NCBI GenBank assembly: GCA_050949565.1
Contig: JBMNFY010000016.1
Coordinates: forward strand, 52,032 to 116,031
Length of the DNA: 64,000 bases
Reading direction: 5' to 3'
Source: Kiritimatiellia bacterium
GTDB taxonomy: Bacteria > Verrucomicrobiota > Kiritimatiellia > RFP12 > UBA1067
Numbering within the stretch: the stretch's first letter is position 1; each line of letters opens with the position of its first letter. Positions 1 through 64,000 of the stretch are shown in pieces. The translations under genes were made by a program, and so were the position numbers. The notes beneath the pieces were generated by a model, which saw nothing but the letters and a program-made list of their open reading frames with translations, was not told the DNA's origin and did not search any database.

Positions 1-3000
1 TTGATCGTGCCGCTGTCGGCGACCCCGAGCGTGCCGGGGATCGCGAGCGACGGCGTGACGGCCGCTTGTCCAAGCGCGTTGGTGCCGATCGTGAAATCAA
101 AGGCATCCGTTGAGAGTGCGACCGTGCCGGAGAAGGTGTCGGCAAAAGTCGGCAGGCGGTCGGGCGTGGTGGCGGCGACCGTGCCGGTGCCATCCACGCG
201 GGCGCCGGAGAAGTCCGCGTAGCCGTCGCGTGCCTTGCCCAACCACTTGCACATCAGGTAGGCCTCGATGTCGATACGCGTGGCATCGTCCAACTCGCTC
301 TCGAAGAGGATGATCTCGCCGAGGCGTTCGGGGTTCTGATCGGTCGGCGACTCGCCAAGCGCGTAAAAGCCGAAATAGCCGGCCTGGAAGACGTCCGTCG
401 CCGCGAAGGAGAGCAGCTCTTCCTTGCCGGTGAAGCCGCTGGTCGCGCCGTTGACCGGCTGGCCGTCGAGCCAGGTGGGCGCGTCACGGACGATGTTGGT
501 GGTGCCGCTGCTCCAAATCGGCGAGTTGATGGAGCGCGGGTTGTCGCGCCAGACCACTTGGTTGGCGCCTACATTGTAGGTGATCGGTACGCCGCCGCCG
601 CGCGAGCTGTCCAGCACGATAAAGCCGGTACGCACGTTGGTGACGACGCTTGAGGTGTCTCCCGAGCCGATCTGTTTGGGGTTGCGTGCCATGCGCAGGG
701 TGTTGCCCTTGGTGTCGTTCGGATAGAAGTCCTGATAGTCCAGCCAGAAGAGAGGCGTGCCCAGCGGTCCCGCGCGTTCGTCGAGCCAAGGGCGGCGGTC
801 GTAGTCATTAATGCCCACGCCGCCACAGGTGCCCAGCAGGTAGAGCCCGTCCCATTCGCGGTCAAGCAGGCCGGCCACGGCCAGCGGGCGGGTGGGGGTG
901 TACTCGATGCCCAACACGACGCGGTTGGTCTGGCTGGGGTCGAACCAAGCGGAACGTCCGGCGGCGGGCACCACTTCCGGGCCGGGCGGCGCGGGCAGGT
1001 CCACGACGCGCAGCTCGCCGCCGGCGAGCTGCAGGGTGCCGCGGAAGAGTCCGCCAGGCGTGCAAACCGAGCTGTCCGCCAGGCTCACGGTGCCTTCGCC
1101 GTAGAGCTGGCCGACGGTGAAGCCCCGGCCGATCTCCAGCTCGGCGCCGGTCGCGACCGTGGCGGACGGCACATGCGCGTTGGCGTAGACCAGTGCCCAT
1201 TTTTCGGACAGATAGGCCTCGGCAGTCATGCGCTCGAGGTCGGAGAGGGCGTTGGTGTAGACCAGCACTTCGCCGTAGTTCTGTCCGCCGGCGGTCTGAT
1301 AGTCGGAGCGCCAGCCGAGCGCGTTGACGGTCTTGCCCTGCGTGTTGAGGGATCAGGATCTGGTAGCCGCCGCTGAAGCCGGTGTTGGTGGCGGTCACCT
1401 CCACGCCGTTGGTCCAGACCGGATGGAGGGCGGCCAGCATGGGCGTGGCCGGGTTGCGGTAGTCGGCTGCGGTCGACGCCGCCGCGCCGCAGATTCCCAG
1501 TCGCCGCCGACGACCGCCGCGCCGCCGCCGTGCTGGCTGCCGAACATCATCACGATGTACTGCGGGTTGAGGTCGGCGGAGAGCGGCAGGCGCCGTGCCT
1601 CCGGCAAAGAGCTGTTCTCATAGCCGGGTGGAAGCGCCCCTTGGTATGAGCCCATTGAAACCACCGGCAGTCCGTTCTGATTGTTGGTCATGACGTAGGG
1701 GTAAACCTGATGATTGTTGTCGCCGCGCCCGTTATAGCCGTAGTAGGGTGCGCCGGGCCGGCAGTCGTTCCACCGTTCGATGACCGTGAAGTTGTTGGTG
1801 AAGGTGTAGCTTCTGGTACTGGGTGAAGACGATCCGGCGCCGCAGCATCAAGCCAGAGGGCTGGCAGGTCACCGAGCACGCTGGCGGGATCGGGGGCGGC
1901 GAGGATCAACTTGCCCGCCTCGACATGCATGTCGGTGATCGAGCTGAACAGCACGTTTAGCGTTTCGGTCCCCTGCTTGATCAATGTGCCGGGGCCGCTG
2001 ATCTGTTTGATTGTGGCCGCGCCGGAGACCGTGAACGCTCCGGCGTCTAGGTAGAGAGAGTCGAGGACGATGACGTTGCCCGCAAACACGAGGGAGGTCT
2101 TGTCGCTCAACCGGACGGCGGCGTCCGGCTCGGCGGCACCGATGATCACGGTTGTCGTCTGATGCGTGGTGGCACTCAGGACTGCACCCGCCGCCAGCGT
2201 GCCCACACGCAACGTGCCAGGGCCGCGGACTGTGATGGTGCCTTCGAGCCGTTCGACCTCTATTGTCTGGAGGAGCGGGATGTACAGCACACCGCCGGTG
2301 CCGTCACCCACCAGTGTTTTAATGAAAGCGGTCGTCGGATCGGTTTGGTAGCCCGGAGGGTAGAAGACGATTCCCGTGCCGTTCTGCACGGTCACGGTGT
2401 TGTTGGAATCGCCAGCCGTGACATGGTGAAAGGCAACGGCACTACCACCGCCGCAGATAACGTCGCCCACGAAATCGCAGGGCTCCAGGAACTCCAAGCG
2501 GTTGCTGCCGGTCTTGCTCACGGTGCCGGTGCCGGTGATCGTGCCCTGCAGATAACACATCTGGCGAACCGGGAAGAGGGCTGTCGAGTTGACGCCCTCC
2601 AGTGAGATGTCGTTCGTGATGGTCGCCTCCGTGCCGTACCATCCACCAAGGGCGTCCAATTGGCACGGTTTGATCGCGGCCGTGAGGTTGGTGCCCTGCA
2701 CGCGGATCACAGCATCCTGCGTGACCGCCTCAGGTACGAGGACGGTGATGCTGTGGTTCGTCAGCACGATATCGCTCGTACCGAGCAGGTTGGTACCGGC
2801 CAGCGCGAGCATGGCGTTGTCGGCGACGCGCCAAGTGCAGGAGGTGGGCCAGGCGTACAGTGTGACCAGGTCGCGGAAGGTCAGGCACGCTTCCGGTGTG
2901 GCGTTGCTGAAAGCCACGTCCAGATTAAAGGGCGGGTAGTCGATCTCCAAGCCGGTGGCTCCGAAAACGAGTTCATCCGCGCCGTCCACCACAAGCTGTG

Positions 3001-3781
3001 CCGCACCGGTCGTGTTCGTGAGTTGCATGAGGCCACCGGGCAACCGGAACGGTTGCGCCATGTCGTGGTCGGCGAGCTTTAGGACGACTGTGCCCTCGAC
3101 CAGAGTCTTGGGGCCGATGTGCCCGTTGTGGGCGGCGCGTAGCACGCTGCCGTCGCCGGGATCGCAGAAGGCAAAGGCGTTGGCCTGGTTTTCAGCGCTG
3201 ATCAAGTCGTTGCTGGGACTGTAAAGGATGCCACTCAGAAATCCACCGAGCACGCCGCCGCCGAACGCGCTGTTGAACACACGGATTTCAATGCCGTGCC
3301 AACCGGCCGCCAGCGGGATATCCTGCACGCATGTCGGCCTGTCCCACCGCATGTCCCTGAAGATCATCCGACCGTCGATACCGAGAGACGCATGGTCATC
3401 GATGCTTTCGCAGAAACTATACAGTCCGGCTTCGGGAATATACCAGCGTCCGGTGTAGATATACTCCGTGTAGGTTTCGGTAAACCTGTTGGACGCCCAG
3501 TAGGCGGAGTCGATGATGCGCGTGAAGTCACCGTAGGGGGAGATATAGGAAATTCCGCCAGACGTGACGTTGGTGAGGGTATATTCGTTAAAGCCCGCGA
3601 CACCGGCTTCCGCTCCGGGGAACACGAGGGTGGTGCCGTCCTTGAGCTGCAGCAAGGAGGATCCAAGCTCCTCGCTGTTGGTGACGACAAGGGTGACATC
3701 GGGGCCAATGATCGTATCGGCGAGCGCACCGACGAACGAGTACCCACACACGATTGCAAGGACAAGGCCAAACCGTTTCAT
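1..3781 (-). CDS. Large secreted beta-repeat protein (PA14-like domain, passenger-associated repeats, LamG-like LWLDA domains); multiply frameshifted, runs off window edge
   Basis: Signal peptide MKRFGLVLAIVCGYSFVGALA from ATG 3781; PA14-like SIDDHASLGIDG...GWHGIEIR; repeats GTVSKTGSNRL and GTLIKQGTETL. Coding-like sequence continues in other frames after ~1830 (ORF pieces 1395-1691, 862-1440, 569-865). Confidence 0.7.
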
Positions 3782-3872
3782 AATCCAATCTCCTTTATAT
3801 GGGGGCCAGCAGCAATATGGAAAGCATACCACATAGGAAGGGGGTTGTCCCGCTCGATTGCGCAAAAAAAGA

Positions 3873-3975
3873 TGCTCGGGGGTTTTTAACCACAGAGAAC
3901 ACAGAGGGCACAGAGTTTTTGGGGGGCAGTGCTCGGGTTTTCTAATCCACAGATTACGCAGATTTTTTTGGGGGC
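3873..3975. repeat. Two intergenic trimer-repeat modules (CACAGAG x3; CAGATT x2) with conserved flanks
   Basis: TGCTCGG..TTTT-[repeat]-TTTTTGGGGG occurs twice in tandem. Confidence 0.8.
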
Positions 3976-4060
3976 GCGGCTGCGCCGTGCAAAGTTTTAA
4001 CCTCATCTTTGTAACCACTGGGTGGTCACAAAAAGTGGCTCGCGGGGGCGCTCAGCCCGT

Positions 4061-4090
4061 GAAACCCTGAAACCCTGAAACCCTGAAACC
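4061..4090. repeat. 8-bp tandem repeat GAAACCCT x~4
   Basis: gaaaccctgaaaccctgaaaccctgaaacc. Confidence 0.9.
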
Positions 4091-4091
4091 G

Positions 4092-4115
4092 CCCTCCGCG
4101 CAACGCGCGGAGGGT
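4092..4115 (-). terminator. GC-rich hairpin downstream of the NCS1 permease
   Basis: ccctccgcgc-aac-gcgcggaggg a few bases past the stop codon. Confidence 0.55.
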
Positions 4116-4120
4116 ACTAT

Positions 4121-5548
4121 TCATTCGCTCTGGGCCTCAGCCTGCGGGTAGGGCAGAACCGGCGTCTGGAATTTCGCCAGCAACGCGTAGATCACCGCGC
4201 CGGCGAAGAAGGCCAGGATCAGGCTCAGCGGCAGCGGCTTGCCGAGGGGCAGCCCCCAGGCAACAAGCTGCGGCTGTGCGCCGATCACGAAGCCGACCAA
4301 CCAAGCGATCCAGCCCGCCGGGTTGAAGCCCGCGCGCGGACCGCTCCAGCGGCCCTTGTTGATAAAGTACTCGGCGACCATCGCGCCGCAGATCGGCCCG
4401 AAGGAGGCACCGAAGAAGCCGAAGATCACCGGCAGCTTGAGCGCCACACCGGTCACGGCCAGAATAATGGCGATCACGCAGCCGATACCGCAAGAAACCC
4501 AAGGGTTGACTTTGGGCAGTGTGGTCTTGATGGCGTTGGCCGCGATCAGTGAAGAGAAGCAGCAACTCGGAAAGGCACAGATAGCCAACAGGAAGGCCAA
4601 CACGCCACCTGCTTTGTCGCCGAACAGATTGGCCAGAAGCGCGACAGGATCCAATACCACCTTGCCTTGCGCCATCAGCTCTTTGCCGGCCGCCGTGCCG
4701 TAGAAGCCGGCGACGATCAGAGCCGCGACGCCAGCGGTCAGGACGATCGCTCCGAGGATGCCGACCAGACCTCCCATCACCACGTCTTTTTTGTTGCGTG
4801 CGTTGGTTCCAAAGTCCACGCCTGCCGCGCCAGCGGTGGCGGTGAAGCCGACGATGTGCGTGATCAGCGCAAAGATAATTGCCGTGCCGCCCAACGCCGG
4901 CAGCGCATCCGGATTACCTGCCTTGGCCGCCGCCACGAATGCAGCCGCATCAAATGAGCCGAGCCCGCCGATGGTTTTAGCCAGTGCCGCGAGCAGGACC
5001 AAGGCTGGCACGATCGGCAGCCAGGTGGAGATCATCGCCACATACTTGATGCCCCTGAGCGCCATCACGACGCTGCCCACACCCCACACGATCATGATCG
5101 CATAGAGCCACGGCGATCCGGCCGGCAACTTCAGGAAAAGGTTCAGTGCGTAGGCCGCCCCCGCGATATTGACCGCCACCCAACCGAACTGCAACAGTCC
5201 CATCAAGAAGCCGGGCAGGAAAAATCCGCCCTTCGCACCGAAGGTTGAGGAGCCGACGATGTAGAGCGGCAGGCCGGTCTTCTGGCCCAAACAGCCGAAA
5301 ACATGGTAAAAGAGCAGGTAGCAGATCGCGCCGCCCGCTATGATGCCGAGCAGAGCCACCGGCCAGCCGGCTGCGAAGATGCCGCCCGCGTGCCCGCCCA
5401 GAAGCGAGGCGGTTCCGGACCAGAAGACGAACCACAGGAAGACGCCTGCGTAAGACGGGGCGATATTCTTGTACCACGGCGCACGGTTGGTGGCCGGATT
5501 AGGTTGTGCGCACTCCAGATAGGCAGGCACAGAGTTCTTCTCGTTCAT
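4121..5548 (-). CDS. Cytosine/purine permease-like transporter (NCS1/CodB family)
   Basis: About 12 hydrophobic segments; motifs KTGLPLYIVGSSTFG, LLQFGWVAVN and GFNPAGWIAW. Start at MNEKNS with upstream AGGAG. Confidence 0.8.
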   Translation of the reverse strand: MNEKNSVPAYLECAQPNPATNRAPWYKNIAPSYAGVFLWFVFWSGTASLLGGHAGGIFAAGWPVALLGIIAGGAICYLLFYHVFGCLGQKTGLPLYIVGSSTFGAKGGFFLPGFLMGLLQFGWVAVNIAGAAYALNLFLKLPAGSPWLYAIMIVWGVGSVVMALRGIKYVAMISTWLPIVPALVLLAALAKTIGGLGSFDAAAFVAAAKAGNPDALPALGGTAIIFALITHIVGFTATAGAAGVDFGTNARNKKDVVMGGLVGILGAIVLTAGVAALIVAGFYGTAAGKELMAQGKVVLDPVALLANLFGDKAGGVLAFLLAICAFPSCCFSSLIAANAIKTTLPKVNPWVSCGIGCVIAIILAVTGVALKLPVIFGFFGASFGPICGAMVAEYFINKGRWSGPRAGFNPAGWIAWLVGFVIGAQPQLVAWGLPLGKPLPLSLILAFFAGAVIYALLAKFQTPVLPYPQAEAQSE

Positions 5549-5621
5549 ACAAGACTCCTTTTCATGGTGATGTCGGGTTTCTGCGGCGGACCTGCGCCGC
5601 ACGCCTTCGCTTCCAGCGAAT

Positions 5622-5661
5622 GGTGACTTATAGCGTAGGCGATACGTCAAAACGGGTCAAG
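5622..5661 (-). promoter_or_regulatory. Sigma70-type promoter TTGACC-N17-TACGCT (copy A of a 40-bp duplicated element)
   Basis: Read on the minus strand; 35/40 identical to 10833-10872. Confidence 0.7.
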
Positions 5662-5678
5662 CGTTTCTGTGGTAACAC

Positions 5679-8600
5679 TCAAAGCTTACCGTTCAAATGT
5701 GTAAGCGAGATCAGGTTGGCAGGCGGCTCATAGATTTTTTCTAGGCTGACATCATCAAAGGCCGTCCACGCGCCCGGCGACTGCTTGGGGGCCCCAAGAA
5801 GAATCAGGGCGGTGGCCGGTTGATTGGGTGCCGAAAAGATGACGCTGCATTTAACCCACTGGTTCTCACACTCCGGCGGATAGGCGACCGCTATCGCGCT
5901 ACCGTGATCAAGCCAGCCGCTTTTGCCCTGCATGCGTACGCTCGCCGATCCCATGCCGAAGCCCTCGTCGCCCCGGTTGCGCCTGACCCAGAATGTCAGG
6001 CGGTAGCGACGGTTCGGTTGCAGCCCGACGTATGAGACGAGCGAGCCGCGGATTTGCAGTTCACCGATGGCACAAGAGGCCGCGCCGCTGTGCGCGGTTT
6101 CGGTGTTCAGGAAGAACCGGGTGGTCGAATTGGGGAAGGAGTCTGATGACCAGCCCGGCACGCCCTCAAGGCGGGTCGGGTAGGGGGGCTCGTGACCTGC
6201 TCCGGTGCCCTCTTCAAACGAGGGATTGCGCACCAGATTCGTAAGCGTGTTCTGGTGCATGTAGACTTGCGTGTACAGGGCGGCGCGGGCTCGCTTGTCC
6301 AAACAGGCCTGAGCGCGCTCCCGATAGAAAGCGGGTAAATCCTGTCCACTTGCCGAGAGATAGGCGCTGAGCCGCTCGAGGGCGGGTTCGCTGTGCAGCT
6401 CGAAGTTGGGTTGCGGCAAGAGGTAGGAAAAGGTTTTCAGCTTCTCCAGGCCGTTGTTTTCCGGGTCGATGAAGACCAGGCTCTCCTCTTCGGCGCTCAT
6501 GGTGTAGGCCTCGGAATCCGCGATGGTTTGATAGCCTTGTTTGACGAGATCGACCAGTCTTTCAGCCGTCGCATTTGAGTCGATGCTTTGTATGGCATCC
6601 AGTTCACGGGCTAAGATATTGCCCTGAATGCGCAGACTGGAAAAACGCCAGAGCTTCTTTAAGACATGGAGCCGTTGTTGGGGCAGCCCCTGCAGCGCGA
6701 TCTGGCTGGCAGCTTCCAACTCCTGATCCAGAACTTGCAGGTCCTCCCGTGTGTACTCGTCCATCTGAGCGAATTTTTGCCATCCGCGCATCGGTGTTTT
6801 CCAATCCGTTTTACGCCAGTAGACCTGCTCGTGTCTGTCGAAGAAGCGCTTGACCGGTTGGGCCGCCTCTTGGTACATGCAGGTGAAGAAATCGTTCAGG
6901 AGTCCCTCGACATCGGCATTTATGTTCCATGCGATTTCATCGAGCACGTATTGTCTGGGCGCGTCGAAAACGCCGGTGACCGGATAGAGTTCCATCCACA
7001 TGGTCTGCAGGTTGTATTCTGCTTTGGCCTCCCGCCAGGCACTTGCCATGGCTCTGGGATAATATCGCGGCGTGACATAGCCGTTGCCAAACGTGTAGAT
7101 GTAGTCGTAAAGCCCGAAGTTCGTGACGCTGCTATCACGCCAGGCCGGGAAGAGATTGAAGGCGCCCTCTTTGCCGATGCCGGTGATTTCCACGAGGATA
7201 TTGGAGGCCATGGTGACACCTTGGGGCGCCTGGCTGGCTGCGGCGCTGTAGGCGATGAAGCTGATCAGCTTGCCCGGATGGCTGTTCGTCAACGCTGCGG
7301 CGGCCTCGTTATAGAATCTGGCGTACTGATTGCCGGTCTGCTCCAGTTCGGCCCTGCACCCCGGGCACTGGCAGTCGCCGGCACCGTCATTGACCCCCAT
7401 GGGCAGTCCTATGCGGTCCGGATGCGCGCTAAAGTATGCGTTCGCATACTCAGCCACGAGTCCGGGCAGGTCAGGCCTGAGACTCGTTACGCAGGGATTC
7501 CAAGGGCCGTTAATCTTGCCATCAACCACCGCGACGCGCGCGCCGTTGATCATGGGGAAGTACTCGGGGTGCGACTCACCATATTTTGCCGGCGGCACCA
7601 GTTGATCTAACGCATGGGTGGCCTGGCAGGTCAAACGGGAGTTGCGTCCGAAAACTGCGGCACCACCGGCCCACGCTACGATGTAGGAGTGTATGGAGGG
7701 TTCTTCACGAAATTCCAATGTGGCGGGAAGCACGAGCGTCTGCTGCGCCGGGATGATTTCGTTCAGCGCCGGCGTACCGAGAAAGCGCCTGTAACCCAGA
7801 TAGCGCTTGAGAAAATCGATCACGGCATAGTTCGTGCCGGCGTCGTTTTTTCCAGCCAGTACGAGGTTTTTGCCATCACGCATGACGATGTAATAGCCAT
7901 AGGGATGCAGGGAATCGAAGTCCAAGCTCAGGCTGTTGACGTAGGCCGTTCGTCCGACGTGTATCAGCAGGTTGGTTCCGCCGATAATGGGGGCGAAATT
8001 GGTTGCCGTCAGCAACTGCGGCAACAGAGTATTCAGCGCCGAACTTCGGCTGTCCGATGCCAAGGCCACATGCATCACTTGGCCAGCGACGGTGGCGGCC
8101 TGATTATTGTCCGGCAAGGGGAAGAGACGATCTAGCTCGCTGGGTTGCAGCAGCGTGGTCAGTAACGTCCGGAGGGCCTCGGCATACTTGGGGTGGTCTA
8201 CGGGAGCGTGGGCGGTATAAATCAGCGCTCCCGCGCCGATGCGGTTGACGCCCAGTTTGGCGACCGCTTCCGTACCCATTAAAACCGCCATGTTGGATAA
8301 ATCACCTAGGCCCGGTTGGGCATACGGCAAGCCGACATACGGGTTGTGTTCTTCCGTGAACAGTTCCAGACCCACACCGCGTAGCTCAGAATTGGGGTTG
8401 CCATACACATAGCTTTGAGCACCCAGCAAATCGGCGGCCGGACTCAGATCAAAGATATTCCCCTCTCGGTGAAAAGCCTGAGTAGGTGCACCCGCACAGA
8501 GGAAAAACAGACCCCCGTTCTGCACGAACTCAAGCAAGGTTTGAATATTTTCGGCTGACTGTGGGAAGTCTCCCCCTAGTTGGGACCAGACGATGATCTT

Positions 8601-8786
8601 CGTGCCTGCTGCCGGCAGGGTGAAATCATCATGTGAGGCAAATTCTGTGAAAAGCCCCGCAAAGGCAGTTTTGAACGCATCACAATTGCCCGAAAACTCA
8701 GCCTGCTCCAAAGCGAAACTGTGTATGACGCATGACAGAACGGAGATAAGAAAAACACGTCGCAACATGTCTGGTTTCTCGCTCAC
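5679..8786 (-). CDS. Secreted DUF4838-type protein with C-terminal CBM4/9-like domain
   Basis: Signal peptide; motifs HPEYFPMING, NDGAGDCQCPGC and FIAY; C-terminal NLVRNPSFEEG. Confidence 0.75.
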   Translation of the reverse strand: MSEKPDMLRRVFLISVLSCVIHSFALEQAEFSGNCDAFKTAFAGLFTEFASHDDFTLPAAGTKIIVWSQLGGDFPQSAENIQTLLEFVQNGGLFFLCAGAPTQAFHREGNIFDLSPAADLLGAQSYVYGNPNSELRGVGLELFTEEHNPYVGLPYAQPGLGDLSNMAVLMGTEAVAKLGVNRIGAGALIYTAHAPVDHPKYAEALRTLLTTLLQPSELDRLFPLPDNNQAATVAGQVMHVALASDSRSSALNTLLPQLLTATNFAPIIGGTNLLIHVGRTAYVNSLSLDFDSLHPYGYYIVMRDGKNLVLAGKNDAGTNYAVIDFLKRYLGYRRFLGTPALNEIIPAQQTLVLPATLEFREEPSIHSYIVAWAGGAAVFGRNSRLTCQATHALDQLVPPAKYGESHPEYFPMINGARVAVVDGKINGPWNPCVTSLRPDLPGLVAEYANAYFSAHPDRIGLPMGVNDGAGDCQCPGCRAELEQTGNQYARFYNEAAAALTNSHPGKLISFIAYSAAASQAPQGVTMASNILVEITGIGKEGAFNLFPAWRDSSVTNFGLYDYIYTFGNGYVTPRYYPRAMASAWREAKAEYNLQTMWMELYPVTGVFDAPRQYVLDEIAWNINADVEGLLNDFFTCMYQEAAQPVKRFFDRHEQVYWRKTDWKTPMRGWQKFAQMDEYTREDLQVLDQELEAASQIALQGLPQQRLHVLKKLWRFSSLRIQGNILARELDAIQSIDSNATAERLVDLVKQGYQTIADSEAYTMSAEEESLVFIDPENNGLEKLKTFSYLLPQPNFELHSEPALERLSAYLSASGQDLPAFYRERAQACLDKRARAALYTQVYMHQNTLTNLVRNPSFEEGTGAGHEPPYPTRLEGVPGWSSDSFPNSTTRFFLNTETAHSGAASCAIGELQIRGSLVSYVGLQPNRRYRLTFWVRRNRGDEGFGMGSASVRMQGKSGWLDHGSAIAVAYPPECENQWVKCSVIFSAPNQPATALILLGAPKQSPGAWTAFDDVSLEKIYEPPANLISLTHLNGKL

Positions 8787-10795
8787 TGTTTCGTGAACCG
8801 GACGGTGAACCCTCCGCCGGGTGCCATGCGGAAAAGAATCCGGTCGCCTGCCCGTACGGACCGCGTCTCGCGCACAAACTTCGTCGGCTCCGCAACCGAA
8901 TCGGGCGCGTCGCGGAAAATTTCCGCCGACCAGTTCCCCGCACCGAGAAAGCCGGTGTCGAGTTCAAAGTCATGCGCCGCCGCGCTTGAAATGCCAGCGG
9001 CGTACCAGACCTCGCCTTTCCGCCGTGCTACCGCCGCAAACGTTTCCGGTGTGCCGCCGAGTCCGACCGTATCGTCCCACACGACCGGAACCGCCGCCAT
9101 GAAGCGGAAACACTCCATGTTCTTTTCGTAGCGGGTCGGGCTGTCGCAAAGCATCTGCAACGGTGCCTCGCAGAGCGTCATCATCGCCATCTGGCGGCTG
9201 CGTGTGCCCATCGATCCGGGATGCTTCCAGTCTCCCGTATACTTGCCGACCGGATAGTTGAGCATCGCCCCCGGCGTATAATCCATCGGTCCCGCCGTCA
9301 GCCGTCCGAAAAAGCTTTTCACGTCGTTTCCGAGAATATCCTGCCCCTTGTAGAACTTCATCTGTTCGAGCCCGTGAATCCCCTCGTAATTGAGCACGTT
9401 GGGATAAGCGCGGCTCATCCCCGTCGGACGGTGCACGCCGTGGTAATCGACCAACATCTGATTGCGCGCACAGGCATCCGCGAACTTCCAGAGAAAACGC
9501 TCGGCCTCCGCATCACCGCGATCCATGAAGTCAACTTTGAATCCCTTCGCGCCGAGTTTCGCGAAATGTGATGCCACAAGGTCCTCTTTGCCGTAAATCT
9601 GAGCCCATGCCATCCACAGAATGATCCCCACGCCCTTTTTGTTCGCGTAGTCGATGAGATGCGGGACATCCACGTCAGGATGAAACTTCCAGATGTTGAG
9701 CGCTTCGCTCCACCCCTCGTCGAAAATCACGTACTCGACACCGGTTCTCGCCGCGAAATCGATATAATACTCGTAACTCTTCGTATTGCATCCCGCCTTG
9801 AACGGCACGCCTTCGAGATGCCAATCGTTCCACCAGTCCCAAGCGACCTTGCCCGGTTTTACCCAGGAAAACTCGCTGCCGGACGTTGCGGGACGCGCCA
9901 GCGCATAGACCAGATCCGCCTCGCAAAGCTGCGCGGGTTTGTCGGCAAGGACAAACGTACGCCACGGGAATGGGCGCGTGCCGTCGGTTTCGACCAGATA
10001 TCCGTCATGCTCAAGCACCTTGAGCCAGCGTCCACCCTCCTTGAGACCGTGATCCTCCGGTTTGCCCCCCCAGCCGCCAACGCGCTCCGTCCGCTTCGGC
10101 CAGCCGGCGAATACAGACTGGAACACCACCGGGACCGCCGTAGCATCGGCACGCTCAAAATTCCAGATGGGATAGTCAAATACGTCACTCTCGGTAATCG
10201 CGAGGGTTTTGCCGCGGACAGAACAAACCACGGGCAGATAGGCCACCTTCTTCCCTTTGCCGCCGGTCACGACATCCTTCGCCGCCAGCGTTTCAGTGAC
10301 GGTTTCCTCACACCCGAACGCATCGGTGAAATTCACCTGACACACGGCGGACGCTTCCGGAATGGTCACATACGCCTTTTCTCCGTCGACCCGGATCCGG
10401 CCGGGCATCGTGGTCTCGAACCGATAGGCCACGCCATCGTTCCGGGCGGCAAGCCGAACGCCCCACTTCCCGAAATCGACAAACGTCTCATTCCGCTCAA
10501 GGTTCACCGTCCCCTTCTTGTACACGGGTGACTTTTCAATCCCGGACACGGTTCCGGTCTTGACCTTCGGTGCCGCCCCTTTTCCGGCAAGGAGCACACC
10601 GTCCACTGTCATCCCGATTTCCGAAGGAGCGACCAGAACCTGCCCGTCCCGGAGCACGTCATAGGCAAGGGGTTCTAAATAGAGCCGGATCTGATTCCGC
10701 CCGTCGGGCGAAGAAGCCGTCGCAACTCTCTCCGCTGCTTTCGCGCAAACGCAACATCCCGCCACCATCGCCAGTATCACCGTGTTTCGTATCAT
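8783..10795 (-). CDS. Glycoside hydrolase family 97
   Basis: WVKPGKVAWDWW, YYIDFAA, GFKVDFMDR, YPNVLNYEGIHGLE, AGPMDYTPG. Confidence 0.92.
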   Translation of the reverse strand: MIRNTVILAMVAGCCVCAKAAERVATASSPDGRNQIRLYLEPLAYDVLRDGQVLVAPSEIGMTVDGVLLAGKGAAPKVKTGTVSGIEKSPVYKKGTVNLERNETFVDFGKWGVRLAARNDGVAYRFETTMPGRIRVDGEKAYVTIPEASAVCQVNFTDAFGCEETVTETLAAKDVVTGGKGKKVAYLPVVCSVRGKTLAITESDVFDYPIWNFERADATAVPVVFQSVFAGWPKRTERVGGWGGKPEDHGLKEGGRWLKVLEHDGYLVETDGTRPFPWRTFVLADKPAQLCEADLVYALARPATSGSEFSWVKPGKVAWDWWNDWHLEGVPFKAGCNTKSYEYYIDFAARTGVEYVIFDEGWSEALNIWKFHPDVDVPHLIDYANKKGVGIILWMAWAQIYGKEDLVASHFAKLGAKGFKVDFMDRGDAEAERFLWKFADACARNQMLVDYHGVHRPTGMSRAYPNVLNYEGIHGLEQMKFYKGQDILGNDVKSFFGRLTAGPMDYTPGAMLNYPVGKYTGDWKHPGSMGTRSRQMAMMTLCEAPLQMLCDSPTRYEKNMECFRFMAAVPVVWDDTVGLGGTPETFAAVARRKGEVWYAAGISSAAAHDFELDTGFLGAGNWSAEIFRDAPDSVAEPTKFVRETRSVRAGDRILFRMAPGGGFTVRFTKQ

Positions 10796-10832
10796 TTCGT
10801 TTACTCCTTAAATCCGTCCCCATCGTTTTCTG

Positions 10833-10872
10833 GGTGGCCTATAGCGTAGGCGACATGTCAAAGCGGGTCAAG
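10833..10872 (-). promoter_or_regulatory. Sigma70-type promoter TTGACC-N17-TACGCT (copy B)
   Basis: Upstream of the GH97 gene; 35/40 identical to 5622-5661. Confidence 0.7.
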
Positions 10873-10967
10873 TGCGATTCAATTGCGATTCAACCGTTGC
10901 GAGACGCGCCCGACTCTAGTACCATGACGATCATTGATGACGGACGGTTGAGGAGACGGGTGAAAGC

Positions 10968-12620
10968 GTGTACGGCTTCAAGGATCTTTGGACGCGGGCG
11001 AAGACGAGCCTTTGGCGTTGGCTAGACCGCCAGCCGCTGTTGACGGCTACGGCGTGTCTGCTGGCCGGGATCGTGTGCGGTTACCGGATCGACGCGCCGT
11101 GGGTCGCCATGGCCGCTGCCGCGTTGTTGTGCGTGTGCGCAGCGATCTTTATGCGTACCCCGCTGTGGCGCATCTTTGTCGCGCTCTGTATCTTGCTGGT
11201 CGGTTGGACACTGGCGACGCGCGACAAGGCCGGCCGCGACGACGAGGCGCACCGCTTTCGCGCGCTCGCTCAACCACAGACTTACGTCTGCCGCGTGGGG
11301 CCGGAGGTGACCGTCCAGCCGTTGCGCGGGCATGCGGCCAAACACACCTTTCGTGCCGAAAAATTGCGCACCGAGGACGGTACCTTCGCCTGCCGTCATC
11401 TGCCGGCGGAGGTCACTTGGTTCGGCGCGGCAGAAGAGGCGACCGGCACGACGCCGCAACCCGGCGAGATCTGGCGTATACGCGGTTCGGGGCGCGTGCG
11501 TAAGAAACGCAACGGTTTGCAATATCTGGCTCTCAACAGCGGCGAGGATCGCGCCACCCGACTGGCGGAGATCAGTCCGTCGGCCTGGCGCGCGCGTGTT
11601 GCGAACGCCCGCCGTACTGCGTCCCGGCGCGTGGTGATCGGCATCGAGACGTGGGGCGACATCCCGGCGCTGAATCAGGCGATGTTGCTGGGCAACCGCC
11701 ATGTGATGCCGCCTGCGTTGCGCCGCGTCTTTGTGGATTCTGGCACGATCCATGTCTACTCCATCTCCGGCCTGCATATCGTTCTGGTGGCCACCGTGCT
11801 GAGCCTCGCCGTTTCTGCCTGCGGCATCCCACGTACCTACTGGGTCTTGGTGAGCGGCCCGCTTCTGATCTTCTATACGGCGCTTACCGGTGCGCGGCCG
11901 CCTGCGGTGCGCGCCTGTCTGATGGCGTTGCTCTATCTGGCCGCGCCGCTGATTGGTCGCCGTCCGAACGCTCTGATGGCGTTAGCGGGTACCGCGCTGA
12001 TCGTGCATGCCCTCCAGCCTTGGTTGATCTTTGACATTGGCTGCGTGCTTTCGTTCACCGTGATGGGTGGACTGGTGGCCTTCTGTCGGCCCTTCTGTCA
12101 GGCGGGGCAGCGATTGTTCCGTGTCGCGCGTCTGACCGAACGCGCGAATCTGTCGCGGGCCGCCGGTGCGAAGGTGCACGCGCGCCGCCTGAACATGCTG
12201 GCGCATGCGGTCACGTGGTTGTCGAATTCGTTAGCCGTGTCGCTGGCGGCTTGGGTGGCGTCGCTTCCTTTGACAGCTCACTACTTTGGACGTTTCACGC
12301 CGGGTGGCGTTTTTGCGAATCTGGCGGTAGGGCCGTGTTCGTTTTTCATTGTTGTTGCGGGTTGTCTCGGTGTAGCAACAAGCACGGTGAGCGAGTGGGT
12401 GGCTAGTTGCTTCAATAACGCCGCTGGTTTTTTCACTTGGTTGATGGTTAAGTCCGCCCAGATAACGGCGGCCTTCCCTGGGGCGAACCTACGCATCAAG
12501 CCTTGGCCGCTCTGGGCGGTTTGGCTCTGGTTCGGTGTGTTGCTGGTGCTGGCGGTCTGGCTGCGCACGCGCAAACACCGTCCGGACGGGCTGGCATGGT
12601 TGACGGACGACGATCAATGA
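10968..12620 (+). CDS. comEC: ComEC/Rec2 family competence membrane protein (no C-terminal MBL domain)
   Basis: AMLLG...SGTIHVYSISGLH, PPAVRA, IGCVLSF, FANL motifs. Confidence 0.88.
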   Translation: MYGFKDLWTRAKTSLWRWLDRQPLLTATACLLAGIVCGYRIDAPWVAMAAAALLCVCAAIFMRTPLWRIFVALCILLVGWTLATRDKAGRDDEAHRFRALAQPQTYVCRVGPEVTVQPLRGHAAKHTFRAEKLRTEDGTFACRHLPAEVTWFGAAEEATGTTPQPGEIWRIRGSGRVRKKRNGLQYLALNSGEDRATRLAEISPSAWRARVANARRTASRRVVIGIETWGDIPALNQAMLLGNRHVMPPALRRVFVDSGTIHVYSISGLHIVLVATVLSLAVSACGIPRTYWVLVSGPLLIFYTALTGARPPAVRACLMALLYLAAPLIGRRPNALMALAGTALIVHALQPWLIFDIGCVLSFTVMGGLVAFCRPFCQAGQRLFRVARLTERANLSRAAGAKVHARRLNMLAHAVTWLSNSLAVSLAAWVASLPLTAHYFGRFTPGGVFANLAVGPCSFFIVVAGCLGVATSTVSEWVASCFNNAAGFFTWLMVKSAQITAAFPGANLRIKPWPLWAVWLWFGVLLVLAVWLRTRKHRPDGLAWLTDDDQ

Positions 12621-12632
12621 CAAAGGGAAAGT

Positions 12633-12708
12633 CTTGCAAAAAGTGTGGCACGGGCATCTTGCCCGTGTTTCCTGGGCGGGACGCCCATGCCACGAGATTT
12701 TTTGCAAG
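12633..12708. repeat. REP-like double palindrome inside degenerate TTGCAAAA inverted ends
   Basis: gtggcacgggcatcttgcccgtg...gggcgggacgcccatgccac; related copies at 16206, 60138 and 61563. Confidence 0.8.
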
Positions 12709-12727
12709 CACCTCAAAGGAGCATGAC

Positions 12728-14029
12728 ATGCAGCGAGAGATTCATATTGCGGGTATCGGCGGTGTCGGGATGAGCGCGTTGGCGCAGGCACTGCTGGATC
12801 AAGGCGAAAAGGTCAGTGGCTCGGATCGTCTGCTGGACGCGGGGGACGAGACCGGGGTGCTGACCTGCCTCGCGGCGCAGGGCGTGCGGCTCTGTCGGCA
12901 GGACGGAACGGGCATCACGCCGCAAACCGAGCGGTTGGTGATCAGCAGCGCGATCGAGTCAGACAACCCAGAGGTGTTGCGCGCGCAGGCGCTGGGGATC
13001 CCGGTCGTACACCGCGCGGCCGAACTGGCGCGGTTGACCGAGGGGCGACGCCTGATCGCCGTGACCGGCACCAGTGGCAAGAGCACGGTGACGGCGATGC
13101 TGGGCAGCCTGCTGGAGGGCGTGGGGTTCGATCCGCTGGTGGTCAACGGCGCGGCGGTGGCGGGCTGGAGTGCGGACGGTACGCGCATCGGATCGGTCCG
13201 GAAAGGTGCGGGCGAGTGGGCGGTGATCGAAGCCGACGAATCCGACCGCTCGCTGATGGTCTTCAACCCTGAGCATGCGATCATCACCAACGCTTCGGCG
13301 GATCATTTCGGGCTGGATGAAACACTGGCGCTCTTCGCCTCCTTCCGTGCGCGGGTGCCGGGTACGGTGATCGATGGACGCGGCGCTGGCGGCGGACCAG
13401 CCGAGGCGCGCACAGAAGGGTGGGGCGGCTCTTTCCAGTTCGAGGGCGTCACGTATCAAGTACCGATGCCCGGCCTGCACAACGTCCACAATGCGTGGCA
13501 TGCGGTGCGCATGGCGCGTGCGCTGGGGGCGGCACCCGAGCGGCTGGTCGCCGCGTTGGCGGCGTTCGGTGGTGTCGAACGCCGCTTGCAGCGTGTGGGC
13601 CGTTGCGGCGCGGCGACAGTGGTCGATGACTACGCGCACAATCCCGAAAAACTCGCGGCCGCCTGGACGACCCTCGCGACGGCCTTCCCGTCCGGCGTGT
13701 GCGCTGTCTGGCGGCCGCACGGCTATGCGCCGCTACGTAAAATGCTGGAGGGACTGGCGCAGGCATTCGCCGCTGTCTGTCGACCGCAGGACACGTTGCT
13801 GCTGTTGCCGGTCTATGACGCGGGCGGCACCGCCGATCGCTCGATCAACAGTGACGTTTTGGCTTCCATGCTCCGCGAAAAAGGTGTTAAAGTGCTGTCC
13901 GTTGGAGGCATTGACGATGCGGAAGCCATCATGCGTGCCCAGGCGGACACAGCAGGTGTGTTGGTGACCTTGGGTGCGCGTGATCCCGGCTTGCCCCGCT
14001 TGGCGCGGCGGCTGGCTGTATCGGGGTAG
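12728..14029 (+). CDS. murC: Mur ligase, UDP-N-acetylmuramate--L-alanine ligase (MurC/Mpl-like)
   Basis: GIGGVGMSALA, AVTGTSGKST, EADESD, DDYAHNP. Confidence 0.8.
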   Translation: MQREIHIAGIGGVGMSALAQALLDQGEKVSGSDRLLDAGDETGVLTCLAAQGVRLCRQDGTGITPQTERLVISSAIESDNPEVLRAQALGIPVVHRAAELARLTEGRRLIAVTGTSGKSTVTAMLGSLLEGVGFDPLVVNGAAVAGWSADGTRIGSVRKGAGEWAVIEADESDRSLMVFNPEHAIITNASADHFGLDETLALFASFRARVPGTVIDGRGAGGGPAEARTEGWGGSFQFEGVTYQVPMPGLHNVHNAWHAVRMARALGAAPERLVAALAAFGGVERRLQRVGRCGAATVVDDYAHNPEKLAAAWTTLATAFPSGVCAVWRPHGYAPLRKMLEGLAQAFAAVCRPQDTLLLLPVYDAGGTADRSINSDVLASMLREKGVKVLSVGGIDDAEAIMRAQADTAGVLVTLGARDPGLPRLARRLAVSG

Positions 14030-14070
14030 GCGGATGTGTCGGCACAAGTACGAAGCCGGGAGGAATAGGC

Positions 14071-14652
14071 ATGAAAAAGACCTTACTGATGACGTGTGCA
14101 GTGGCCATGGTTGTCGCCTGTGTGCAGGCGCAGTCTTGGTTGAAGAAGGAGAAGGAGCCTGAAAAGACTAAGGGCTGGATCGACAATTTCGAGCAGGCCC
14201 AAAAGGAAGCAGAAGCTTTCAAGCAGCCGATCTTCGCCTTCTTCACCGGCAGCGATTGGTGCGGTTGGTGCGTGCGTCTCAAGAAAGAAGCGCTCGACAC
14301 CAAGGAGTTCGAGAAGTTTGCCGCCGACAACCTGATCCTGTTCGAGGCGGACTTCCCGCGGGCGAAGAAAATATCCGACAAAGTCAAAAAGCAAAACGAC
14401 GAACTGGCATCCAAGTACGGCGTGCGCGGTTATCCCACAGTGTTTCTGCTCGATGCCGAGGGCAAACAGCTTGGCCGGACCGGATACAAGGCCGGCGGCG
14501 CTGAAGCCTACGTCAAGCACCTCAAAGAAATGCTCGAAACGGCGGGTGTTAAGACTGTGGAGAAACCCGAAGCAGCCAAACCACTTTCGGCGTACGAGAA
14601 AATGAAGGCTGAGCGGGCTGCTAAAGCGGCGCAGGACGCCGAGAAAAAATAA
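14071..14652 (+). CDS. Exported thioredoxin-family protein
   Basis: Signal peptide; FTGSDWCGWC and YGVRGYPTV. Confidence 0.88.
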   Translation: MKKTLLMTCAVAMVVACVQAQSWLKKEKEPEKTKGWIDNFEQAQKEAEAFKQPIFAFFTGSDWCGWCVRLKKEALDTKEFEKFAADNLILFEADFPRAKKISDKVKKQNDELASKYGVRGYPTVFLLDAEGKQLGRTGYKAGGAEAYVKHLKEMLETAGVKTVEKPEAAKPLSAYEKMKAERAAKAAQDAEKK

Positions 14653-14673
14653 GCGGGAAGCGTAGGCGTTTTT

Positions 14674-15702
14674 ATGGAGTTCTCATATCCGCCCGGCAGG
14701 ACGTTGCTGGGCGAGACTCAGGCGGTACGGCAAGCGATTGAGCGGTTTCACGCCCAACCCGTAGATCAAGTGATGCTATGCGAAGGCGACGCTGGCTACT
14801 CGCCGCGCCGCACGACGCTTAGCGGCAAACGCTCGGTGACCGGTCCCGGCACCTTTACCGGTCGTGTCCGGCGCACGTTGACCTTTGGTCCCTCGACCAA
14901 TGCCGGCTGGTGGATTGACCGCACTGATCTCGACGAGCAACTCATGACGTACGTCTCGATCCGCAACGTGTGGACCTCCGCGCGTAACATCGTGTTGCGT
15001 AGCGGCAACCCGCACAACTATCTGCGTATGGTCGAGCATATCATTGCCCTGCGCTTGGGTATGGGTGTGGACGATGTGGTGATCAGCACCAACTCCGGTG
15101 ATCCGCCGCTCTTTGACCGCAGCAGTGTCGATCTGGTCGAGGCGGTCGAGCAGTGCGAGATCATTGAGCGCGATGAGCCCGCGCAGTATGTGACTGTCAA
15201 GGAGCCGGTCACCTTCGGCGGCAACCGCGGCGACTTCCTGACTTTCCTGCCGCCCGAGAACGGCGAGAAGAAGTTGCGTTTGGATGTGGCGATCGACTTC
15301 AGTTCGGTCATCGGCCAGCAACGTATCGTCTTTGACGTTACACCGGACAGTTTCCGCCACGGTGCGTTTGCGCGCACCAACGCTTCGCACCGTCAGATGC
15401 TGATGGTCCGTCTGTTCGGCTTCCTTTTTGCGGATACACGTAACCTCGGTTACACGACCGACAACATCCTGATCCACGGCAAGCACAAATATTACGGCGA
15501 GCCGCGTTTCGTGCAAGAGGACAGCGGCAAGGCACTAGAGCCGGTTTGGCACCGCGCCACGCTCGACCTGCTGGCTGCGATCGCGCTGATCGACATCGGG
15601 CGCTTTGTCGGACGCGTGGTCTCTTATCGCGCTGGGCACACGCTTGATGTGCGCGCCGTCGGCCTGCTCTACAAACACAATCTGCTCGAACCGCTGGAGT
15701 AG
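14674..15702 (+). CDS. lpxC: UDP-3-O-acyl-N-acetylglucosamine deacetylase (divergent LpxC)
   Basis: MVEHIIA, PPLFDRSS, FARTN, WHRATLDLL, RAGH. Confidence 0.75.
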   Translation: MEFSYPPGRTLLGETQAVRQAIERFHAQPVDQVMLCEGDAGYSPRRTTLSGKRSVTGPGTFTGRVRRTLTFGPSTNAGWWIDRTDLDEQLMTYVSIRNVWTSARNIVLRSGNPHNYLRMVEHIIALRLGMGVDDVVISTNSGDPPLFDRSSVDLVEAVEQCEIIERDEPAQYVTVKEPVTFGGNRGDFLTFLPPENGEKKLRLDVAIDFSSVIGQQRIVFDVTPDSFRHGAFARTNASHRQMLMVRLFGFLFADTRNLGYTTDNILIHGKHKYYGEPRFVQEDSGKALEPVWHRATLDLLAAIALIDIGRFVGRVVSYRAGHTLDVRAVGLLYKHNLLEPLE

Positions 15703-15713
15703 GGCGGGAACCA

Positions 15714-16082
15714 TTGGCGATAGACTGGTACAATCTGGCGGATCAAGAGGTGGCGGCGGTGTATGCGGCGCTGCCATCCGATCTGCGTGCTTGCCTCGCC
15801 AGTCTGGCGGTCACGCTGGAGTCGCGTCCTACGTCTGACGAGCAGTTGGAAGAGGGCGATGACGAGGATCTTCTCGGGCTCTTCGTCGGTGCCAGTTTCG
15901 CCGAGGTTGCGGATGAGGCCGAACCGCTGCCGAGCGCGATTCGCCTGTTTGTCGAAAACCTTCGCGACGAGGCCGAAGACGACCCCGCCCGTTTCCGCCA
16001 AGAAGTGCGCGACACCTTGCTGCACGAGTTGGGGCATTACCTGGGGCTTGACGAAGACGGCCTGACCGAGCGCGGTCTGTGA
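15714..16082 (+). CDS. Zincin-like metallopeptidase family protein
   Basis: LLGLFVG...TLLHELGHYLGLDE. Confidence 0.85.
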   Translation: MAIDWYNLADQEVAAVYAALPSDLRACLASLAVTLESRPTSDEQLEEGDDEDLLGLFVGASFAEVADEAEPLPSAIRLFVENLRDEAEDDPARFRQEVRDTLLHELGHYLGLDEDGLTERGL

Positions 16083-16132
16083 CGCGCCTCTGCTCAAAAA
16101 AGCGGCGTCGCGCGGGATACCGCTTGGTCTCT

Positions 16133-16496
16133 CTTAGTCCCCCACACTTAGTCGGCTACATTTAGTCTCCACACCTAGTCGATTGCGCCAGTGTTTGGAC
16201 TAGGTGAGGCTCTTTCAAAACCCCTCGTGGCATGGGCGTCCCGCCCATGAAACACGGGCAAGATGCCCGTGCCACACCTCTGCGCCTCCGGGTTAAAAGA
16301 CCCGAACCTCCAAAACCCTTTGCGTTCTATGTGTTCTTTGCGGCTATTACCGTAGTCATGCCATCCCAAAAAAAATCTGCGGCATCTGCGAAATCTGCGG
16401 ATCAAAAAAACCGAGCCTTGCCAGAAACCAAAGAGCGGTGAAAGTTCAACTGCTCTTTTTAGGCTAAGTGTTTTCGACTAAGTGTATGGGACTAAG
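16133..16496. repeat. Nested intergenic repeat cluster bounded by a 35-bp imperfect inverted repeat
   Basis: 16133-16167 matches the reverse complement of 16462-16496 at 28/35. Encloses a REP-MITE end, trimer modules and an orphan MITE right end. Confidence 0.75.
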
Positions 16497-16545
16497 CGTA
16501 GACGACGAAGTGTCGCGCCATCGCACTTCGTGCGCTGTCGCTGCG

Positions 16546-18780
16546 CTAGATCAGCTCGCACGCGCCGCCGGCGCAGGCGACGGTCTGCGTGACGGTTGTG
16601 TTGTCTTGGCGCTCGATGAGCTGGGTGTAATCCACCGGCGTGTCGGTGCGGTTGAGGTCTTCCCACAGCTTGCAGGCATCAACGCGCTTGAGGCAACGCG
16701 TCATCTTCAACGTGTCGCCGCCGAAGTAGTTTTGGGCGAATTTGCGGGCGCGCCGCAACCAGTCCAGCTTCGCTTCGCGCACGCCTTCAATCGCCTCGTA
16801 AACGCGCTTGGGATAGATTTTGGCGGTCGGCTTTTCAAGGTTCTCGCCGCGACCGAGCACGCAATCGCAAGCAGCCCAGAGGTTGTCGTCGAAAGCTTGC
16901 AAGCCATCCACGATCAGGCCCGAGGCGAAGAGCGCACCCACGCCGTAGATCGCCACGATCTCGTCGTCGCTCAGCACTTCGCAGAAGGGGGCCTGCGGGT
17001 AGTCGAGGTCGCCGCCCTCCGGCAGTAGCGATACGCCAGCGAAGGCGTGACGGTTCTCGAAAATAAAGTCCTCGACCGACGCCCATTCGCTGTCCTTGAC
17101 CGAGATGGTGTTTGAGACGTTGTGACTGAGCCAGGGCTGTGCGCAGAGCTCGGGACGCTTACCGGCGTCGATCCAGTTCTCTTTGGTGAGCTTGACTTTG
17201 CGCAGCAGTTCAACGGCATCGACATCGCGCTTGGTCAATGCATTGGGACTGGCCTGTATGCAGAAGGTGAGCACAACATCAGTGCCGTTGGGATTCCAGA
17301 CCGACTTTTCGACAGCCTTGGGGTTCTGCGCACGGAAGAAATCGACGAGCAACTCGTCTTCATTCGCCTGTGCGCGGCGGAAGTAGCGCTTGGCGTGGTG
17401 GGGGTGGATGCCCGACGACGTGCCGAGGATGCTGCTCGTGGTGCCGGCCGGCTTGACGCAGGTGGTGCGGGCCGCCGGATTGATACCGATGCGCTTGGCC
17501 ACCTGAGCGTTGACCTCAAGGATGAGCGCAGCCATCTCGCGTTGCAAGTCGGCATCGAACGCTACGTCAGGGTTCTCCATCATGCCGGTCATTGAGATGC
17601 CCAGCAACGCCTCGCGCTTGGCAATGCGTGTGCTGACCTCGCCGAGGTAGCCGAAGTCAGTGTAGTCGGCCTGCAGGGTGCCGAGGATCGCTGCCGCCCG
17701 GCAGGCGGCTTCAAACTTCTCCTTGTTGTCCACGATCCCCATGTTGATCTCGCAGAGGTTGCAGAAGGCGAAGCCCGACACGCCGTCGATCTGCGGATAG
17801 AGGCCGATCTCAGCGCACGGATTAAAGGTCATGTCCAGATGGTCGGTCCAGACAAAGCCCGGCTCGCCGAACTCTTTGACCGATTTCATGAGTTTGGCGA
17901 ACTGCTCGCGCGGGGTCTTGTCGCGCAGCAGCATGGCGGAGTTGTTGGAGCGTGCGCGCTGCGGATTCTCGGTAAACCAGTTGCCGGTCTTGGCGGTTGC
18001 CATCTCATCGTCTTCCGGCGAGAAGAGACAGATCGTGGCGCTGCGGCGCACACCTCCCGAGAGCACGGCGTCGGAAGCGTGCATCAAGATGTCGTAAGCA
18101 TCTATCGCCCGCAGGCGCGTGTGGCCTTCGGCCAGACGCTTATCAAGCAACTCGCGGATCTTTTCCAGACTGCGGCGCAGCGGCTCAGGCCCCGGTGCGC
18201 GGCCCATGCCGGATGAGATCGGGCGTCCTTTAGGGCGGATCTGCGTGTAGTCGAACTGCACGGTCGTACCTGCATACTCCGGGAAAGGCTGGCGCGTGGA
18301 GAAGTAGCTGGAGAGCAACACGCCCAAAGCGTCAGCCCACCCCTCGATCGTGTCCGGTATCACGTAGGTGGCATTCGCGGCGCCGGGCTTGGCGATGCCC
18401 GGGAGTTTGGTGATGTGATGCGTCTGCACCGAGAAACCCACACCGCAGCCGCATAACAACAGCCACAGTGCCTCTTGGAAAAACCGCGGGCGGTCGCAGT
18501 ACGAGGTGGTGCAGTTGTAGATGCGCGCGTGCTTGCGCAGGATCGGCTCGCCGCCGAACTGCATCGCCCGCTGGCTGCCTAACACCATCTTCTGCTTCAT
18601 CGCCTGCTCGCAGACTTGCAGCAGATCTTCGACATCGATCCCCTTCGACGCAAAGTGTCGGCGGTGCATGTCGATCACACGCTCGACCGCCTCGGGGAAG
18701 GTCTCGCGCCGCATCTTTTCAGGGATGTACCGGCTATATTTCGAGGTGAATACATAGTCCTTCAACGCTTCAATACTCAT
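16546..18780 (-). CDS. nrdJ: Adenosylcobalamin-dependent (class II, RTPR-like) ribonucleotide reductase
   Basis: YNC, GCGVGFSV, GGVRRSA, NPCAEI, FCNLCE, TTCVKPAGTTS, YPQAPF, C-terminal ACAGGAC. Confidence 0.88.
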   Translation of the reverse strand: MSIEALKDYVFTSKYSRYIPEKMRRETFPEAVERVIDMHRRHFASKGIDVEDLLQVCEQAMKQKMVLGSQRAMQFGGEPILRKHARIYNCTTSYCDRPRFFQEALWLLLCGCGVGFSVQTHHITKLPGIAKPGAANATYVIPDTIEGWADALGVLLSSYFSTRQPFPEYAGTTVQFDYTQIRPKGRPISSGMGRAPGPEPLRRSLEKIRELLDKRLAEGHTRLRAIDAYDILMHASDAVLSGGVRRSATICLFSPEDDEMATAKTGNWFTENPQRARSNNSAMLLRDKTPREQFAKLMKSVKEFGEPGFVWTDHLDMTFNPCAEIGLYPQIDGVSGFAFCNLCEINMGIVDNKEKFEAACRAAAILGTLQADYTDFGYLGEVSTRIAKREALLGISMTGMMENPDVAFDADLQREMAALILEVNAQVAKRIGINPAARTTCVKPAGTTSSILGTSSGIHPHHAKRYFRRAQANEDELLVDFFRAQNPKAVEKSVWNPNGTDVVLTFCIQASPNALTKRDVDAVELLRKVKLTKENWIDAGKRPELCAQPWLSHNVSNTISVKDSEWASVEDFIFENRHAFAGVSLLPEGGDLDYPQAPFCEVLSDDEIVAIYGVGALFASGLIVDGLQAFDDNLWAACDCVLGRGENLEKPTAKIYPKRVYEAIEGVREAKLDWLRRARKFAQNYFGGDTLKMTRCLKRVDACKLWEDLNRTDTPVDYTQLIERQDNTTVTQTVACAGGACELI

Positions 18781-18946
18781 GGTGCTTCCTCTGCGTGCGG
18801 GAATGGGAAAGTGTGTGACACGACGGTCTGCGGAGGGGCACGCATCTCCCCCGTGAAAAACCCTTAGCCGACCAACATTCGCACACTTCCGCCATCCGGA
18901 ACACCCCAAGCTTGGCATCGGCGAAAATTGGGAGCCTTGTGAAACG

Positions 18947-18994
18947 TGTCTATGTATAGTAGTTCGCGCATGGGATGTCCACTACATTTTGTGT
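18947..18994. promoter_or_regulatory. Tandem NrdR boxes
   Basis: tgtCTATGTATAGtag (18947-18962) and ccaCTACATTTTGtgt (18979-18994), 32 bp apart, against consensus acaCwAtATaTwGtgt; upstream of nrdJ. Confidence 0.8.
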
Positions 18995-19127
18995 TTTTTC
19001 GTAACCTGTTGCCTATCAACGAAATCCGTGAGCCATTTTTCGGCGTAATCGGTTAGTGACAGGGAGCATGCGAGTTTAGTGCGTGGTTTGCGCCCATTTC
19101 GGTACTCGCAAGTCGGGCGAAAAGATA

Positions 19128-19215
19128 TGGAGTGCGGCGGCAAGCGGTATTCCGCGCGACGCCGCTTTTTAAGTACGAGTGTGAAGACAGGGTGGCGCGC
19201 AAAAGCGGTGCCGCG
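19128..19215. repeat. REP-like element (TGGAGTGCGGCGGCAAGCG...CGACGCCGCTTT)
   Basis: A partial inverted copy aaagcggcgtcgcgcgggataccgcttg lies at ~16099-16126. Confidence 0.6.
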
Positions 19216-19289
19216 ACCCGCGCACAGCACGGTTCTTGTCACCAAAATTTTCCGCCGCGCCAAGCGCGGACGGCGGGCTAACCGATTAC

Positions 19290-19620
19290 CCTAAAAAGAG
19301 CAGTTGAGCATGCAGATTTTGAGCAAAGCCCCGTAAACATTGGCTTCCGTTGAGATCCGCGCCGCACCTATTTGGTGCAGAACGCCATTTCTGATTGGAA
19401 CCACGGAACACACTAAACACACGGAAACAGAGCCATGCCTTTCCGTGTGTTCGGTGTGTTCCGTGGTTAAACAATCGATCCCGATAGCGATCCCGATCCC
19501 GATTTGGATGAAACCATGAAATCATGAAACCATGAAACCATGAAACCATGAAACCTTGAAACCTTGAAACCTTGAAACCAGAAACCAAAGAGAGTTGAAG
19601 GTTCAACTGCTCTTTTTAGG
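19290..19620. mobile_element. MITE, 331 bp, perfect 18-bp TIRs and 5-bp TSD
   Basis: CCTAAAAAGAGCAGTTGA (19290-19307) and TCAACTGCTCTTTTTAGG (19603-19620); ATTAC directly on both sides (19285-19289, 19621-19625); no credible ORF. Confidence 0.85.
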
Positions 19621-19669
19621 ATTACCTTTTCGGCTTCCCTCGCGGTGGGTGACGGCGTAACATGTCCGC

Positions 19670-20668
19670 ATGACGCAAAACTTCAAGTCTGGCAGACTCC
19701 GCGGACGGCTCGCGCCCAGCCCCACTGGCGCGTTGCACCTCGGCAATGCCCGTACCTTCATGATCGCGTGGCTGAGTGTACGTAGCCGTAGCGGCACGCT
19801 GTTGCTGCGCATGGAGGACCTTGATCATCCCAAGAACAAGCCCGGCGCGGCCGACGCGGCGCTTGCGGACCTGCGCTGGCTCGGTCTGGACTGGGACGAG
19901 GGGCCCGACATCGGCGGTCCGTACGCGCCCTACACGCAGACGCAACGGCGGATCCACTACGTTCGCGCCTTGGAGACGTTGCGTGCGCGCGGTCTTGCCT
20001 ATCCCTGCGTCTGCTCGCGGCGTGATGTCGAGTGCGGCCAGTCCGCGCCTCACACCGAAGACGGCCTCTTCTACGCCGGTCTCTGCCGCGACCGCTTTGC
20101 GGACTACGAGGCCGCGCGGCGCGTCCTGCCCCCCGACCGCCTGCCCGCTTGGCGCTTCCGCGTGCCGCAGGGCGAGATCGTGCGTTTCGAGGATGGCTTC
20201 TGTGGCCTCTGCGAGCAGGAGGTCAGTGCAGTCAGTGGAGACTTCGTGCTCGCGCGCGACCCGGACGGCGCGGGCTATATGCTTGCCGTGGTCGTGGATG
20301 ATGCCGCGATGGGTGTCACCGAGGTTGTGCGCGGCGATGACCTGCTGCCGGCCACCCCGCGTCAGTTGCTGCTCTATCGCGCGTTGGATCTCACGCCGCC
20401 CGTTTTCATCCATGTGCCGCTGGTGGTGAGCGAGGAGGGGCGGCGTCTCGCCAAACGTCACGGCGATACCCGCATCAGCGCCCTGCGCGCGGCGGGCATC
20501 ACCTCGGAACAGGTCATCGGTCTGCTTGCGTGGTGGTGCGGCTGGGCCGCATGGGGCGAAAGGCTTACGTTGCGCGACCTGCTGCCGCGTTTTGACCTTG
20601 CTACGCTGCGGCGCGAACCCGCCATGCTTACGCCGCAGGTCAAGGCGGCCATGAAGATTCAAGCCTAA
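19670..20668 (+). CDS. gluQ: tRNA glutamyl-Q(34) synthetase
   Basis: RLAPSPTGALHLGNA, RMEDLD, CVCSR, VVRGDDL, LAKRH; no anticodon-binding domain. Confidence 0.88.
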   Translation: MTQNFKSGRLRGRLAPSPTGALHLGNARTFMIAWLSVRSRSGTLLLRMEDLDHPKNKPGAADAALADLRWLGLDWDEGPDIGGPYAPYTQTQRRIHYVRALETLRARGLAYPCVCSRRDVECGQSAPHTEDGLFYAGLCRDRFADYEAARRVLPPDRLPAWRFRVPQGEIVRFEDGFCGLCEQEVSAVSGDFVLARDPDGAGYMLAVVVDDAAMGVTEVVRGDDLLPATPRQLLLYRALDLTPPVFIHVPLVVSEEGRRLAKRHGDTRISALRAAGITSEQVIGLLAWWCGWAAWGERLTLRDLLPRFDLATLRREPAMLTPQVKAAMKIQA

Positions 20669-20674
20669 AAGACT

Positions 20675-21997
20675 TCAGGATTTCGCGTGACCGTCGGTGT
20701 TTGACGACCGGTCGTGGCGAGAGCGGGATGAAAAGGTTCTTTGCATGTCGGAGCGTAGGATGTTTGCGCTTTCGCTGACCATGAACTTGCGGGATTCACG
20801 CAGCTTCTGTTCGTCGAGAAGTTCGTCGGCACGGCGTTCGAGTTCGCGAGCCTCGTTTTCGAGCAGGGCGGGGGTTGAGGCGCCGGGGGCAAGTTCGCGC
20901 AGATGATCGCGGTTGGCTCTAAGCACACGGATGGCTGCGGCTGTGTCGCCGTTGTCCAACTCGCTGACGGCATCGAGGCGGGCCTTTGCGGCCTGCTGCA
21001 GGCCGATGTGGAGAATAACCTCGGGGTCGCCTGGGATGGCCGCTTCGATGGCATTGGCAACGCCGACGATCAGGTTCCGCTTTTGGCTCTTGAGGTCGAC
21101 CGCGCCCTCGCGGAGTTCGGCGTAGGTCATGCTCAGGCTTGCGAGGTGCATATCGGTCGGTTCGGCCAGAGCGGGCAACTGGACGGCAAGCAGGACGTGC
21201 TTGACTTGGGCGGCGTGGAAGTCGCTGAGCAACACGCGGTAGGAACTCTTTTCGGCCTTCCACGGGTGACCGGTGAGCTGAGCCACGCCGATCACGCCAT
21301 CGGTGAAGTCGAGAGAGACTTCGACGTTCTGCGTGACGGTGTCGAGCAGACCGCCGAGTTCTTCCTTGAAGACTTCGGGGGCGTGGTCGGGGCTTTCGAT
21401 GTAGTAGAAGCGTCCGCCGGCAGCTTCGGAAACGCGCTTGAGAAGGTCTTCGTTGAAGTCGGCACCCAGGCCAAGGCAACTGGTACGGATGTTCTTGTCC
21501 TTGAGCACGTTCTGGCCTAGGGCGGTGAGCTGATCCGGGTTAACGATGCCAGCGTTGGCCTGCCCGTCGGTGAGCAGGAGCACGGCGTTGACACACTCCT
21601 CCGAGGCGTTGCGGCTGACGAGTTCTATGCTCTTGAGCCACCCTCCGCTCAGGTTGGTGCAGTTCCCGGCTTGGATACCTGCAATCGCGGCACTGAGTGC
21701 GGTCGGATCGGAGACCGTCGCGGACTCCACCAGGGGCTGGACCTCGTCGTCGAAGGTGACGAGCGAGAAGCGATCATCGGGGGCGAGCTGATCAAGAAGG
21801 AGCTGGGTGGATCGCTTGGCGTAGTCGAGCTTCTCACCGGCCATCGAGCCGCTACGGTCTAGGACGGCCGCGAGATTGAGCGCTGGTCTTTTCCTACCCG
21901 CCGGGGAGTCGGGGGCCGTGAGGGTAAGCAGGACGTGCACGACACTGGCCGTGCCTGTTGGAACGACGGTATGATCCATACGGGACTCGAGTTTCAT
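20675..21997 (-). CDS. VWA domain protein (YfbK-like)
   Basis: MIDAS motifs LDRSGSM, TNLSGG, LLTDGQAN. Confidence 0.88.
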   Translation of the reverse strand: MKLESRMDHTVVPTGTASVVHVLLTLTAPDSPAGRKRPALNLAAVLDRSGSMAGEKLDYAKRSTQLLLDQLAPDDRFSLVTFDDEVQPLVESATVSDPTALSAAIAGIQAGNCTNLSGGWLKSIELVSRNASEECVNAVLLLTDGQANAGIVNPDQLTALGQNVLKDKNIRTSCLGLGADFNEDLLKRVSEAAGGRFYYIESPDHAPEVFKEELGGLLDTVTQNVEVSLDFTDGVIGVAQLTGHPWKAEKSSYRVLLSDFHAAQVKHVLLAVQLPALAEPTDMHLASLSMTYAELREGAVDLKSQKRNLIVGVANAIEAAIPGDPEVILHIGLQQAAKARLDAVSELDNGDTAAAIRVLRANRDHLRELAPGASTPALLENEARELERRADELLDEQKLRESRKFMVSESANILRSDMQRTFSSRSRHDRSSNTDGHAKS

Positions 21998-22044
21998 GGG
22001 CGGCCTTTCTGTTGTGTCCATCTTGTGGATAAAAACCAGACAAA

Positions 22045-22121
22045 TGGCGCCCCTGGCAGGGCTCGAACCTGCGACCCACGGATTAGAAATCCGTTGCTCT
22101 ATCCAACTGAGCTACAGGGGC
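22045..22121 (-). tRNA. tRNA-Arg (TCT)
   Basis: GCCCCTG acceptor, anticodon arm acgga-tt-TCT-aa-tccgt, GTTCGA T-loop, CCA end. Confidence 0.97.
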
Positions 22122-22134
22122 GGAAAACGGCGGC

Positions 22135-22164
22135 ATCATAGCAAACCGCCCGCGTGTTCTGCAA
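22135..22164 (-). promoter_or_regulatory. Sigma70 promoter for tRNA-Arg
   Basis: TTGCAG-N18-TATGAT with an extended TG. Confidence 0.55.
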
Positions 22165-22180
22165 CGCGATAGACCGCTTT

Positions 22181-25171
<2,991 letters not shown>

Positions 25172-25232
25172 TGTGTTGATCTCAATCATGTCAATTACGC
25201 CAATCAGGTCAGCCATGTCAAAAAAGATGACC

Positions 25233-26621
25233 ATGAAAAAGATGTTTGCTGGAGTGTTTGTCGCCGTCGTGGCGCTAATGTCTGTCGCGGAGGCGGCGAC
25301 GGTTTCCGTTGACTGGGATGATCCGGTCGGGATCGTGAAGCCCGTGAACGGTGTCGGGCAGCCGCCGATGATCGGGGCGCCAACATCGTTTCCGATGATG
25401 CGCTATCTCAAGGAGGCGGGGATCCCTTACGCGCGGCTTCATGATGTCGGCGGGGTCTACGGACAGTTCCGCTATGTGGACATCCCGAACATCTTCCGCG
25501 ATTTCGACGCGGACGAGACCGATCCGAAGAGCTACAGCTTCGCTTACACCGATGCACTGATGAAGGCACTTGATGAGAATGGCGTTGAGCCGTTCTTCCG
25601 GTTGGGCGTGACGATCGACAATCCCGTCGGCGCCGGCTTCCCCGGCTACTTCATCGATCCACCGAAGGACTTCGCGAAGTGGGCGCGGATTTGCGAACAC
25701 GTGATCCGTCACTACACCGAAGGCTGGGCGGACGGCTTTCGCATGAAGGTCACCTACTGGGAGATCTGGAACGAACCCGACAATCAGCCGGACGCCAAGC
25801 AAAACCCGCTCTGGAACGCGCCGTTCTCAGAGTTCATCCGCCTCTACGGTGTCGCTGCGCCATACCTGAAGGCGAAGTTCCCTCACCTTAAAATCGGCGG
25901 CTACTCGAGTTGCGGTTTCTATGCGGGTGTCGGCGCGGAGCAGGTCGCTGCCGCGCACTCGTCACCGCGCATGGAGTATTTCATCGACTGCGCAACGAAC
26001 TTTCTCGCCGCCGCGCAGCAGAACAGTTGGCCGCTCGACTTTTTCTCGTACCACTCCTACTCCCATCCAACGGAAGCGCTTCGTCAAGTGCGCTACGCCG
26101 ACGAGCTGCTCAACCGCTACGGATTCACGGCAGATAAGACCGAGCGCATCTTCAACGAGTGGCTGCCGTACGTGAGCCACGATACGCTCGGCACGGCGAA
26201 GCAGGCGACCGGCATCGCCGCAGAGATGATCGGCCTCCAGAACGGTCCGTGCGACCTTGCCTGCATTTACGACGCGCGCTGTAATGTCGGCAACTACTCG
26301 CCGCTTTTCAATCCGCTGACCTACAAGCCGCACAAAGCCTATTACGCCTTCACGGCGTTCAACGAACTCCGCAAGCTCGGCACGGCGGTCCGGGCGAAAG
26401 TTTCCGGTGCATCGTCACTCGTGGCGGCGGCCGCGAAAGGCACGGGCGGCGCGGCGGTGATGATCGCGAACGATTCCAATGCGGAGGTGCCTCTCGTCTG
26501 TGATTTCGGCGGACGCGAGGTCGTCGCGTGCCGTCTCACGGACGATACGCACACGGATGCAAGCCTCCCGCTCCCGAAGACGCTCGCGCCGCGTGCCTTT
26601 GTTATCGTTCTCCTGAAGTGA
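25233..26621 (+). CDS. Glycoside hydrolase, GH39-like (clan GH-A)
   Basis: Signal peptide; YARLHD, YWEIWNEPD, PLDFFSYHSY, FNEW. Confidence 0.85.
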   Translation: MKKMFAGVFVAVVALMSVAEAATVSVDWDDPVGIVKPVNGVGQPPMIGAPTSFPMMRYLKEAGIPYARLHDVGGVYGQFRYVDIPNIFRDFDADETDPKSYSFAYTDALMKALDENGVEPFFRLGVTIDNPVGAGFPGYFIDPPKDFAKWARICEHVIRHYTEGWADGFRMKVTYWEIWNEPDNQPDAKQNPLWNAPFSEFIRLYGVAAPYLKAKFPHLKIGGYSSCGFYAGVGAEQVAAAHSSPRMEYFIDCATNFLAAAQQNSWPLDFFSYHSYSHPTEALRQVRYADELLNRYGFTADKTERIFNEWLPYVSHDTLGTAKQATGIAAEMIGLQNGPCDLACIYDARCNVGNYSPLFNPLTYKPHKAYYAFTAFNELRKLGTAVRAKVSGASSLVAAAAKGTGGAAVMIANDSNAEVPLVCDFGGREVVACRLTDDTHTDASLPLPKTLAPRAFVIVLLK

Positions 26622-26668
26622 GGTTTTTGACGCAGAGTTTGGTTTCAAGATTTGTGAAGGGTGGTGCT

Positions 26669-29602
26669 ATGAAAAGAGAAATCGGTTTGACGGTGTGCGT
26701 GGCTCTTGCCGCTGGAATGGCGTTTGGTGCAACGGTCACGACGAACGGTGCGGGCGCCGTGACGATCGACGTGCCTGCGGACGAGACGTACGTCTATCCC
26801 GCTCCGCTGGCAAACGACATCACAAGCGTGACGAAGACAGGCGCGGGCATCGTAAAGTTCTCGCAGGCTGCCAGTGGCTGTAGCGTCCGATCGACATTCA
26901 GGGCGGCTATGCGGATTTCACCGTTCCCAACGCTTACGGCACGGGTCCCATCAACGTGGCGAGCGGTGCGGCGTTGGTCGTCTCGCACGCCTCTGCGGGG
27001 CAATCGACCATTCAAGTGCAGGGCACCGTGACGATCGCGGGCAGCGGTCCGCAGAATGACGGCGCTCTCCAGTTCAAGGGAAGCGCTTATGCGGACCGGA
27101 TGTTCAACAGGGTGGTTCTCGCCGCAGACGCGAGTTGGGGCGGGAATCGAGCGGGTGCCGTCGCGCTTGATTTCGCGGGTTACACGCTGACATGGGTAGG
27201 CTCCACCCTGATGACGTTGAACGGCACTTGGAGCAACATGGGGACACTCGTCCACAAGGGCACGGCAGACGTCTGCTTCCAGGGCGGCAATTTCGACGCG
27301 GCATCGGCGGGGAAGCCGCTTATCGTGGACGGCGGGTCTTATGTCTCGTCCTGGAACAATTCGACGCCCATGCCGCTCGCGCTTACGGCGAAGAACGCGA
27401 TGCGGCTGGTCGGCAACTGGGGCCGAGGAACCGGATTCAACATTTGGGCGGGCCCCATCACGATCGAAGAAGGGGTCGCGTTTCGCCTGGGATCTTCATG
27501 GCAGAACAGCATCGGAGCCTATGCCACGTTGCGTATCGCGGGTCCCATCAGCGGTCCCGGCGCGGTAAGCAACACCTATGGACACGTCTATATCGACAAT
27601 GCAAACAACGCTTGGACGGGCGGCACCTACATCGGGGATGGCTACACCTTCTTCCCTGCGCCTGAAACGCTGCCGGGATGGGACAGTCCTGGCCGTGTGA
27701 CGATTTCTGGTCTGGGTGCTCTAATGACGGTGGCTGGCGCGCCGATTCCCGGATTGAACGTGCAGGACACTTGGACGGCGGATGAGATCCGCACAATGGC
27801 GCAAAATATGAGGATCGTCCAGGCAAATCACACGATGCCCGGTGTGGGGGTTTATGTGACAAAGGGTGCCTCGTTCGCCTACCCGTACGCGCTTATCACG
27901 AACTTCGTAAAATACGGCGAGGGTACGCTCACGATGTCGGGCACTTGGGACGGCCAGCCAGCCTCGTTCCGTGTGGAGCAGGGCACGGCCATCCTCGATG
28001 GCGACGCGGACCGCTCCGTGGCCTCGTTCTACGTGCGTGGCGAAAGAGCCACTTGTATCCACAAGACGGGCACCACGACCCAGAACGGCATGATCCGCTT
28101 CTCCAACAGCGGGCGGGGTGTCTATCGCCACCTTGGCGGCACGTATGATCAGGTGGGCGGAGACTGCTACGTGAGCGAGACCGAGAATTCGTACTTCTCG
28201 TTCGAACTCTACGGCGGCACGTTCAAGCTGAATGGCTACGGGAATCCTCACTTCGCCCGTGGCAAAGGGGGCTGCGCCATCTTCAAGCAGGAGGGCGGTC
28301 AGTTCAATCTCAAGAGTTCCTCCTTCCAACTGGGTGAGTCGGGAGACGCCATGATGTACGTGGCGGGCGGCACGAATACGATGCGCTACAATGCTACGCA
28401 AGGCTCGGAGTGTATGCGCATGGGTACGGCGGAATACGGCAGTGCAACGCTCGCGATAACGGGGTCCAATACCGTGTTTGATGCAGACTGTCTGGTCGTG
28501 GGTACGAGCCACACACCGCAGACGAACGTCGTATCCGTGATGAATGGCGGCACATTCCTGGCTTCGCGCTTCTATCAGGCCAGCGGAGATACGTGGCCGT
28601 TCACCAACAACTTCAACGTGGTGAGTGTGGACGGCGGTGTCATGTATCCGACCTTCGGCTGGGGCTGGGATCACAAAGGAGAAAGCAACGACACGCGCGA
28701 TTTCCACAAGTGGGTGCTCCACGAACATGGCATGATACTCGATACGTCCATGTGCCAGAGTTATGACTTTACGGCGGCCGCCCCGCACGAGAATCCATTC
28801 AATTTCAGCGACGCCACAGGCAAGGGTTTCGATTCGATTACGCTCCCCACGTCGGGTGCGTTCAAGCAGGAGGTGTATCTCGGCCCTGCCCGTATCCGCA
28901 TCTTCGACGCCACGGGATGGGGGGGCCACGGCGTTTGCGGATTTCGATCCTGAGACGGGCACGCTGACCAACGTGGTGGTGACCTCGCGCGGGTGCGACT
29001 ACTCCGACTCGCCCACGATCCTCGTGGATAACGCGTCTGGTACGGGAACGTATCCCTGCACATTCGCACTGAGCGCGAACAAGGGTGGCGGCATCATGAA
29101 ACGGGGGGCGCAGACTGCCCACCTCTACGGCGTGATGACGTACACGGGGCCGACGTGCGTGGAGGAGGGGACGCTGTTCCTGCGGACGGCGGCCAGTGTG
29201 CCCACGAATTCGCTCTTCCGTCCGCTCGGGAGCGGCATCGTGTCGCTGCCGGGGGCTTCGGTTCTGAGGTCCGTGGGCGGCACGGGCACGATTGCCAACG
29301 GTGCCGTGACGGCGACGGAGGGCGTGGAGGTCTACGCCGAGGATTTGAACACACTCACGCCAGTGAAGATTTCAAGCGGCTCGCTCACGTTTCAGGCGGG
29401 CGCCAAGGTGAAGGTCTTCGATCCCGCGAACATCGAGAACGGGCCGGGCCACTGGCCGCTCGTGACGGCGCGCGATCCCATCGTGGGCACACCGGAGTTG
29501 GATAGGACGAACCTCAAACCGGCGTACAACCTCGCGTTTTCGGCTGATCGCAAGACGCTCTACCTCACGTTCCCGAACGGCACCATCCTCTTCCTCCGTT
29601 AG
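26669..29602 (+). CDS. Secreted passenger-associated beta-repeat protein without a beta-barrel; two frameshifts (~26885, ~28920)
   Basis: Signal peptide MKREIGLTVCVALAAGMAFG; repeats VTKTGAG, VKYGEGTL and MKRGAQT..TYTGPT. ORF pieces 26528, 26956 and 28763 join by single-base shifts. Ends NGTILFLR. Confidence 0.75.
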
Positions 29603-29829
29603 TGCGGCGCGTGGCGCGCGACCTTGAGTGTAAAAGTAACTCAATTAACGCAATCGTATCAGTCGCGTCAATCGCGTCAGTCATGTAAAATGGGACATTA
29701 TGGCTCTGTTTCAAAAACGCAACCGAGCCTTATTGTCTCCTTTAAGGTGCCCTTAATGGCGGTCCGAAATACTCGTAACTCCTTTATTATTAACATATTG
29801 CATCAATAACTTGCGCACAACTAAAGCAT

Positions 29830-29844
29830 TGGCACGTCCTCTGC
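29830..29844 (+). promoter_or_regulatory. Possible sigma54 (-24/-12) promoter for the hsp20 pair
   Basis: TGGCACG-tcct-CTGC against consensus TGGCACG-N4-TTGC; AT-rich tract upstream. Confidence 0.5.
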
Positions 29845-29920
29845 GAATATAATAGGCGGTTCCGGTAGATTGGCCGGGGCCAATGAACCTAACTTTGAAA
29901 GTAAAGAAAGGAGAACAATC

Positions 29921-30319
29921 ATGAGAGCCTACCTGAACACCATTAACAACCCGTGGCGCGTGTTCGACGAGGTAATGGGTGATTTTCCCTTTGACCTGTT
30001 CGACACCGCACTGCGTACACGTGCCAGACGCTATCCCCGCGTCAATGTGTGGGAGAGCGAAGATGGCCTAGCGGTCCAAGCTGAAGTCGCGGGCGTGGAG
30101 CCCGACAAGCTGGACGTGGCGGTCGATGCCAATATCCTCACGATCAAGGGCGAGAGGGAGCAGGCGGACGGAAGCCGCGCCGAATTTCAGCGTAGCTTTA
30201 ACCTGCCGTTCGAGTTGGAGAACGATAAGATCAAGGCGACCATCAAGAACGGCCTGCTGACCGTGAAGATCCCGCGCAAGCCGATCGAGAAGCGCAAGAT
30301 CGCGATCGAGAAACTGTAA
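29921..30319 (+). CDS. Hsp20/alpha-crystallin small heat shock protein
   Basis: YPRVNVWE, LTIKGER, FQRSFNLP, KNGLLTVKIP; strong RBS. Confidence 0.92.
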   Translation: MRAYLNTINNPWRVFDEVMGDFPFDLFDTALRTRARRYPRVNVWESEDGLAVQAEVAGVEPDKLDVAVDANILTIKGEREQADGSRAEFQRSFNLPFELENDKIKATIKNGLLTVKIPRKPIEKRKIAIEKL

Positions 30320-30349
30320 TCGAAGCCTATATCGAAAAGGAGGGAAACC

Positions 30350-30730
30350 ATGAGCCTGACTAAGAAATCTGACCAACAAGACGTCCAGAAAGTGGACCGT
30401 GTTGAATTGACACCAGCCAGCCGTGTGGTGGAGTGCGAGAACGCTTACACCCTGACCGTTGAACTGCCCGGCGTGTCTGAGAAGGAGATCGAGCTGACCC
30501 TTGAGAACAGGGTGCTGTCGATCACCGCCGAGAACACGCTGGAGGTCTTCAAGGACTACACCCTGGTCTTGCACGAACTGCCCGAAGCGCGCTATCGCGC
30601 GGCGTTTGATCTGCCGGATCATGTAGATACAGCCGGCATCAAGGCGGCCACCAAGAACGGCCTCCTGGTTCTGACGCTGCCCAAGCGCGAGGAGGTTAAG
30701 CCGCGCCGCATCGCCGTTAAAGCCGGCTAG
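30350..30730 (+). CDS. Hsp20/alpha-crystallin small heat shock protein
   Basis: VELPGV, KNGLLVLTLPK, KPRRIAV. Confidence 0.9.
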   Translation: MSLTKKSDQQDVQKVDRVELTPASRVVECENAYTLTVELPGVSEKEIELTLENRVLSITAENTLEVFKDYTLVLHELPEARYRAAFDLPDHVDTAGIKAATKNGLLVLTLPKREEVKPRRIAVKAG

Positions 30731-30776
30731 TAGCACGCGCAGCCCGAAAACGGGGTGAACACAGTAATGACTAAAG

Positions 30777-30806
30777 AAGGGACGAGCGGTTTGCCCGTCC
30801 CTTTTT
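30777..30806 (+). terminator. Rho-independent terminator
   Basis: aagggacgagc-ggttt-gcccgtccc-ttttt. Confidence 0.75.
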
Positions 30807-30807
30807 G

Positions 30808-31035
30808 TAACGCGGAGGCGCGGAGGCGCAGAGACGCAGAGATTTTTATGGGGTAACGGCGTGACCGCCGCTGGGGAGGGACGAGCGTCTGCTCGTCCGC
30901 GGGCAAGTGACACTTACCCCTCCCGGCGCTCCGCAAACCTTCGTGTGAAAAACCGAGCAGTGCCATCCCCCAAAAAATCTGCGAAATCTGCGTCATTTGC
31001 GAATCAAAAAACCGAGCCATGCCAGAAGCCGAAGA
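30808..31035. repeat. Trimer-repeat modules plus REP-like GGAGGGACGAGCGTCTGCTCGTCC
   Basis: CGCGGAGG/CGCAGAG repeats; AAATCTGCG x3 followed by AAAAAACCGAGCCATGCC; inverted REP copy at 60180-60207. Confidence 0.75.
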
Positions 31036-31038
31036 GCG

Positions 31039-31066
31039 TTGACATCTGAGTATGGGTATGTATGAT
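31039..31066 (+). promoter_or_regulatory. Sigma70 promoter of the TA operon
   Basis: TTGACA-N16-TATGAT. Confidence 0.55.
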
Positions 31067-31132
31067 AATGACGTCGTTTGAATTGAACCGCGCGGAAGTT
31101 GATGTTGCACACGGAGCTTTCGGGAGGAACAC

Positions 31133-31528
31133 ATGTCGAAAACCGTTTTAGTTCAGGCGAGAATCTCGCCGGAAGTGAAAGCAGATGTCGAGAAGCTCTT
31201 TGAAGCTTGGGGCTTCGATATCTCGACCGCTTTCAGGATGTTCCTGAATAAGGTCAGCAGGGACAGAGCGATGCCGTTCGTTTTCGCTGAAGAGCAGCGG
31301 CCCACCGAGGAGGAACTTCACGACATGCGCGTCTTGGGGATCAAGAAATACGCGGACCTACTCAAGGCGTATCGCGAGATAGACGCTGCCCGGGCTGATT
31401 ACGAAGCGGGACGTGGGGCTTCATTCGGCAATGTTGCCGAGATGTTCAAGGACACATTCGGAGAGCCGTATGTTGACTCCCTATCGCACGGAGACGTTCA
31501 ACGCGCAACTGAAGGCTCTGAGAAATAA
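31133..31528 (+). CDS. RelB/DinJ family antitoxin
   Basis: VQARISPEVK...GFDISTAFRMFLNKV...MPF ribbon-helix-helix pattern. Confidence 0.88.
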   Translation: MSKTVLVQARISPEVKADVEKLFEAWGFDISTAFRMFLNKVSRDRAMPFVFAEEQRPTEEELHDMRVLGIKKYADLLKAYREIDAARADYEAGRGASFGNVAEMFKDTFGEPYVDSLSHGDVQRATEGSEK

Positions 31529-31729
31529 TCAAGCTGTCGTAGCGAGGATATTTCGCCTGATTGTGCGGATGCCTGCGAACATCCTTTCTCTGGCCTTGGG
31601 AAGCCTGAACCGCTTAAATACGGCAAGGCGGGATTGTGGTCGCGCCGTATCGATAAAAAGAACCGGCTCATTTACAAAGTTGTGAAACCTGATCTGATTT
31701 TGTTTTCTTGCATCGGACATTACGACTAG
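31470..31729 (+). pseudogene. yoeB: Txe/YoeB family toxin, frameshifted at ~31565 (error or pseudogene)
   Basis: The second frame reads HPFSGLGKPEPLKYGKAGLWSRRIDKKNRLIYKV...SCIGHYD*. Confidence 0.82.
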
Positions 31730-31745
31730 GGTGAACCTTCAACGC

Positions 31746-32174
31746 TCAGACGCCGGTCGAGCCGAAGCCGCCTTCGCCGCGGCAGGTCTCGCCGAGGGTT
31801 TCTGACTCCTCGACCGCCACGCGCAACACCGGCGCGATCACCATCTGCGCGATGCGCATGCCGGGCACGACCTCGAACGGTTCTTGACCGAGATTGACAA
31901 GGATCACGCCGAGTTCGCCCCGGTAGCCTTCATCGATCGTGCCCGGTGTGTTGAGCAGTGTAATGCCGTGCTTGAGCGCCAAACCGCTGCGCGGCCGGAG
32001 CTGCGCCTCGGTGCCGGACGGCAGTTCCATGACCAACCCCGTGCGCACCAACCGGCGTTCGCCCGGCAGCAACGTCGCGGCTTCGCACGCGCAGAGATCC
32101 AGCCCTGCATCGCCGGGATGGGCATAGGCCGGTAGCACGGCGTCCGCGTGGACGCGCTTGAAGAGGACGGTCAT
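31746..32174 (-). CDS. dut: dUTPase
   Basis: [38 protein letters not shown]. Confidence 0.96.
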
Positions 32175-32189
32175 CGCCCCTGTCAGCCT

Positions 32190-32915
32190 CTACTCCAGAA
32201 CCTTGATCTTGATGTTCCGGTAGGAGACACGGTCGTTATGATCCTGCAGCAGGATATGTCCCGCCTCCTGCTCGCCCCAGTTGGGATGCTTGTTGAACTT
32301 GCTCAGGGCGACCGCCTTGCGGAACGTCTCCGAGCCGCGCTCAAACGTGAGCACCTTCTCGCCGTTCAGCCAGTGCTCGACCTGCTTGCCTTTGCTCACG
32401 ATCATGGCACTGTTCCACTCGCCGGTCGGCTTCAGTTTCGCACCGACCGCCGGTAGCACGTCGTAGAGCGACGCGACCATACGGTTGCCGTCGCGCCCCT
32501 TCGTGGCGTCGGGGTGTTTGGTGTCGAGCACCTGATATTCCAACGTGGTGCCGCCATGGCGTTTGGGATCGAAGAAATACTTGACGCCGCTGTTGGCCGC
32601 GTCCGTGAGCCGGAATTCCAGCTTGAGGATAAACGAAGAGTAGGTTTCGCGCGTGATGATATCCCCCGCGCCGCCGCCCGCGTTTTTGGGCAACACGGTC
32701 AACTCACCGTCCGCGATCTCCCATCCCCGCGCGGGGAAGCTGTCGGATCTGACACTGCGCCAGCCGTCGCCGCTCTTGCCGTCCCACAGCAACCGCCACC
32801 CATCCTGACGCTCCTTCGCCGTCAGCGTGTTCGCCGCTGTCGCGCAGCAAGCCTCATTGCCAAACAGCGCCACCGCGCTCATCATCACCGCCACCATACT
32901 CAACAGATGCTTCAT
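32190..32915 (-). CDS. DUF1080 (3-keto-disaccharide hydrolase-like) exported protein
   Basis: GWRLLWDG, ANSGVKY, EYQVLD, GEWN, VEHWLNG, ILLQDH, YRNIKIK. Confidence 0.9.
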   Translation of the reverse strand: MKHLLSMVAVMMSAVALFGNEACCATAANTLTAKERQDGWRLLWDGKSGDGWRSVRSDSFPARGWEIADGELTVLPKNAGGGAGDIITRETYSSFILKLEFRLTDAANSGVKYFFDPKRHGGTTLEYQVLDTKHPDATKGRDGNRMVASLYDVLPAVGAKLKPTGEWNSAMIVSKGKQVEHWLNGEKVLTFERGSETFRKAVALSKFNKHPNWGEQEAGHILLQDHNDRVSYRNIKIKVLE

Positions 32916-32961
32916 ACCTCGCCTCCTTGTTTCGTAATATGCACCAGCGCAGACCAGATTG

Positions 32962-33189
32962 TCAATGCAGTTCAATGGTTAATTCATCACGGGACAACTC
33001 GCAGTCGCGCAGGATCCGGGCCAGCAGACCACAGCCGATCGTCTCGCCACGATGAACCGGCACAACGGTACAGCGTCCGTCAGGATGCCGAAGAAAATGA
33101 TGACTCCCCTTGACACGTATGACCTCGAAGCCCAAACGTCGGAGAGCCTTGATCAGTCGGGAACCGCTGAATACCGGGAAGGTGCTCAT
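32962..33189 (-). CDS. hicA: HicA family toxin
   Basis: LIKALRRLGF...KGSHHFL...VVPVH...LLARIL. Confidence 0.9.
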   Translation of the reverse strand: MSTFPVFSGSRLIKALRRLGFEVIRVKGSHHFLRHPDGRCTVVPVHRGETIGCGLLARILRDCELSRDELTIELH

Positions 33190-33398
33190 ACCATGACCGC
33201 GACGCGCTGGACGCCGATGAACAGGTTGGACACTGGTTCGTCCTCCACTTCCAGGCACAGTGATATGGCTTCTTTGATGCGTTCCATCAGCACATCAAGA
33301 GACTTGGCCTGCGTATGGCAACCACGCAGGGCGGGCACAGACGCGATGAAATAACCGTCCTCATCCTGCTCGATCACAACACTGAATTCTCTCGACAT
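33186..33398 (-). CDS. hicB: HicB family antitoxin (short form, no DNA-binding domain)
   Basis: VVIEQDEDGYFIASVPALRGCHTQAKS...IKEAI; ATGA overlap with hicA. Confidence 0.9.
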   Translation of the reverse strand: MSREFSVVIEQDEDGYFIASVPALRGCHTQAKSLDVLMERIKEAISLCLEVEDEPVSNLFIGVQRVAVMV

Positions 33399-33490
33399 CA
33401 CACATCTCCCTTTCGCCCGCATTTTAGCATCTTGTGTCGGCAACAGCCAAATCAATTAGTCGATGTTGAAAAGGGCGCATCACCGCACTG

Positions 33491-36334
33491 CTACCTTCCC
33501 TCAAGCGTGTACCCGGCGAAGCGCACAAAAATACCGCGCCAATCGTCCAGATACGCCATCAGAATCTCCCGCGCCAATCCTTCCGAATCGCCGCACCGGA
33601 AAAGCGCCGCCGCCGCGAACAGTTCGATCATCGCCCGAGAAAACTGCGCCGACTCCACACTTACGGGCTGCGTGCCGGTATCGCGGTGCCCCCGTACGCC
33701 GGGCTTGCGCAAAAACTCGGCCAGCGCGGGTGCCGCCGCCGGATCGCCGATGCGCCCGAGCGCCATCAGCACCGACCGCAACGTGTTGAAACTGGTTTCG
33801 GCGTGGCACTGCTGTAGCTTGCGGACCAGTGCGGCGGTGGCCCGCCGGTCGCGCGGGATGGCGGACACCCACATCGCGCCGTCCAGTTCGGGCACCGAGA
33901 GAAATCCCTCCCAATCGTAGGCGGGGCCGTCAGCGATCGGCGTCTCATCGATCCAAGCGGTCAGCAGCGGAACGCCTGCGGGGTCGCCCAGCAGACAGAG
34001 CGCCTTTGCCGTTGCCACGGTCGGATTACGGGCCAACGCATCGCGCAACGGCTGGCATGCGGCCTGTTCGCCACGCGCCAGCGTCAGCAAATTCGTGGGG
34101 TTCGCGGGGTCCTGCGCCGCATCCCGTAGCTCGGCATCCGTGGGCGGCGGCAGATCGCGCGTGAGTTCGCCGAGTTTGTCCGCTGGCAGAATATCGATCT
34201 CTGCCAGATGGCGCTGCAACGCATGGATATCCACCGTGCGCGGCGTGGTTCCGTTTTTGATACAGAGCGCCGCCGCATGACCGGCCGCATAGCCCAGATT
34301 CAGCACGTCGGGATTCATGCGCATGATGGCCTGTACGTCGTGCGTGGTGGAGTAGCAGCGCCCGACCGCCATGATGTTCTCCAAACCAGCGGGCAGAATC
34401 GCGCGCAGCGGCACGTACACCGTCAGGTCGCGATCACGCACATGTTTGGTCATCGGCATCAGTCCCGCGAATGAATAATCGCTGCTGTAGAAACCGTGCG
34501 GATCGAAGGCCGACGCCGACACCGCGATGACATCCCGGTAGGTACGCCCCGCATTCACGTCGCGCTCATCGATCACCCAATCGCCTTTGATGCGGCGCGT
34601 TTCGCGGATCTGCGCCATCGGAAAGTTCTGCGTGCCGCCGCCGCGCGCGGCCAGCACATGGTGCATGGTGAAGCCTGCGATGTCGATCGGATCGGCGGGT
34701 AGCGAGTTGGCGTAGAGGTCGCGCCGGTCGCGCGTGTTCTTGCCGTCACTGCCGCTGCTGGCTCGTTTTTGGCCCATAAACGAGGCTTCTTCCAAACAAA
34801 GGTCGCCGTCGTTCAGGTAGAAGAACGTGGCACCGGCCGCCGCGCAGACATCGCCCTCGCCCGAAGCGTCGATCACCACTTTGCCGAGCGCCACGCCGCG
34901 TCCAAGCCAAGTCGCAACCTCGACTCCCGCCACCGTCTGACCGCGCATGACCGCGCCCATGGCCAGCGAGTGGTACCAGACATCGACTTTCGCCTCGCGC
35001 AACAACCGCGCATACTGCGGGTCGCCTTTGCCGCGCCACTCTTGGTTGAAGCCGTGACGGTAGCCGCGCCAGAATCCTTTGATGCCCAGCGCCACGTTGC
35101 CCCCGATGAAGCCCGCTTGTTCGATCATCAGCGTGCGCGCACCGCCACGCGCCGCCGCGATGGCCGCAGCATGACCGGCCGGTCCACTGCCGACCACGAC
35201 CACGTCATACTCCGCCCAGACCGGAATCGCGTCGCGCGCTTGCGACACCGTCTCGCGTTGTCGCGCGCGGTAGGGTCGCTCGGCCTCGCTCAATTGACGA
35301 ATGGCTAGCGCGGGCAGCGTGTCGGCCGTCGGCGCCGCAGTCTTGACCCGGACGGTTCCGGGCGTCGGCAGTGTGGCTGCACGCGCCTCCTGCAGCGCGG
35401 CCATTCCGACACGCTCCCCGATCTCCGACAGCGTCACGGGGTGCATCAGGGCGCGCGCCGCCTCGCGGCTGACCGACGCCGCCGAACTGAGCACGTAGAG
35501 CCGCTCCGTTCCTGCTGGCCGCAAGACGCCCAGATCGAGCTTGGCGGTTTTCGGCAACTCCGCGCCCTCCCATGTGGCCGATCCGACTAGCGCGGCGGGC
35601 AGAACAAAGTTCATGGCATGCGCAAAGGGCGGGTTGGCATACGTGTGCCATGTTTCGCGCAACGCATGCTCGGCACGGTTGATCGCCGCCCACGTTAAAG
35701 CCGTCATGGGGGCGTCCTGTTCGATCATCTCGCGCGTCTTGCGGTCGGCCGCACGGCGCGGACGCGACACGCGCAGCGTCTCGACGCGCCACGGCTCGCG
35801 ACGCGCACCGGCGGCTTCGGCGACTGCCCCTGCGGGCGTGGCGTCGATCACCACCTTAGCGATCACCGCCTGCAAGCCAGCCTTGTTGGCCGTCACCACA
35901 CCGCACAAGCGGTTCTGATCATCGACCAACACACCGCCGTGACGCGTGTTGTAGAGAAACGTGACGCCGGCCTCCAGCAGCAGTTTCGCCGCGACCACCG
36001 GATAGCGTGATGCGCTGGTTTCGCGCAGGAGCGCTTTGCTGAACTCCGTTGTGGGTTTGGGTCCCTGCTGAAGTTCATCGAAGCGATCCTTGGTCATTAC
36101 TTCGCCGCCAAGAAACGTGGTCTCGTTGAGCAGCATGACGCGCGCACCTTGACGCGCGGCGTTCCACGCCGCCGCCATGCCGCCTTCATTGCCGCCGACA
36201 ACCACGATATCCACGCGGTCGATCACCGGTACCGTCCGCGCCGGTGCCTCCACATACCGTTCCTGCGCTCGACCCGTTGCTACCAGCATCGCCACAGCGA
36301 AAGCAATCCTCATGATTTTAATTTGCATCTTCAC
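33491..36334 (-). CDS. Exported two-domain FAD-dependent oxidoreductase with HEAT-like tail
   Basis: Two Rossmann motifs (DIVVVGGNEGG, DVVVVGSGPAG); IDAT/IDASGEGD; IRETRRIKG. Confidence 0.82.
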   Translation of the reverse strand: MKMQIKIMRIAFAVAMLVATGRAQERYVEAPARTVPVIDRVDIVVVGGNEGGMAAAWNAARQGARVMLLNETTFLGGEVMTKDRFDELQQGPKPTTEFSKALLRETSASRYPVVAAKLLLEAGVTFLYNTRHGGVLVDDQNRLCGVVTANKAGLQAVIAKVVIDATPAGAVAEAAGARREPWRVETLRVSRPRRAADRKTREMIEQDAPMTALTWAAINRAEHALRETWHTYANPPFAHAMNFVLPAALVGSATWEGAELPKTAKLDLGVLRPAGTERLYVLSSAASVSREAARALMHPVTLSEIGERVGMAALQEARAATLPTPGTVRVKTAAPTADTLPALAIRQLSEAERPYRARQRETVSQARDAIPVWAEYDVVVVGSGPAGHAAAIAAARGGARTLMIEQAGFIGGNVALGIKGFWRGYRHGFNQEWRGKGDPQYARLLREAKVDVWYHSLAMGAVMRGQTVAGVEVATWLGRGVALGKVVIDASGEGDVCAAAGATFFYLNDGDLCLEEASFMGQKRASSGSDGKNTRDRRDLYANSLPADPIDIAGFTMHHVLAARGGGTQNFPMAQIRETRRIKGDWVIDERDVNAGRTYRDVIAVSASAFDPHGFYSSDYSFAGLMPMTKHVRDRDLTVYVPLRAILPAGLENIMAVGRCYSTTHDVQAIMRMNPDVLNLGYAAGHAAALCIKNGTTPRTVDIHALQRHLAEIDILPADKLGELTRDLPPPTDAELRDAAQDPANPTNLLTLARGEQAACQPLRDALARNPTVATAKALCLLGDPAGVPLLTAWIDETPIADGPAYDWEGFLSVPELDGAMWVSAIPRDRRATAALVRKLQQCHAETSFNTLRSVLMALGRIGDPAAAPALAEFLRKPGVRGHRDTGTQPVSVESAQFSRAMIELFAAAALFRCGDSEGLAREILMAYLDDWRGIFVRFAGYTLEGR

Positions 36335-36382
36335 GCCCTCACATGAAACAACCGAGCAACGCTTTTACACTCGCCGCTGCGC

Positions 36383-36525
36383 GCCACTGCGTGGTCGCAA
36401 CAAAAAAGGTTGGCTTGCGCCTTGCGACCGGGGCGCCTTGCGGCTGGCGGGGACGCTCACTCCCCCCCCAAAAAAACTCTGCGTCTCTGCGCCTCTGCGT
36501 TAAACAAAAAGCTGAGCCATGCCAA
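36383..36525. repeat. Trimer module (CTCTGCG x3) and CCAC..GTGGTCGCAA palindrome
   Basis: cccccccaaaaaaa-ctctgcgtctctgcgcctctgcg-ttaaacaaaaagctgagccatgcc. Confidence 0.75.
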
Positions 36526-36554
36526 AACAAACAACCTGTTTTTTGTTGAACTTA

Positions 36555-37331
36555 TCAAAACACAAGGCGCCGACTGACCTGCGTTTGGCTGAGGACATCC
36601 ACGTGTACATCGGCGCGTCCGGCTTTGACAAGCGCCTGGCGCATGGTGTTGAATGCCAAGGCTGGCGTGTTGCACTCCCCGCTCAGATGCGCCAGCCAGA
36701 GCGTGTGCATCTGGCGGGGGATCGCGGCGCTCATCAACGCGGCCGCGTCGTCGTTGGAGAGGTGGCCGCTGCGGCCGGCGATGCGCGTCTTGAGCGACCA
36801 CGGGCGGTCGGACTGCATCAGCATATCATAGTCGTGGTTGCTCTCGACAATCGCCACATGGCACCGCGCCAGCTTGGCGCGAACCAGCGGGGTGGCCTGT
36901 CCCAGATCGGTCACCACGCAGAGGCGCGAGGTCCCGTCGTCAAAGACAAACCCGACGGGATCGGCCGCGTCGTGCGACACCGTGAACGCCTCTACGCGCA
37001 GGTCGCCGACCTCGAAGGTTGAGGCGGTCTCAAAAATCTGCCACTGGAACACGCCCTTCGGACAGCGTGCTTCGATGCCAGAGGCGGTACCCTCGTTTGC
37101 GAACAGCGGCAATGCATGTTTGCGGCCGAGGATCTCAATGCCCCGGTAGTGGTCTTCGTGGTCGTGCGTCAGCAAGATGCCTCGGAGCGATCCCGGCGCA
37201 ATACCAGCCGTGCGCAATCGGGCGGTCAACTCGCGCGCGGAAAGTCCGGCATCCACCAGCAGCGATGTGCCGCCGCCCGACACATAGATGCTGTTGCCCC
37301 TACTCCCACTCGCTAGTACGCAGACTTCCAT
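36555..37331 (-). CDS. MBL-fold metallo-hydrolase (YycJ/WalJ-like)
   Basis: LASGSRGN, THDHEDH, SHDAADP, TDLG, ESNHD, GHLSN. Confidence 0.9.
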   Translation of the reverse strand: MEVCVLASGSRGNSIYVSGGGTSLLVDAGLSARELTARLRTAGIAPGSLRGILLTHDHEDHYRGIEILGRKHALPLFANEGTASGIEARCPKGVFQWQIFETASTFEVGDLRVEAFTVSHDAADPVGFVFDDGTSRLCVVTDLGQATPLVRAKLARCHVAIVESNHDYDMLMQSDRPWSLKTRIAGRSGHLSNDDAAALMSAAIPRQMHTLWLAHLSGECNTPALAFNTMRQALVKAGRADVHVDVLSQTQVSRRLVF

Positions 37332-37351
37332 ACGTTACCCCGTCCGGTGGA

Positions 37352-37798
37352 CTACTCCACAGTAGCGGTCGGACTCGAATCCATCACTAACCGATAATGC
37401 TTGAGGAAGGTGGCGATGACCTCCTGCGCCGTCACGTCGGTAATCCGGTAGTTATGCGGCTCTTCCCTAAACATGCTCTCGTATTTGACCAGGCGCGTGC
37501 CGCGGTTAAGGCGCACCTCGGCCTGCGGCAGGATGCCGGTCTGCACGAAATGCTTCATTACCCGGAAACTGATCTCCTCTACGTCGCCCATCCGCACGCT
37601 CAACGTCACCGATGCCGGCGCACGGCGTACCTGCGCGAGGCGGCCGTGCTTACGGGACAATTCATCTGCGATCTCGTTCAGTGCCGGCAACGCCACGGCG
37701 TCGAGAAACGCCTCGAACTGCGCGTTCTCCTGTTCTGCGCGCGTTGCGCGGAGCCTTCCCTCCAAGATCTCGCCCAACTCATTCCGCCAGTCACTCAT
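37352..37798 (-). CDS. Hypothetical protein
   Basis: Operon-like packing with both neighbours; typical codon usage. Confidence 0.7.
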   Translation of the reverse strand: MSDWRNELGEILEGRLRATRAEQENAQFEAFLDAVALPALNEIADELSRKHGRLAQVRRAPASVTLSVRMGDVEEISFRVMKHFVQTGILPQAEVRLNRGTRLVKYESMFREEPHNYRITDVTAQEVIATFLKHYRLVMDSSPTATVE

Positions 37799-37843
37799 GT
37801 TCAGCCCCCGTTCTTTGTTGGTATCCGTTTTTCGTTCTGCCAT

Positions 37844-38515
37844 CTATTTCGTCTTCACCCGCGACACCGCCTGCCGCAATGCGGGCAGCAGGCACAGCGC
37901 CACCTGTTCGTTGCCTGCACGGTTGGGATGGTCGGTCTCATCCCAGAAGGGCGGCAACCGGTTGGGCTTGACGTCGATCTGCATGTTCGGCACATACAGG
38001 CACTCGTACTCATCACATATCGCACGTTCCATGCGGGCGATCTGTTCAGCCAGTTCGAAGCGCGAAGCATCAAACTCCGTACAGACCTCCTCCCAGAAAT
38101 CGCGATCGCCAAAGCAGCTTGCCACGACCACCTGCATCCCGCGTCGGCGCGCCTCCTTCACCATCGCACGTAGGTCGCCGCCCATCACCGAAACCGGACG
38201 CGAATTGCGCCAGAAATCATTAGCGCCGAGTGCGATCAGCACCACATCGGGGTTGTGCGCCAGCACGTCGCGGTCGTAACGTGCGCGCCCGCCGTCCAAA
38301 GTGTCGCCGCCGATCCCGGCATCAATCACCCGCACATCCGGCATAAGACGTTGCAACCAATGGCTAAAATGACCGCCCGCCCCTCCGCAGGAGGTCAGGC
38401 TATCCCCCAGACAGACCAACACCGGGCGTCGGTCGCGTGCGCCCGCTATCACAAGGGCCGCCGCCAAGCAGACCCCCAAGACTGTCATCCCAATCAACAC
38501 GGCTCGTTTCTTCAA
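37844..38515 (-). CDS. SGNH/GDSL hydrolase
   Basis: LGDSLT, AGIGGDT, LGAND, DHPN. Confidence 0.9.
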   Translation of the reverse strand: MKKRAVLIGMTVLGVCLAAALVIAGARDRRPVLVCLGDSLTSCGGAGGHFSHWLQRLMPDVRVIDAGIGGDTLDGGRARYDRDVLAHNPDVVLIALGANDFWRNSRPVSVMGGDLRAMVKEARRRGMQVVVASCFGDRDFWEEVCTEFDASRFELAEQIARMERAICDEYECLYVPNMQIDVKPNRLPPFWDETDHPNRAGNEQVALCLLPALRQAVSRVKTK

Positions 38516-38646
38516 ATGGATCGATCTCCCTTCATATCCTTAAAAAGACTCCGTTCTTTATATCACAAACCCATGTCCGCAAAAAGCATGGTTTGTTGCC
38601 GGGCGGCTCCTCCTCAGCGGCGGCGCGTTACTTTGGACGATCTCCG

Positions 38647-39488
38647 CTAGTGGGAAATGCGGGCGGCGCGTTTTGCCCTGACGGCGGCAAGCCGCTCAGC
38701 ATACCACGTCATCACGCCTTGGAACATCCGTTTCGAGAATGCGTCAAAGCGCGGCTCGATAATCTTCTCCGGATGGAACTGAACGCCGATCGCGTTCGTG
38801 CTCTCAATGGCTTCGACCACGCCATCGTGTGCCCGCGCCGTCACCCGGAAGCCCGGTGCGACAGCCTTGACCGACTGATGGTGTGCGGACGGCGCATCGA
38901 ACCGTTCGCCGCCCCATTTCGCCACCCAAGAGTCAGGTTCCGACACCACTTCATGCGGCACGGGAAAGCGTGTTTTCCCCTTGTAACCACGATGGCAGAC
39001 CTCCGAATTCGGATAGTCGTGGGGAATGTCCTGATGCAGCGTGCCGCCGTGATAGACGTTCAAAAGCTGACAGCCGCGGCAGATACCGAAAACCGGCATG
39101 TTGCGCTTCGCCGCCTCAGCGAGCAGCACCCATTCGAACGCATCACGATCGGGATTTGTTTCGCCCATCTGCGGTGTAAACGGTTCCCGGTAGCGCGCAG
39201 GATCAATGTCAGCTCCACCCGCGATGAGCAGAACGTCCACATGGTCGAGTGCTGCGCCAATCTCCTTCGCGTCAGTCGAGCGACCGATCAGAAAGGGCAC
39301 GCCGCCCGCCCGCCGAATGGCACTCACGTAATTTGTTCCGAGAGATATGTGTTCGGGTCCGAAGTGCGGCAGATGTCTCCGATGCCCACAACGATATCCG
39401 CACCTGCGCTCAAAGCGATCGCCAAAGACAACGTGAAGGCGGCCAGACGGCTATTCTTCCGTGTACTAGAACCGTGTTCTTGCATCAT
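38647..39488 (-). CDS. Gamma-glutamyl hydrolase (peptidase C26 / PuuD-like), frameshift at ~39340
   Basis: GGADIDP, GICRGCQ, SAHHQ, GVQFHPE. A signal-peptide-like N-terminus lies in another frame and is restored by removing a TC duplication. Confidence 0.8.
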
Positions 39489-39591
39489 TCTCTCCATCTC
39501 CATTTGCTGATTGCAGTATCATAACGATAGTTGTCCGGGGCTGACAACAGACATCATCGCCAAGGCGAATACGGAAAAAGCGAGATTCCGC

Positions 39592-39620
39592 TTGTCACTC
39601 ACGGCGGATTCTCTTACGCT
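39592..39620 (+). promoter_or_regulatory. Sigma70 promoter for lptD
   Basis: TTGTCA-N17-TACGCT. Confidence 0.55.
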
Positions 39621-39673
39621 TAAATCAATGGAACGGCAAGCGGCTTAACTTTCACTCAGATGGCAAAACGACA

Positions 39674-41941
39674 ATGAAGCACTTCCTCCTTGTGGCTAGG
39701 CTGATCGGCCTGACGGCCTGTATCATGGTTGCGGTACGCGCATGGGCGCAAGGCGGCGGCATGGTGCCGTTGCCGAAGCAGCCGGGCAACGATGGCCTCG
39801 AAATCACGGCAGACAAATTCGAGGTCGATCAAAAGAGCGGATGGACTACCGCCACGGGCAACGTACGCATCAAAACCGGCGAGCACGAGATGAGCGCCGA
39901 TCGCGTGCGCTTGCATCAGGAGAAGGGGGACGTCCAAGCACGCGGTAACGTGGTGTTGCGTCAGCGCGGATTCGGCGCGTGGTCCGGCGATTACATTGAG
40001 TACAATTACAAGACGGGCAAAGGTCTCACCGGCCTCGGCGAACTGCGGGCCGGTGTCTACCACATTGGCGCCAAAGATGTGACCCGGCGCGAGGACGGCC
40101 GGTTCGACGCCCGCTACGCCGAAATCACCACCTGCACCAATGGTCCGGGCCACCGCCACTGGCGCATGACCGGACACGTGCGCTACAAGGACAATGACTA
40201 CATCGAGGTTTTCGATGCCGTGCCGTGGCTGTTCGGCGTACCCTTCGCCTACCTCCCGTATTGGTTCCGCGACCTCGACACGCACTACGGCTTCCGGCTG
40301 GTGCCCGGCTACACCTCGCGCTGGGGCGCCTACATGCTGGGCGGCTATGTCTACAACATCTACAGATCGCCGCATGAGAACGGCCCCAAGTTGGACGGCA
40401 CCACACGCCTCGACTACCGCACCAAGCGCGGTGTGGCTGTTGGCCAGAACCTGCGCTGGGATCTCAAGGAGTACGGGCGCGGCAGATTCGAATCATACTA
40501 CGCTTGGGACCAAGACCCGCCCGACAGGCGGCGCGACAGAAACTGGATGTCTGACGTAGACGACAACCGTTACCGTTTCCGCCTCTTCCATGAGGCCGAT
40601 ATCACGCCGCGCGATCAGTTTATTTTGCGTGGCACGGTCAACAGCGACTCCGAGATGCGCCACGATTTCTTCGAGAGAGAAAATCGTGGCGAAAGCACAC
40701 CGATGAACTTCGTCTCGTTGGCGCACCGCGAGCACACGTGGGCTGCGGGCGCGATGGTGAGCGGTCCCCTCAATGATTTCTACGCCGGCGTGGCGCGCCT
40801 GCCCGAGGGCTGGTTGAACATCGTGCCGCAGCCGCTCTTTGGTACCGGCTTGAACTACGAGAGCCAGACGCGCGCCGGCATTCTCAACCGCGACGCCGCC
40901 CGCTACGATCGCGCCCTGCCGAAATTCATGTACTATCCGGGTTCTTGGGCCGACTACGATCTGACGCGCGTCGACACTGCTCACCGCGTAACCGCGCCGG
41001 TAAAGATCGGTGATGCGGTCAGCGTCGTACCGCGTGCCGGTTATCGCGCTACTTGGTACTCGGACTCCGAATCCGACAGCAGCGTCGCTCGTCACAGTGC
41101 CGATCTCGGTGTTGAAGCTTCCACGCGCGCGACCGCCGACTTCGACAATGGCTACCGGCATGTTTTTGAGCCGTATCTCGATTACAGCTACCAGCCCACG
41201 CACTTCGATCTGGATAATGGACGCGCCTACACCTTCGACCGTTTCGACCGCTCGATCGAGTGGTTCGATCAGTTCGGCATGGACGGCACATGGCTTCCTT
41301 ATGATTGGCACGGTGTGCGGCCCGGTGTGCGCAACCTGCTTCAGACGCGCGACGAGAAGGGACGCATGCGCACGGTGGTCGATTGGGACGTCTACACCGC
41401 CTTCCAAATCGATGCCGACGGCCCGCTCGACGAGGGGGGCCTGCGCATGGCTGGCAGCCGGTTGCTTGTCAGTCCGGACGAAGCGCTCGATATCAAGGTA
41501 CAAGGCGATTGGGACGTCGAAGAGGAAACCTTCGCCTACGTCGATCTGAGCGCCTTCTACAAGCTCAACGAGAAAATCCGTTTCGGCGGCGGCTATCTTG
41601 CGCGCGACCACCAGTTGTACGACTACGATGTTTCACCGATCATGCAGTGGAACCGGGTCAAGGAGAGCTTGATATACGGCGGCTTCACGCACGACATTAA
41701 CGATACATGGTCGTGGAGCCTCTACACGCGCTACGACCTGCGCTACAACGAGGTAGACGAGGTGGGGGGCTTCATCCAGTACAGCCTCGACTGCCTAGTC
41801 TTCCAACTCCGTGCGGCATACATCAACGACTTCGAGCGCATCGATCGCATCAGCGAGCGCGACAACGACTTCCGCATCTCCATCATGATGTGGCTGCGCG
41901 CGCATGACCGCGCACCGGACGACGAGTGGCTGACCTGGTAG
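39674..41941 (+). CDS. lptD: LPS-assembly outer membrane protein LptD
   Basis: OstA-like N-domain (EITADK, ATGNVRI, ARGNV), ITTC, PFAYLPYW; aromatic-rich beta-barrel region. Confidence 0.85.
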   Translation: MKHFLLVARLIGLTACIMVAVRAWAQGGGMVPLPKQPGNDGLEITADKFEVDQKSGWTTATGNVRIKTGEHEMSADRVRLHQEKGDVQARGNVVLRQRGFGAWSGDYIEYNYKTGKGLTGLGELRAGVYHIGAKDVTRREDGRFDARYAEITTCTNGPGHRHWRMTGHVRYKDNDYIEVFDAVPWLFGVPFAYLPYWFRDLDTHYGFRLVPGYTSRWGAYMLGGYVYNIYRSPHENGPKLDGTTRLDYRTKRGVAVGQNLRWDLKEYGRGRFESYYAWDQDPPDRRRDRNWMSDVDDNRYRFRLFHEADITPRDQFILRGTVNSDSEMRHDFFERENRGESTPMNFVSLAHREHTWAAGAMVSGPLNDFYAGVARLPEGWLNIVPQPLFGTGLNYESQTRAGILNRDAARYDRALPKFMYYPGSWADYDLTRVDTAHRVTAPVKIGDAVSVVPRAGYRATWYSDSESDSSVARHSADLGVEASTRATADFDNGYRHVFEPYLDYSYQPTHFDLDNGRAYTFDRFDRSIEWFDQFGMDGTWLPYDWHGVRPGVRNLLQTRDEKGRMRTVVDWDVYTAFQIDADGPLDEGGLRMAGSRLLVSPDEALDIKVQGDWDVEEETFAYVDLSAFYKLNEKIRFGGGYLARDHQLYDYDVSPIMQWNRVKESLIYGGFTHDINDTWSWSLYTRYDLRYNEVDEVGGFIQYSLDCLVFQLRAAYINDFERIDRISERDNDFRISIMMWLRAHDRAPDDEWLTW

Positions 41942-42123
41942 CCCCTCGGTTGCGATTCAACACGTTGAATTGCAACCGAAGGAGGAGTTAGCCTGCCGCT
42001 CGGCTTCGCCACGAAAAAACCATGGAGTAACTGCGACAAAATGTCCAAGTTGTAGGCAAGGAAGGAGTGTTTAGGTCTCAACACTCGAGGGCGGAGGGGG
42101 CATCCTGTTTGTGCCTCGCCTCA

Positions 42124-42272
42124 GGGTCACATATTCGAATATGTGACCCGGGCGGTGAGCAGTGAACAAAGGCTTTGCCGTGAGAGCTGACGGTCATCCG
42201 CTAGACCAATGCAGTGCGCGGCGTAGCGGGCGTGACGGGCGTCTTAGGGTCACATATTCGAATATGTGACCC
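42124..42272. repeat. Left unit: two perfect 26-bp palindromes GGGTCACATATTCGAATATGTGACCC
   Basis: Copies at 42124-42149 and 42247-42272, 97-bp spacer. Confidence 0.95.
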
Positions 42273-42289
42273 GGGGAGGAGCATGGAAA

Positions 42290-42865
42290 ATGAGAGAGGG
42301 AAAGAATGGGGCGAACTTGGCGCCAACCCTCTGGCGGACATGCCGGGTGCTGGCCAATCCCGACCGGTTGCGTTGCCTCAAGGCAGTGCTGGCGGTGCCG
42401 GGGCGGACCGTAGAGGACGTCGCCACCGTAGTTGGGCTGACAGAGCCTCAGACGAGCCTCGCTTTGCGGGCGTTGCAGTCGCGCGGCATTTTGTCGTCCC
42501 GCCGCAGGAGTCGATGGGCGCATTATTACCCAGAGGCAGATGCTTCGGTCGTGGCGGCCAGCCAGTTTTTGAGCGCCGCCAAAAGTGCCCTCATTGACAA
42601 TCACATGTCCGAGCGGGAGATGAGCAATGCGATGCGAGCCTACACCCACCCGCGCCGCATCGCGATAGTGAGGGCGCTGGCGCACGAGGACAATCTTCAG
42701 CGGGACGAGATTGGCAGCATGTTGGGCATAAGCCGAGAGGCGATGATCCGCCACCTGCGTAAACTGAAGACACTCGGTGTCGTCCGATTGAAAGACGAGA
42801 CCTACTCCCTTGCCAAGCCCAGCTCGGGTCTCGCGGAATCCCTCCGCGCCATCATCCTCGCGTGA
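42290..42865 (+). CDS. Tandem (double) ArsR-like winged-HTH protein
   Basis: VLANPDRLRCL...TVEDVA...TSLALRALQSRG and AYTHPRRIAIV...EIGSMLGISREAMIRHLRKLKTLG; GGAGGA RBS. Confidence 0.85.
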   Translation: MREGKNGANLAPTLWRTCRVLANPDRLRCLKAVLAVPGRTVEDVATVVGLTEPQTSLALRALQSRGILSSRRRSRWAHYYPEADASVVAASQFLSAAKSALIDNHMSEREMSNAMRAYTHPRRIAIVRALAHEDNLQRDEIGSMLGISREAMIRHLRKLKTLGVVRLKDETYSLAKPSSGLAESLRAIILA

Positions 42866-42920
42866 CCCGCCCCGTCGACTGCCCGTCCGTCACTCTTCCC
42901 TCGCCATCCGCATTCCACCA

Positions 42921-43067
42921 CCCCCGGGTCACATATTCGAATATGTGACCCGGGGGGACAAAGAGGGTTTTACCGTGAGAACCGACTGTGATCCACAGGG
43001 CTAAGGCGATACGGGGAGTGGTGGGTACGGCGGGTGTCGTAGGGTCACATATTCGAATATGTGACCC
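42921..43067. repeat. Right unit: two more copies of the same 26-bp palindrome
   Basis: Copies at 42926-42951 (extends to a 36-bp perfect palindrome, 42921-42956) and 43042-43067; 90-bp spacer. Confidence 0.95.
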
Positions 43068-43251
43068 GGGCGTGGGAGCTTTGATTTCAGGTTTCATTGC
43101 TCGCCATTGGTTATCGCTGCCGGTCGTCTGTCGGTCTTCTGCTTGTACAATCACGCAGGGGCTCGCAGAAGCCACTACACTGTCCTTTGCGCTGTGCCCA
43201 GAGGTGGCAGTTGAGAGCCGGGGAGTTCCCAAACCTTGAGGGCAAGGAGGT

Positions 43252-45105
43252 TCAGTTCTCGTTCGAGTGCAGTCCGCCTGAACCGGCGTCGAACTCGATG
43301 TTGGCGCGTTCAGGATCGCCGGGCAGCGCCTTGGAGCAGCTCCAGATGCAGGCCCCGCAATGGACGCACTTTTCGCGGTCGAACTCGGGCGGGGCGCCCT
43401 CTTCTCCAGGCATTAGAGCCTGCGCAGAACAAATCTCAATGCATGTGCGCTCTGTGCAGGAGGCGCAGAGTGCGGGATCGGCGAAGGTCACGTGATTGGC
43501 GAAGCCCGCCGCGGCTTGCACCTTGCCGCCCTTGAAGAGCGCGTCCTGATGCGACATCAACAATGTGCCGTCATACGGAATCTCGGGCCAGCCGGCCAGC
43601 GTCATGATTGCATCATGGAGCGGTTGCCGCGCCTTGGCGCAGGTCTCGACCGCTTCGCTGAGTGCGGCGGGCGCGATGCGTTCGCCGTAAACGCTCGCCA
43701 GCGTCGGAATACGCTGCGAAGGGGGGACGGAGTCGACCGAGAGGTTGAGCATGCCGCGGGTCATACCGGTCATGCCGGTGCCCATCATGCCAAGCATGAA
43801 GCCCTTGCCAAAGCCGTCGCGCGCCTTCTTAGCAGCTTGCAATTCGGCATTGAGCGGATCCTGACGTCGCCGCTGCACATACGCGCCGGTCAGCGCGGCC
43901 TTGGAAAAAGGCTGATCGCGCTTAAGCAGATCGATCACCCCTTCAGCCAACAGCACGCCGCTGCGCCACGCCTCGTCTACACCTGAGTTGGTGAGCACGT
44001 TGGTCGTGCCGGAACCTTCGCCGATGCGGGCGAAGCCGTCGCCGACCAGATACGGTTCGCCGCGCACGCCGGATTCCTGCAGCGACTTCGCACCCCAGGA
44101 GCGCAGCGTGCCGCCCTGAAGATAACGCCACAGGTAGGGGTGCTGCATCCAGTGTTGCAGATAGCGGTAGGTGGTGCGAATCGGATTGTCCATCCACGAG
44201 GGCACGAAAATGCCGAGCGAAGCAGTACGGTCGGGGAAGGTGTACAGGAAACCGAAAATCTCCGGCTCTGGAAAACCCAGCGTATGCAAGACGGTGCCGG
44301 GCTTGAGATCGCAGGAGGCGGGCAGTTCAACCACCATCTTCATGCCCACGGCCCAATCGTGCTGGTGGTTCCCCGTCGGCAGACCGAAATGGCGATCCAA
44401 CTTGCGGCCGACCGCGCCGACCGGGCCATCGCCTACTACCGTCAGCCGTGCGCGGATGTCCATGCCCGGCATGTAGGCGGCTTCGGGTGCGCCCTTTACG
44501 TCTACGCCCTGATCCGCCAGCCGCACGCCGACCACCGCATCGCCTTCCAGCAACGGCGCACTGACCGGTGTGCCGGGCCAGATCTGAACGAGGCCGGAAC
44601 CCATGAGCTGTGCACCGCACCACGACATGAATGCGCCCATCGACATCACCATGCCCGGTTCCTTGCGCAGGAAAGGCGGAATCCAAGGCAATTCAGTAGC
44701 CGAAGGTGCCTTGCGCATGGCGAACTGGCCGTACTGAAAGACCCCATCCGCGAAGCGCGTGCCTGAACTGCGGCGGCTCGCGCCGACGGTGTCGAAAAGA
44801 TAGGCGACCGCCTCATGGCTGATCTCAGCCGCGTTCGGAATCTCTTTCACCAGATCGAGATCGGGGAACGAGGCGCGGATGTGACGGGCTTTGGTGACGA
44901 CGCCGGAAACACCGAACCCGATGTCGTCGGCGCGTTCGTAGCACATCACCTGCAGCGGCATGCCCGGCATCACCTTGCTCTCAAAAGCAGGCGTGCCATC
45001 GGGGTTCATCATGGCGCGGCTCAGGGTGGTCAAAAATCCGGCCGTGGCGGGGCCGAACCCCACGCACACGATATCGGCTTCCATCGATTGTCTTTCAGCG
45101 GTCAT
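43252..45105 (-). CDS. ETF-quinone oxidoreductase (FixC-FixX-like, FAD + 4Fe-4S)
   Basis: DIVCVGFGPA, YLQHWMQHP, WGAKSLQE, DREKCVHCGAC. Confidence 0.85.
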   Translation of the reverse strand: MTAERQSMEADIVCVGFGPATAGFLTTLSRAMMNPDGTPAFESKVMPGMPLQVMCYERADDIGFGVSGVVTKARHIRASFPDLDLVKEIPNAAEISHEAVAYLFDTVGASRRSSGTRFADGVFQYGQFAMRKAPSATELPWIPPFLRKEPGMVMSMGAFMSWCGAQLMGSGLVQIWPGTPVSAPLLEGDAVVGVRLADQGVDVKGAPEAAYMPGMDIRARLTVVGDGPVGAVGRKLDRHFGLPTGNHQHDWAVGMKMVVELPASCDLKPGTVLHTLGFPEPEIFGFLYTFPDRTASLGIFVPSWMDNPIRTTYRYLQHWMQHPYLWRYLQGGTLRSWGAKSLQESGVRGEPYLVGDGFARIGEGSGTTNVLTNSGVDEAWRSGVLLAEGVIDLLKRDQPFSKAALTGAYVQRRRQDPLNAELQAAKKARDGFGKGFMLGMMGTGMTGMTRGMLNLSVDSVPPSQRIPTLASVYGERIAPAALSEAVETCAKARQPLHDAIMTLAGWPEIPYDGTLLMSHQDALFKGGKVQAAAGFANHVTFADPALCASCTERTCIEICSAQALMPGEEGAPPEFDREKCVHCGACIWSCSKALPGDPERANIEFDAGSGGLHSNEN

Positions 45106-45213
45106 GGATTGTCCTTTTGTACACGCTTTCTATCATCTCTCAAGTGCGGTCATCATACAGGGCACCAACAAATCCTGTCAATGAAGACAGTTCAATGTGT
45201 GCGAACGGGCGCG

Positions 45214-48090
45214 TCATGGATCGGAGAACGAAAGAGTCACCGGCCCCATCAGGCCCGAGGGCTGGAGCATGTCTTCGGAGGAGAAACCGGCGTAGGGCCG
45301 TAGCGTGTATTCGCCGCCTTTGCGGGGACCGTTACGCAACGCCATGTTGCTCTGCGTGATGCGTTGCTCCGGAGGCAGGGCGGCATCGCCGACCAACCGG
45401 TTGGCCCACGGGTTGGTGACCTCAATCTCCAATGCGTTGGCTCCGGCCTTCAGCGTACCGGTCAACTCGACCTGCCACGGCGCGGTCCAGATCACGTCGA
45501 GGTCTTTGCCGTTCAGCCGCACCTGCGCAAGCGCCGCCACCGTGCCGAGATGCAACACGGCCGTACGGCCAGCTTGTTCAGCGGTGACTTCGAAGGTCTT
45601 GCGGTAGGTGGCTGTTCCCGAGAAGTATTTGATGCCGGGGTCGTTGTGCTTGCTCCAGTCGATCAGCGTGTCGAACATCGCCTTGGCAGGAGCGCCGCGA
45701 CCCGCCTGGAACGCCACTTCCCACGGGCCGGGGAGGGTTTCTGGTTTCAGGGTTTCTGGTTTCAGGGTTTCTGGTTTCTGGGATTCAGGGTTTCTGGTTT
45801 CAGGTTTCAGGGTTTCAGGGTTTCTGGTTTCAGGTTTCAGGGTTTCAGCGCTGGGGGTGGGGCTGTTTCTAAACACCACGAAGATTGAGCCGTGTTCCGG
45901 CAGGTCGAGCGTCAGACGCGTGCGGCTGTCGGGTGTGGTCTCGAAGGGCACCGTCTTAATCGTGCCGTGTACCGCGTCCCATAGTTCGGGTTGCCGACCG
46001 CTGACACGGAAGGTGCAGGCGGCTTGGCCGCTGCCCAACAGGAAGTAGATGTCGGTGTCGGCGTCGCGCCGGTGGGTGTATTCGAACGGACCTTCAAAGT
46101 CGGGCGCGAGTTTCAGTGCTTTCAACGTATCAGCGACACTCGCGGCGGGTGCGGTGGACTCTCCCCACAGCGTAGCGGCCAGACGCTTGACCTCGTCATC
46201 GCTGCCGCTTCGACCGGCCACGCGCGTGGGTCGGCGCGCGCCCAAAAGGACTGTTGCGCCAGCTTTTCGTAGTTCGGCAATCTTACGCAAGACGGCCGGT
46301 GTGGCGCGCTCGTTGTCGAAGTCGACTGCGAGCAGGCGGTAGCTCATGCCATCGGGCAGTGTGATCCGACCGTCCTTGACCGACGCGCGCGTGAGCAGCA
46401 CCTCGTTGTTGAAGATGTCATATCCGTAGCCGGTCGGCAGGGTGAGCGTGGCATTAGCGCTCCAGTTGGTGGTGTGGCGTCCCCAGTGCTGATACGGCAG
46501 GTCACCCACGTACGCCGCGACATCGGCTACGAAGAGACCGCGCTGCAGCAGGTGTTGGCAGCGGCCGAGGTAGGTGATGAAGGGCGCAGACTGCTCAAAC
46601 CAAGTGACGTTGGGATTGAGGTGCGTGCCGGCAAAGTACTCGATGCCGGGCTTGCCGAAGGCTTTGGGCGAACAGGTGAAGGTGTGCCAGATCAGATGGT
46701 TGACGCCGTCGATGAAACTCTCGTCGCCGCTGCGTTTGAGGATCGCGGGGTAGGGGGTCCAGTGGCGTGCCATGTGGGTGAAGGCTTCAGCCGCCGCGCG
46801 TCGGCGTCCGTAGACGTGCGCGGTGATGGCCTGCGGGCGGCTGAGTTGTCGGCCGCGCCGGTCGTTCGCGCCGGTATACCAGAATTCGCCCTGCGGCATG
46901 TCGTTGACGCCCAGGAACTCAAGTTGATCGGCCTCGCCGAGAACAGCGGGCTTGCGGGTCCAAGGCCCCCCTGATTCTGAGTGCCACTGGAGGCCGTACT
47001 GATGCGAGAGGCGCACCATGGTGCCGTAGAAGTTGTGGAGGAAGCAGTCGTTGCGCGTGCGGCGGTAGTCGGTCACGAAGCGTGCGGTCTGTTCGTCGTC
47101 TTGCACGCGGAACCCCGCCAGTACCGGTAGCCAGGGACGCACATCATAGCCGCGGAATTTCTTGAAGTCCGCTTCGAAGGAGGGCGTCCAAGAGGGTACG
47201 GCACCCTCCCAACTTACGTTGTAGAAGTGGGTGAGGGTTTTGCCGGCGAGCGGTCCGATATCATCCAGAAGCGCCTTGCCCATGCGGTTGAAGTGACCTT
47301 CGACAGCCTTGGCGTCGAGGATGTCCACGTCATACTCGTGTCCGTCCATCACGGTGTAGCCGAAGCGTAGCAACGCGGCATGGACGCCATTAGGCAAGGT
47401 CTCATTCAGCAGCGTTTCTTCCTTGGCCGCTGTGACCGGTCCGGTGAGTTCTTGGATCTGCACGGCCGTGTGGGTGACCGCGTCTATCGCATTGCCAACG
47501 CGCCTGCCATACCAGTCGTCAAACGGGCCATCACCCGCGTTGCGCCACTCGGTGGCGGACAACTCGTCACCTGTGTAGTGGACCTTGAAGGCGGCCACAT
47601 CCTTGAAATGAGCAAGAGGCGCGGGCTTGGCCAGCAGCTCCGTAAGTCCGGGACGTAGCGGCAGGAGTTGGTAGACCAATCGTTTGGGCGCGTCCGCACC
47701 GACCTCCCAAGGGCCTTTGAGTGCGCCCGCGCAACTGCTCAGGTTCACACTGACGGTGAGCCCGACCCGCGCGGCCTCGCGCACCGTATGCGTGACCATG
47801 GCGCGCCAGGTCTCGCTCATGAACTCCATCTTCGGCTTGGGATAGATGAGGTGGTTGACGTCCTCGTGGTATCCGCGCGCGTCAAAGAGCAGGATGCCAC
47901 CGAAGCCGATGCGCCGCATCGCCTCCAGATCGCGTGTGATCGTTTCGGTGTCCACGTTGCCGTTGACCCACCAGTAGTAACACCAGGGCCTCTCCGCCAT
48001 CGGCACTTCGCGGAAACCCTGTTCCAACGTGTCGGCACCCGTTCCCAGCACCGCTGCCAAAACGATTCCCAAAAACACAACTTTTTTCAT
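45214..48090 (-). CDS. GH106-like glycoside hydrolase (alpha-L-rhamnosidase-like) with sugar-binding domain
   Basis: RPWCYYWWVNGN, DMPQGEFW, AAEAFT, KYFSGTATY, SGLMGPV. Confidence 0.82.
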   Translation of the reverse strand: MKKVVFLGIVLAAVLGTGADTLEQGFREVPMAERPWCYYWWVNGNVDTETITRDLEAMRRIGFGGILLFDARGYHEDVNHLIYPKPKMEFMSETWRAMVTHTVREAARVGLTVSVNLSSCAGALKGPWEVGADAPKRLVYQLLPLRPGLTELLAKPAPLAHFKDVAAFKVHYTGDELSATEWRNAGDGPFDDWYGRRVGNAIDAVTHTAVQIQELTGPVTAAKEETLLNETLPNGVHAALLRFGYTVMDGHEYDVDILDAKAVEGHFNRMGKALLDDIGPLAGKTLTHFYNVSWEGAVPSWTPSFEADFKKFRGYDVRPWLPVLAGFRVQDDEQTARFVTDYRRTRNDCFLHNFYGTMVRLSHQYGLQWHSESGGPWTRKPAVLGEADQLEFLGVNDMPQGEFWYTGANDRRGRQLSRPQAITAHVYGRRRAAAEAFTHMARHWTPYPAILKRSGDESFIDGVNHLIWHTFTCSPKAFGKPGIEYFAGTHLNPNVTWFEQSAPFITYLGRCQHLLQRGLFVADVAAYVGDLPYQHWGRHTTNWSANATLTLPTGYGYDIFNNEVLLTRASVKDGRITLPDGMSYRLLAVDFDNERATPAVLRKIAELRKAGATVLLGARRPTRVAGRSGSDDEVKRLAATLWGESTAPAASVADTLKALKLAPDFEGPFEYTHRRDADTDIYFLLGSGQAACTFRVSGRQPELWDAVHGTIKTVPFETTPDSRTRLTLDLPEHGSIFVVFRNSPTPSAETLKPETRNPETLKPETRNPESQKPETLKPETLKPETLPGPWEVAFQAGRGAPAKAMFDTLIDWSKHNDPGIKYFSGTATYRKTFEVTAEQAGRTAVLHLGTVAALAQVRLNGKDLDVIWTAPWQVELTGTLKAGANALEIEVTNPWANRLVGDAALPPEQRITQSNMALRNGPRKGGEYTLRPYAGFSSEDMLQPSGLMGPVTLSFSDP
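45735..45848. repeat. In-frame GGTTTCA(G)/GGTTTCT tandem repeat encoding (ETLKP/ETRNP) x~7
   Basis: Protein reads SAETLKPETRNPETLKPETRNPESQKPETLKPETLKPETLPG. Confidence 0.92.
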
Positions 48091-48159
48091 TTTGCACGTC
48101 CTCTCTTGGTTTAAAGGCGATCGATTATAATCGAAAGCATTACTTTGTTACTTTCATCC

Positions 48160-51100
48160 TCACTTCATGTAGCTCCTCAACTCATAAGCCTCAAGTTTGA
48201 GTGTCGTCGCACCATGGAAATTCTTGTTACTGATGAGATCGACTGTTCCCTCAGGGAAGTCGAACGTGATAGAACGTGGACCGTTATCGGTGTTGAGGAC
48301 ATAGAAATACGTTTTGCCGCGAAAGGATGCTGTGCGGATCTTGACGAACGCATTGCCGCCGCAATCAGACATCTTCACCGCCGGCAACGCACGGAACGCG
48401 CGCATCCAAGGGACGAGCACATCTTCCGTGCCGTAGGTGCCGACAAGAAATCCGCCTTTCGAATGTGCGAGGACATCCGTGTAGCGCATGGGTAACGCAT
48501 AGGCACGCAGTGCGTCGCGTCCCGAGGGATTCACCGTCGATACTCGCCACGGACATTCCTTCAGCCACGGTACGCGCATCGGCCCGTGTTTGTCGTCGCG
48601 GTAATAGAGGCCATGGCAGTTGACGTCTTTTGTCGCTGCGGTGTGACTCTCCCAATAACGGTCGTGTTGGTTGATCCAAGGATAGGTCGTCAGATAGATC
48701 GAACCGAAATCCCCTCTCCGCGAGTACATCACTCGGTGGATGGGCTCAGATGTCGCGAATGTGTCGCCCCAGCGTCCGCGATCCTTCGGGTTGGTCGGAT
48801 CGAGCGGACCGAACCAGCGGTAGTCCGCCGGCATTTCCGACTGGCAGATCGCGATGTTCGACACGTCCGCAAGCTTGCGCGCGTCCAGTCCGGCGCGGCG
48901 GTTGGCCGTCTCGAGGAAGTCGCTCTTCGTGAAGTCGGCATGACGGCAATCGGGGAGCAGAAACGAGTTGATGACGAGCTTCAAGTCGGGACGCGCCGCT
49001 GCGAGACGGCGTGCGATCTCGCGGTAGAACTCCGCTATCTTCTCGCAGCGCCAATCGATCCATTCGTCGAAGGCATTGGCTTTGATCCAGTCGGCGTACA
49101 CCTTGCCGCGCAGCGGATCACCGTCCGCCTCGGGCACGGGTACCTTGCGTTCGCGTGCGAAAGCCTTGACCGCATAGTCGTTGTAGCCGCCCGTTTCATT
49201 GCCGAACCACAGGAGTGAATGACGCGTCAGATGGAGGACAATTCCCTTGAAGGATGGATGACCTTTGCCTTCGGCGATGAAAGTGTCGACGCTGTCCAAC
49301 ACGTTTTTCTGAACCGCCGGATGCAGCGCGTTGTAGGAGGTGGGGCGCCCGTGAAAGGCACCGCTTGAGATGCGGCCGTCATTCATGATCGTCAACGGCG
49401 AGTCATGGCAAGTGCCGTCTTTGCCGGGTGCAAGACAGATGTCGGCCGTAGTCATTGGCAGGTGAAACTGGTTGATTGTCGGCAGGTAGTAGATGCCCGC
49501 GCGATCAAACTTTTCGAGATAGGCCCGGCGGTAGTCGGCGAGATGCGACCGCGGCGAGTACACCTCGCCCATGAGACCGCCGTACCAGCAACCGGGATAA
49601 CAGAAGACGTTCTGACCGGTGAATTTCATTGTGGCGATCAAGCGGTCGAGCATCGGGCCGATCGACTTCTCATCGCCGCCGTCTCCGTCAACCGCGAAGT
49701 TGTAGCCAACCGAGACATCCTCGAAGTAGTGGGCGAACGTGCGACGCCAACCGTCGTCGTTGGCGGGCGGTTCCTTAATGTCCGCTTGCGGCAACCTTCC
49801 ACTTTTGACACGGTAGAGACGGATCTCGGAAATCGCTGCCGGTGCTTCGCCACGGCAGGTCATCGTCGAGAGCGTGACATCGCGCCCGCGCCGCCAGTAG
49901 ATATAGCGATCAGTCAGGATCTTGCCCGTATTTGGATACTCGTCACCACAGGCGATGCCCATCTGCAGGATGTAGTCGGCACCCTTGGTGCCATCCCAGC
50001 GTGTTTCCTGCGAGCCCTGCACCACGACGTCCATCGTGCGTTTCGTGTCGTCTGGATAGTCAACGTCGAAGACGTAGATCGGCGCGTCATCATCCGGTAG
50101 GATGAACCGGTACGCCCAACGGTCTTCTGCCTTGCGTCCCGCTTCGAGGTATTTAATACCGTTGAGTTCGCCGACGCGAACCTCGCCGCGAGATATGAAA
50201 CGGTTCGTGTCAGTCGGGATCGCGTCGAACTTCACGGTCTCGATAAGATCGAGATCAGGTATCTCGCCGCCCTTCCCGAACGGCTCGGCAACATAGGGGT
50301 TGGCGCCGTCCTTTTCGAAACGCTTTCCAACAGGCACCGCTTTTTTCGGCAGCGGAATGCCGCTTGCGGCGATTCGAGCGTTGATCTCTTCCGCCGTCAG
50401 CGGCGCGGACCAGATCTCAAGCTCGTCCATGGCGCCGTCCATGAACTGCGAGCCCCCTTTCCCGCCGACGAAGAACGTTGTCGGCAGGCAACGGGTCGAG
50501 AAACTCAGCGAGCCGCCGTCGCGAACGGCGGGAAGAGGGAACTTCCGCTGTGCGGCCTTGAAGAGGCTCGATGCATTGCGCGTGTTCCGCGTGATTTCCT
50601 TGCCGTTGAGAAAGATCGACGCTCCCAGCTCACTCCAGTTGAAAACGAGATGGTTCCATTCTTCGGACAATCTCGCGTTGCTGACGACATAGGAGTCGTC
50701 ATCATCGGATACATCCGCCCGTAGCTGGGAGCCATAGCGCCAGAACCAAAGCTCCCCGCTGCCGCAACGCGGTTTTCGCGGCTCTGTGCAGATGAAACAA
50801 CGGTAGCTTTGCGCATCCGATCGGTCATACAAGGTTTTATTCGGTTTGTACCAGAACGAGACCGCGCCGCGCTCGGGCACGAGATTGCCCTCAACAGCGT
50901 AGCCGAGCGCCGAATTTTTTCCAGACAACATTTCGAGCGCTTGTCCCTTCACCCCCGGAACAAACTTGAGGTTCCGCGTGAGTTTGAGCGGCTCGGCCAT
51001 GCCCCCGGCGAAGTCAGCCTTGGCCGTGCCATCGAAACCAACTTTGAAGAGCAGCCTGGTCGACCCTTGCGCCGACGCAATTCCCGGGGGGAGCTGCTCG

Positions 51101-51222
51101 TTTTTGCCGATGGTCGGGGCATGAACGACATCCTCCCCGATCCTGTTGGCAGCAAACCCACTCACGGCACTGGAAACAAGTGCCAGCACCACCATTTCTT
51201 TGATAGCCATCGTCATTTCCAT
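48160..51222 (-). CDS. Secreted LamG-domain protein with a putative TIM-barrel glycoside hydrolase domain
   Basis: GAVSFWYKP, WNHLVFNW, DGAMDELEIWSAPLT; GGYND, WIDWRCEKI...ARPDLKL. Confidence 0.65.
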   Translation of the reverse strand: MEMTMAIKEMVVLALVSSAVSGFAANRIGEDVVHAPTIGKNEQLPPGIASAQGSTRLLFKVGFDGTAKADFAGGMAEPLKLTRNLKFVPGVKGQALEMLSGKNSALGYAVEGNLVPERGAVSFWYKPNKTLYDRSDAQSYRCFICTEPRKPRCGSGELWFWRYGSQLRADVSDDDDSYVVSNARLSEEWNHLVFNWSELGASIFLNGKEITRNTRNASSLFKAAQRKFPLPAVRDGGSLSFSTRCLPTTFFVGGKGGSQFMDGAMDELEIWSAPLTAEEINARIAASGIPLPKKAVPVGKRFEKDGANPYVAEPFGKGGEIPDLDLIETVKFDAIPTDTNRFISRGEVRVGELNGIKYLEAGRKAEDRWAYRFILPDDDAPIYVFDVDYPDDTKRTMDVVVQGSQETRWDGTKGADYILQMGIACGDEYPNTGKILTDRYIYWRRGRDVTLSTMTCRGEAPAAISEIRLYRVKSGRLPQADIKEPPANDDGWRRTFAHYFEDVSVGYNFAVDGDGGDEKSIGPMLDRLIATMKFTGQNVFCYPGCWYGGLMGEVYSPRSHLADYRRAYLEKFDRAGIYYLPTINQFHLPMTTADICLAPGKDGTCHDSPLTIMNDGRISSGAFHGRPTSYNALHPAVQKNVLDSVDTFIAEGKGHPSFKGIVLHLTRHSLLWFGNETGGYNDYAVKAFARERKVPVPEADGDPLRGKVYADWIKANAFDEWIDWRCEKIAEFYREIARRLAAARPDLKLVINSFLLPDCRHADFTKSDFLETANRRAGLDARKLADVSNIAICQSEMPADYRWFGPLDPTNPKDRGRWGDTFATSEPIHRVMYSRRGDFGSIYLTTYPWINQHDRYWESHTAATKDVNCHGLYYRDDKHGPMRVPWLKECPWRVSTVNPSGRDALRAYALPMRYTDVLAHSKGGFLVGTYGTEDVLVPWMRAFRALPAVKMSDCGGNAFVKIRTASFRGKTYFYVLNTDNGPRSITFDFPEGTVDLISNKNFHGATTLKLEAYELRSYMK

Positions 51223-51223
51223 C

Positions 51224-54200
51224 TTACCGGAGTATAACCGTGGTTCCTTTGCGAGCCCCGGTTACCAAAATCTTACCGGGTCCCGTCACATACTCGGGAC
51301 AAGTTTCGCTCGTAACCTCGTTGTAGAGGCGTTTGCCGTTGATGCGCAACGACTCCACGTTCAGCGTTCCGACGTAATCAAGACGTACACGGCCGTCGGC
51401 ATTTATCAGCTCCAACTCGGCGTCAGGCGCGATGTCCGGCACGCGCTGTGTGTCCAACACCTTGCGGACCGAAATGCAGTCCGTGAGCGAGTCGTATCCT
51501 GTTCCCGCGTCTGGATTGAAGCCGATATTGTACGTGCCGGCCGTCTTCACTTCAAAGAGCGCCGTCGTCTCATAGAAGTTGGTGCTCCAAAGCGTATCAC
51601 CTGTAACGATCACATTAGTCGTTGCGGCACCGTCTGCGGCATACCAGAAGTGAAGCTTGCAGACGGCGCTCGGTGTCCCATCACCCTCGCCATGGACATA
51701 GTCGCAACGGGCGCGACTCCAGTAGGAGAGACGGTAGACGCCCTGTTCAAGCATTACCGGCTGATAGGCACGTGCCGCATTAAATGCACGAGCAGCATAA
51801 TAGCCATCGCAGTACGTCGAGCCCCAGAATGAATCGGTCGGGTTGAGCAGGTCCACACGGTGTGCCGTGCCGTCGTTGTAGTTATCTCGCGTCCAGTTTG
51901 ACCCGCCGGAACCACCGTCCAATTCGAAGCTGCCGTCCTTGATGAGTTCGGGGCCGAGCCCCGCCACCACGGCGTCCTCAACCTTCACGAACTCGAAGTC
52001 GTCAACGACCGAGAAGGACCAGCCGACGAGCTGGTCAAGGAATACGGTCACCGAATCGCCTTCCGCGACTGTGAAGGCGTTAGGGAAGGTATAGGCTTTT
52101 TCGGCAAAGGTGGAGATCGCATCGGACTCGCCGAGGTCAACCGTATCGGTATCGTTGATCGTCACTTGCGCCGTATAAACAGCGAGGTTTTTGCCGCAAC
52201 GCCGGTTGTTGGTAGCGGGATTGATGCCAACTTTATCGAAATTCGTCGGGCCTGTCGTCATGCGACAGGCTTTCATCCGGAGTTTCCATGTTCCGGCCGG
52301 AAGCGTTGTCGCGGGGCTTGTCGCTGTGTTGCGGACCTGCGACACCGAGTTGGTGTGAATCCACATGAGCGCGTTGTCGCCGTAGCGGCCGAGTTCATGC
52401 GCACGGAATTCAAAGTCATAACCCGTCGAGGTTACCGCGAACCCCATCATGCCGTTGATGATCGTTTGGACAGCCGGATTCTGCGGAAGCCCGCCGTTCG
52501 TAAGTGTCCAGCCACTGTAACCGTTGTTGTCACGGCTCGCGAAATAAGCCTTGTTAAACGTCATGTTCTCGAAATCGCCATGGGTCATGGGCACTACGGT
52601 TTCGCGCTGGATATTCGGCACATACTCGAAGGCGAGGTTGCTCACCGTCGCGGCGAATGTGCTCGACAAATACCCCGCAAATTTGAGTGTATACGTTCCT
52701 GCGACAAGACCACGCGCCAGATAGCGGCGGTGCTGAACTTTGCCGCCGACCTCAGAGGGCTTCACCGTAAGCGCGATCTTCTGCATCAAAAGCGCATTGT
52801 CGCTGTTGTAGAGCTGTACATAGTAACTCGCATTCCGCCCATCGGTCCAAGCGCTGCCGGTCTTGAACGTACATGCATTCTCAAAATCGAACGAAAACTC
52901 CCAGTCGCCGACTGTAGGAATGGTGACAGAAACCGTCGCTCCGCCCGTACCGGCCGGAACAGAAAGCGAGGATCCGGAAAGTGTTGCCAACGCGGAATCG
53001 TTCGTCTTGTAACTCACCGGATTGACTACTGGCGCACGGAGAATGATGTCACCCACCGAGGAAACAGCCGTCAGTTTCGTCGTCGGTACGCGGTCGAGAA
53101 CGAGTGCGCGCTGAGCGCCGGTAACGACGATTTCTCCCGCCGTGCCGTCCGCAGCGTTGGCGACCGTGCGGACGAGGTCAGACGAATCGTCAATGGTGAT
53201 CCTGTCGCCGTCCATAAGCTTAAGCGAATATTCTGTGCCTTCTACGTTCAACTGTTCGCCAGACGTACTGAGACGATAATGTTTCAATTGGTGTCGATCT
53301 TGGTACTTGAGGGAGGGGGAGAAGGAGTCCGACGTTGTACCGATCATGGCGTCGCCGATGATATTGATCTGATCCAGCAGACCCCCTTCGGCTTTGACCA
53401 GCATACCGTTGACACCGTTGACCGTGATCTTGTTTTGGCCTTGGTTGACCTCCCATTTCTGGAGGAGATATGCGGTCACTTGCGCACGTTCAGAAGCCGT
53501 CAGATGCCGTGTGAAGATGACAAGCTCGTGGAGATAACGCCCCCCCCGATGCCAGACTACGATCGCGGAAAATCGAGTCGATAGGAATCGTACGGCCAGA
53601 ACACGTCGTGAACTCACACAGGTGTCTCTTGTTCGCGCCGAGCGCAACCGCTGGATCGGCCACGGCACCGTTATGGCGGAACTCGCATTGATACGCCTGC
53701 CAGAGCGCATTGCCTTCGTCCGAGAGCACCGTTCCCTTCCCGGGATTCGTAAAAAAGTATCCCGCAGACTTGTTGCCGAGCACTGGCGCAAAATGGAGGT
53801 TGTCATCGAGCGCCATTACATAGAAGGCATCGCACATCGCGTATGAAGCGTCACTCCCTGTCGCAGTCTTGAGTTCAAGCGACTTGTGGAGCTGGCTTAC
53901 GTGTCCGACGAACGAAAGTGCCGGTTTGTCATCGAAGGTCATGGTTGTGGGTCCTCTCAGACTTCCGGAAACAGTCGAATTCGTCGTGGCGTAGCCATAA
54001 TTGACGGCTGCGGCGGAATTTTCACGCGCGTCATACCAGCCGATGACGTCGCCGACGTCATCGACCGAGACGTTTTTCTCGGCTGTGAGCCAGATCGCGG
54101 CATCCTGAAGAACCGCCGGCGGGGTCGTGACGTAATCGGGTGTCACCCCGGCCGTGAGGTTCAACGTACCGTTCAAGAGTCCCAACTCAAAACCGTCACC

Positions 54201-54521
54201 GAGGCGGAGACAGTTGGCGAGCGGCAGCGTCCAGATGCCCGCGCCGGATTTCGTCACCGAACCCGCTTCCGGCGAGATGAACAGGGTGTCAGTAATGGTA
54301 GCCGATGCCTCGACTTTCATGTCTAGGTGTTCGTAGCGCTCAACCGTCAGCTCTGCGGCTATAAGCGGTAATGCAAACAGCGACACATAGGCTGCGAGGA
54401 TTTTGATTGTCATGTGGAATAAAGAACCGCGCCTCGGTTTCACCGGCGCGACTTTCCTTGCATCGAATCGGACGAGCAGTTTTTCCATATGCGGCTTCCC
54501 GTACAGAACTGTCTTCTTCAT
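51224..54521 (-). CDS. Large secreted multi-domain protein (repeat, LamG-like, CBM-like); frameshift at C8 run ~53545
   Basis: ORFs 53490-54521 and 51224-53806 join at the homopolymer; VTKSGAGIW, AYLLQKW, LIKDGSFE; ends KGTTVILR. Confidence 0.72.
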
Positions 54522-54561
54522 GGCATCTCTCCTTTTAGTGTTTCCCTACGATAGCAATCCC

Positions 54562-55572
54562 TCACCAGGCTTGCAGTCCCGCGCTTTTAATGCGCGCGTC
54601 GATCTCTTCAATGGCTTTTGGAGGGAGATCAAAAGACGTTACGCTCTTGCGTCCATTCTTATCGACAGTACGCGTGAGCGTGTTGCGGAGCACGCCGAGT
54701 CGCTTGAACACCACGAGATGGGGTCCCCGCATTGAGCCGCCATCTGTTCCCGGCGACTTAAAAACTTCGCCGAGATTGACCATCACGAGATACCGTCCAA
54801 AGGTGTCCGCAAGTTCGGGATCGGCGGCAGTTTTCCCGGCTGCCGTCAGGTCGAGCATCTTCTGGAGAAGCCCCGCGTACATGGGGCGCTGGGTGATGAT
54901 GCCGGTCGTCCCGAGTCGCGGTCCCTGATAGAGAAACTGAGTCGCGCCCCAACCGGAAAAGACGCCCTTCACAACGGGTTTCGCGGCCATCATCGCTGCG
55001 ATACGGTCGTTGACATCCGACCGATTCGACTCCTCCTTGAAATAACCGTAGGTGTTCGGAAAATCCCGAGAAAGCCGCACTAGCAGATCCACCGATGGCT
55101 GCGGATTCGACCCTTTGCAGAAAGTCTGAATAATCACAGGAAGCGAGGTCTTCGTCGCGAGCAAACGATAGTGCGCCTCCATTGCGGCATCGGTTTTGGC
55201 GTCGTCCGGAGGACGTGCCAGAATTGCCGCCGAAATGCCGCGCTTGCTCACGATAGCGTCCCAAAGCTCAACCCGTTTCAGCGCCGTAGCGGAGTTGGTT
55301 CCGCAGCAGACCGCCGTAAGCCGGGACTTCATCCCGCCCTTTGCCCAGCGATCGGCAAGCGCGGTCAGTCCCGACTCGTACTCGCCCAACTCGTCGAGAA
55401 TGTTGATTTCGTTTGCCGTCGGCCAGATCACACCGCCTACGCCCTGCGCGTCGACGTATTCCGCCTCTCGGACCAGAATTTCGTGATCCAGTTCCGCTTT
55501 TTCCGTGTAGGGCGTAACCAACAGCGGATACGCTCCTTTCAACACGACCGCAGCGACCAAAGCTTTTACCAT
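54562..55572 (-). CDS. Dihydrodipicolinate synthase / aldolase family protein
   Basis: GAYPLLVTPY, LPVIIQ, YFKEES (Schiff-base Lys). Confidence 0.8.
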   Translation of the reverse strand: MVKALVAAVVLKGAYPLLVTPYTEKAELDHEILVREAEYVDAQGVGGVIWPTANEINILDELGEYESGLTALADRWAKGGMKSRLTAVCCGTNSATALKRVELWDAIVSKRGISAAILARPPDDAKTDAAMEAHYRLLATKTSLPVIIQTFCKGSNPQPSVDLLVRLSRDFPNTYGYFKEESNRSDVNDRIAAMMAAKPVVKGVFSGWGATQFLYQGPRLGTTGIITQRPMYAGLLQKMLDLTAAGKTAADPELADTFGRYLVMVNLGEVFKSPGTDGGSMRGPHLVVFKRLGVLRNTLTRTVDKNGRKSVTSFDLPPKAIEEIDARIKSAGLQAW

Positions 55573-55614
55573 GTCCTTCGCTCCTTGCGTTTTCGACGGG
55601 TGATGGGTTTCAGG

Positions 55615-56808
55615 TTACTCCTTCCGAATTCCGAATACTTTGCGGACGGCCTCAAGGTGCGCGGTACCATAGTGCTCCTCGGGCAACAGGAACTGGCCTT
55701 CCGTCCACTCGTTCCAGGCGTTGATCAGTACGGCAGGCGGTGCTTTGGGATCGTCGCGCACCGCCTGCGCGGCATCGCGTAGCAACTGTTCGAAGCGTTC
55801 GGCGGTCACGCCGGTGACAATCGGGGAGTAGGGGTAGGCAAAGGGCTTGAAGGGCCACGGCACATCGGCGCGGCAGCGCGGCGATGAGTCCCATCCGCGC
55901 GTGACAACCGGGATGTTCATAAGGTCGGCCGAGAGCATGTTCTTCCAGTGTGCGCGGTGGGCCTCCATGACGTCAGCGTAATCCTCGGTGCCGTCCTCGC
56001 GGACCTTGCGGGCTGAGGCTACGTTGTAGCGGCATGTGCTGTGGAATCCGGCTTCTTTCGCGGCGGCGGATTGCGCAGGCGAGCCTACCATCGCGTTCCA
56101 GTGCATCGGCGGCAGGCCTGCGGCGCGGAGGCGCGCGTCGACCTTTTGGAACGCGGCGCACGTCTTCTCGGGACCACCCATCTGCCGCACGAATTCGTGC
56201 GTTTGGAAGATGCTGTAAAAGAGCCCCCCGTTGACGCGCCAGTAGTTGGGTTCACGGAAGTAGTGCTCGATGCAGTAGTCGATCATGCGCAGCAAATCCT
56301 TCTCCGAATGGAACGAGCGCAACCAGACGTTGCGCGGCTGGACGTGTTCTGGACGGAACTGGTCGCGCCGGTCGTGGTTGGCCCACATCAGCGCGAATTT
56401 CAGGCGCGAGCGGTTCGGCGCTTTGAGGAAACCGTTTTCTAACGCCTCCTGCATGTTTTGCACGCCGCTGTACCAGTACCAGTCATAGACGAATACGTCG
56501 ATGCCGTTGTCGGCGGCCAGATCGATCTCCTTTGCCGTCCATGCCGGGTCGCTTTCGTCGAAGTAGCCCCAAGTCGGTTTGAGCGGTTGAACATGACCGG
56601 GGAAACGCGGCACGGCGGTCTTGACAAACTCCCATTCGGTCCAGCCCTCGCCCTTCCAGGCACTGCCGTGGTCGTAGGGGTGCCAGTGCGGGTAGTAGAT
56701 CACGGCGATCTCGGGCCGTGTTGTCTGGCTCTGTTGAGCAAAGGCAGACATGAGTGCGCAGACACTCATGACGACCGCCAGCATGATGCGTGTTATGTGT
56801 GTGTTCAT
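55615..56808 (-). CDS. GH99-like / WbsX-family protein
   Basis: YYPHWH, GWTEWE, FVYDWYWY, LMWANH, INAWNEWTEG. Confidence 0.88.
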   Translation of the reverse strand: MNTHITRIMLAVVMSVCALMSAFAQQSQTTRPEIAVIYYPHWHPYDHGSAWKGEGWTEWEFVKTAVPRFPGHVQPLKPTWGYFDESDPAWTAKEIDLAADNGIDVFVYDWYWYSGVQNMQEALENGFLKAPNRSRLKFALMWANHDRRDQFRPEHVQPRNVWLRSFHSEKDLLRMIDYCIEHYFREPNYWRVNGGLFYSIFQTHEFVRQMGGPEKTCAAFQKVDARLRAAGLPPMHWNAMVGSPAQSAAAKEAGFHSTCRYNVASARKVREDGTEDYADVMEAHRAHWKNMLSADLMNIPVVTRGWDSSPRCRADVPWPFKPFAYPYSPIVTGVTAERFEQLLRDAAQAVRDDPKAPPAVLINAWNEWTEGQFLLPEEHYGTAHLEAVRKVFGIRKE

Positions 56809-58316
56809 CGTAGGACCTCCTGTTTTTGGGTGTGTCGAAAACTGGATGCGTCAGCCGTGTGCAATTGTGGGGTGACCACCGCTGCTTCGATGTTGAGCAC
56901 GTTGGCAAGTTTAACAAGGCTTTCGGCGTGGTGGCCGACACCCAAGGCAAAGTGGTGGGTCGGCCCCTCGGCCACCCAGCGCAGCAGGAAGGTGCGCACG
57001 TCAGGTAGAAACTTGCCGTGAGTGTTGGTGTTGCCGGTCGGCGGGATCGGCCCGGCCATAGACTCGCCTTCGGCGATGATGAATTTCATCTGACCGTCTG
57101 CCTTGACGCCGATCGAGAGCATCGTGATTGGACCTTCCTTGATGTTGAACTCAACGCCCGCGCCTTTGCCGGGCTTGCCGTGGTAGGTCTTGAGTGAGCG
57201 CAACACCGGTTTACGCGAGGCGATGTTGAGGTGGTGCGGCCCATCATGGCCGACGAGCACCGTGTCGCGGTCGAAGTCGATCGGATGGAACTCGGCGAAA
57301 CTGCCGCCGATGTCCAAGCGGTCCATAATCATCATCGCGATGCAGTTTTTCAAATCGTACTCGCCACACATCGGGAATCCCGCACTGGTCAAAAGCGAGT
57401 TGCCCACGATCAGGTTGGTGACCAACTCGCGCATCGGGGTGTCGGGCAACGCCTCGTAGTAGTAGGCGAGCCCGTCGAGTTTACGCTCGGCGATGAAGGC
57501 CTCCAACGCCACGGCGGCGCGGGCGGCGACATCAAGGTCGCGTTCGGTCAGCCTGGTGGTGATCGGGTCGGAGACCGGGTCGGGCGTGTCGAAGAAATCG
57601 AGAATGCGCCGCTTCATGGCTTCAGTCGCGGGCGGGTCGCCGGCCAGATAGTGCTTGAGGATCTCGTCCGGCTCGCACAGCGCGATGTGGCAGCCGAAGG
57701 CCGCGGTCACGGCAGTCGGATCGACGTGCATGTCATACATCGATTCCAGCACGTGGCCCATCAGCCCGATGCGCGCACGCCGCAGGTCGTGCAGCACCTT
57801 GGCAATCTGGCACCAGCGCGCGATTTCGCCGTCGGCGATCGGGTCGTTCTCGCGGACGCCGAGGATCACGTCAGCCACGGGACGTCCCATACGGATTGCC
57901 ACGCCGGTGAACTCGGGCACCGAGCAGAAGTCGTCGTTGCAGAGCTGGATATAGGTTCTGGCCGTCTCATACGGCATTGCGCGCAGCGGCTGGAGTGCCA
58001 CCAGCACGATCGGCACATTCAGGTCGCGCACGAGAATGCCGAAGGTGGAGGAGGTGGCGTAGGTGACCATGTCGATGAACAACAGGTCGAGGTCGGCGGC
58101 CTGCATCGCGGGCAGTGCCGCGTAGGCGGTCTCCGCATTGTCGAGTAGGCCGAAGCAGACGGTCTCCACTCCGTGCGTTTTGACTTTGCCGTCGAAGACC
58201 TCAAGCTTGCGGTGCATTTCGTCGAGCAGGCCTTCGAACTGCGCCCAGTAGGTGTGATGGCCCACGCCGACGATGCCGACCTTTGCGGTCAGCGGTTTTC
58301 TGCGCTCAATCTTCAC
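56805..58316 (-). CDS. L-fucose/L-arabinose isomerase family protein
   Basis: GTG start VKIERRK; CGEYD, GSFAEF, GHDGPHH, GPTHHFALGVGH. Confidence 0.85.
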   Translation of the reverse strand: MKIERRKPLTAKVGIVGVGHHTYWAQFEGLLDEMHRKLEVFDGKVKTHGVETVCFGLLDNAETAYAALPAMQAADLDLLFIDMVTYATSSTFGILVRDLNVPIVLVALQPLRAMPYETARTYIQLCNDDFCSVPEFTGVAIRMGRPVADVILGVRENDPIADGEIARWCQIAKVLHDLRRARIGLMGHVLESMYDMHVDPTAVTAAFGCHIALCEPDEILKHYLAGDPPATEAMKRRILDFFDTPDPVSDPITTRLTERDLDVAARAAVALEAFIAERKLDGLAYYYEALPDTPMRELVTNLIVGNSLLTSAGFPMCGEYDLKNCIAMMIMDRLDIGGSFAEFHPIDFDRDTVLVGHDGPHHLNIASRKPVLRSLKTYHGKPGKGAGVEFNIKEGPITMLSIGVKADGQMKFIIAEGESMAGPIPPTGNTNTHGKFLPDVRTFLLRWVAEGPTHHFALGVGHHAESLVKLANVLNIEAAVVTPQLHTADASSFRHTQKQEVLR

Positions 58317-59826
58317 TGATGGTTCCTTTGTAAGTTGATGGTTCTTCTGCGTCCCGGCCTTGAAAGAACAGCCCGCGTTGCTGATCCGCCGACGGCGGCG
58401 GGAAGAGCCCGCTCGCCAGCCATCCGACCAGCAAGGTCGGGAAAAAGGCGAAGGCGCCGCTCCACCAGGTCGGGATGCCTGGGTGGAGATGGACCAGCGC
58501 GATGCCCACCGCGCCAGCGGCCAGACCGATTGCGGCACCGCCGGTGTTGGCGCGGCGCGAGGACATGCCCAGCACGTAAACACCCAGCAGCAATCCGAGG
58601 AAGGTGCTGGCCACCGCCGTGATCTGATCGATAAAGTTCTTGCCAATGTAGGGCGCGAGCAGCGCGGCACCGATGACACCTACGCCGATTAACGTGGTCA
58701 GCAGCCGACTGGCGCGCACCGAGGTTTCGCTTCGGTTCAGCACATCGAAGGTCAACACCGAGGCAATGCTGTTGATGCCGCCATCCAGCGTGCTCAGAGC
58801 CGCCGCAAGCAGACCGGCACACATCAATCCGACAATGCCCGGCACGCGCAGATCATGCACGATGAAGTATGGCAGGATCTGGTCCTGATTAGCCAGCGCC
58901 GGCAGGGCACCAGCGCGCTGCTGGTAATAAACGAAGAGCACGGTACCGGTGAGGATGAAAAGGAAGTACACGGCGGTCGCGACCACCGCATTGAGCACCA
59001 AAGCGCGGCGCAGTTCTTTGCGGCCGGACATGCTGAGATAACGCTGCACGGTGATTTGCGAGGTGGTGTAGCCGGGCAGGTAGACGAAGAGCCCGAGTGC
59101 CAACACCCACCAGATGCTGGTTTGCCCCGTCAAGCCAGCGGAGAGGTCCGCGAGTTGGAACTTGCTGTGGGCGTGACCGATCTCGATAACCTTTGCGAAA
59201 CCGCCGTCTACGCTGCCGACGGCCAACAACAGGATCACGATGACGCATCCACCGAGGGTGATCGCCTGCAGCACGTCCAGCCAGATGATGCCCTTCAGGC
59301 CGCCGGAACAGGCGTACAGGATCGCCACGAGCCCGACGCCGATCAGGGTCAGCATAAAGGCGGTCGGGCTCAAGCCGATGATCGCATCGAGGATCACGAT
59401 CAGCGTGTACAGCATGCTGCCCAGCCAGCCGAAGGCATAGCCGAAGAAGAGCAGCGCGCCCAAGCGGCGCAGGCGCGGATGAAAGCGGATCTCCAGATAT
59501 TCGTACACGCTGCGCACCCCCAGGCGCGTATAGAGCGGCACAAAGACGTACCAGAGCAACGGCGTGATGAGCAGCGGGATCATGAGCAGGACCGCGAGGA
59601 TGCTCCAGTTGCGGTAAGCTCCCTCACGCGGCAGCATCACGAAGGCGGCGGCGCTAAAGGCAGCCGCAAAGATTGAGAGTCCGACTGCAAAGCCGTTCAT
59701 GCTTTTGCCGCCGGTGAAAAAGTCGTCGGCGCTTCCCTGTCGCCGCGATGCCAGCCAAGCTAGTGCGGCGGTGAACGCCACATAGACCACAATAACCATC
59801 CCGTCGATAATTGAAAGCCCGTTCAT
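58306..59826 (-). CDS. Sodium:solute symporter
   Basis: DFFTGG, SVYEYLEIRF, GGLKGIIWLD, VQRYL, AAALSTLD. Confidence 0.92.
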   Translation of the reverse strand: MNGLSIIDGMVIVVYVAFTAALAWLASRRQGSADDFFTGGKSMNGFAVGLSIFAAAFSAAAFVMLPREGAYRNWSILAVLLMIPLLITPLLWYVFVPLYTRLGVRSVYEYLEIRFHPRLRRLGALLFFGYAFGWLGSMLYTLIVILDAIIGLSPTAFMLTLIGVGLVAILYACSGGLKGIIWLDVLQAITLGGCVIVILLLAVGSVDGGFAKVIEIGHAHSKFQLADLSAGLTGQTSIWWVLALGLFVYLPGYTTSQITVQRYLSMSGRKELRRALVLNAVVATAVYFLFILTGTVLFVYYQQRAGALPALANQDQILPYFIVHDLRVPGIVGLMCAGLLAAALSTLDGGINSIASVLTFDVLNRSETSVRASRLLTTLIGVGVIGAALLAPYIGKNFIDQITAVASTFLGLLLGVYVLGMSSRRANTGGAAIGLAAGAVGIALVHLHPGIPTWWSGAFAFFPTLLVGWLASGLFPPPSADQQRGLFFQGRDAEEPSTYKGTISED

Positions 59827-59934
59827 AACAGCTTTAAAATAGCCGAGAACCGTGCAAATGTCGATAGATGTTTCACGTATCTTTTTTCGATGTTTTGCGC
59901 ATATGCGATGTTGCGCCGCGACTTCGACAAGGCG

Positions 59935-60260
59935 AGTTGTTTTTACCACAGAGACACAGAGACGCAGAGGTTTTTTGGGGTGGCGCTGCTCAGTTTATTT
60001 AACGCAGAGGCGCAGAGACGCAGAGGTTTTTTGGGGGGCAGGGCAACCTCCCTTATTGCGACCACCCAGTGGTCGCAATGATGAGTGTAAAAGTGGCGGT
60101 ATCCCGTGAGCCGGACGCAAGGCTGGCGCGGAGCAATGTGGCACGGGCATCTTGCCCGTGGCGGCGGCGTTTACGCCGCCGCGGACGAGCAGACGCTCGC
60201 CCCTCCCGGTGCTGCGCGAGCCCGATCATGGCTGGAGGGCGAGTGTCCCCACGAGCCGTC
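59935..60260. repeat. Intergenic cluster: two trimer modules, TTGCGACCAC palindrome and two REP types
   Basis: cacagagacacagagacgcagag-gttttttgggg; cgcagaggcgcagagacgcagag; attgcgaccacccagtggtcgcaat; gtggcacgggcatcttgcccgtg. Confidence 0.8.
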
Positions 60261-60324
60261 TTCCGTTGCGCGGAAGGATGCGGTTTGAGTGGAGCGGCGG
60301 AACTTGCTACGATACGCGCAACGC

Positions 60325-61513
60325 ATGAAACAGTCCGTCATTCCGCGCGTGGTGATTATGACATCCACGATCGCCAAAGGCTTGCAAGAGATGCTGCAAG
60401 GGGTGCTGGCTTATGCGCAGGAGCATGGGTCGTGGCGGATTTACCAGCAGGAGAACCGGCGCTGGATGTATGAACTGCACGATCTTAAGCGTTGGGGGTG
60501 TACCGGGATCATCGCAGCGGATTATCACACCGTCGAAGAGGCGCGGCAGATCGCCGCGCTGAAGGTGCCAGTGGTGGTGCTGCTGCAACCGCACCCGATG
60601 CGCCAGCGCGGCTATCCGCTTTTCAAATGGCCGTGCGTGGTGTGGAACTCGACCGCGATAGGGCGCATGGCGGCCGAATACTTTGTGGAGCGGCACTATA
60701 CGCACTTCGCTTTTGTTGGACACATCTACAGCGACTCTTACTGGTCGGTGGCGCGCGAGCGCGGGTTCCGTGCGGCGTTGCGTGCGCACGGTCACCGGAA
60801 GTGCCATGTATACGCGCCGTGCACGGCGGCAGAGCAGCGGGACTGGGCGATGGAGCGGCCGCGTATGGAGGCGTGGCTGCGTGCGTTGCCGAAACCGGTG
60901 GCGCTGTTCGCACCGAACGACCGGCGCGGCAAGCAGGTGTTGGATGCCTGTCTGGACGCGGGGGTTTCAGTGCCGGACGAGGTGGCCGTGTTGGGGGTGG
61001 ACAACGACGAATGGATTTGCGAGGCGTCGGTGCCGACGCTCTCCAGCATCCAATGCGACCCGAGACCGGCCGGGTATCGGATCGCCGCGCATCTCGATCG
61101 GCTGATGCGTGGGGAGCGGCTGCGTCAAGACCGAGTACGGGGTGGAGCCGATTCGTGTGGTCACGCGCCAGTCGACGGAGTGGGTGGCGATTGCCGATCA
61201 GAAGATGGCCGCCGCGCTACGTTATATTCGGCAGCATGCGCATGAGCGCGATTTGCGCGTGGCGGACATCGCGCGCAGTGTGGGGCTGTCACGGCGTGCG
61301 ACGGAAATACGGTTCCGCGCGGCGACTGGGCGCACGTTGCGGGGGGAGATCGAACATGTGCGGCTGGAGCGGCTGCGTGCGCTACTGACAGAGTCGGACG
61401 CCACGATCGGCGCGTGTACCGAGGCGTGCGGGTTTGCCGGACAGACCCATGCCGGCCGGGTCTTCCGGCAACGCTTCGGCATGACGATGGGGCAGTGGCG
61501 GAAGGGGCAGTAA
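60325..61513 (+). CDS. XylR-type regulator (periplasmic-binding fold + AraC HTH), frameshift at ~61130
   Basis: LPKPVALFAPND, VPDEVAVLGVDND; second frame VVTRQST...AALRYIRQH...CGF...FRQRFGMT. Confidence 0.85.
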
Positions 61514-61545
61514 CGTTGAACGCCGAACGCCGAACGCAGAACGTC
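61512..61545. repeat. 7-bp tandem (GAACGCC-like)
   Basis: aacgttgaacgccgaacgccgaacgcagaacg; related AACGTTC tandem at 63503-63532. Confidence 0.7.
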
Positions 61546-61562
61546 GAAGTTTGAAGCGTTCA

Positions 61563-61695
61563 GAGGCTCTTGCAAAACCCCTCGTGGCATGGGCGTCCCG
61601 CCCATGAGGCAAACACGGGCAAGATGCCCGTGCCACGCCCCTTGTGACATGGGCGTCTCGCCCATGAAAGAGCAACAAGGTTTTGCAAGAGCCTC
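61563..61695. mobile_element. MITE, 133 bp, perfect 17-bp TIRs, carrying REP-like palindromes
   Basis: GAGGCTCTTGCAAAACC and GGTTTTGCAAGAGCCTC; flanks GTTCA and GTTTA. Confidence 0.78.
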
Positions 61696-61697
61696 GT

Positions 61698-63266
61698 TTA
61701 ACGTTCTTCATCCTTCAACATTACTGTCGTGCGTGCCGTAATCAGGACCGGAGAATCCCACATGGGGATGTTCTTGAGCACCAGACTCTCTTCCTGCCGA
61801 TCAATCTGCGTCTCTGGAATCGCAAAGACGCGTCCGGTAATCATATCCACCCATACGGGTTGATCCAGTCGCTCGGGAATCATCAAATCAATCTGGTCGA
61901 AATCAAGCCTGTCGCTTGGACGCGCTTCGCAGAACCAGTAGAACCGCAAGGACTTGCCGTGGCGCGTAAAGAGTGTGCAGGCGAGATCATGCGGCTTCTG
62001 GTCGCGAGGATCGGCGCGCTTCTGAATGGCGAAGTTCTTCAACACGAGGTTCTTCTGGGGCAGTGTCTCGTCGTCGAAGAGCGAATAGATGTTGCTCATC
62101 GCATACCAGGAAGGGCGGCGGTAGACGAACTCCTTGAGCAGGTTCGAGCGAACGAGGCCGAAACTCTGAAGCATGAACGTGTACTTGAGATCAATCATCG
62201 TGAAGACGCTCGAGGGAATCGATCGCGCTGAATCGCCGATCGCGCGGCGCAGATTCCATTTCGCCTGCGAATACTCCGTCCATTCGATCCCATTCATCGC
62301 ATGCCCGAACTCAAGTTGGGACGGGCATCCCACCTCTCCCTGCATGATGTCGAAGTTGGCGGAATACCCCTTCACAAACTTGCGGAGCGGTTCGGCAAGA
62401 TGACCGTAGGATGCCTCGGGAACAGGACTATACGGGTGGTAGAGGAAATAGGATCCGAGATCAAGCGCGTTCTCTTTCTTTAGCTTTTCCAACACCATCG
62501 CGTAATCGCTCTTCATCGGATCGCGTGCGTTCCAGGAGATCGCCGTGCAGAAGCACTTGGCCGCAGGTTGAATTTCACGGATGGCCTTCGCCGTGTGATA
62601 GAAGAGTTCGGCGTATTCCCTGGCCTGTCCAAAGGGCTCATTCCAGATTTCCCACTCGTCGACCACGTCCTTGTAGCGTTCAACCAGCGCCTTCGTGTAG
62701 CGAATCCAGGCGTCAAAAGCATCCGGATTGTCCGTCACTGGTTTCAAGCGCATACCGAGGCGGAAGTCGCTACCCCACACGGGATTGCCGTAGGAGATGC
62801 AAACCCAAGGCTTCACGCTCATCGCCGCACATTCGCGGATCTGCGGATCGAGCCATGTGAAGTCGTATTTTCCCTTCTCCTGTTCGGTCTTCGCCCAGCC
62901 GCTGAAAAACCGCGCATGCTTGACGCCCAACATCGGGATGAGGGCCTTGAAGCTGTCCCAGTCGGCATAGTCGCGGTCCATCGTCTCACATCCAACCGAC
63001 CATTTAGACGATTTGACTTGGTCCGACGTGCGTGTGGCGAGGCGGCCGATTTCCTTCAAGCCTGGGTTGACGGCGTTGAGTTTCTGCCACGTCACGTTCC
63101 GCTTCTCCTTCTGCAGGATATTCGTCACCGCGGCCTTCGCCTTGTGGTCATCCCATGCATCCCAACTCTTAATCTTGTCTGCATCCTTAAATGCGACAAC
63201 ACCATTGCCTGCACACCATGAAGTTGCAGACAGCAAGCCAATTACGGCGATCCAGCCTGTTTTCAT
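61698..63266 (-). CDS. Clan GH-A glycoside hydrolase (GH39/beta-galactosidase-like)
   Basis: Signal peptide; GCETMDRD, GKYDFTWLD, EWEIWNEP, MQGEVG. Confidence 0.8.
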   Translation of the reverse strand: MKTGWIAVIGLLSATSWCAGNGVVAFKDADKIKSWDAWDDHKAKAAVTNILQKEKRNVTWQKLNAVNPGLKEIGRLATRTSDQVKSSKWSVGCETMDRDYADWDSFKALIPMLGVKHARFFSGWAKTEQEKGKYDFTWLDPQIRECAAMSVKPWVCISYGNPVWGSDFRLGMRLKPVTDNPDAFDAWIRYTKALVERYKDVVDEWEIWNEPFGQAREYAELFYHTAKAIREIQPAAKCFCTAISWNARDPMKSDYAMVLEKLKKENALDLGSYFLYHPYSPVPEASYGHLAEPLRKFVKGYSANFDIMQGEVGCPSQLEFGHAMNGIEWTEYSQAKWNLRRAIGDSARSIPSSVFTMIDLKYTFMLQSFGLVRSNLLKEFVYRRPSWYAMSNIYSLFDDETLPQKNLVLKNFAIQKRADPRDQKPHDLACTLFTRHGKSLRFYWFCEARPSDRLDFDQIDLMIPERLDQPVWVDMITGRVFAIPETQIDRQEESLVLKNIPMWDSPVLITARTTVMLKDEER

Positions 63267-63360
63267 AACGTCTAACGCGGGCGAAGCCCGCAACCCAATT
63301 TAACTAGTTAATTAGTGCATCAGTGCATTAGTTTGTCTGGGGGAGCACTGCCGCGCTTCG

Positions 63361-63460
63361 CAGTGCCCCTCAAAAAAATTCTGCACCTCTGCGTTAAACA
63401 AACTCGAACGGCGCCCCTAAAAAACTTCGTGCCCTTCGTGTCTTCGCGTGAGAAACGACT
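63361..63460. repeat. Two trimer modules (TCTGC and TTCGTG types)
   Basis: cccctcaaaaaaattctgcacctctgcgttaaac; cccctaaaaaacttcgtgcccttcgtgtcttcgcg. Confidence 0.7.
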
Positions 63461-63544
63461 TGTTTTTTATCGGCCTTGTCGACCGGTACGGCACCAACGC
63501 GCAACGTTCAACTTTCAACGCTCAACGTTCAAGTGAGGAAAAGC

Positions 63545-63634
<90 letters not shown>

Positions 63635-63710
63635 GTAATAGAGCGTGTTCTTTATAGCGGTTCGGTTCTGAGAACTCAACCCCAAAAATGGAGAATTTTA
63701 CAACGGCGTG

Positions 63711-63739
63711 TTGACATCGGACTGATGGGATGGTTAAAT
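63711..63739 (+). promoter_or_regulatory. Sigma70 promoter for the tRNA-Ala/Pro pair
   Basis: TTGACA-N17-TTAAAT. Confidence 0.6.
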
Positions 63740-63770
63740 AACCCAGTTTTTCGCCTGCGAAAGGCGATGT

Positions 63771-63846
<76 letters not shown>

Positions 63847-63861
63847 CTTAAGAACCCCTTT

Positions 63862-63938
63862 CGGGGCGTAGCGCAGACTGGTAGCGCGTTTGCTTGGGGT
63901 GCAAAAGGTCTCGGGTTCAAATCCCGACGCCCCGACCA
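63862..63938 (+). tRNA. tRNA-Pro (GGG)
   Basis: CGGGGCG acceptor, anticodon arm tttgc-tt-GGG-gt-gcaaa, CCA end. Confidence 0.97.
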
Positions 63939-63955
63939 TTTAAAGAGCGTCAGGC

Positions 63956-63984
63956 CTCGAAAACGGATCGTTTTCGGGGTTTTT
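63956..63984 (+). terminator. Hairpin/U-tract after tRNA-Pro
   Basis: ctcgaaaacg-gat-cgttttcggg-gttttt. Confidence 0.6.
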
Positions 63985-64000
63985 GCGTTTAGGTCGCCGA

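Follow-up and report, generated by a model that had tools for sequence, protein, structure and literature searches.

A single-chain tandem ArsR-type protein of Kiritimatiellia encoded between four identical perfect palindromes, its probable operators

The window, by which we mean the whole 64-kb stretch of DNA that was analysed, contains a single gene for a 191-aa protein that is bracketed by four copies of the palindrome GGGTCACATATTCGAATATGTGACCC. The genes and features found at this locus are listed here, with the strand where there is one; G005 and G006 are two genomes of the same genus, and C4 and C1 are further palindrome sites in the genome of the window (G000).

39674..41941, + strand: lptD (755 aa; Pfam LptD_N and LptD), left neighbour, pointing into the cassette and lying outside it
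41942..42123: left filler DNA of the insertion, a region absent from G005 and G006
41983-42075: unrelated dispersed repeat module inside the left filler, with 11 other copies of 43-93 bp by blastn against the genome
42124..42149: palindrome copy 1 (26/26), predicted distal upstream operator
42150..42246, + strand: left spacer, 97 bp, homologous to the right, C4 and C1 spacers
42247..42272: palindrome copy 2, predicted proximal operator, 1 nt before the ribosome-binding site and 17 nt before the ATG
42274-42280, + strand: ribosome-binding site GGAGGAG, read directly from the sequence
42290..42865, + strand: gene for the 191-aa single-chain tandem ArsR-type protein, ATG at 42290 and stop at 42865; domain D1 covers approximately residues 14-103 and D2 approximately residues 108-190
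42921..42956: palindrome copy 3, extended to 36 bp with its core at 42926-42951, 56 nt past the stop codon
42952..43041, + strand: right spacer, 90 bp
43042..43067: palindrome copy 4 (26/26)
43068..43251: right filler DNA of the insertion, reaching the ETF-QO stop codon, absent from G005 and G006
43252..45105, - strand: ETF-QO-like flavoprotein gene (617 aa; Pfam ETFQO_UQ-bd and 4Fe-4S), right neighbour, pointing into the cassette and lying outside it

It can be seen that the four palindromes, at 42124, 42247, 42926 and 43042, are each identical at 26/26 positions, as a preliminary description of this DNA had stated. No fifth copy is present in the 64-kb window even when up to three mismatches are tolerated, and none of 100 dinucleotide-preserving shuffles contained any copy (0/100, mean 0.00). 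The same description had placed copy 2 against the ribosome-binding site and both neighbouring genes pointing inwards, and this was also found to be correct: copy 2 ends at 42272 and the ribosome-binding site begins at 42274, and from their coordinates and Pfam matches lptD and the ETF-QO gene converge on the cassette from the + and - strands. The two palindrome-spacer-palindrome units are direct repeats with 74.8% identity over 155 columns, and the motif GG.TT..CCGTG.G is common to the left, right, C4 and C1 spacers. Since the same arrangement was recovered in an independent assembly (L023) and in 14 DNA runs, it is not an assembly artefact. A scan of 41500-43700 against Rfam gave no known RNA family, the one miRNA match being sub-threshold (20.3 bits, where the gathering score is 80), and the four terminator-like matches in 41800-43400 are weak and do not coincide with the palindromes. 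No sigma-70-like promoter was predicted in 41800-43400, which counts against the autorepressor reading that we develop below.

We are confident that the 191-aa protein is a single-chain pair of ArsR/SmtB-type winged helices, as had been proposed. It matches NF033788 in two stretches (76.6 bits against a cut-off of 55) and Pfam HTH_5 (34.8 against a cut-off of 22), with HTH_Crp_2 also matched, and both halves fit ArsR/SmtB models, SmtB aligning with residues 10-91 and YgaV with residues 112-169. The AF2 model (pLDDT 93.2, pTM 0.86) contains two complete a1-a2-a3-aR-wing-a5 units, and its single domains superpose on SmtB, CadC, NolR and CzrA with a TMt of 0.6-0.7. The protein thus shares its domain fold and sequence family with SmtB, CzrA, CadC, NolR and HlyU; unlike these homodimers of ~100-aa subunits, it has both domains fused in one 191-aa chain, and all 150 representatives among the matches listed match the two-domain profile in one stretch. 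The recognition helices of D1 (..TSLALRALQSRG) and D2 (..AMIRHLRKLKTLG) differ, which, given perfectly symmetric sites, is awkward for a model with one asymmetric chain per site and is a point against autorepression.

Sensory sites of ArsR/SmtB proteins comprise a CxC motif in a3N, Asp/His/Glu ligands in a5, or a conserved cysteine pair. When the family alignment (A2) was inspected by eye, the sole near-conserved cysteine was C18 (C or F), with C29 partly conserved, and no His/Asp/Glu-rich a5 was visible; neither the a3N nor the a5 motif of the metal sensors was noticed by eye, in which respect the tandem protein differs from them. The invariant H120 and H155 lie at ordinary ArsR framework positions, as do the invariant residues in general, and no catalytic domain was matched in Pfam.

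The protein belongs to a large and apparently undescribed family of tandem ArsR-type proteins from Kiritimatiellia and related bacteria. This family forms 373 clusters when grouped at 50% identity (E <= 1e-30), and species-representative genomes contain 227 of its loci; its members are currently named only 'ArsR family regulator' or 'hypothetical'. One homologue, PDESU_05847, belongs to the cultured Pontiella desulfatans. A search of the full-text literature, with subscription journals outside its coverage, returned no account of two ArsR domains fused in tandem or of a regulator gene between identical palindromes in these phyla.

Whether homologues are each flanked by a palindrome of their own had been put forward as a test, and the outcome was positive. 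We scored perfect palindromes with arms of at least 10 within 350 bp of the gene at 80 homologous loci from other genomes, and found at least one at 49 of these (42 upstream, 28 downstream and 21 on both sides); at 19 of the 21 loci with palindromes on both sides, the same core was present on both. Palindrome density was 1.43 per kb near the gene and 0.067 per kb at more than 700 bp from it, a 21-fold difference. We note that 31 of the 80 loci had no perfect palindrome at this stringency, which counts against autorepression. The palindromes differ between paralogues: two in G000 each have a distinct CACA-type palindrome on their flanks (TTCCACACCTTGAAAGGTGTGGAA and TGCCCACACCTTTCAAGGTGTGGGCA), and a different palindrome was found at each of four paralogues in one MAG (L036, L042, L067 and L087) and at each of three in another (L059, L079 and L080). 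Up to seven tandem-ArsR paralogue matches occur in one genome (G026). Orthologues of 67-68% identity have kept the TCACATATTCGAATATGTGA core although the remaining flank has diverged, and they carry two or three upstream copies and up to two downstream, ~100 bp apart when multiple. Orthologues lie between unrelated genes and no gene neighbours are conserved; 68 of 148 flanking ORFs scanned are unrelated housekeeping genes, the exception being an FGGY kinase that adjoins four loci.

The sequence of the palindrome also varies together with that of the protein, a possibility that had been raised for the recognition helices. Of the 43 loci that have C at base 7 from the dyad, 39 have R at residue 75 in the D1 wing, two have K, one has A and one has N, and at the loci with T at base 7 the residue is L, M or T (9/9); Arg75 therefore tracks one half-site base, and the protein tree requires at least three independent changes of the pair. 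From this covariation and the individual palindrome of each paralogue and homologue, we conclude that the 191-aa protein very probably binds its flanking palindromes, as was originally suggested. The small number of independent switches behind the covariation, only three, is itself counted against autorepression. Other mutual-information signals (R116, L162, I67, A97 and K158 with base 5) are spread over the fold and we regard them as phylogenetic.

The regulator gene is covered by RNA-library contigs of four runs from four studies. These contigs run from lptD through both upstream palindromes into the gene, and the upstream copies are therefore not absolute roadblocks. In all four runs the contigs end at 42900-42949, at copy 3, which is a weak hint, and 42980-43053 (most of the right spacer) is uncovered, absent cover proving nothing. 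Such an end at copy 3 would fit palindromes whose one function is to fold into hairpins in RNA or DNA (as recombination hot spots, stabilisers or transcript ends), in which case they would lie beside the gene as an incidental result of repeat insertion and the protein would bind another target. We consider this very improbable, because residue 75 tracks base 7 through at least three independent switches, because the association recurs in 49/80 loci from a wide range of genera, with a different sequence in each case, and because a T-run follows only 2/33 downstream palindromes. The sites are nonetheless perfectly self-complementary, arms of at least 15 are found in 9/33 downstream and 6/51 upstream palindromes, and the top whole-chain Foldseek matches are the RNA-hairpin-binding SelB winged helices (TM only 0.27), all of which speak for the hairpin. 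Perfect symmetry and downstream arms of up to 25 bp would also fit selection for hairpins.

In PMC8790569, SmtB/ArsR operators are 12-2-12 inverted repeats near the transcription or translation start, and, like the sites found here, they span ~24-28 bp and lie near the beginning of the gene that they regulate. The palindromes of the family have arms of median 13 around 0-4 central bases (typically 11-13 around 0-4), and those upstream end a median of 17 nt from the start codon (80 homologous loci). The preliminary remark that ArsR sites are usually imperfect and upstream only is a fair one, but as compared with PMC8790569 the geometry here is still of the classical 12-2-12 type. What sets the present sites apart from ArsR/SmtB operators is their perfect symmetry, their presence in 2-6 copies and their position both before and after the gene; moreover, the tandem gene has no co-regulated partner, and extra copies of its site are scattered by repeats. 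Self-regulation is common to ArsR/SmtB autorepressors and is the likely mode of the tandem protein.

The explanation that we favour, and which we judge to be somewhat more probable than an even chance, is that the protein represses its own gene from the 12-2-12-type operators that lie on either side of it, with sites also scattered elsewhere by small repeats. Speaking for this are the ArsR/SmtB-type domains, the gene-specific sites, the covariation, the core kept by orthologues, the 12-2-12 geometry, the cover of the gene by RNA-library contigs and the clustering of cognate palindromes at the gene in other genomes. The single chain would be a 'pseudo-dimer' that recognises a perfect palindrome of the 12-2-12 type, with the half-site NNN(T/C)(T/C)CA(C/T)A..T.. 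up to the dyad, and the four copies around the gene would be its own operators. As the proximal upstream copy abuts the ribosome-binding site, protein bound there would shut off its own synthesis. The downstream pair would form a second operator cluster, which could act together with the upstream pair, either through looping or as a roadblock, and could also shield the gene from the two genes that converge on it. Because free protein would set its own synthesis, the amount of protein would be matched to how many sites the genome contains. Other intergenic palindromes, carried by small mosaic repeat insertions, would probably be occupied too, giving a small, functionally unthemed 'regulon'.

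The palindrome is not limited to the cassette. G000 has 10 perfect 26-mers and one variant with two mismatches, with seven sites beyond the cassette, several of them in mosaic repeat insertions. The solo site at C1 lies inside a 362-bp insert that is absent from G004 (where the flanks are 95-98% identical), G001, G003 and G005; no terminal inverted repeats or target duplication were found for it, and pieces of such mosaic inserts are present dozens of times in G004. A degenerate partner follows the C4 copy by 100 bp, forming a lone decayed doublet. Several solo sites in G000 are in very recently inserted repeat DNA, and these do not look like a selected regulon. The CACA-type sites of G000 number 43 in 21 clusters, many of them palindrome-spacer-palindrome doublets with periods of ~122 bp or ~170 bp, whose spacers are conserved and found in both orientations. 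Flanking genes at the 20 callable clusters are arranged in tandem (nine), divergently (six) or convergently (five); there is no promoter bias, which counts against autorepression. Three other genomes have a cluster of the cognate palindrome at the gene and a further 3-14 copies at other places, and the 11 extra loci of G042 are all intergenic, with none between convergent genes. No shared function was found among genes beside solo sites in G000 and G042; this, like the recent insertion of several solo sites, counts against autorepression.

The whole cassette is itself an indel. It is missing from the lptD/ETF-QO junction of both G005 and G006, where 87 and 76 bp, respectively, lie between the aligned ends as against 1315 bp in G000; the unit thus behaves as a cassette, as had been proposed. 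An alternative to simple autorepression is a selfish or symbiotic partnership of the REPIN/RAYT kind. The palindromes would be mobile non-coding elements (single, in ~100-170-bp doublets, or in arrays), each paralogue would be devoted to a single repeat family, whose palindromes it would help to recruit, protect, silence or count, and the gene, together with the doublets on its flanks, would itself be moved or lost as a cassette. The likeness is considerable in form: a short gene has on its flanks several copies of a palindromic repeat that is particular to it, here direct repeats of a 150-bp doublet, spacer-separated doublets are dispersed in intergenic DNA, and each paralogue has its own repeat family, suggesting co-evolution. 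PMC3337134 likewise gives each RAYT paralogue its own repeat family. The cassette indel, the orthologues between unrelated genes, the C1 insert with its pieces repeated in G004, the clustered CACA-type sites and the decayed doublet at C4 all agree with such mobility.

The 191-aa protein, in contrast, is predicted to be a DNA-binding ArsR tandem rather than an IS200-like Y1 (HUH) transposase, having no Y1_Tnp match and invariant residues that belong to the ArsR framework. The palindromes are perfect, whereas REPs are imperfect. Copy number is also low, at 6-43 per genome in all and 6-16 in the comparison that we count against this alternative; a REPIN family can reach hundreds, according to bioRxiv 10.1101/119743. 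Further points against it are the C1 insert's lack of terminal repeats and target duplication, the failure to find relatives in viral contigs (40 pattern matches in IMG/VR, none confirmed) or in plasmids (no tblastn match in the 72,556 of PLSDB), and the absence of excision joints from four RNA runs. Y1_Tnp genes do occur elsewhere in G000 (seven matches, five over the cut-off). No cassette-type palindromes lie within 1.5 kb of the three best of these loci, and a RAYT link was rejected for those three. Mobilisation in trans, excision circles and a parS/matS-like role gain no support from the analysis, and we regard a REPIN/RAYT-kind partnership as rather unlikely. Its most specific form, which we hold to be equally doubtful, would be a second kind of long-term partnership in which the partner is a sequence-specific binder, not a transposase: each paralogue would co-evolve with one mobile perfect-palindrome family, its level would track palindrome number through autorepression, and every copy would be occupied, and so be protected, silenced or a roadblock. 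Were this true, a by-product would be dozens of natural, mutually orthogonal single-chain repressor/operator pairs.

The distribution of the sites allows one other role, in organising the chromosome or acting as a barrier, where the protein would mark a few palindromes so as to load, block or bridge machinery and the cluster at its own gene would serve autoregulation. In Bacillus subtilis, Ter sites that adjoin rtp give autoregulation of this kind. There are 6-16 perfect sites per genome, all intergenic and densest at the binder's gene, their neighbouring genes have no functional theme, and the spacing within clusters is a regular ~100-170 bp. We nevertheless consider this role improbable. None of the ParB/parS, MatP/matS or RTP/Ter families was among the Pfam/NCBIfam matches at E <= 0.1; several paralogues with different sites in one genome (up to seven matches in G026) fit poorly with one system that serves the entire chromosome; genomes that are 98% identical do not have the same solo sites; and on contig C17, of 1.97 Mb, the A-type sites are three in number (at 478, 1315 and 1638 kb) and unclustered. 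Perfect palindromes, moreover, cannot give fork-trap polarity.

Iteron initiators (RepE of F, RepA of P1) have two winged helices, a gene flanked by arrays of binding sites, and autorepression at an inverted repeat. The locus resembles them in that the gene for a two-winged-helix protein lies between its own site arrays, with autorepression proposed here. It differs in that no Rep_3 (WH1-WH2) or plasmid match was found, the palindromes are ~100-170 bp apart and are not 19-22-bp direct iterons, and the setting is chromosomal, between lptD and ETF-QO.

If the autorepressor reading holds, this sizeable family would consist of ArsR repressors in single-chain form, every one of them paired with a perfect operator of its own, and its recognition rule would have wing Arg75 pairing with the CAC base pair and Leu/Met with CAT. 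This would provide a natural toolbox of orthogonal repressor/operator pairs and a clean case for asking why some autoregulators have sites on both sides of their own gene. It would also connect a protein with some of the mosaic repeat DNA that is abundant in Kiritimatiellia genomes.

The window contains four copies, and no more, of the 26-bp perfect palindrome GGGTCACATATTCGAATATGTGACCC (starting at 42124, 42247, 42926 and 43042), and they enclose one ORF, two on each side of a 191-aa gene, as the preliminary description had claimed. It had also claimed that there is no other copy in the 64 kb, and this holds even when up to 3 mismatches are allowed; no copy was found in 100 dinucleotide-preserving shuffles of the window. 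The cassette and its neighbours are laid out as follows.

Ending at 41941, + strand: lptD, pointing into the cassette
42274-42280, + strand: RBS GGAGGAG, preceding the ATG at 42290
42290-42865, + strand: 191-aa protein gene as read from the ORF, from its in-frame ATG to the end of its stop codon
42921-42956: palindrome copy 3, 36 bp and thus longer than the 26-bp core
Ending at 43252, - strand: ETF-QO-like gene, pointing into the cassette and convergent with lptD

A single base lies between copy 2 and the RBS, which this copy had been said to abut, and both flanking genes do face the cassette. The left unit (palindrome, 97 bp, palindrome) and the right unit (palindrome, 90 bp, palindrome) are direct repeats of each other, with 74.8% identity over 155 columns. 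Because an independent MAG assembly (locus L023) has an identical layout and 14 metagenomic DNA runs contain 99% of the sampled words, we conclude that the arrangement is real. A metatranscriptome contig of run X19 has G for T at 42127, a strain variant that breaks the symmetry at an outer position of palindrome 1.

Empty lptD/ETF-QO sites, which had been suggested as something to look for, were found in G005 and G006, two genomes of the same genus as the source genome G000 (lptD DNA 84-86% identical), whose junctions are without the whole block. Because the aligned lptD and ETF-QO ends are 87 bp apart in G005 and 76 bp apart in G006 as against 1315 bp in the window, the block of filler DNA, a repeat module at 41983-42075, both doublets (palindrome-spacer-palindrome) and the gene is an insertion or deletion. 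The short gap in these relatives is a AGGAGTTAGG/CCTAAAT-type tract. In genomes G001 and G003 other genes follow lptD, and in G004 the contig ends directly after it. The dispersed module at 41983-42075, between lptD and palindrome 1, is unrelated to the palindrome and has 11 other copies (43-93 bp, 82-96% identity) on seven contigs; RNA-library contigs of other loci branch at it, with loose ends at 41983 and 42030. Directly 3' of the lptD stop codon (41947-41976) lies a near-perfect 30-bp palindrome, GGTTGCGATTCAACACGTTGAATTGCAACC, then a remnant of a AGGAGTTAG heptamer tract, and the same tract fills the entire lptD/ETF-QO gap in G005 and G006. Elsewhere in the window (45214-48090, - strand) a 958-aa secreted-looking protein is encoded, whose C-terminal third contains a series of PETLK/PETRN pentapeptide repeats.

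The ArsR/SmtB model NF033788 matched the 191-aa protein with 76.6 bits (cut-off 55) in two stretches, one in each half, and Pfam matches included HTH_5 and HTH_Crp_2 among others; SmtB could be aligned over residues 10-91 and YgaV over residues 112-169. An AlphaFold2 model from a 27-sequence alignment (pLDDT 93.2, pTM 0.86) has the order a1-a2-a3-aR-wing-a5 twice, at residues 14-103 and 108-190. Foldseek matched the single domains to SmtB, CadC, NolR and CzrA (TMt 0.6-0.7), whereas for the whole chain it gave only loose matches, to tandem winged-helix proteins such as the SelB C-terminus, ScpB and RPC62 (rmsd above 12). Because both halves match ArsR/SmtB models, the fold order is predicted twice and the single domains find ArsR-type structures, the protein is a covalently fused ArsR 'pseudo-dimer'. 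No metal-site motif was visible by eye. The tandem ArsR family is large: of the 16,385 representatives that a profile search gave at E <= 0.001, 797 remain at E <= 1e-10 and 373 at E <= 1e-30, and each of the 150 listed fits the full two-domain profile along a single stretch. Where the sources name members at all, it is as 'ArsR family transcriptional regulator' or 'hypothetical protein' (Pontiella desulfatans PDESU_05847, for instance) or, in UniRef, 'HTH arsR-type domain-containing'. Searches of viral contigs and plasmids yielded no member of the family, and full-text searches outside subscription journals turned up no account of a fused tandem ArsR or of a gene-between-palindromes layout.

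Whether homologs carry flanking palindromes of their own, as the preliminary description had asked, can be answered positively for both paralogs in G000 and for 49 of 80 homolog loci. Of the two paralogs (43% and 39% identity), one has two perfect copies of TTCCACACCTTGAAAGGTGTGGAA upstream, 145 bp apart, with a half-variant third copy at a further 154 bp, and the other has TGCCCACACCTTTCAAGGTGTGGGCA on both flanks, in 2 and 4 copies with a period of ~170 bp. A scan of species-representative genomes gave 227 loci with a relative, of which the best 80 were fetched and searched for perfect palindromes (arms of at least 10, loop of at most 4) within 350 bp of the gene. The 49 loci with at least one had it upstream in 42 cases, downstream in 28 and on both sides in 21, with the core identical on the two sides in 19 of these 21; the other 31 of the 80 had none by this definition. 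It can be seen that the palindromes concentrate at the gene, with 84 in the 58.8 kb beside it and 16 in 237.9 kb more than 700 bp away. The usual distance from the end of the upstream palindrome to the start codon is 0-20 nt (median 17), and that from the stop codon to the beginning of the downstream one is 4-60 nt (median 35); a T-run follows only 2 of 33 downstream palindromes. Paralogs inside one MAG have different palindromes, four in ELA067 and three in a marine-rock MAG. At the orthologous loci L024-L026 (67-68% identity) the TCACATATTCGAATATGTGA core is kept and the surrounding DNA has diverged; 2-3 copies are kept upstream of the gene and at most two downstream, and where a side has several they are spaced by ~100 bp. 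The upstream spacers of L024 and L025 (68% identity orthologs) conserve a promoter-like TTGNCC-17-AATAAT ~15 bp upstream of the proximal palindrome, and in the corresponding, homologous part of the window (GGCTTTGCCGTGAGAGC) the -10-like hexamer has been lost.

When aligned on their dyads, the half-sites have the consensus NNN(T/C)(T/C)CA(C/T)A(C/T)(C/T)T(T/C)N. Covariation was assessed on 52 of an initial 55 gene-palindrome pairs, leaving out L071, L090 and L092, whose nearest palindrome is without the CA core; L023 was omitted as a duplicate of the window. By far the strongest signal (z = 16) was between residue 75, which lies in the domain 1 wing, and base 7 counted from the dyad. Of the 43 loci with C at base 7, 39 have Arg at residue 75 and 2 have Lys, and Ala and Asn occur once each; all 9 loci with T there have Leu (6), Met (2) or Thr (1). 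The maximum-likelihood tree requires at least three independent changes of the base-7 label. Arg opposite G:C and an aliphatic side chain opposite A:T would be the pattern expected of direct read-out, and this covariation, with three independent events only, is the best evidence here that the protein binds the palindromes. It contradicts the idea that the palindromes act only as hairpins to which the protein does not bind, which we consider very improbable. The recognition helices of domains 1 and 2 differ and the sites are perfectly symmetric, so either two chains occupy each palindrome or hairpin formation matters too.

A search for the palindrome across G000 (4.66 Mb in 21 contigs, the window being C16:52032-116031), a check that had also been proposed, found 10 perfect 26-mers and one 2-mismatch variant in total. 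Seven of these A-type sites (the palindrome of the window gene) lie outside the cassette.

C1: between a thioesterase gene and exbB-exbD-tonB
C4: upstream of an ABC transporter, with a degenerate partner 100 bp beyond
C17:478308: A-type site
C17:1315495: after G6PD, with convergent genes on either side
C17:1638117: upstream of argS
C20:70383 and C20:73230 (locus L010): two sites bracketing, over 2.8 kb, a gene pair for a GFO/IDH/MocA oxidoreductase and a xylose-isomerase-like TIM-barrel protein

No functional theme was visible among the genes beside these seven sites. The two C20 palindromes share flanks on both sides, and G001, G003 and G005 are without ~1.2 kb to the right of the pair, including the second palindrome and a DUF6498 gene. 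The C1 site lies within a 362-bp insert. Because this insert is missing from G004 (flanks 95-98% identical), G001, G003 and G005, and pieces of it and of the C20 flanks occur as dozens of repeats in G004, the palindrome in G000 is one module of mosaic repeat DNA, recently inserted. In G000, where the palindromes of the two paralogs (B- and C-type) are CACA-type as well, 20 of 21 clusters of CACA-type sites were classifiable, and their flanking genes (9 tandem, 6 divergent, 5 convergent) are split as expected by chance. The cognate palindrome clusters at the gene and occurs elsewhere too in three other genomes, G041 (12 sites, 3 at the gene), G042 (16 sites, 2 each at the gene and at a paralog) and G043 (6 sites, 3 at the gene). 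The 11 other loci in G042 are all intergenic (4 divergent, 7 tandem and, unlike in G000, 0 convergent), with no functional relation among the genes beside them. Genes beside 34 homolog loci were unrelated housekeeping genes (68 of 148 listed ORFs scanned).

Some further sites in G000 were noted. On C4 a 191-aa ORF encoding a TFIIB-type zinc ribbon (PF13453, E 6.8e-16; C4:21665-22240, L006:3773-4348) lies 251 bp downstream of the perfect first palindrome of the lone, decayed A-type doublet and ~150 bp past its degenerate partner. 'Hybrid' sites, CCACATATTGAAAGGTGTGG, with a left half resembling the A-type half-site (CACATATT) and a right half resembling the B-type (CACACCTT), occur at C6:159435, C7:153211, C7:156583, C8:214738 and C17:684795; those on C6 and C7 are the first member of a ~122-bp doublet, and those at C8 and C17:684795 lie inside three-site arrays with spacings of ~145-170 bp. 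Tandem arrays of 3-4 units with a ~170-bp period are found at C17:835181-835730, C8:214558-214937 and C17:34625-35175, each unit beginning with a CACACC-type palindrome and conserving, in the middle of its spacer, TTTTAAAGG or the complement. Units of different loci are homologous (~70% by eye) and occur in both orientations, and only one of the three arrays has a family gene in its vicinity.

There are real parallels to the REPIN/RAYT systems treated in PMC3337134: the gene is nested among repeats of its own, these form doublets, and each paralog has its own repeat family. They would suit a partnership of mobile palindromes with a dedicated protein; however, the 191-aa protein is no transposase, the palindromes have low copy numbers and none occurs at the three best Y1-transposase loci of G000, making this reading rather unlikely. 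A chromosome-organising or barrier system finds no support in homology, and neither several orthogonal paralogs per genome nor site differences between 98%-identical genomes fit it easily; we regard it as improbable.

Six metatranscriptome runs contain 58-85% of the words, and in four runs examined, from four studies, RNA-library contigs cover the gene, one unbroken from lptD to 42911. Such contigs, which prove neither transcription nor transcript ends, support expression of the 191-aa gene; in all four runs they stop at 42900-42949, within copy 3 or just short of it, which hints only weakly at transcript ends in this place.

The simplest account, and in our judgement a probable one, is an ArsR-type autorepressor with operators bracketing its own gene. 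The protein and its 12-2-12-like site are both of known kinds, and according to PMC8790569 the 12-2-12 repeats of SmtB/ArsR lie close to where the regulated gene starts. In contrast to the known repressors and operators, two domains are here fused in one chain and the sites are perfect and multiple, lie on both sides of the gene and are spread through the genome by repeats. The downstream cluster may serve in looping, as a roadblock or in insulation. Because autorepression would act at a sequence that is also scattered over the genome, the level of the protein would follow the number of sites.
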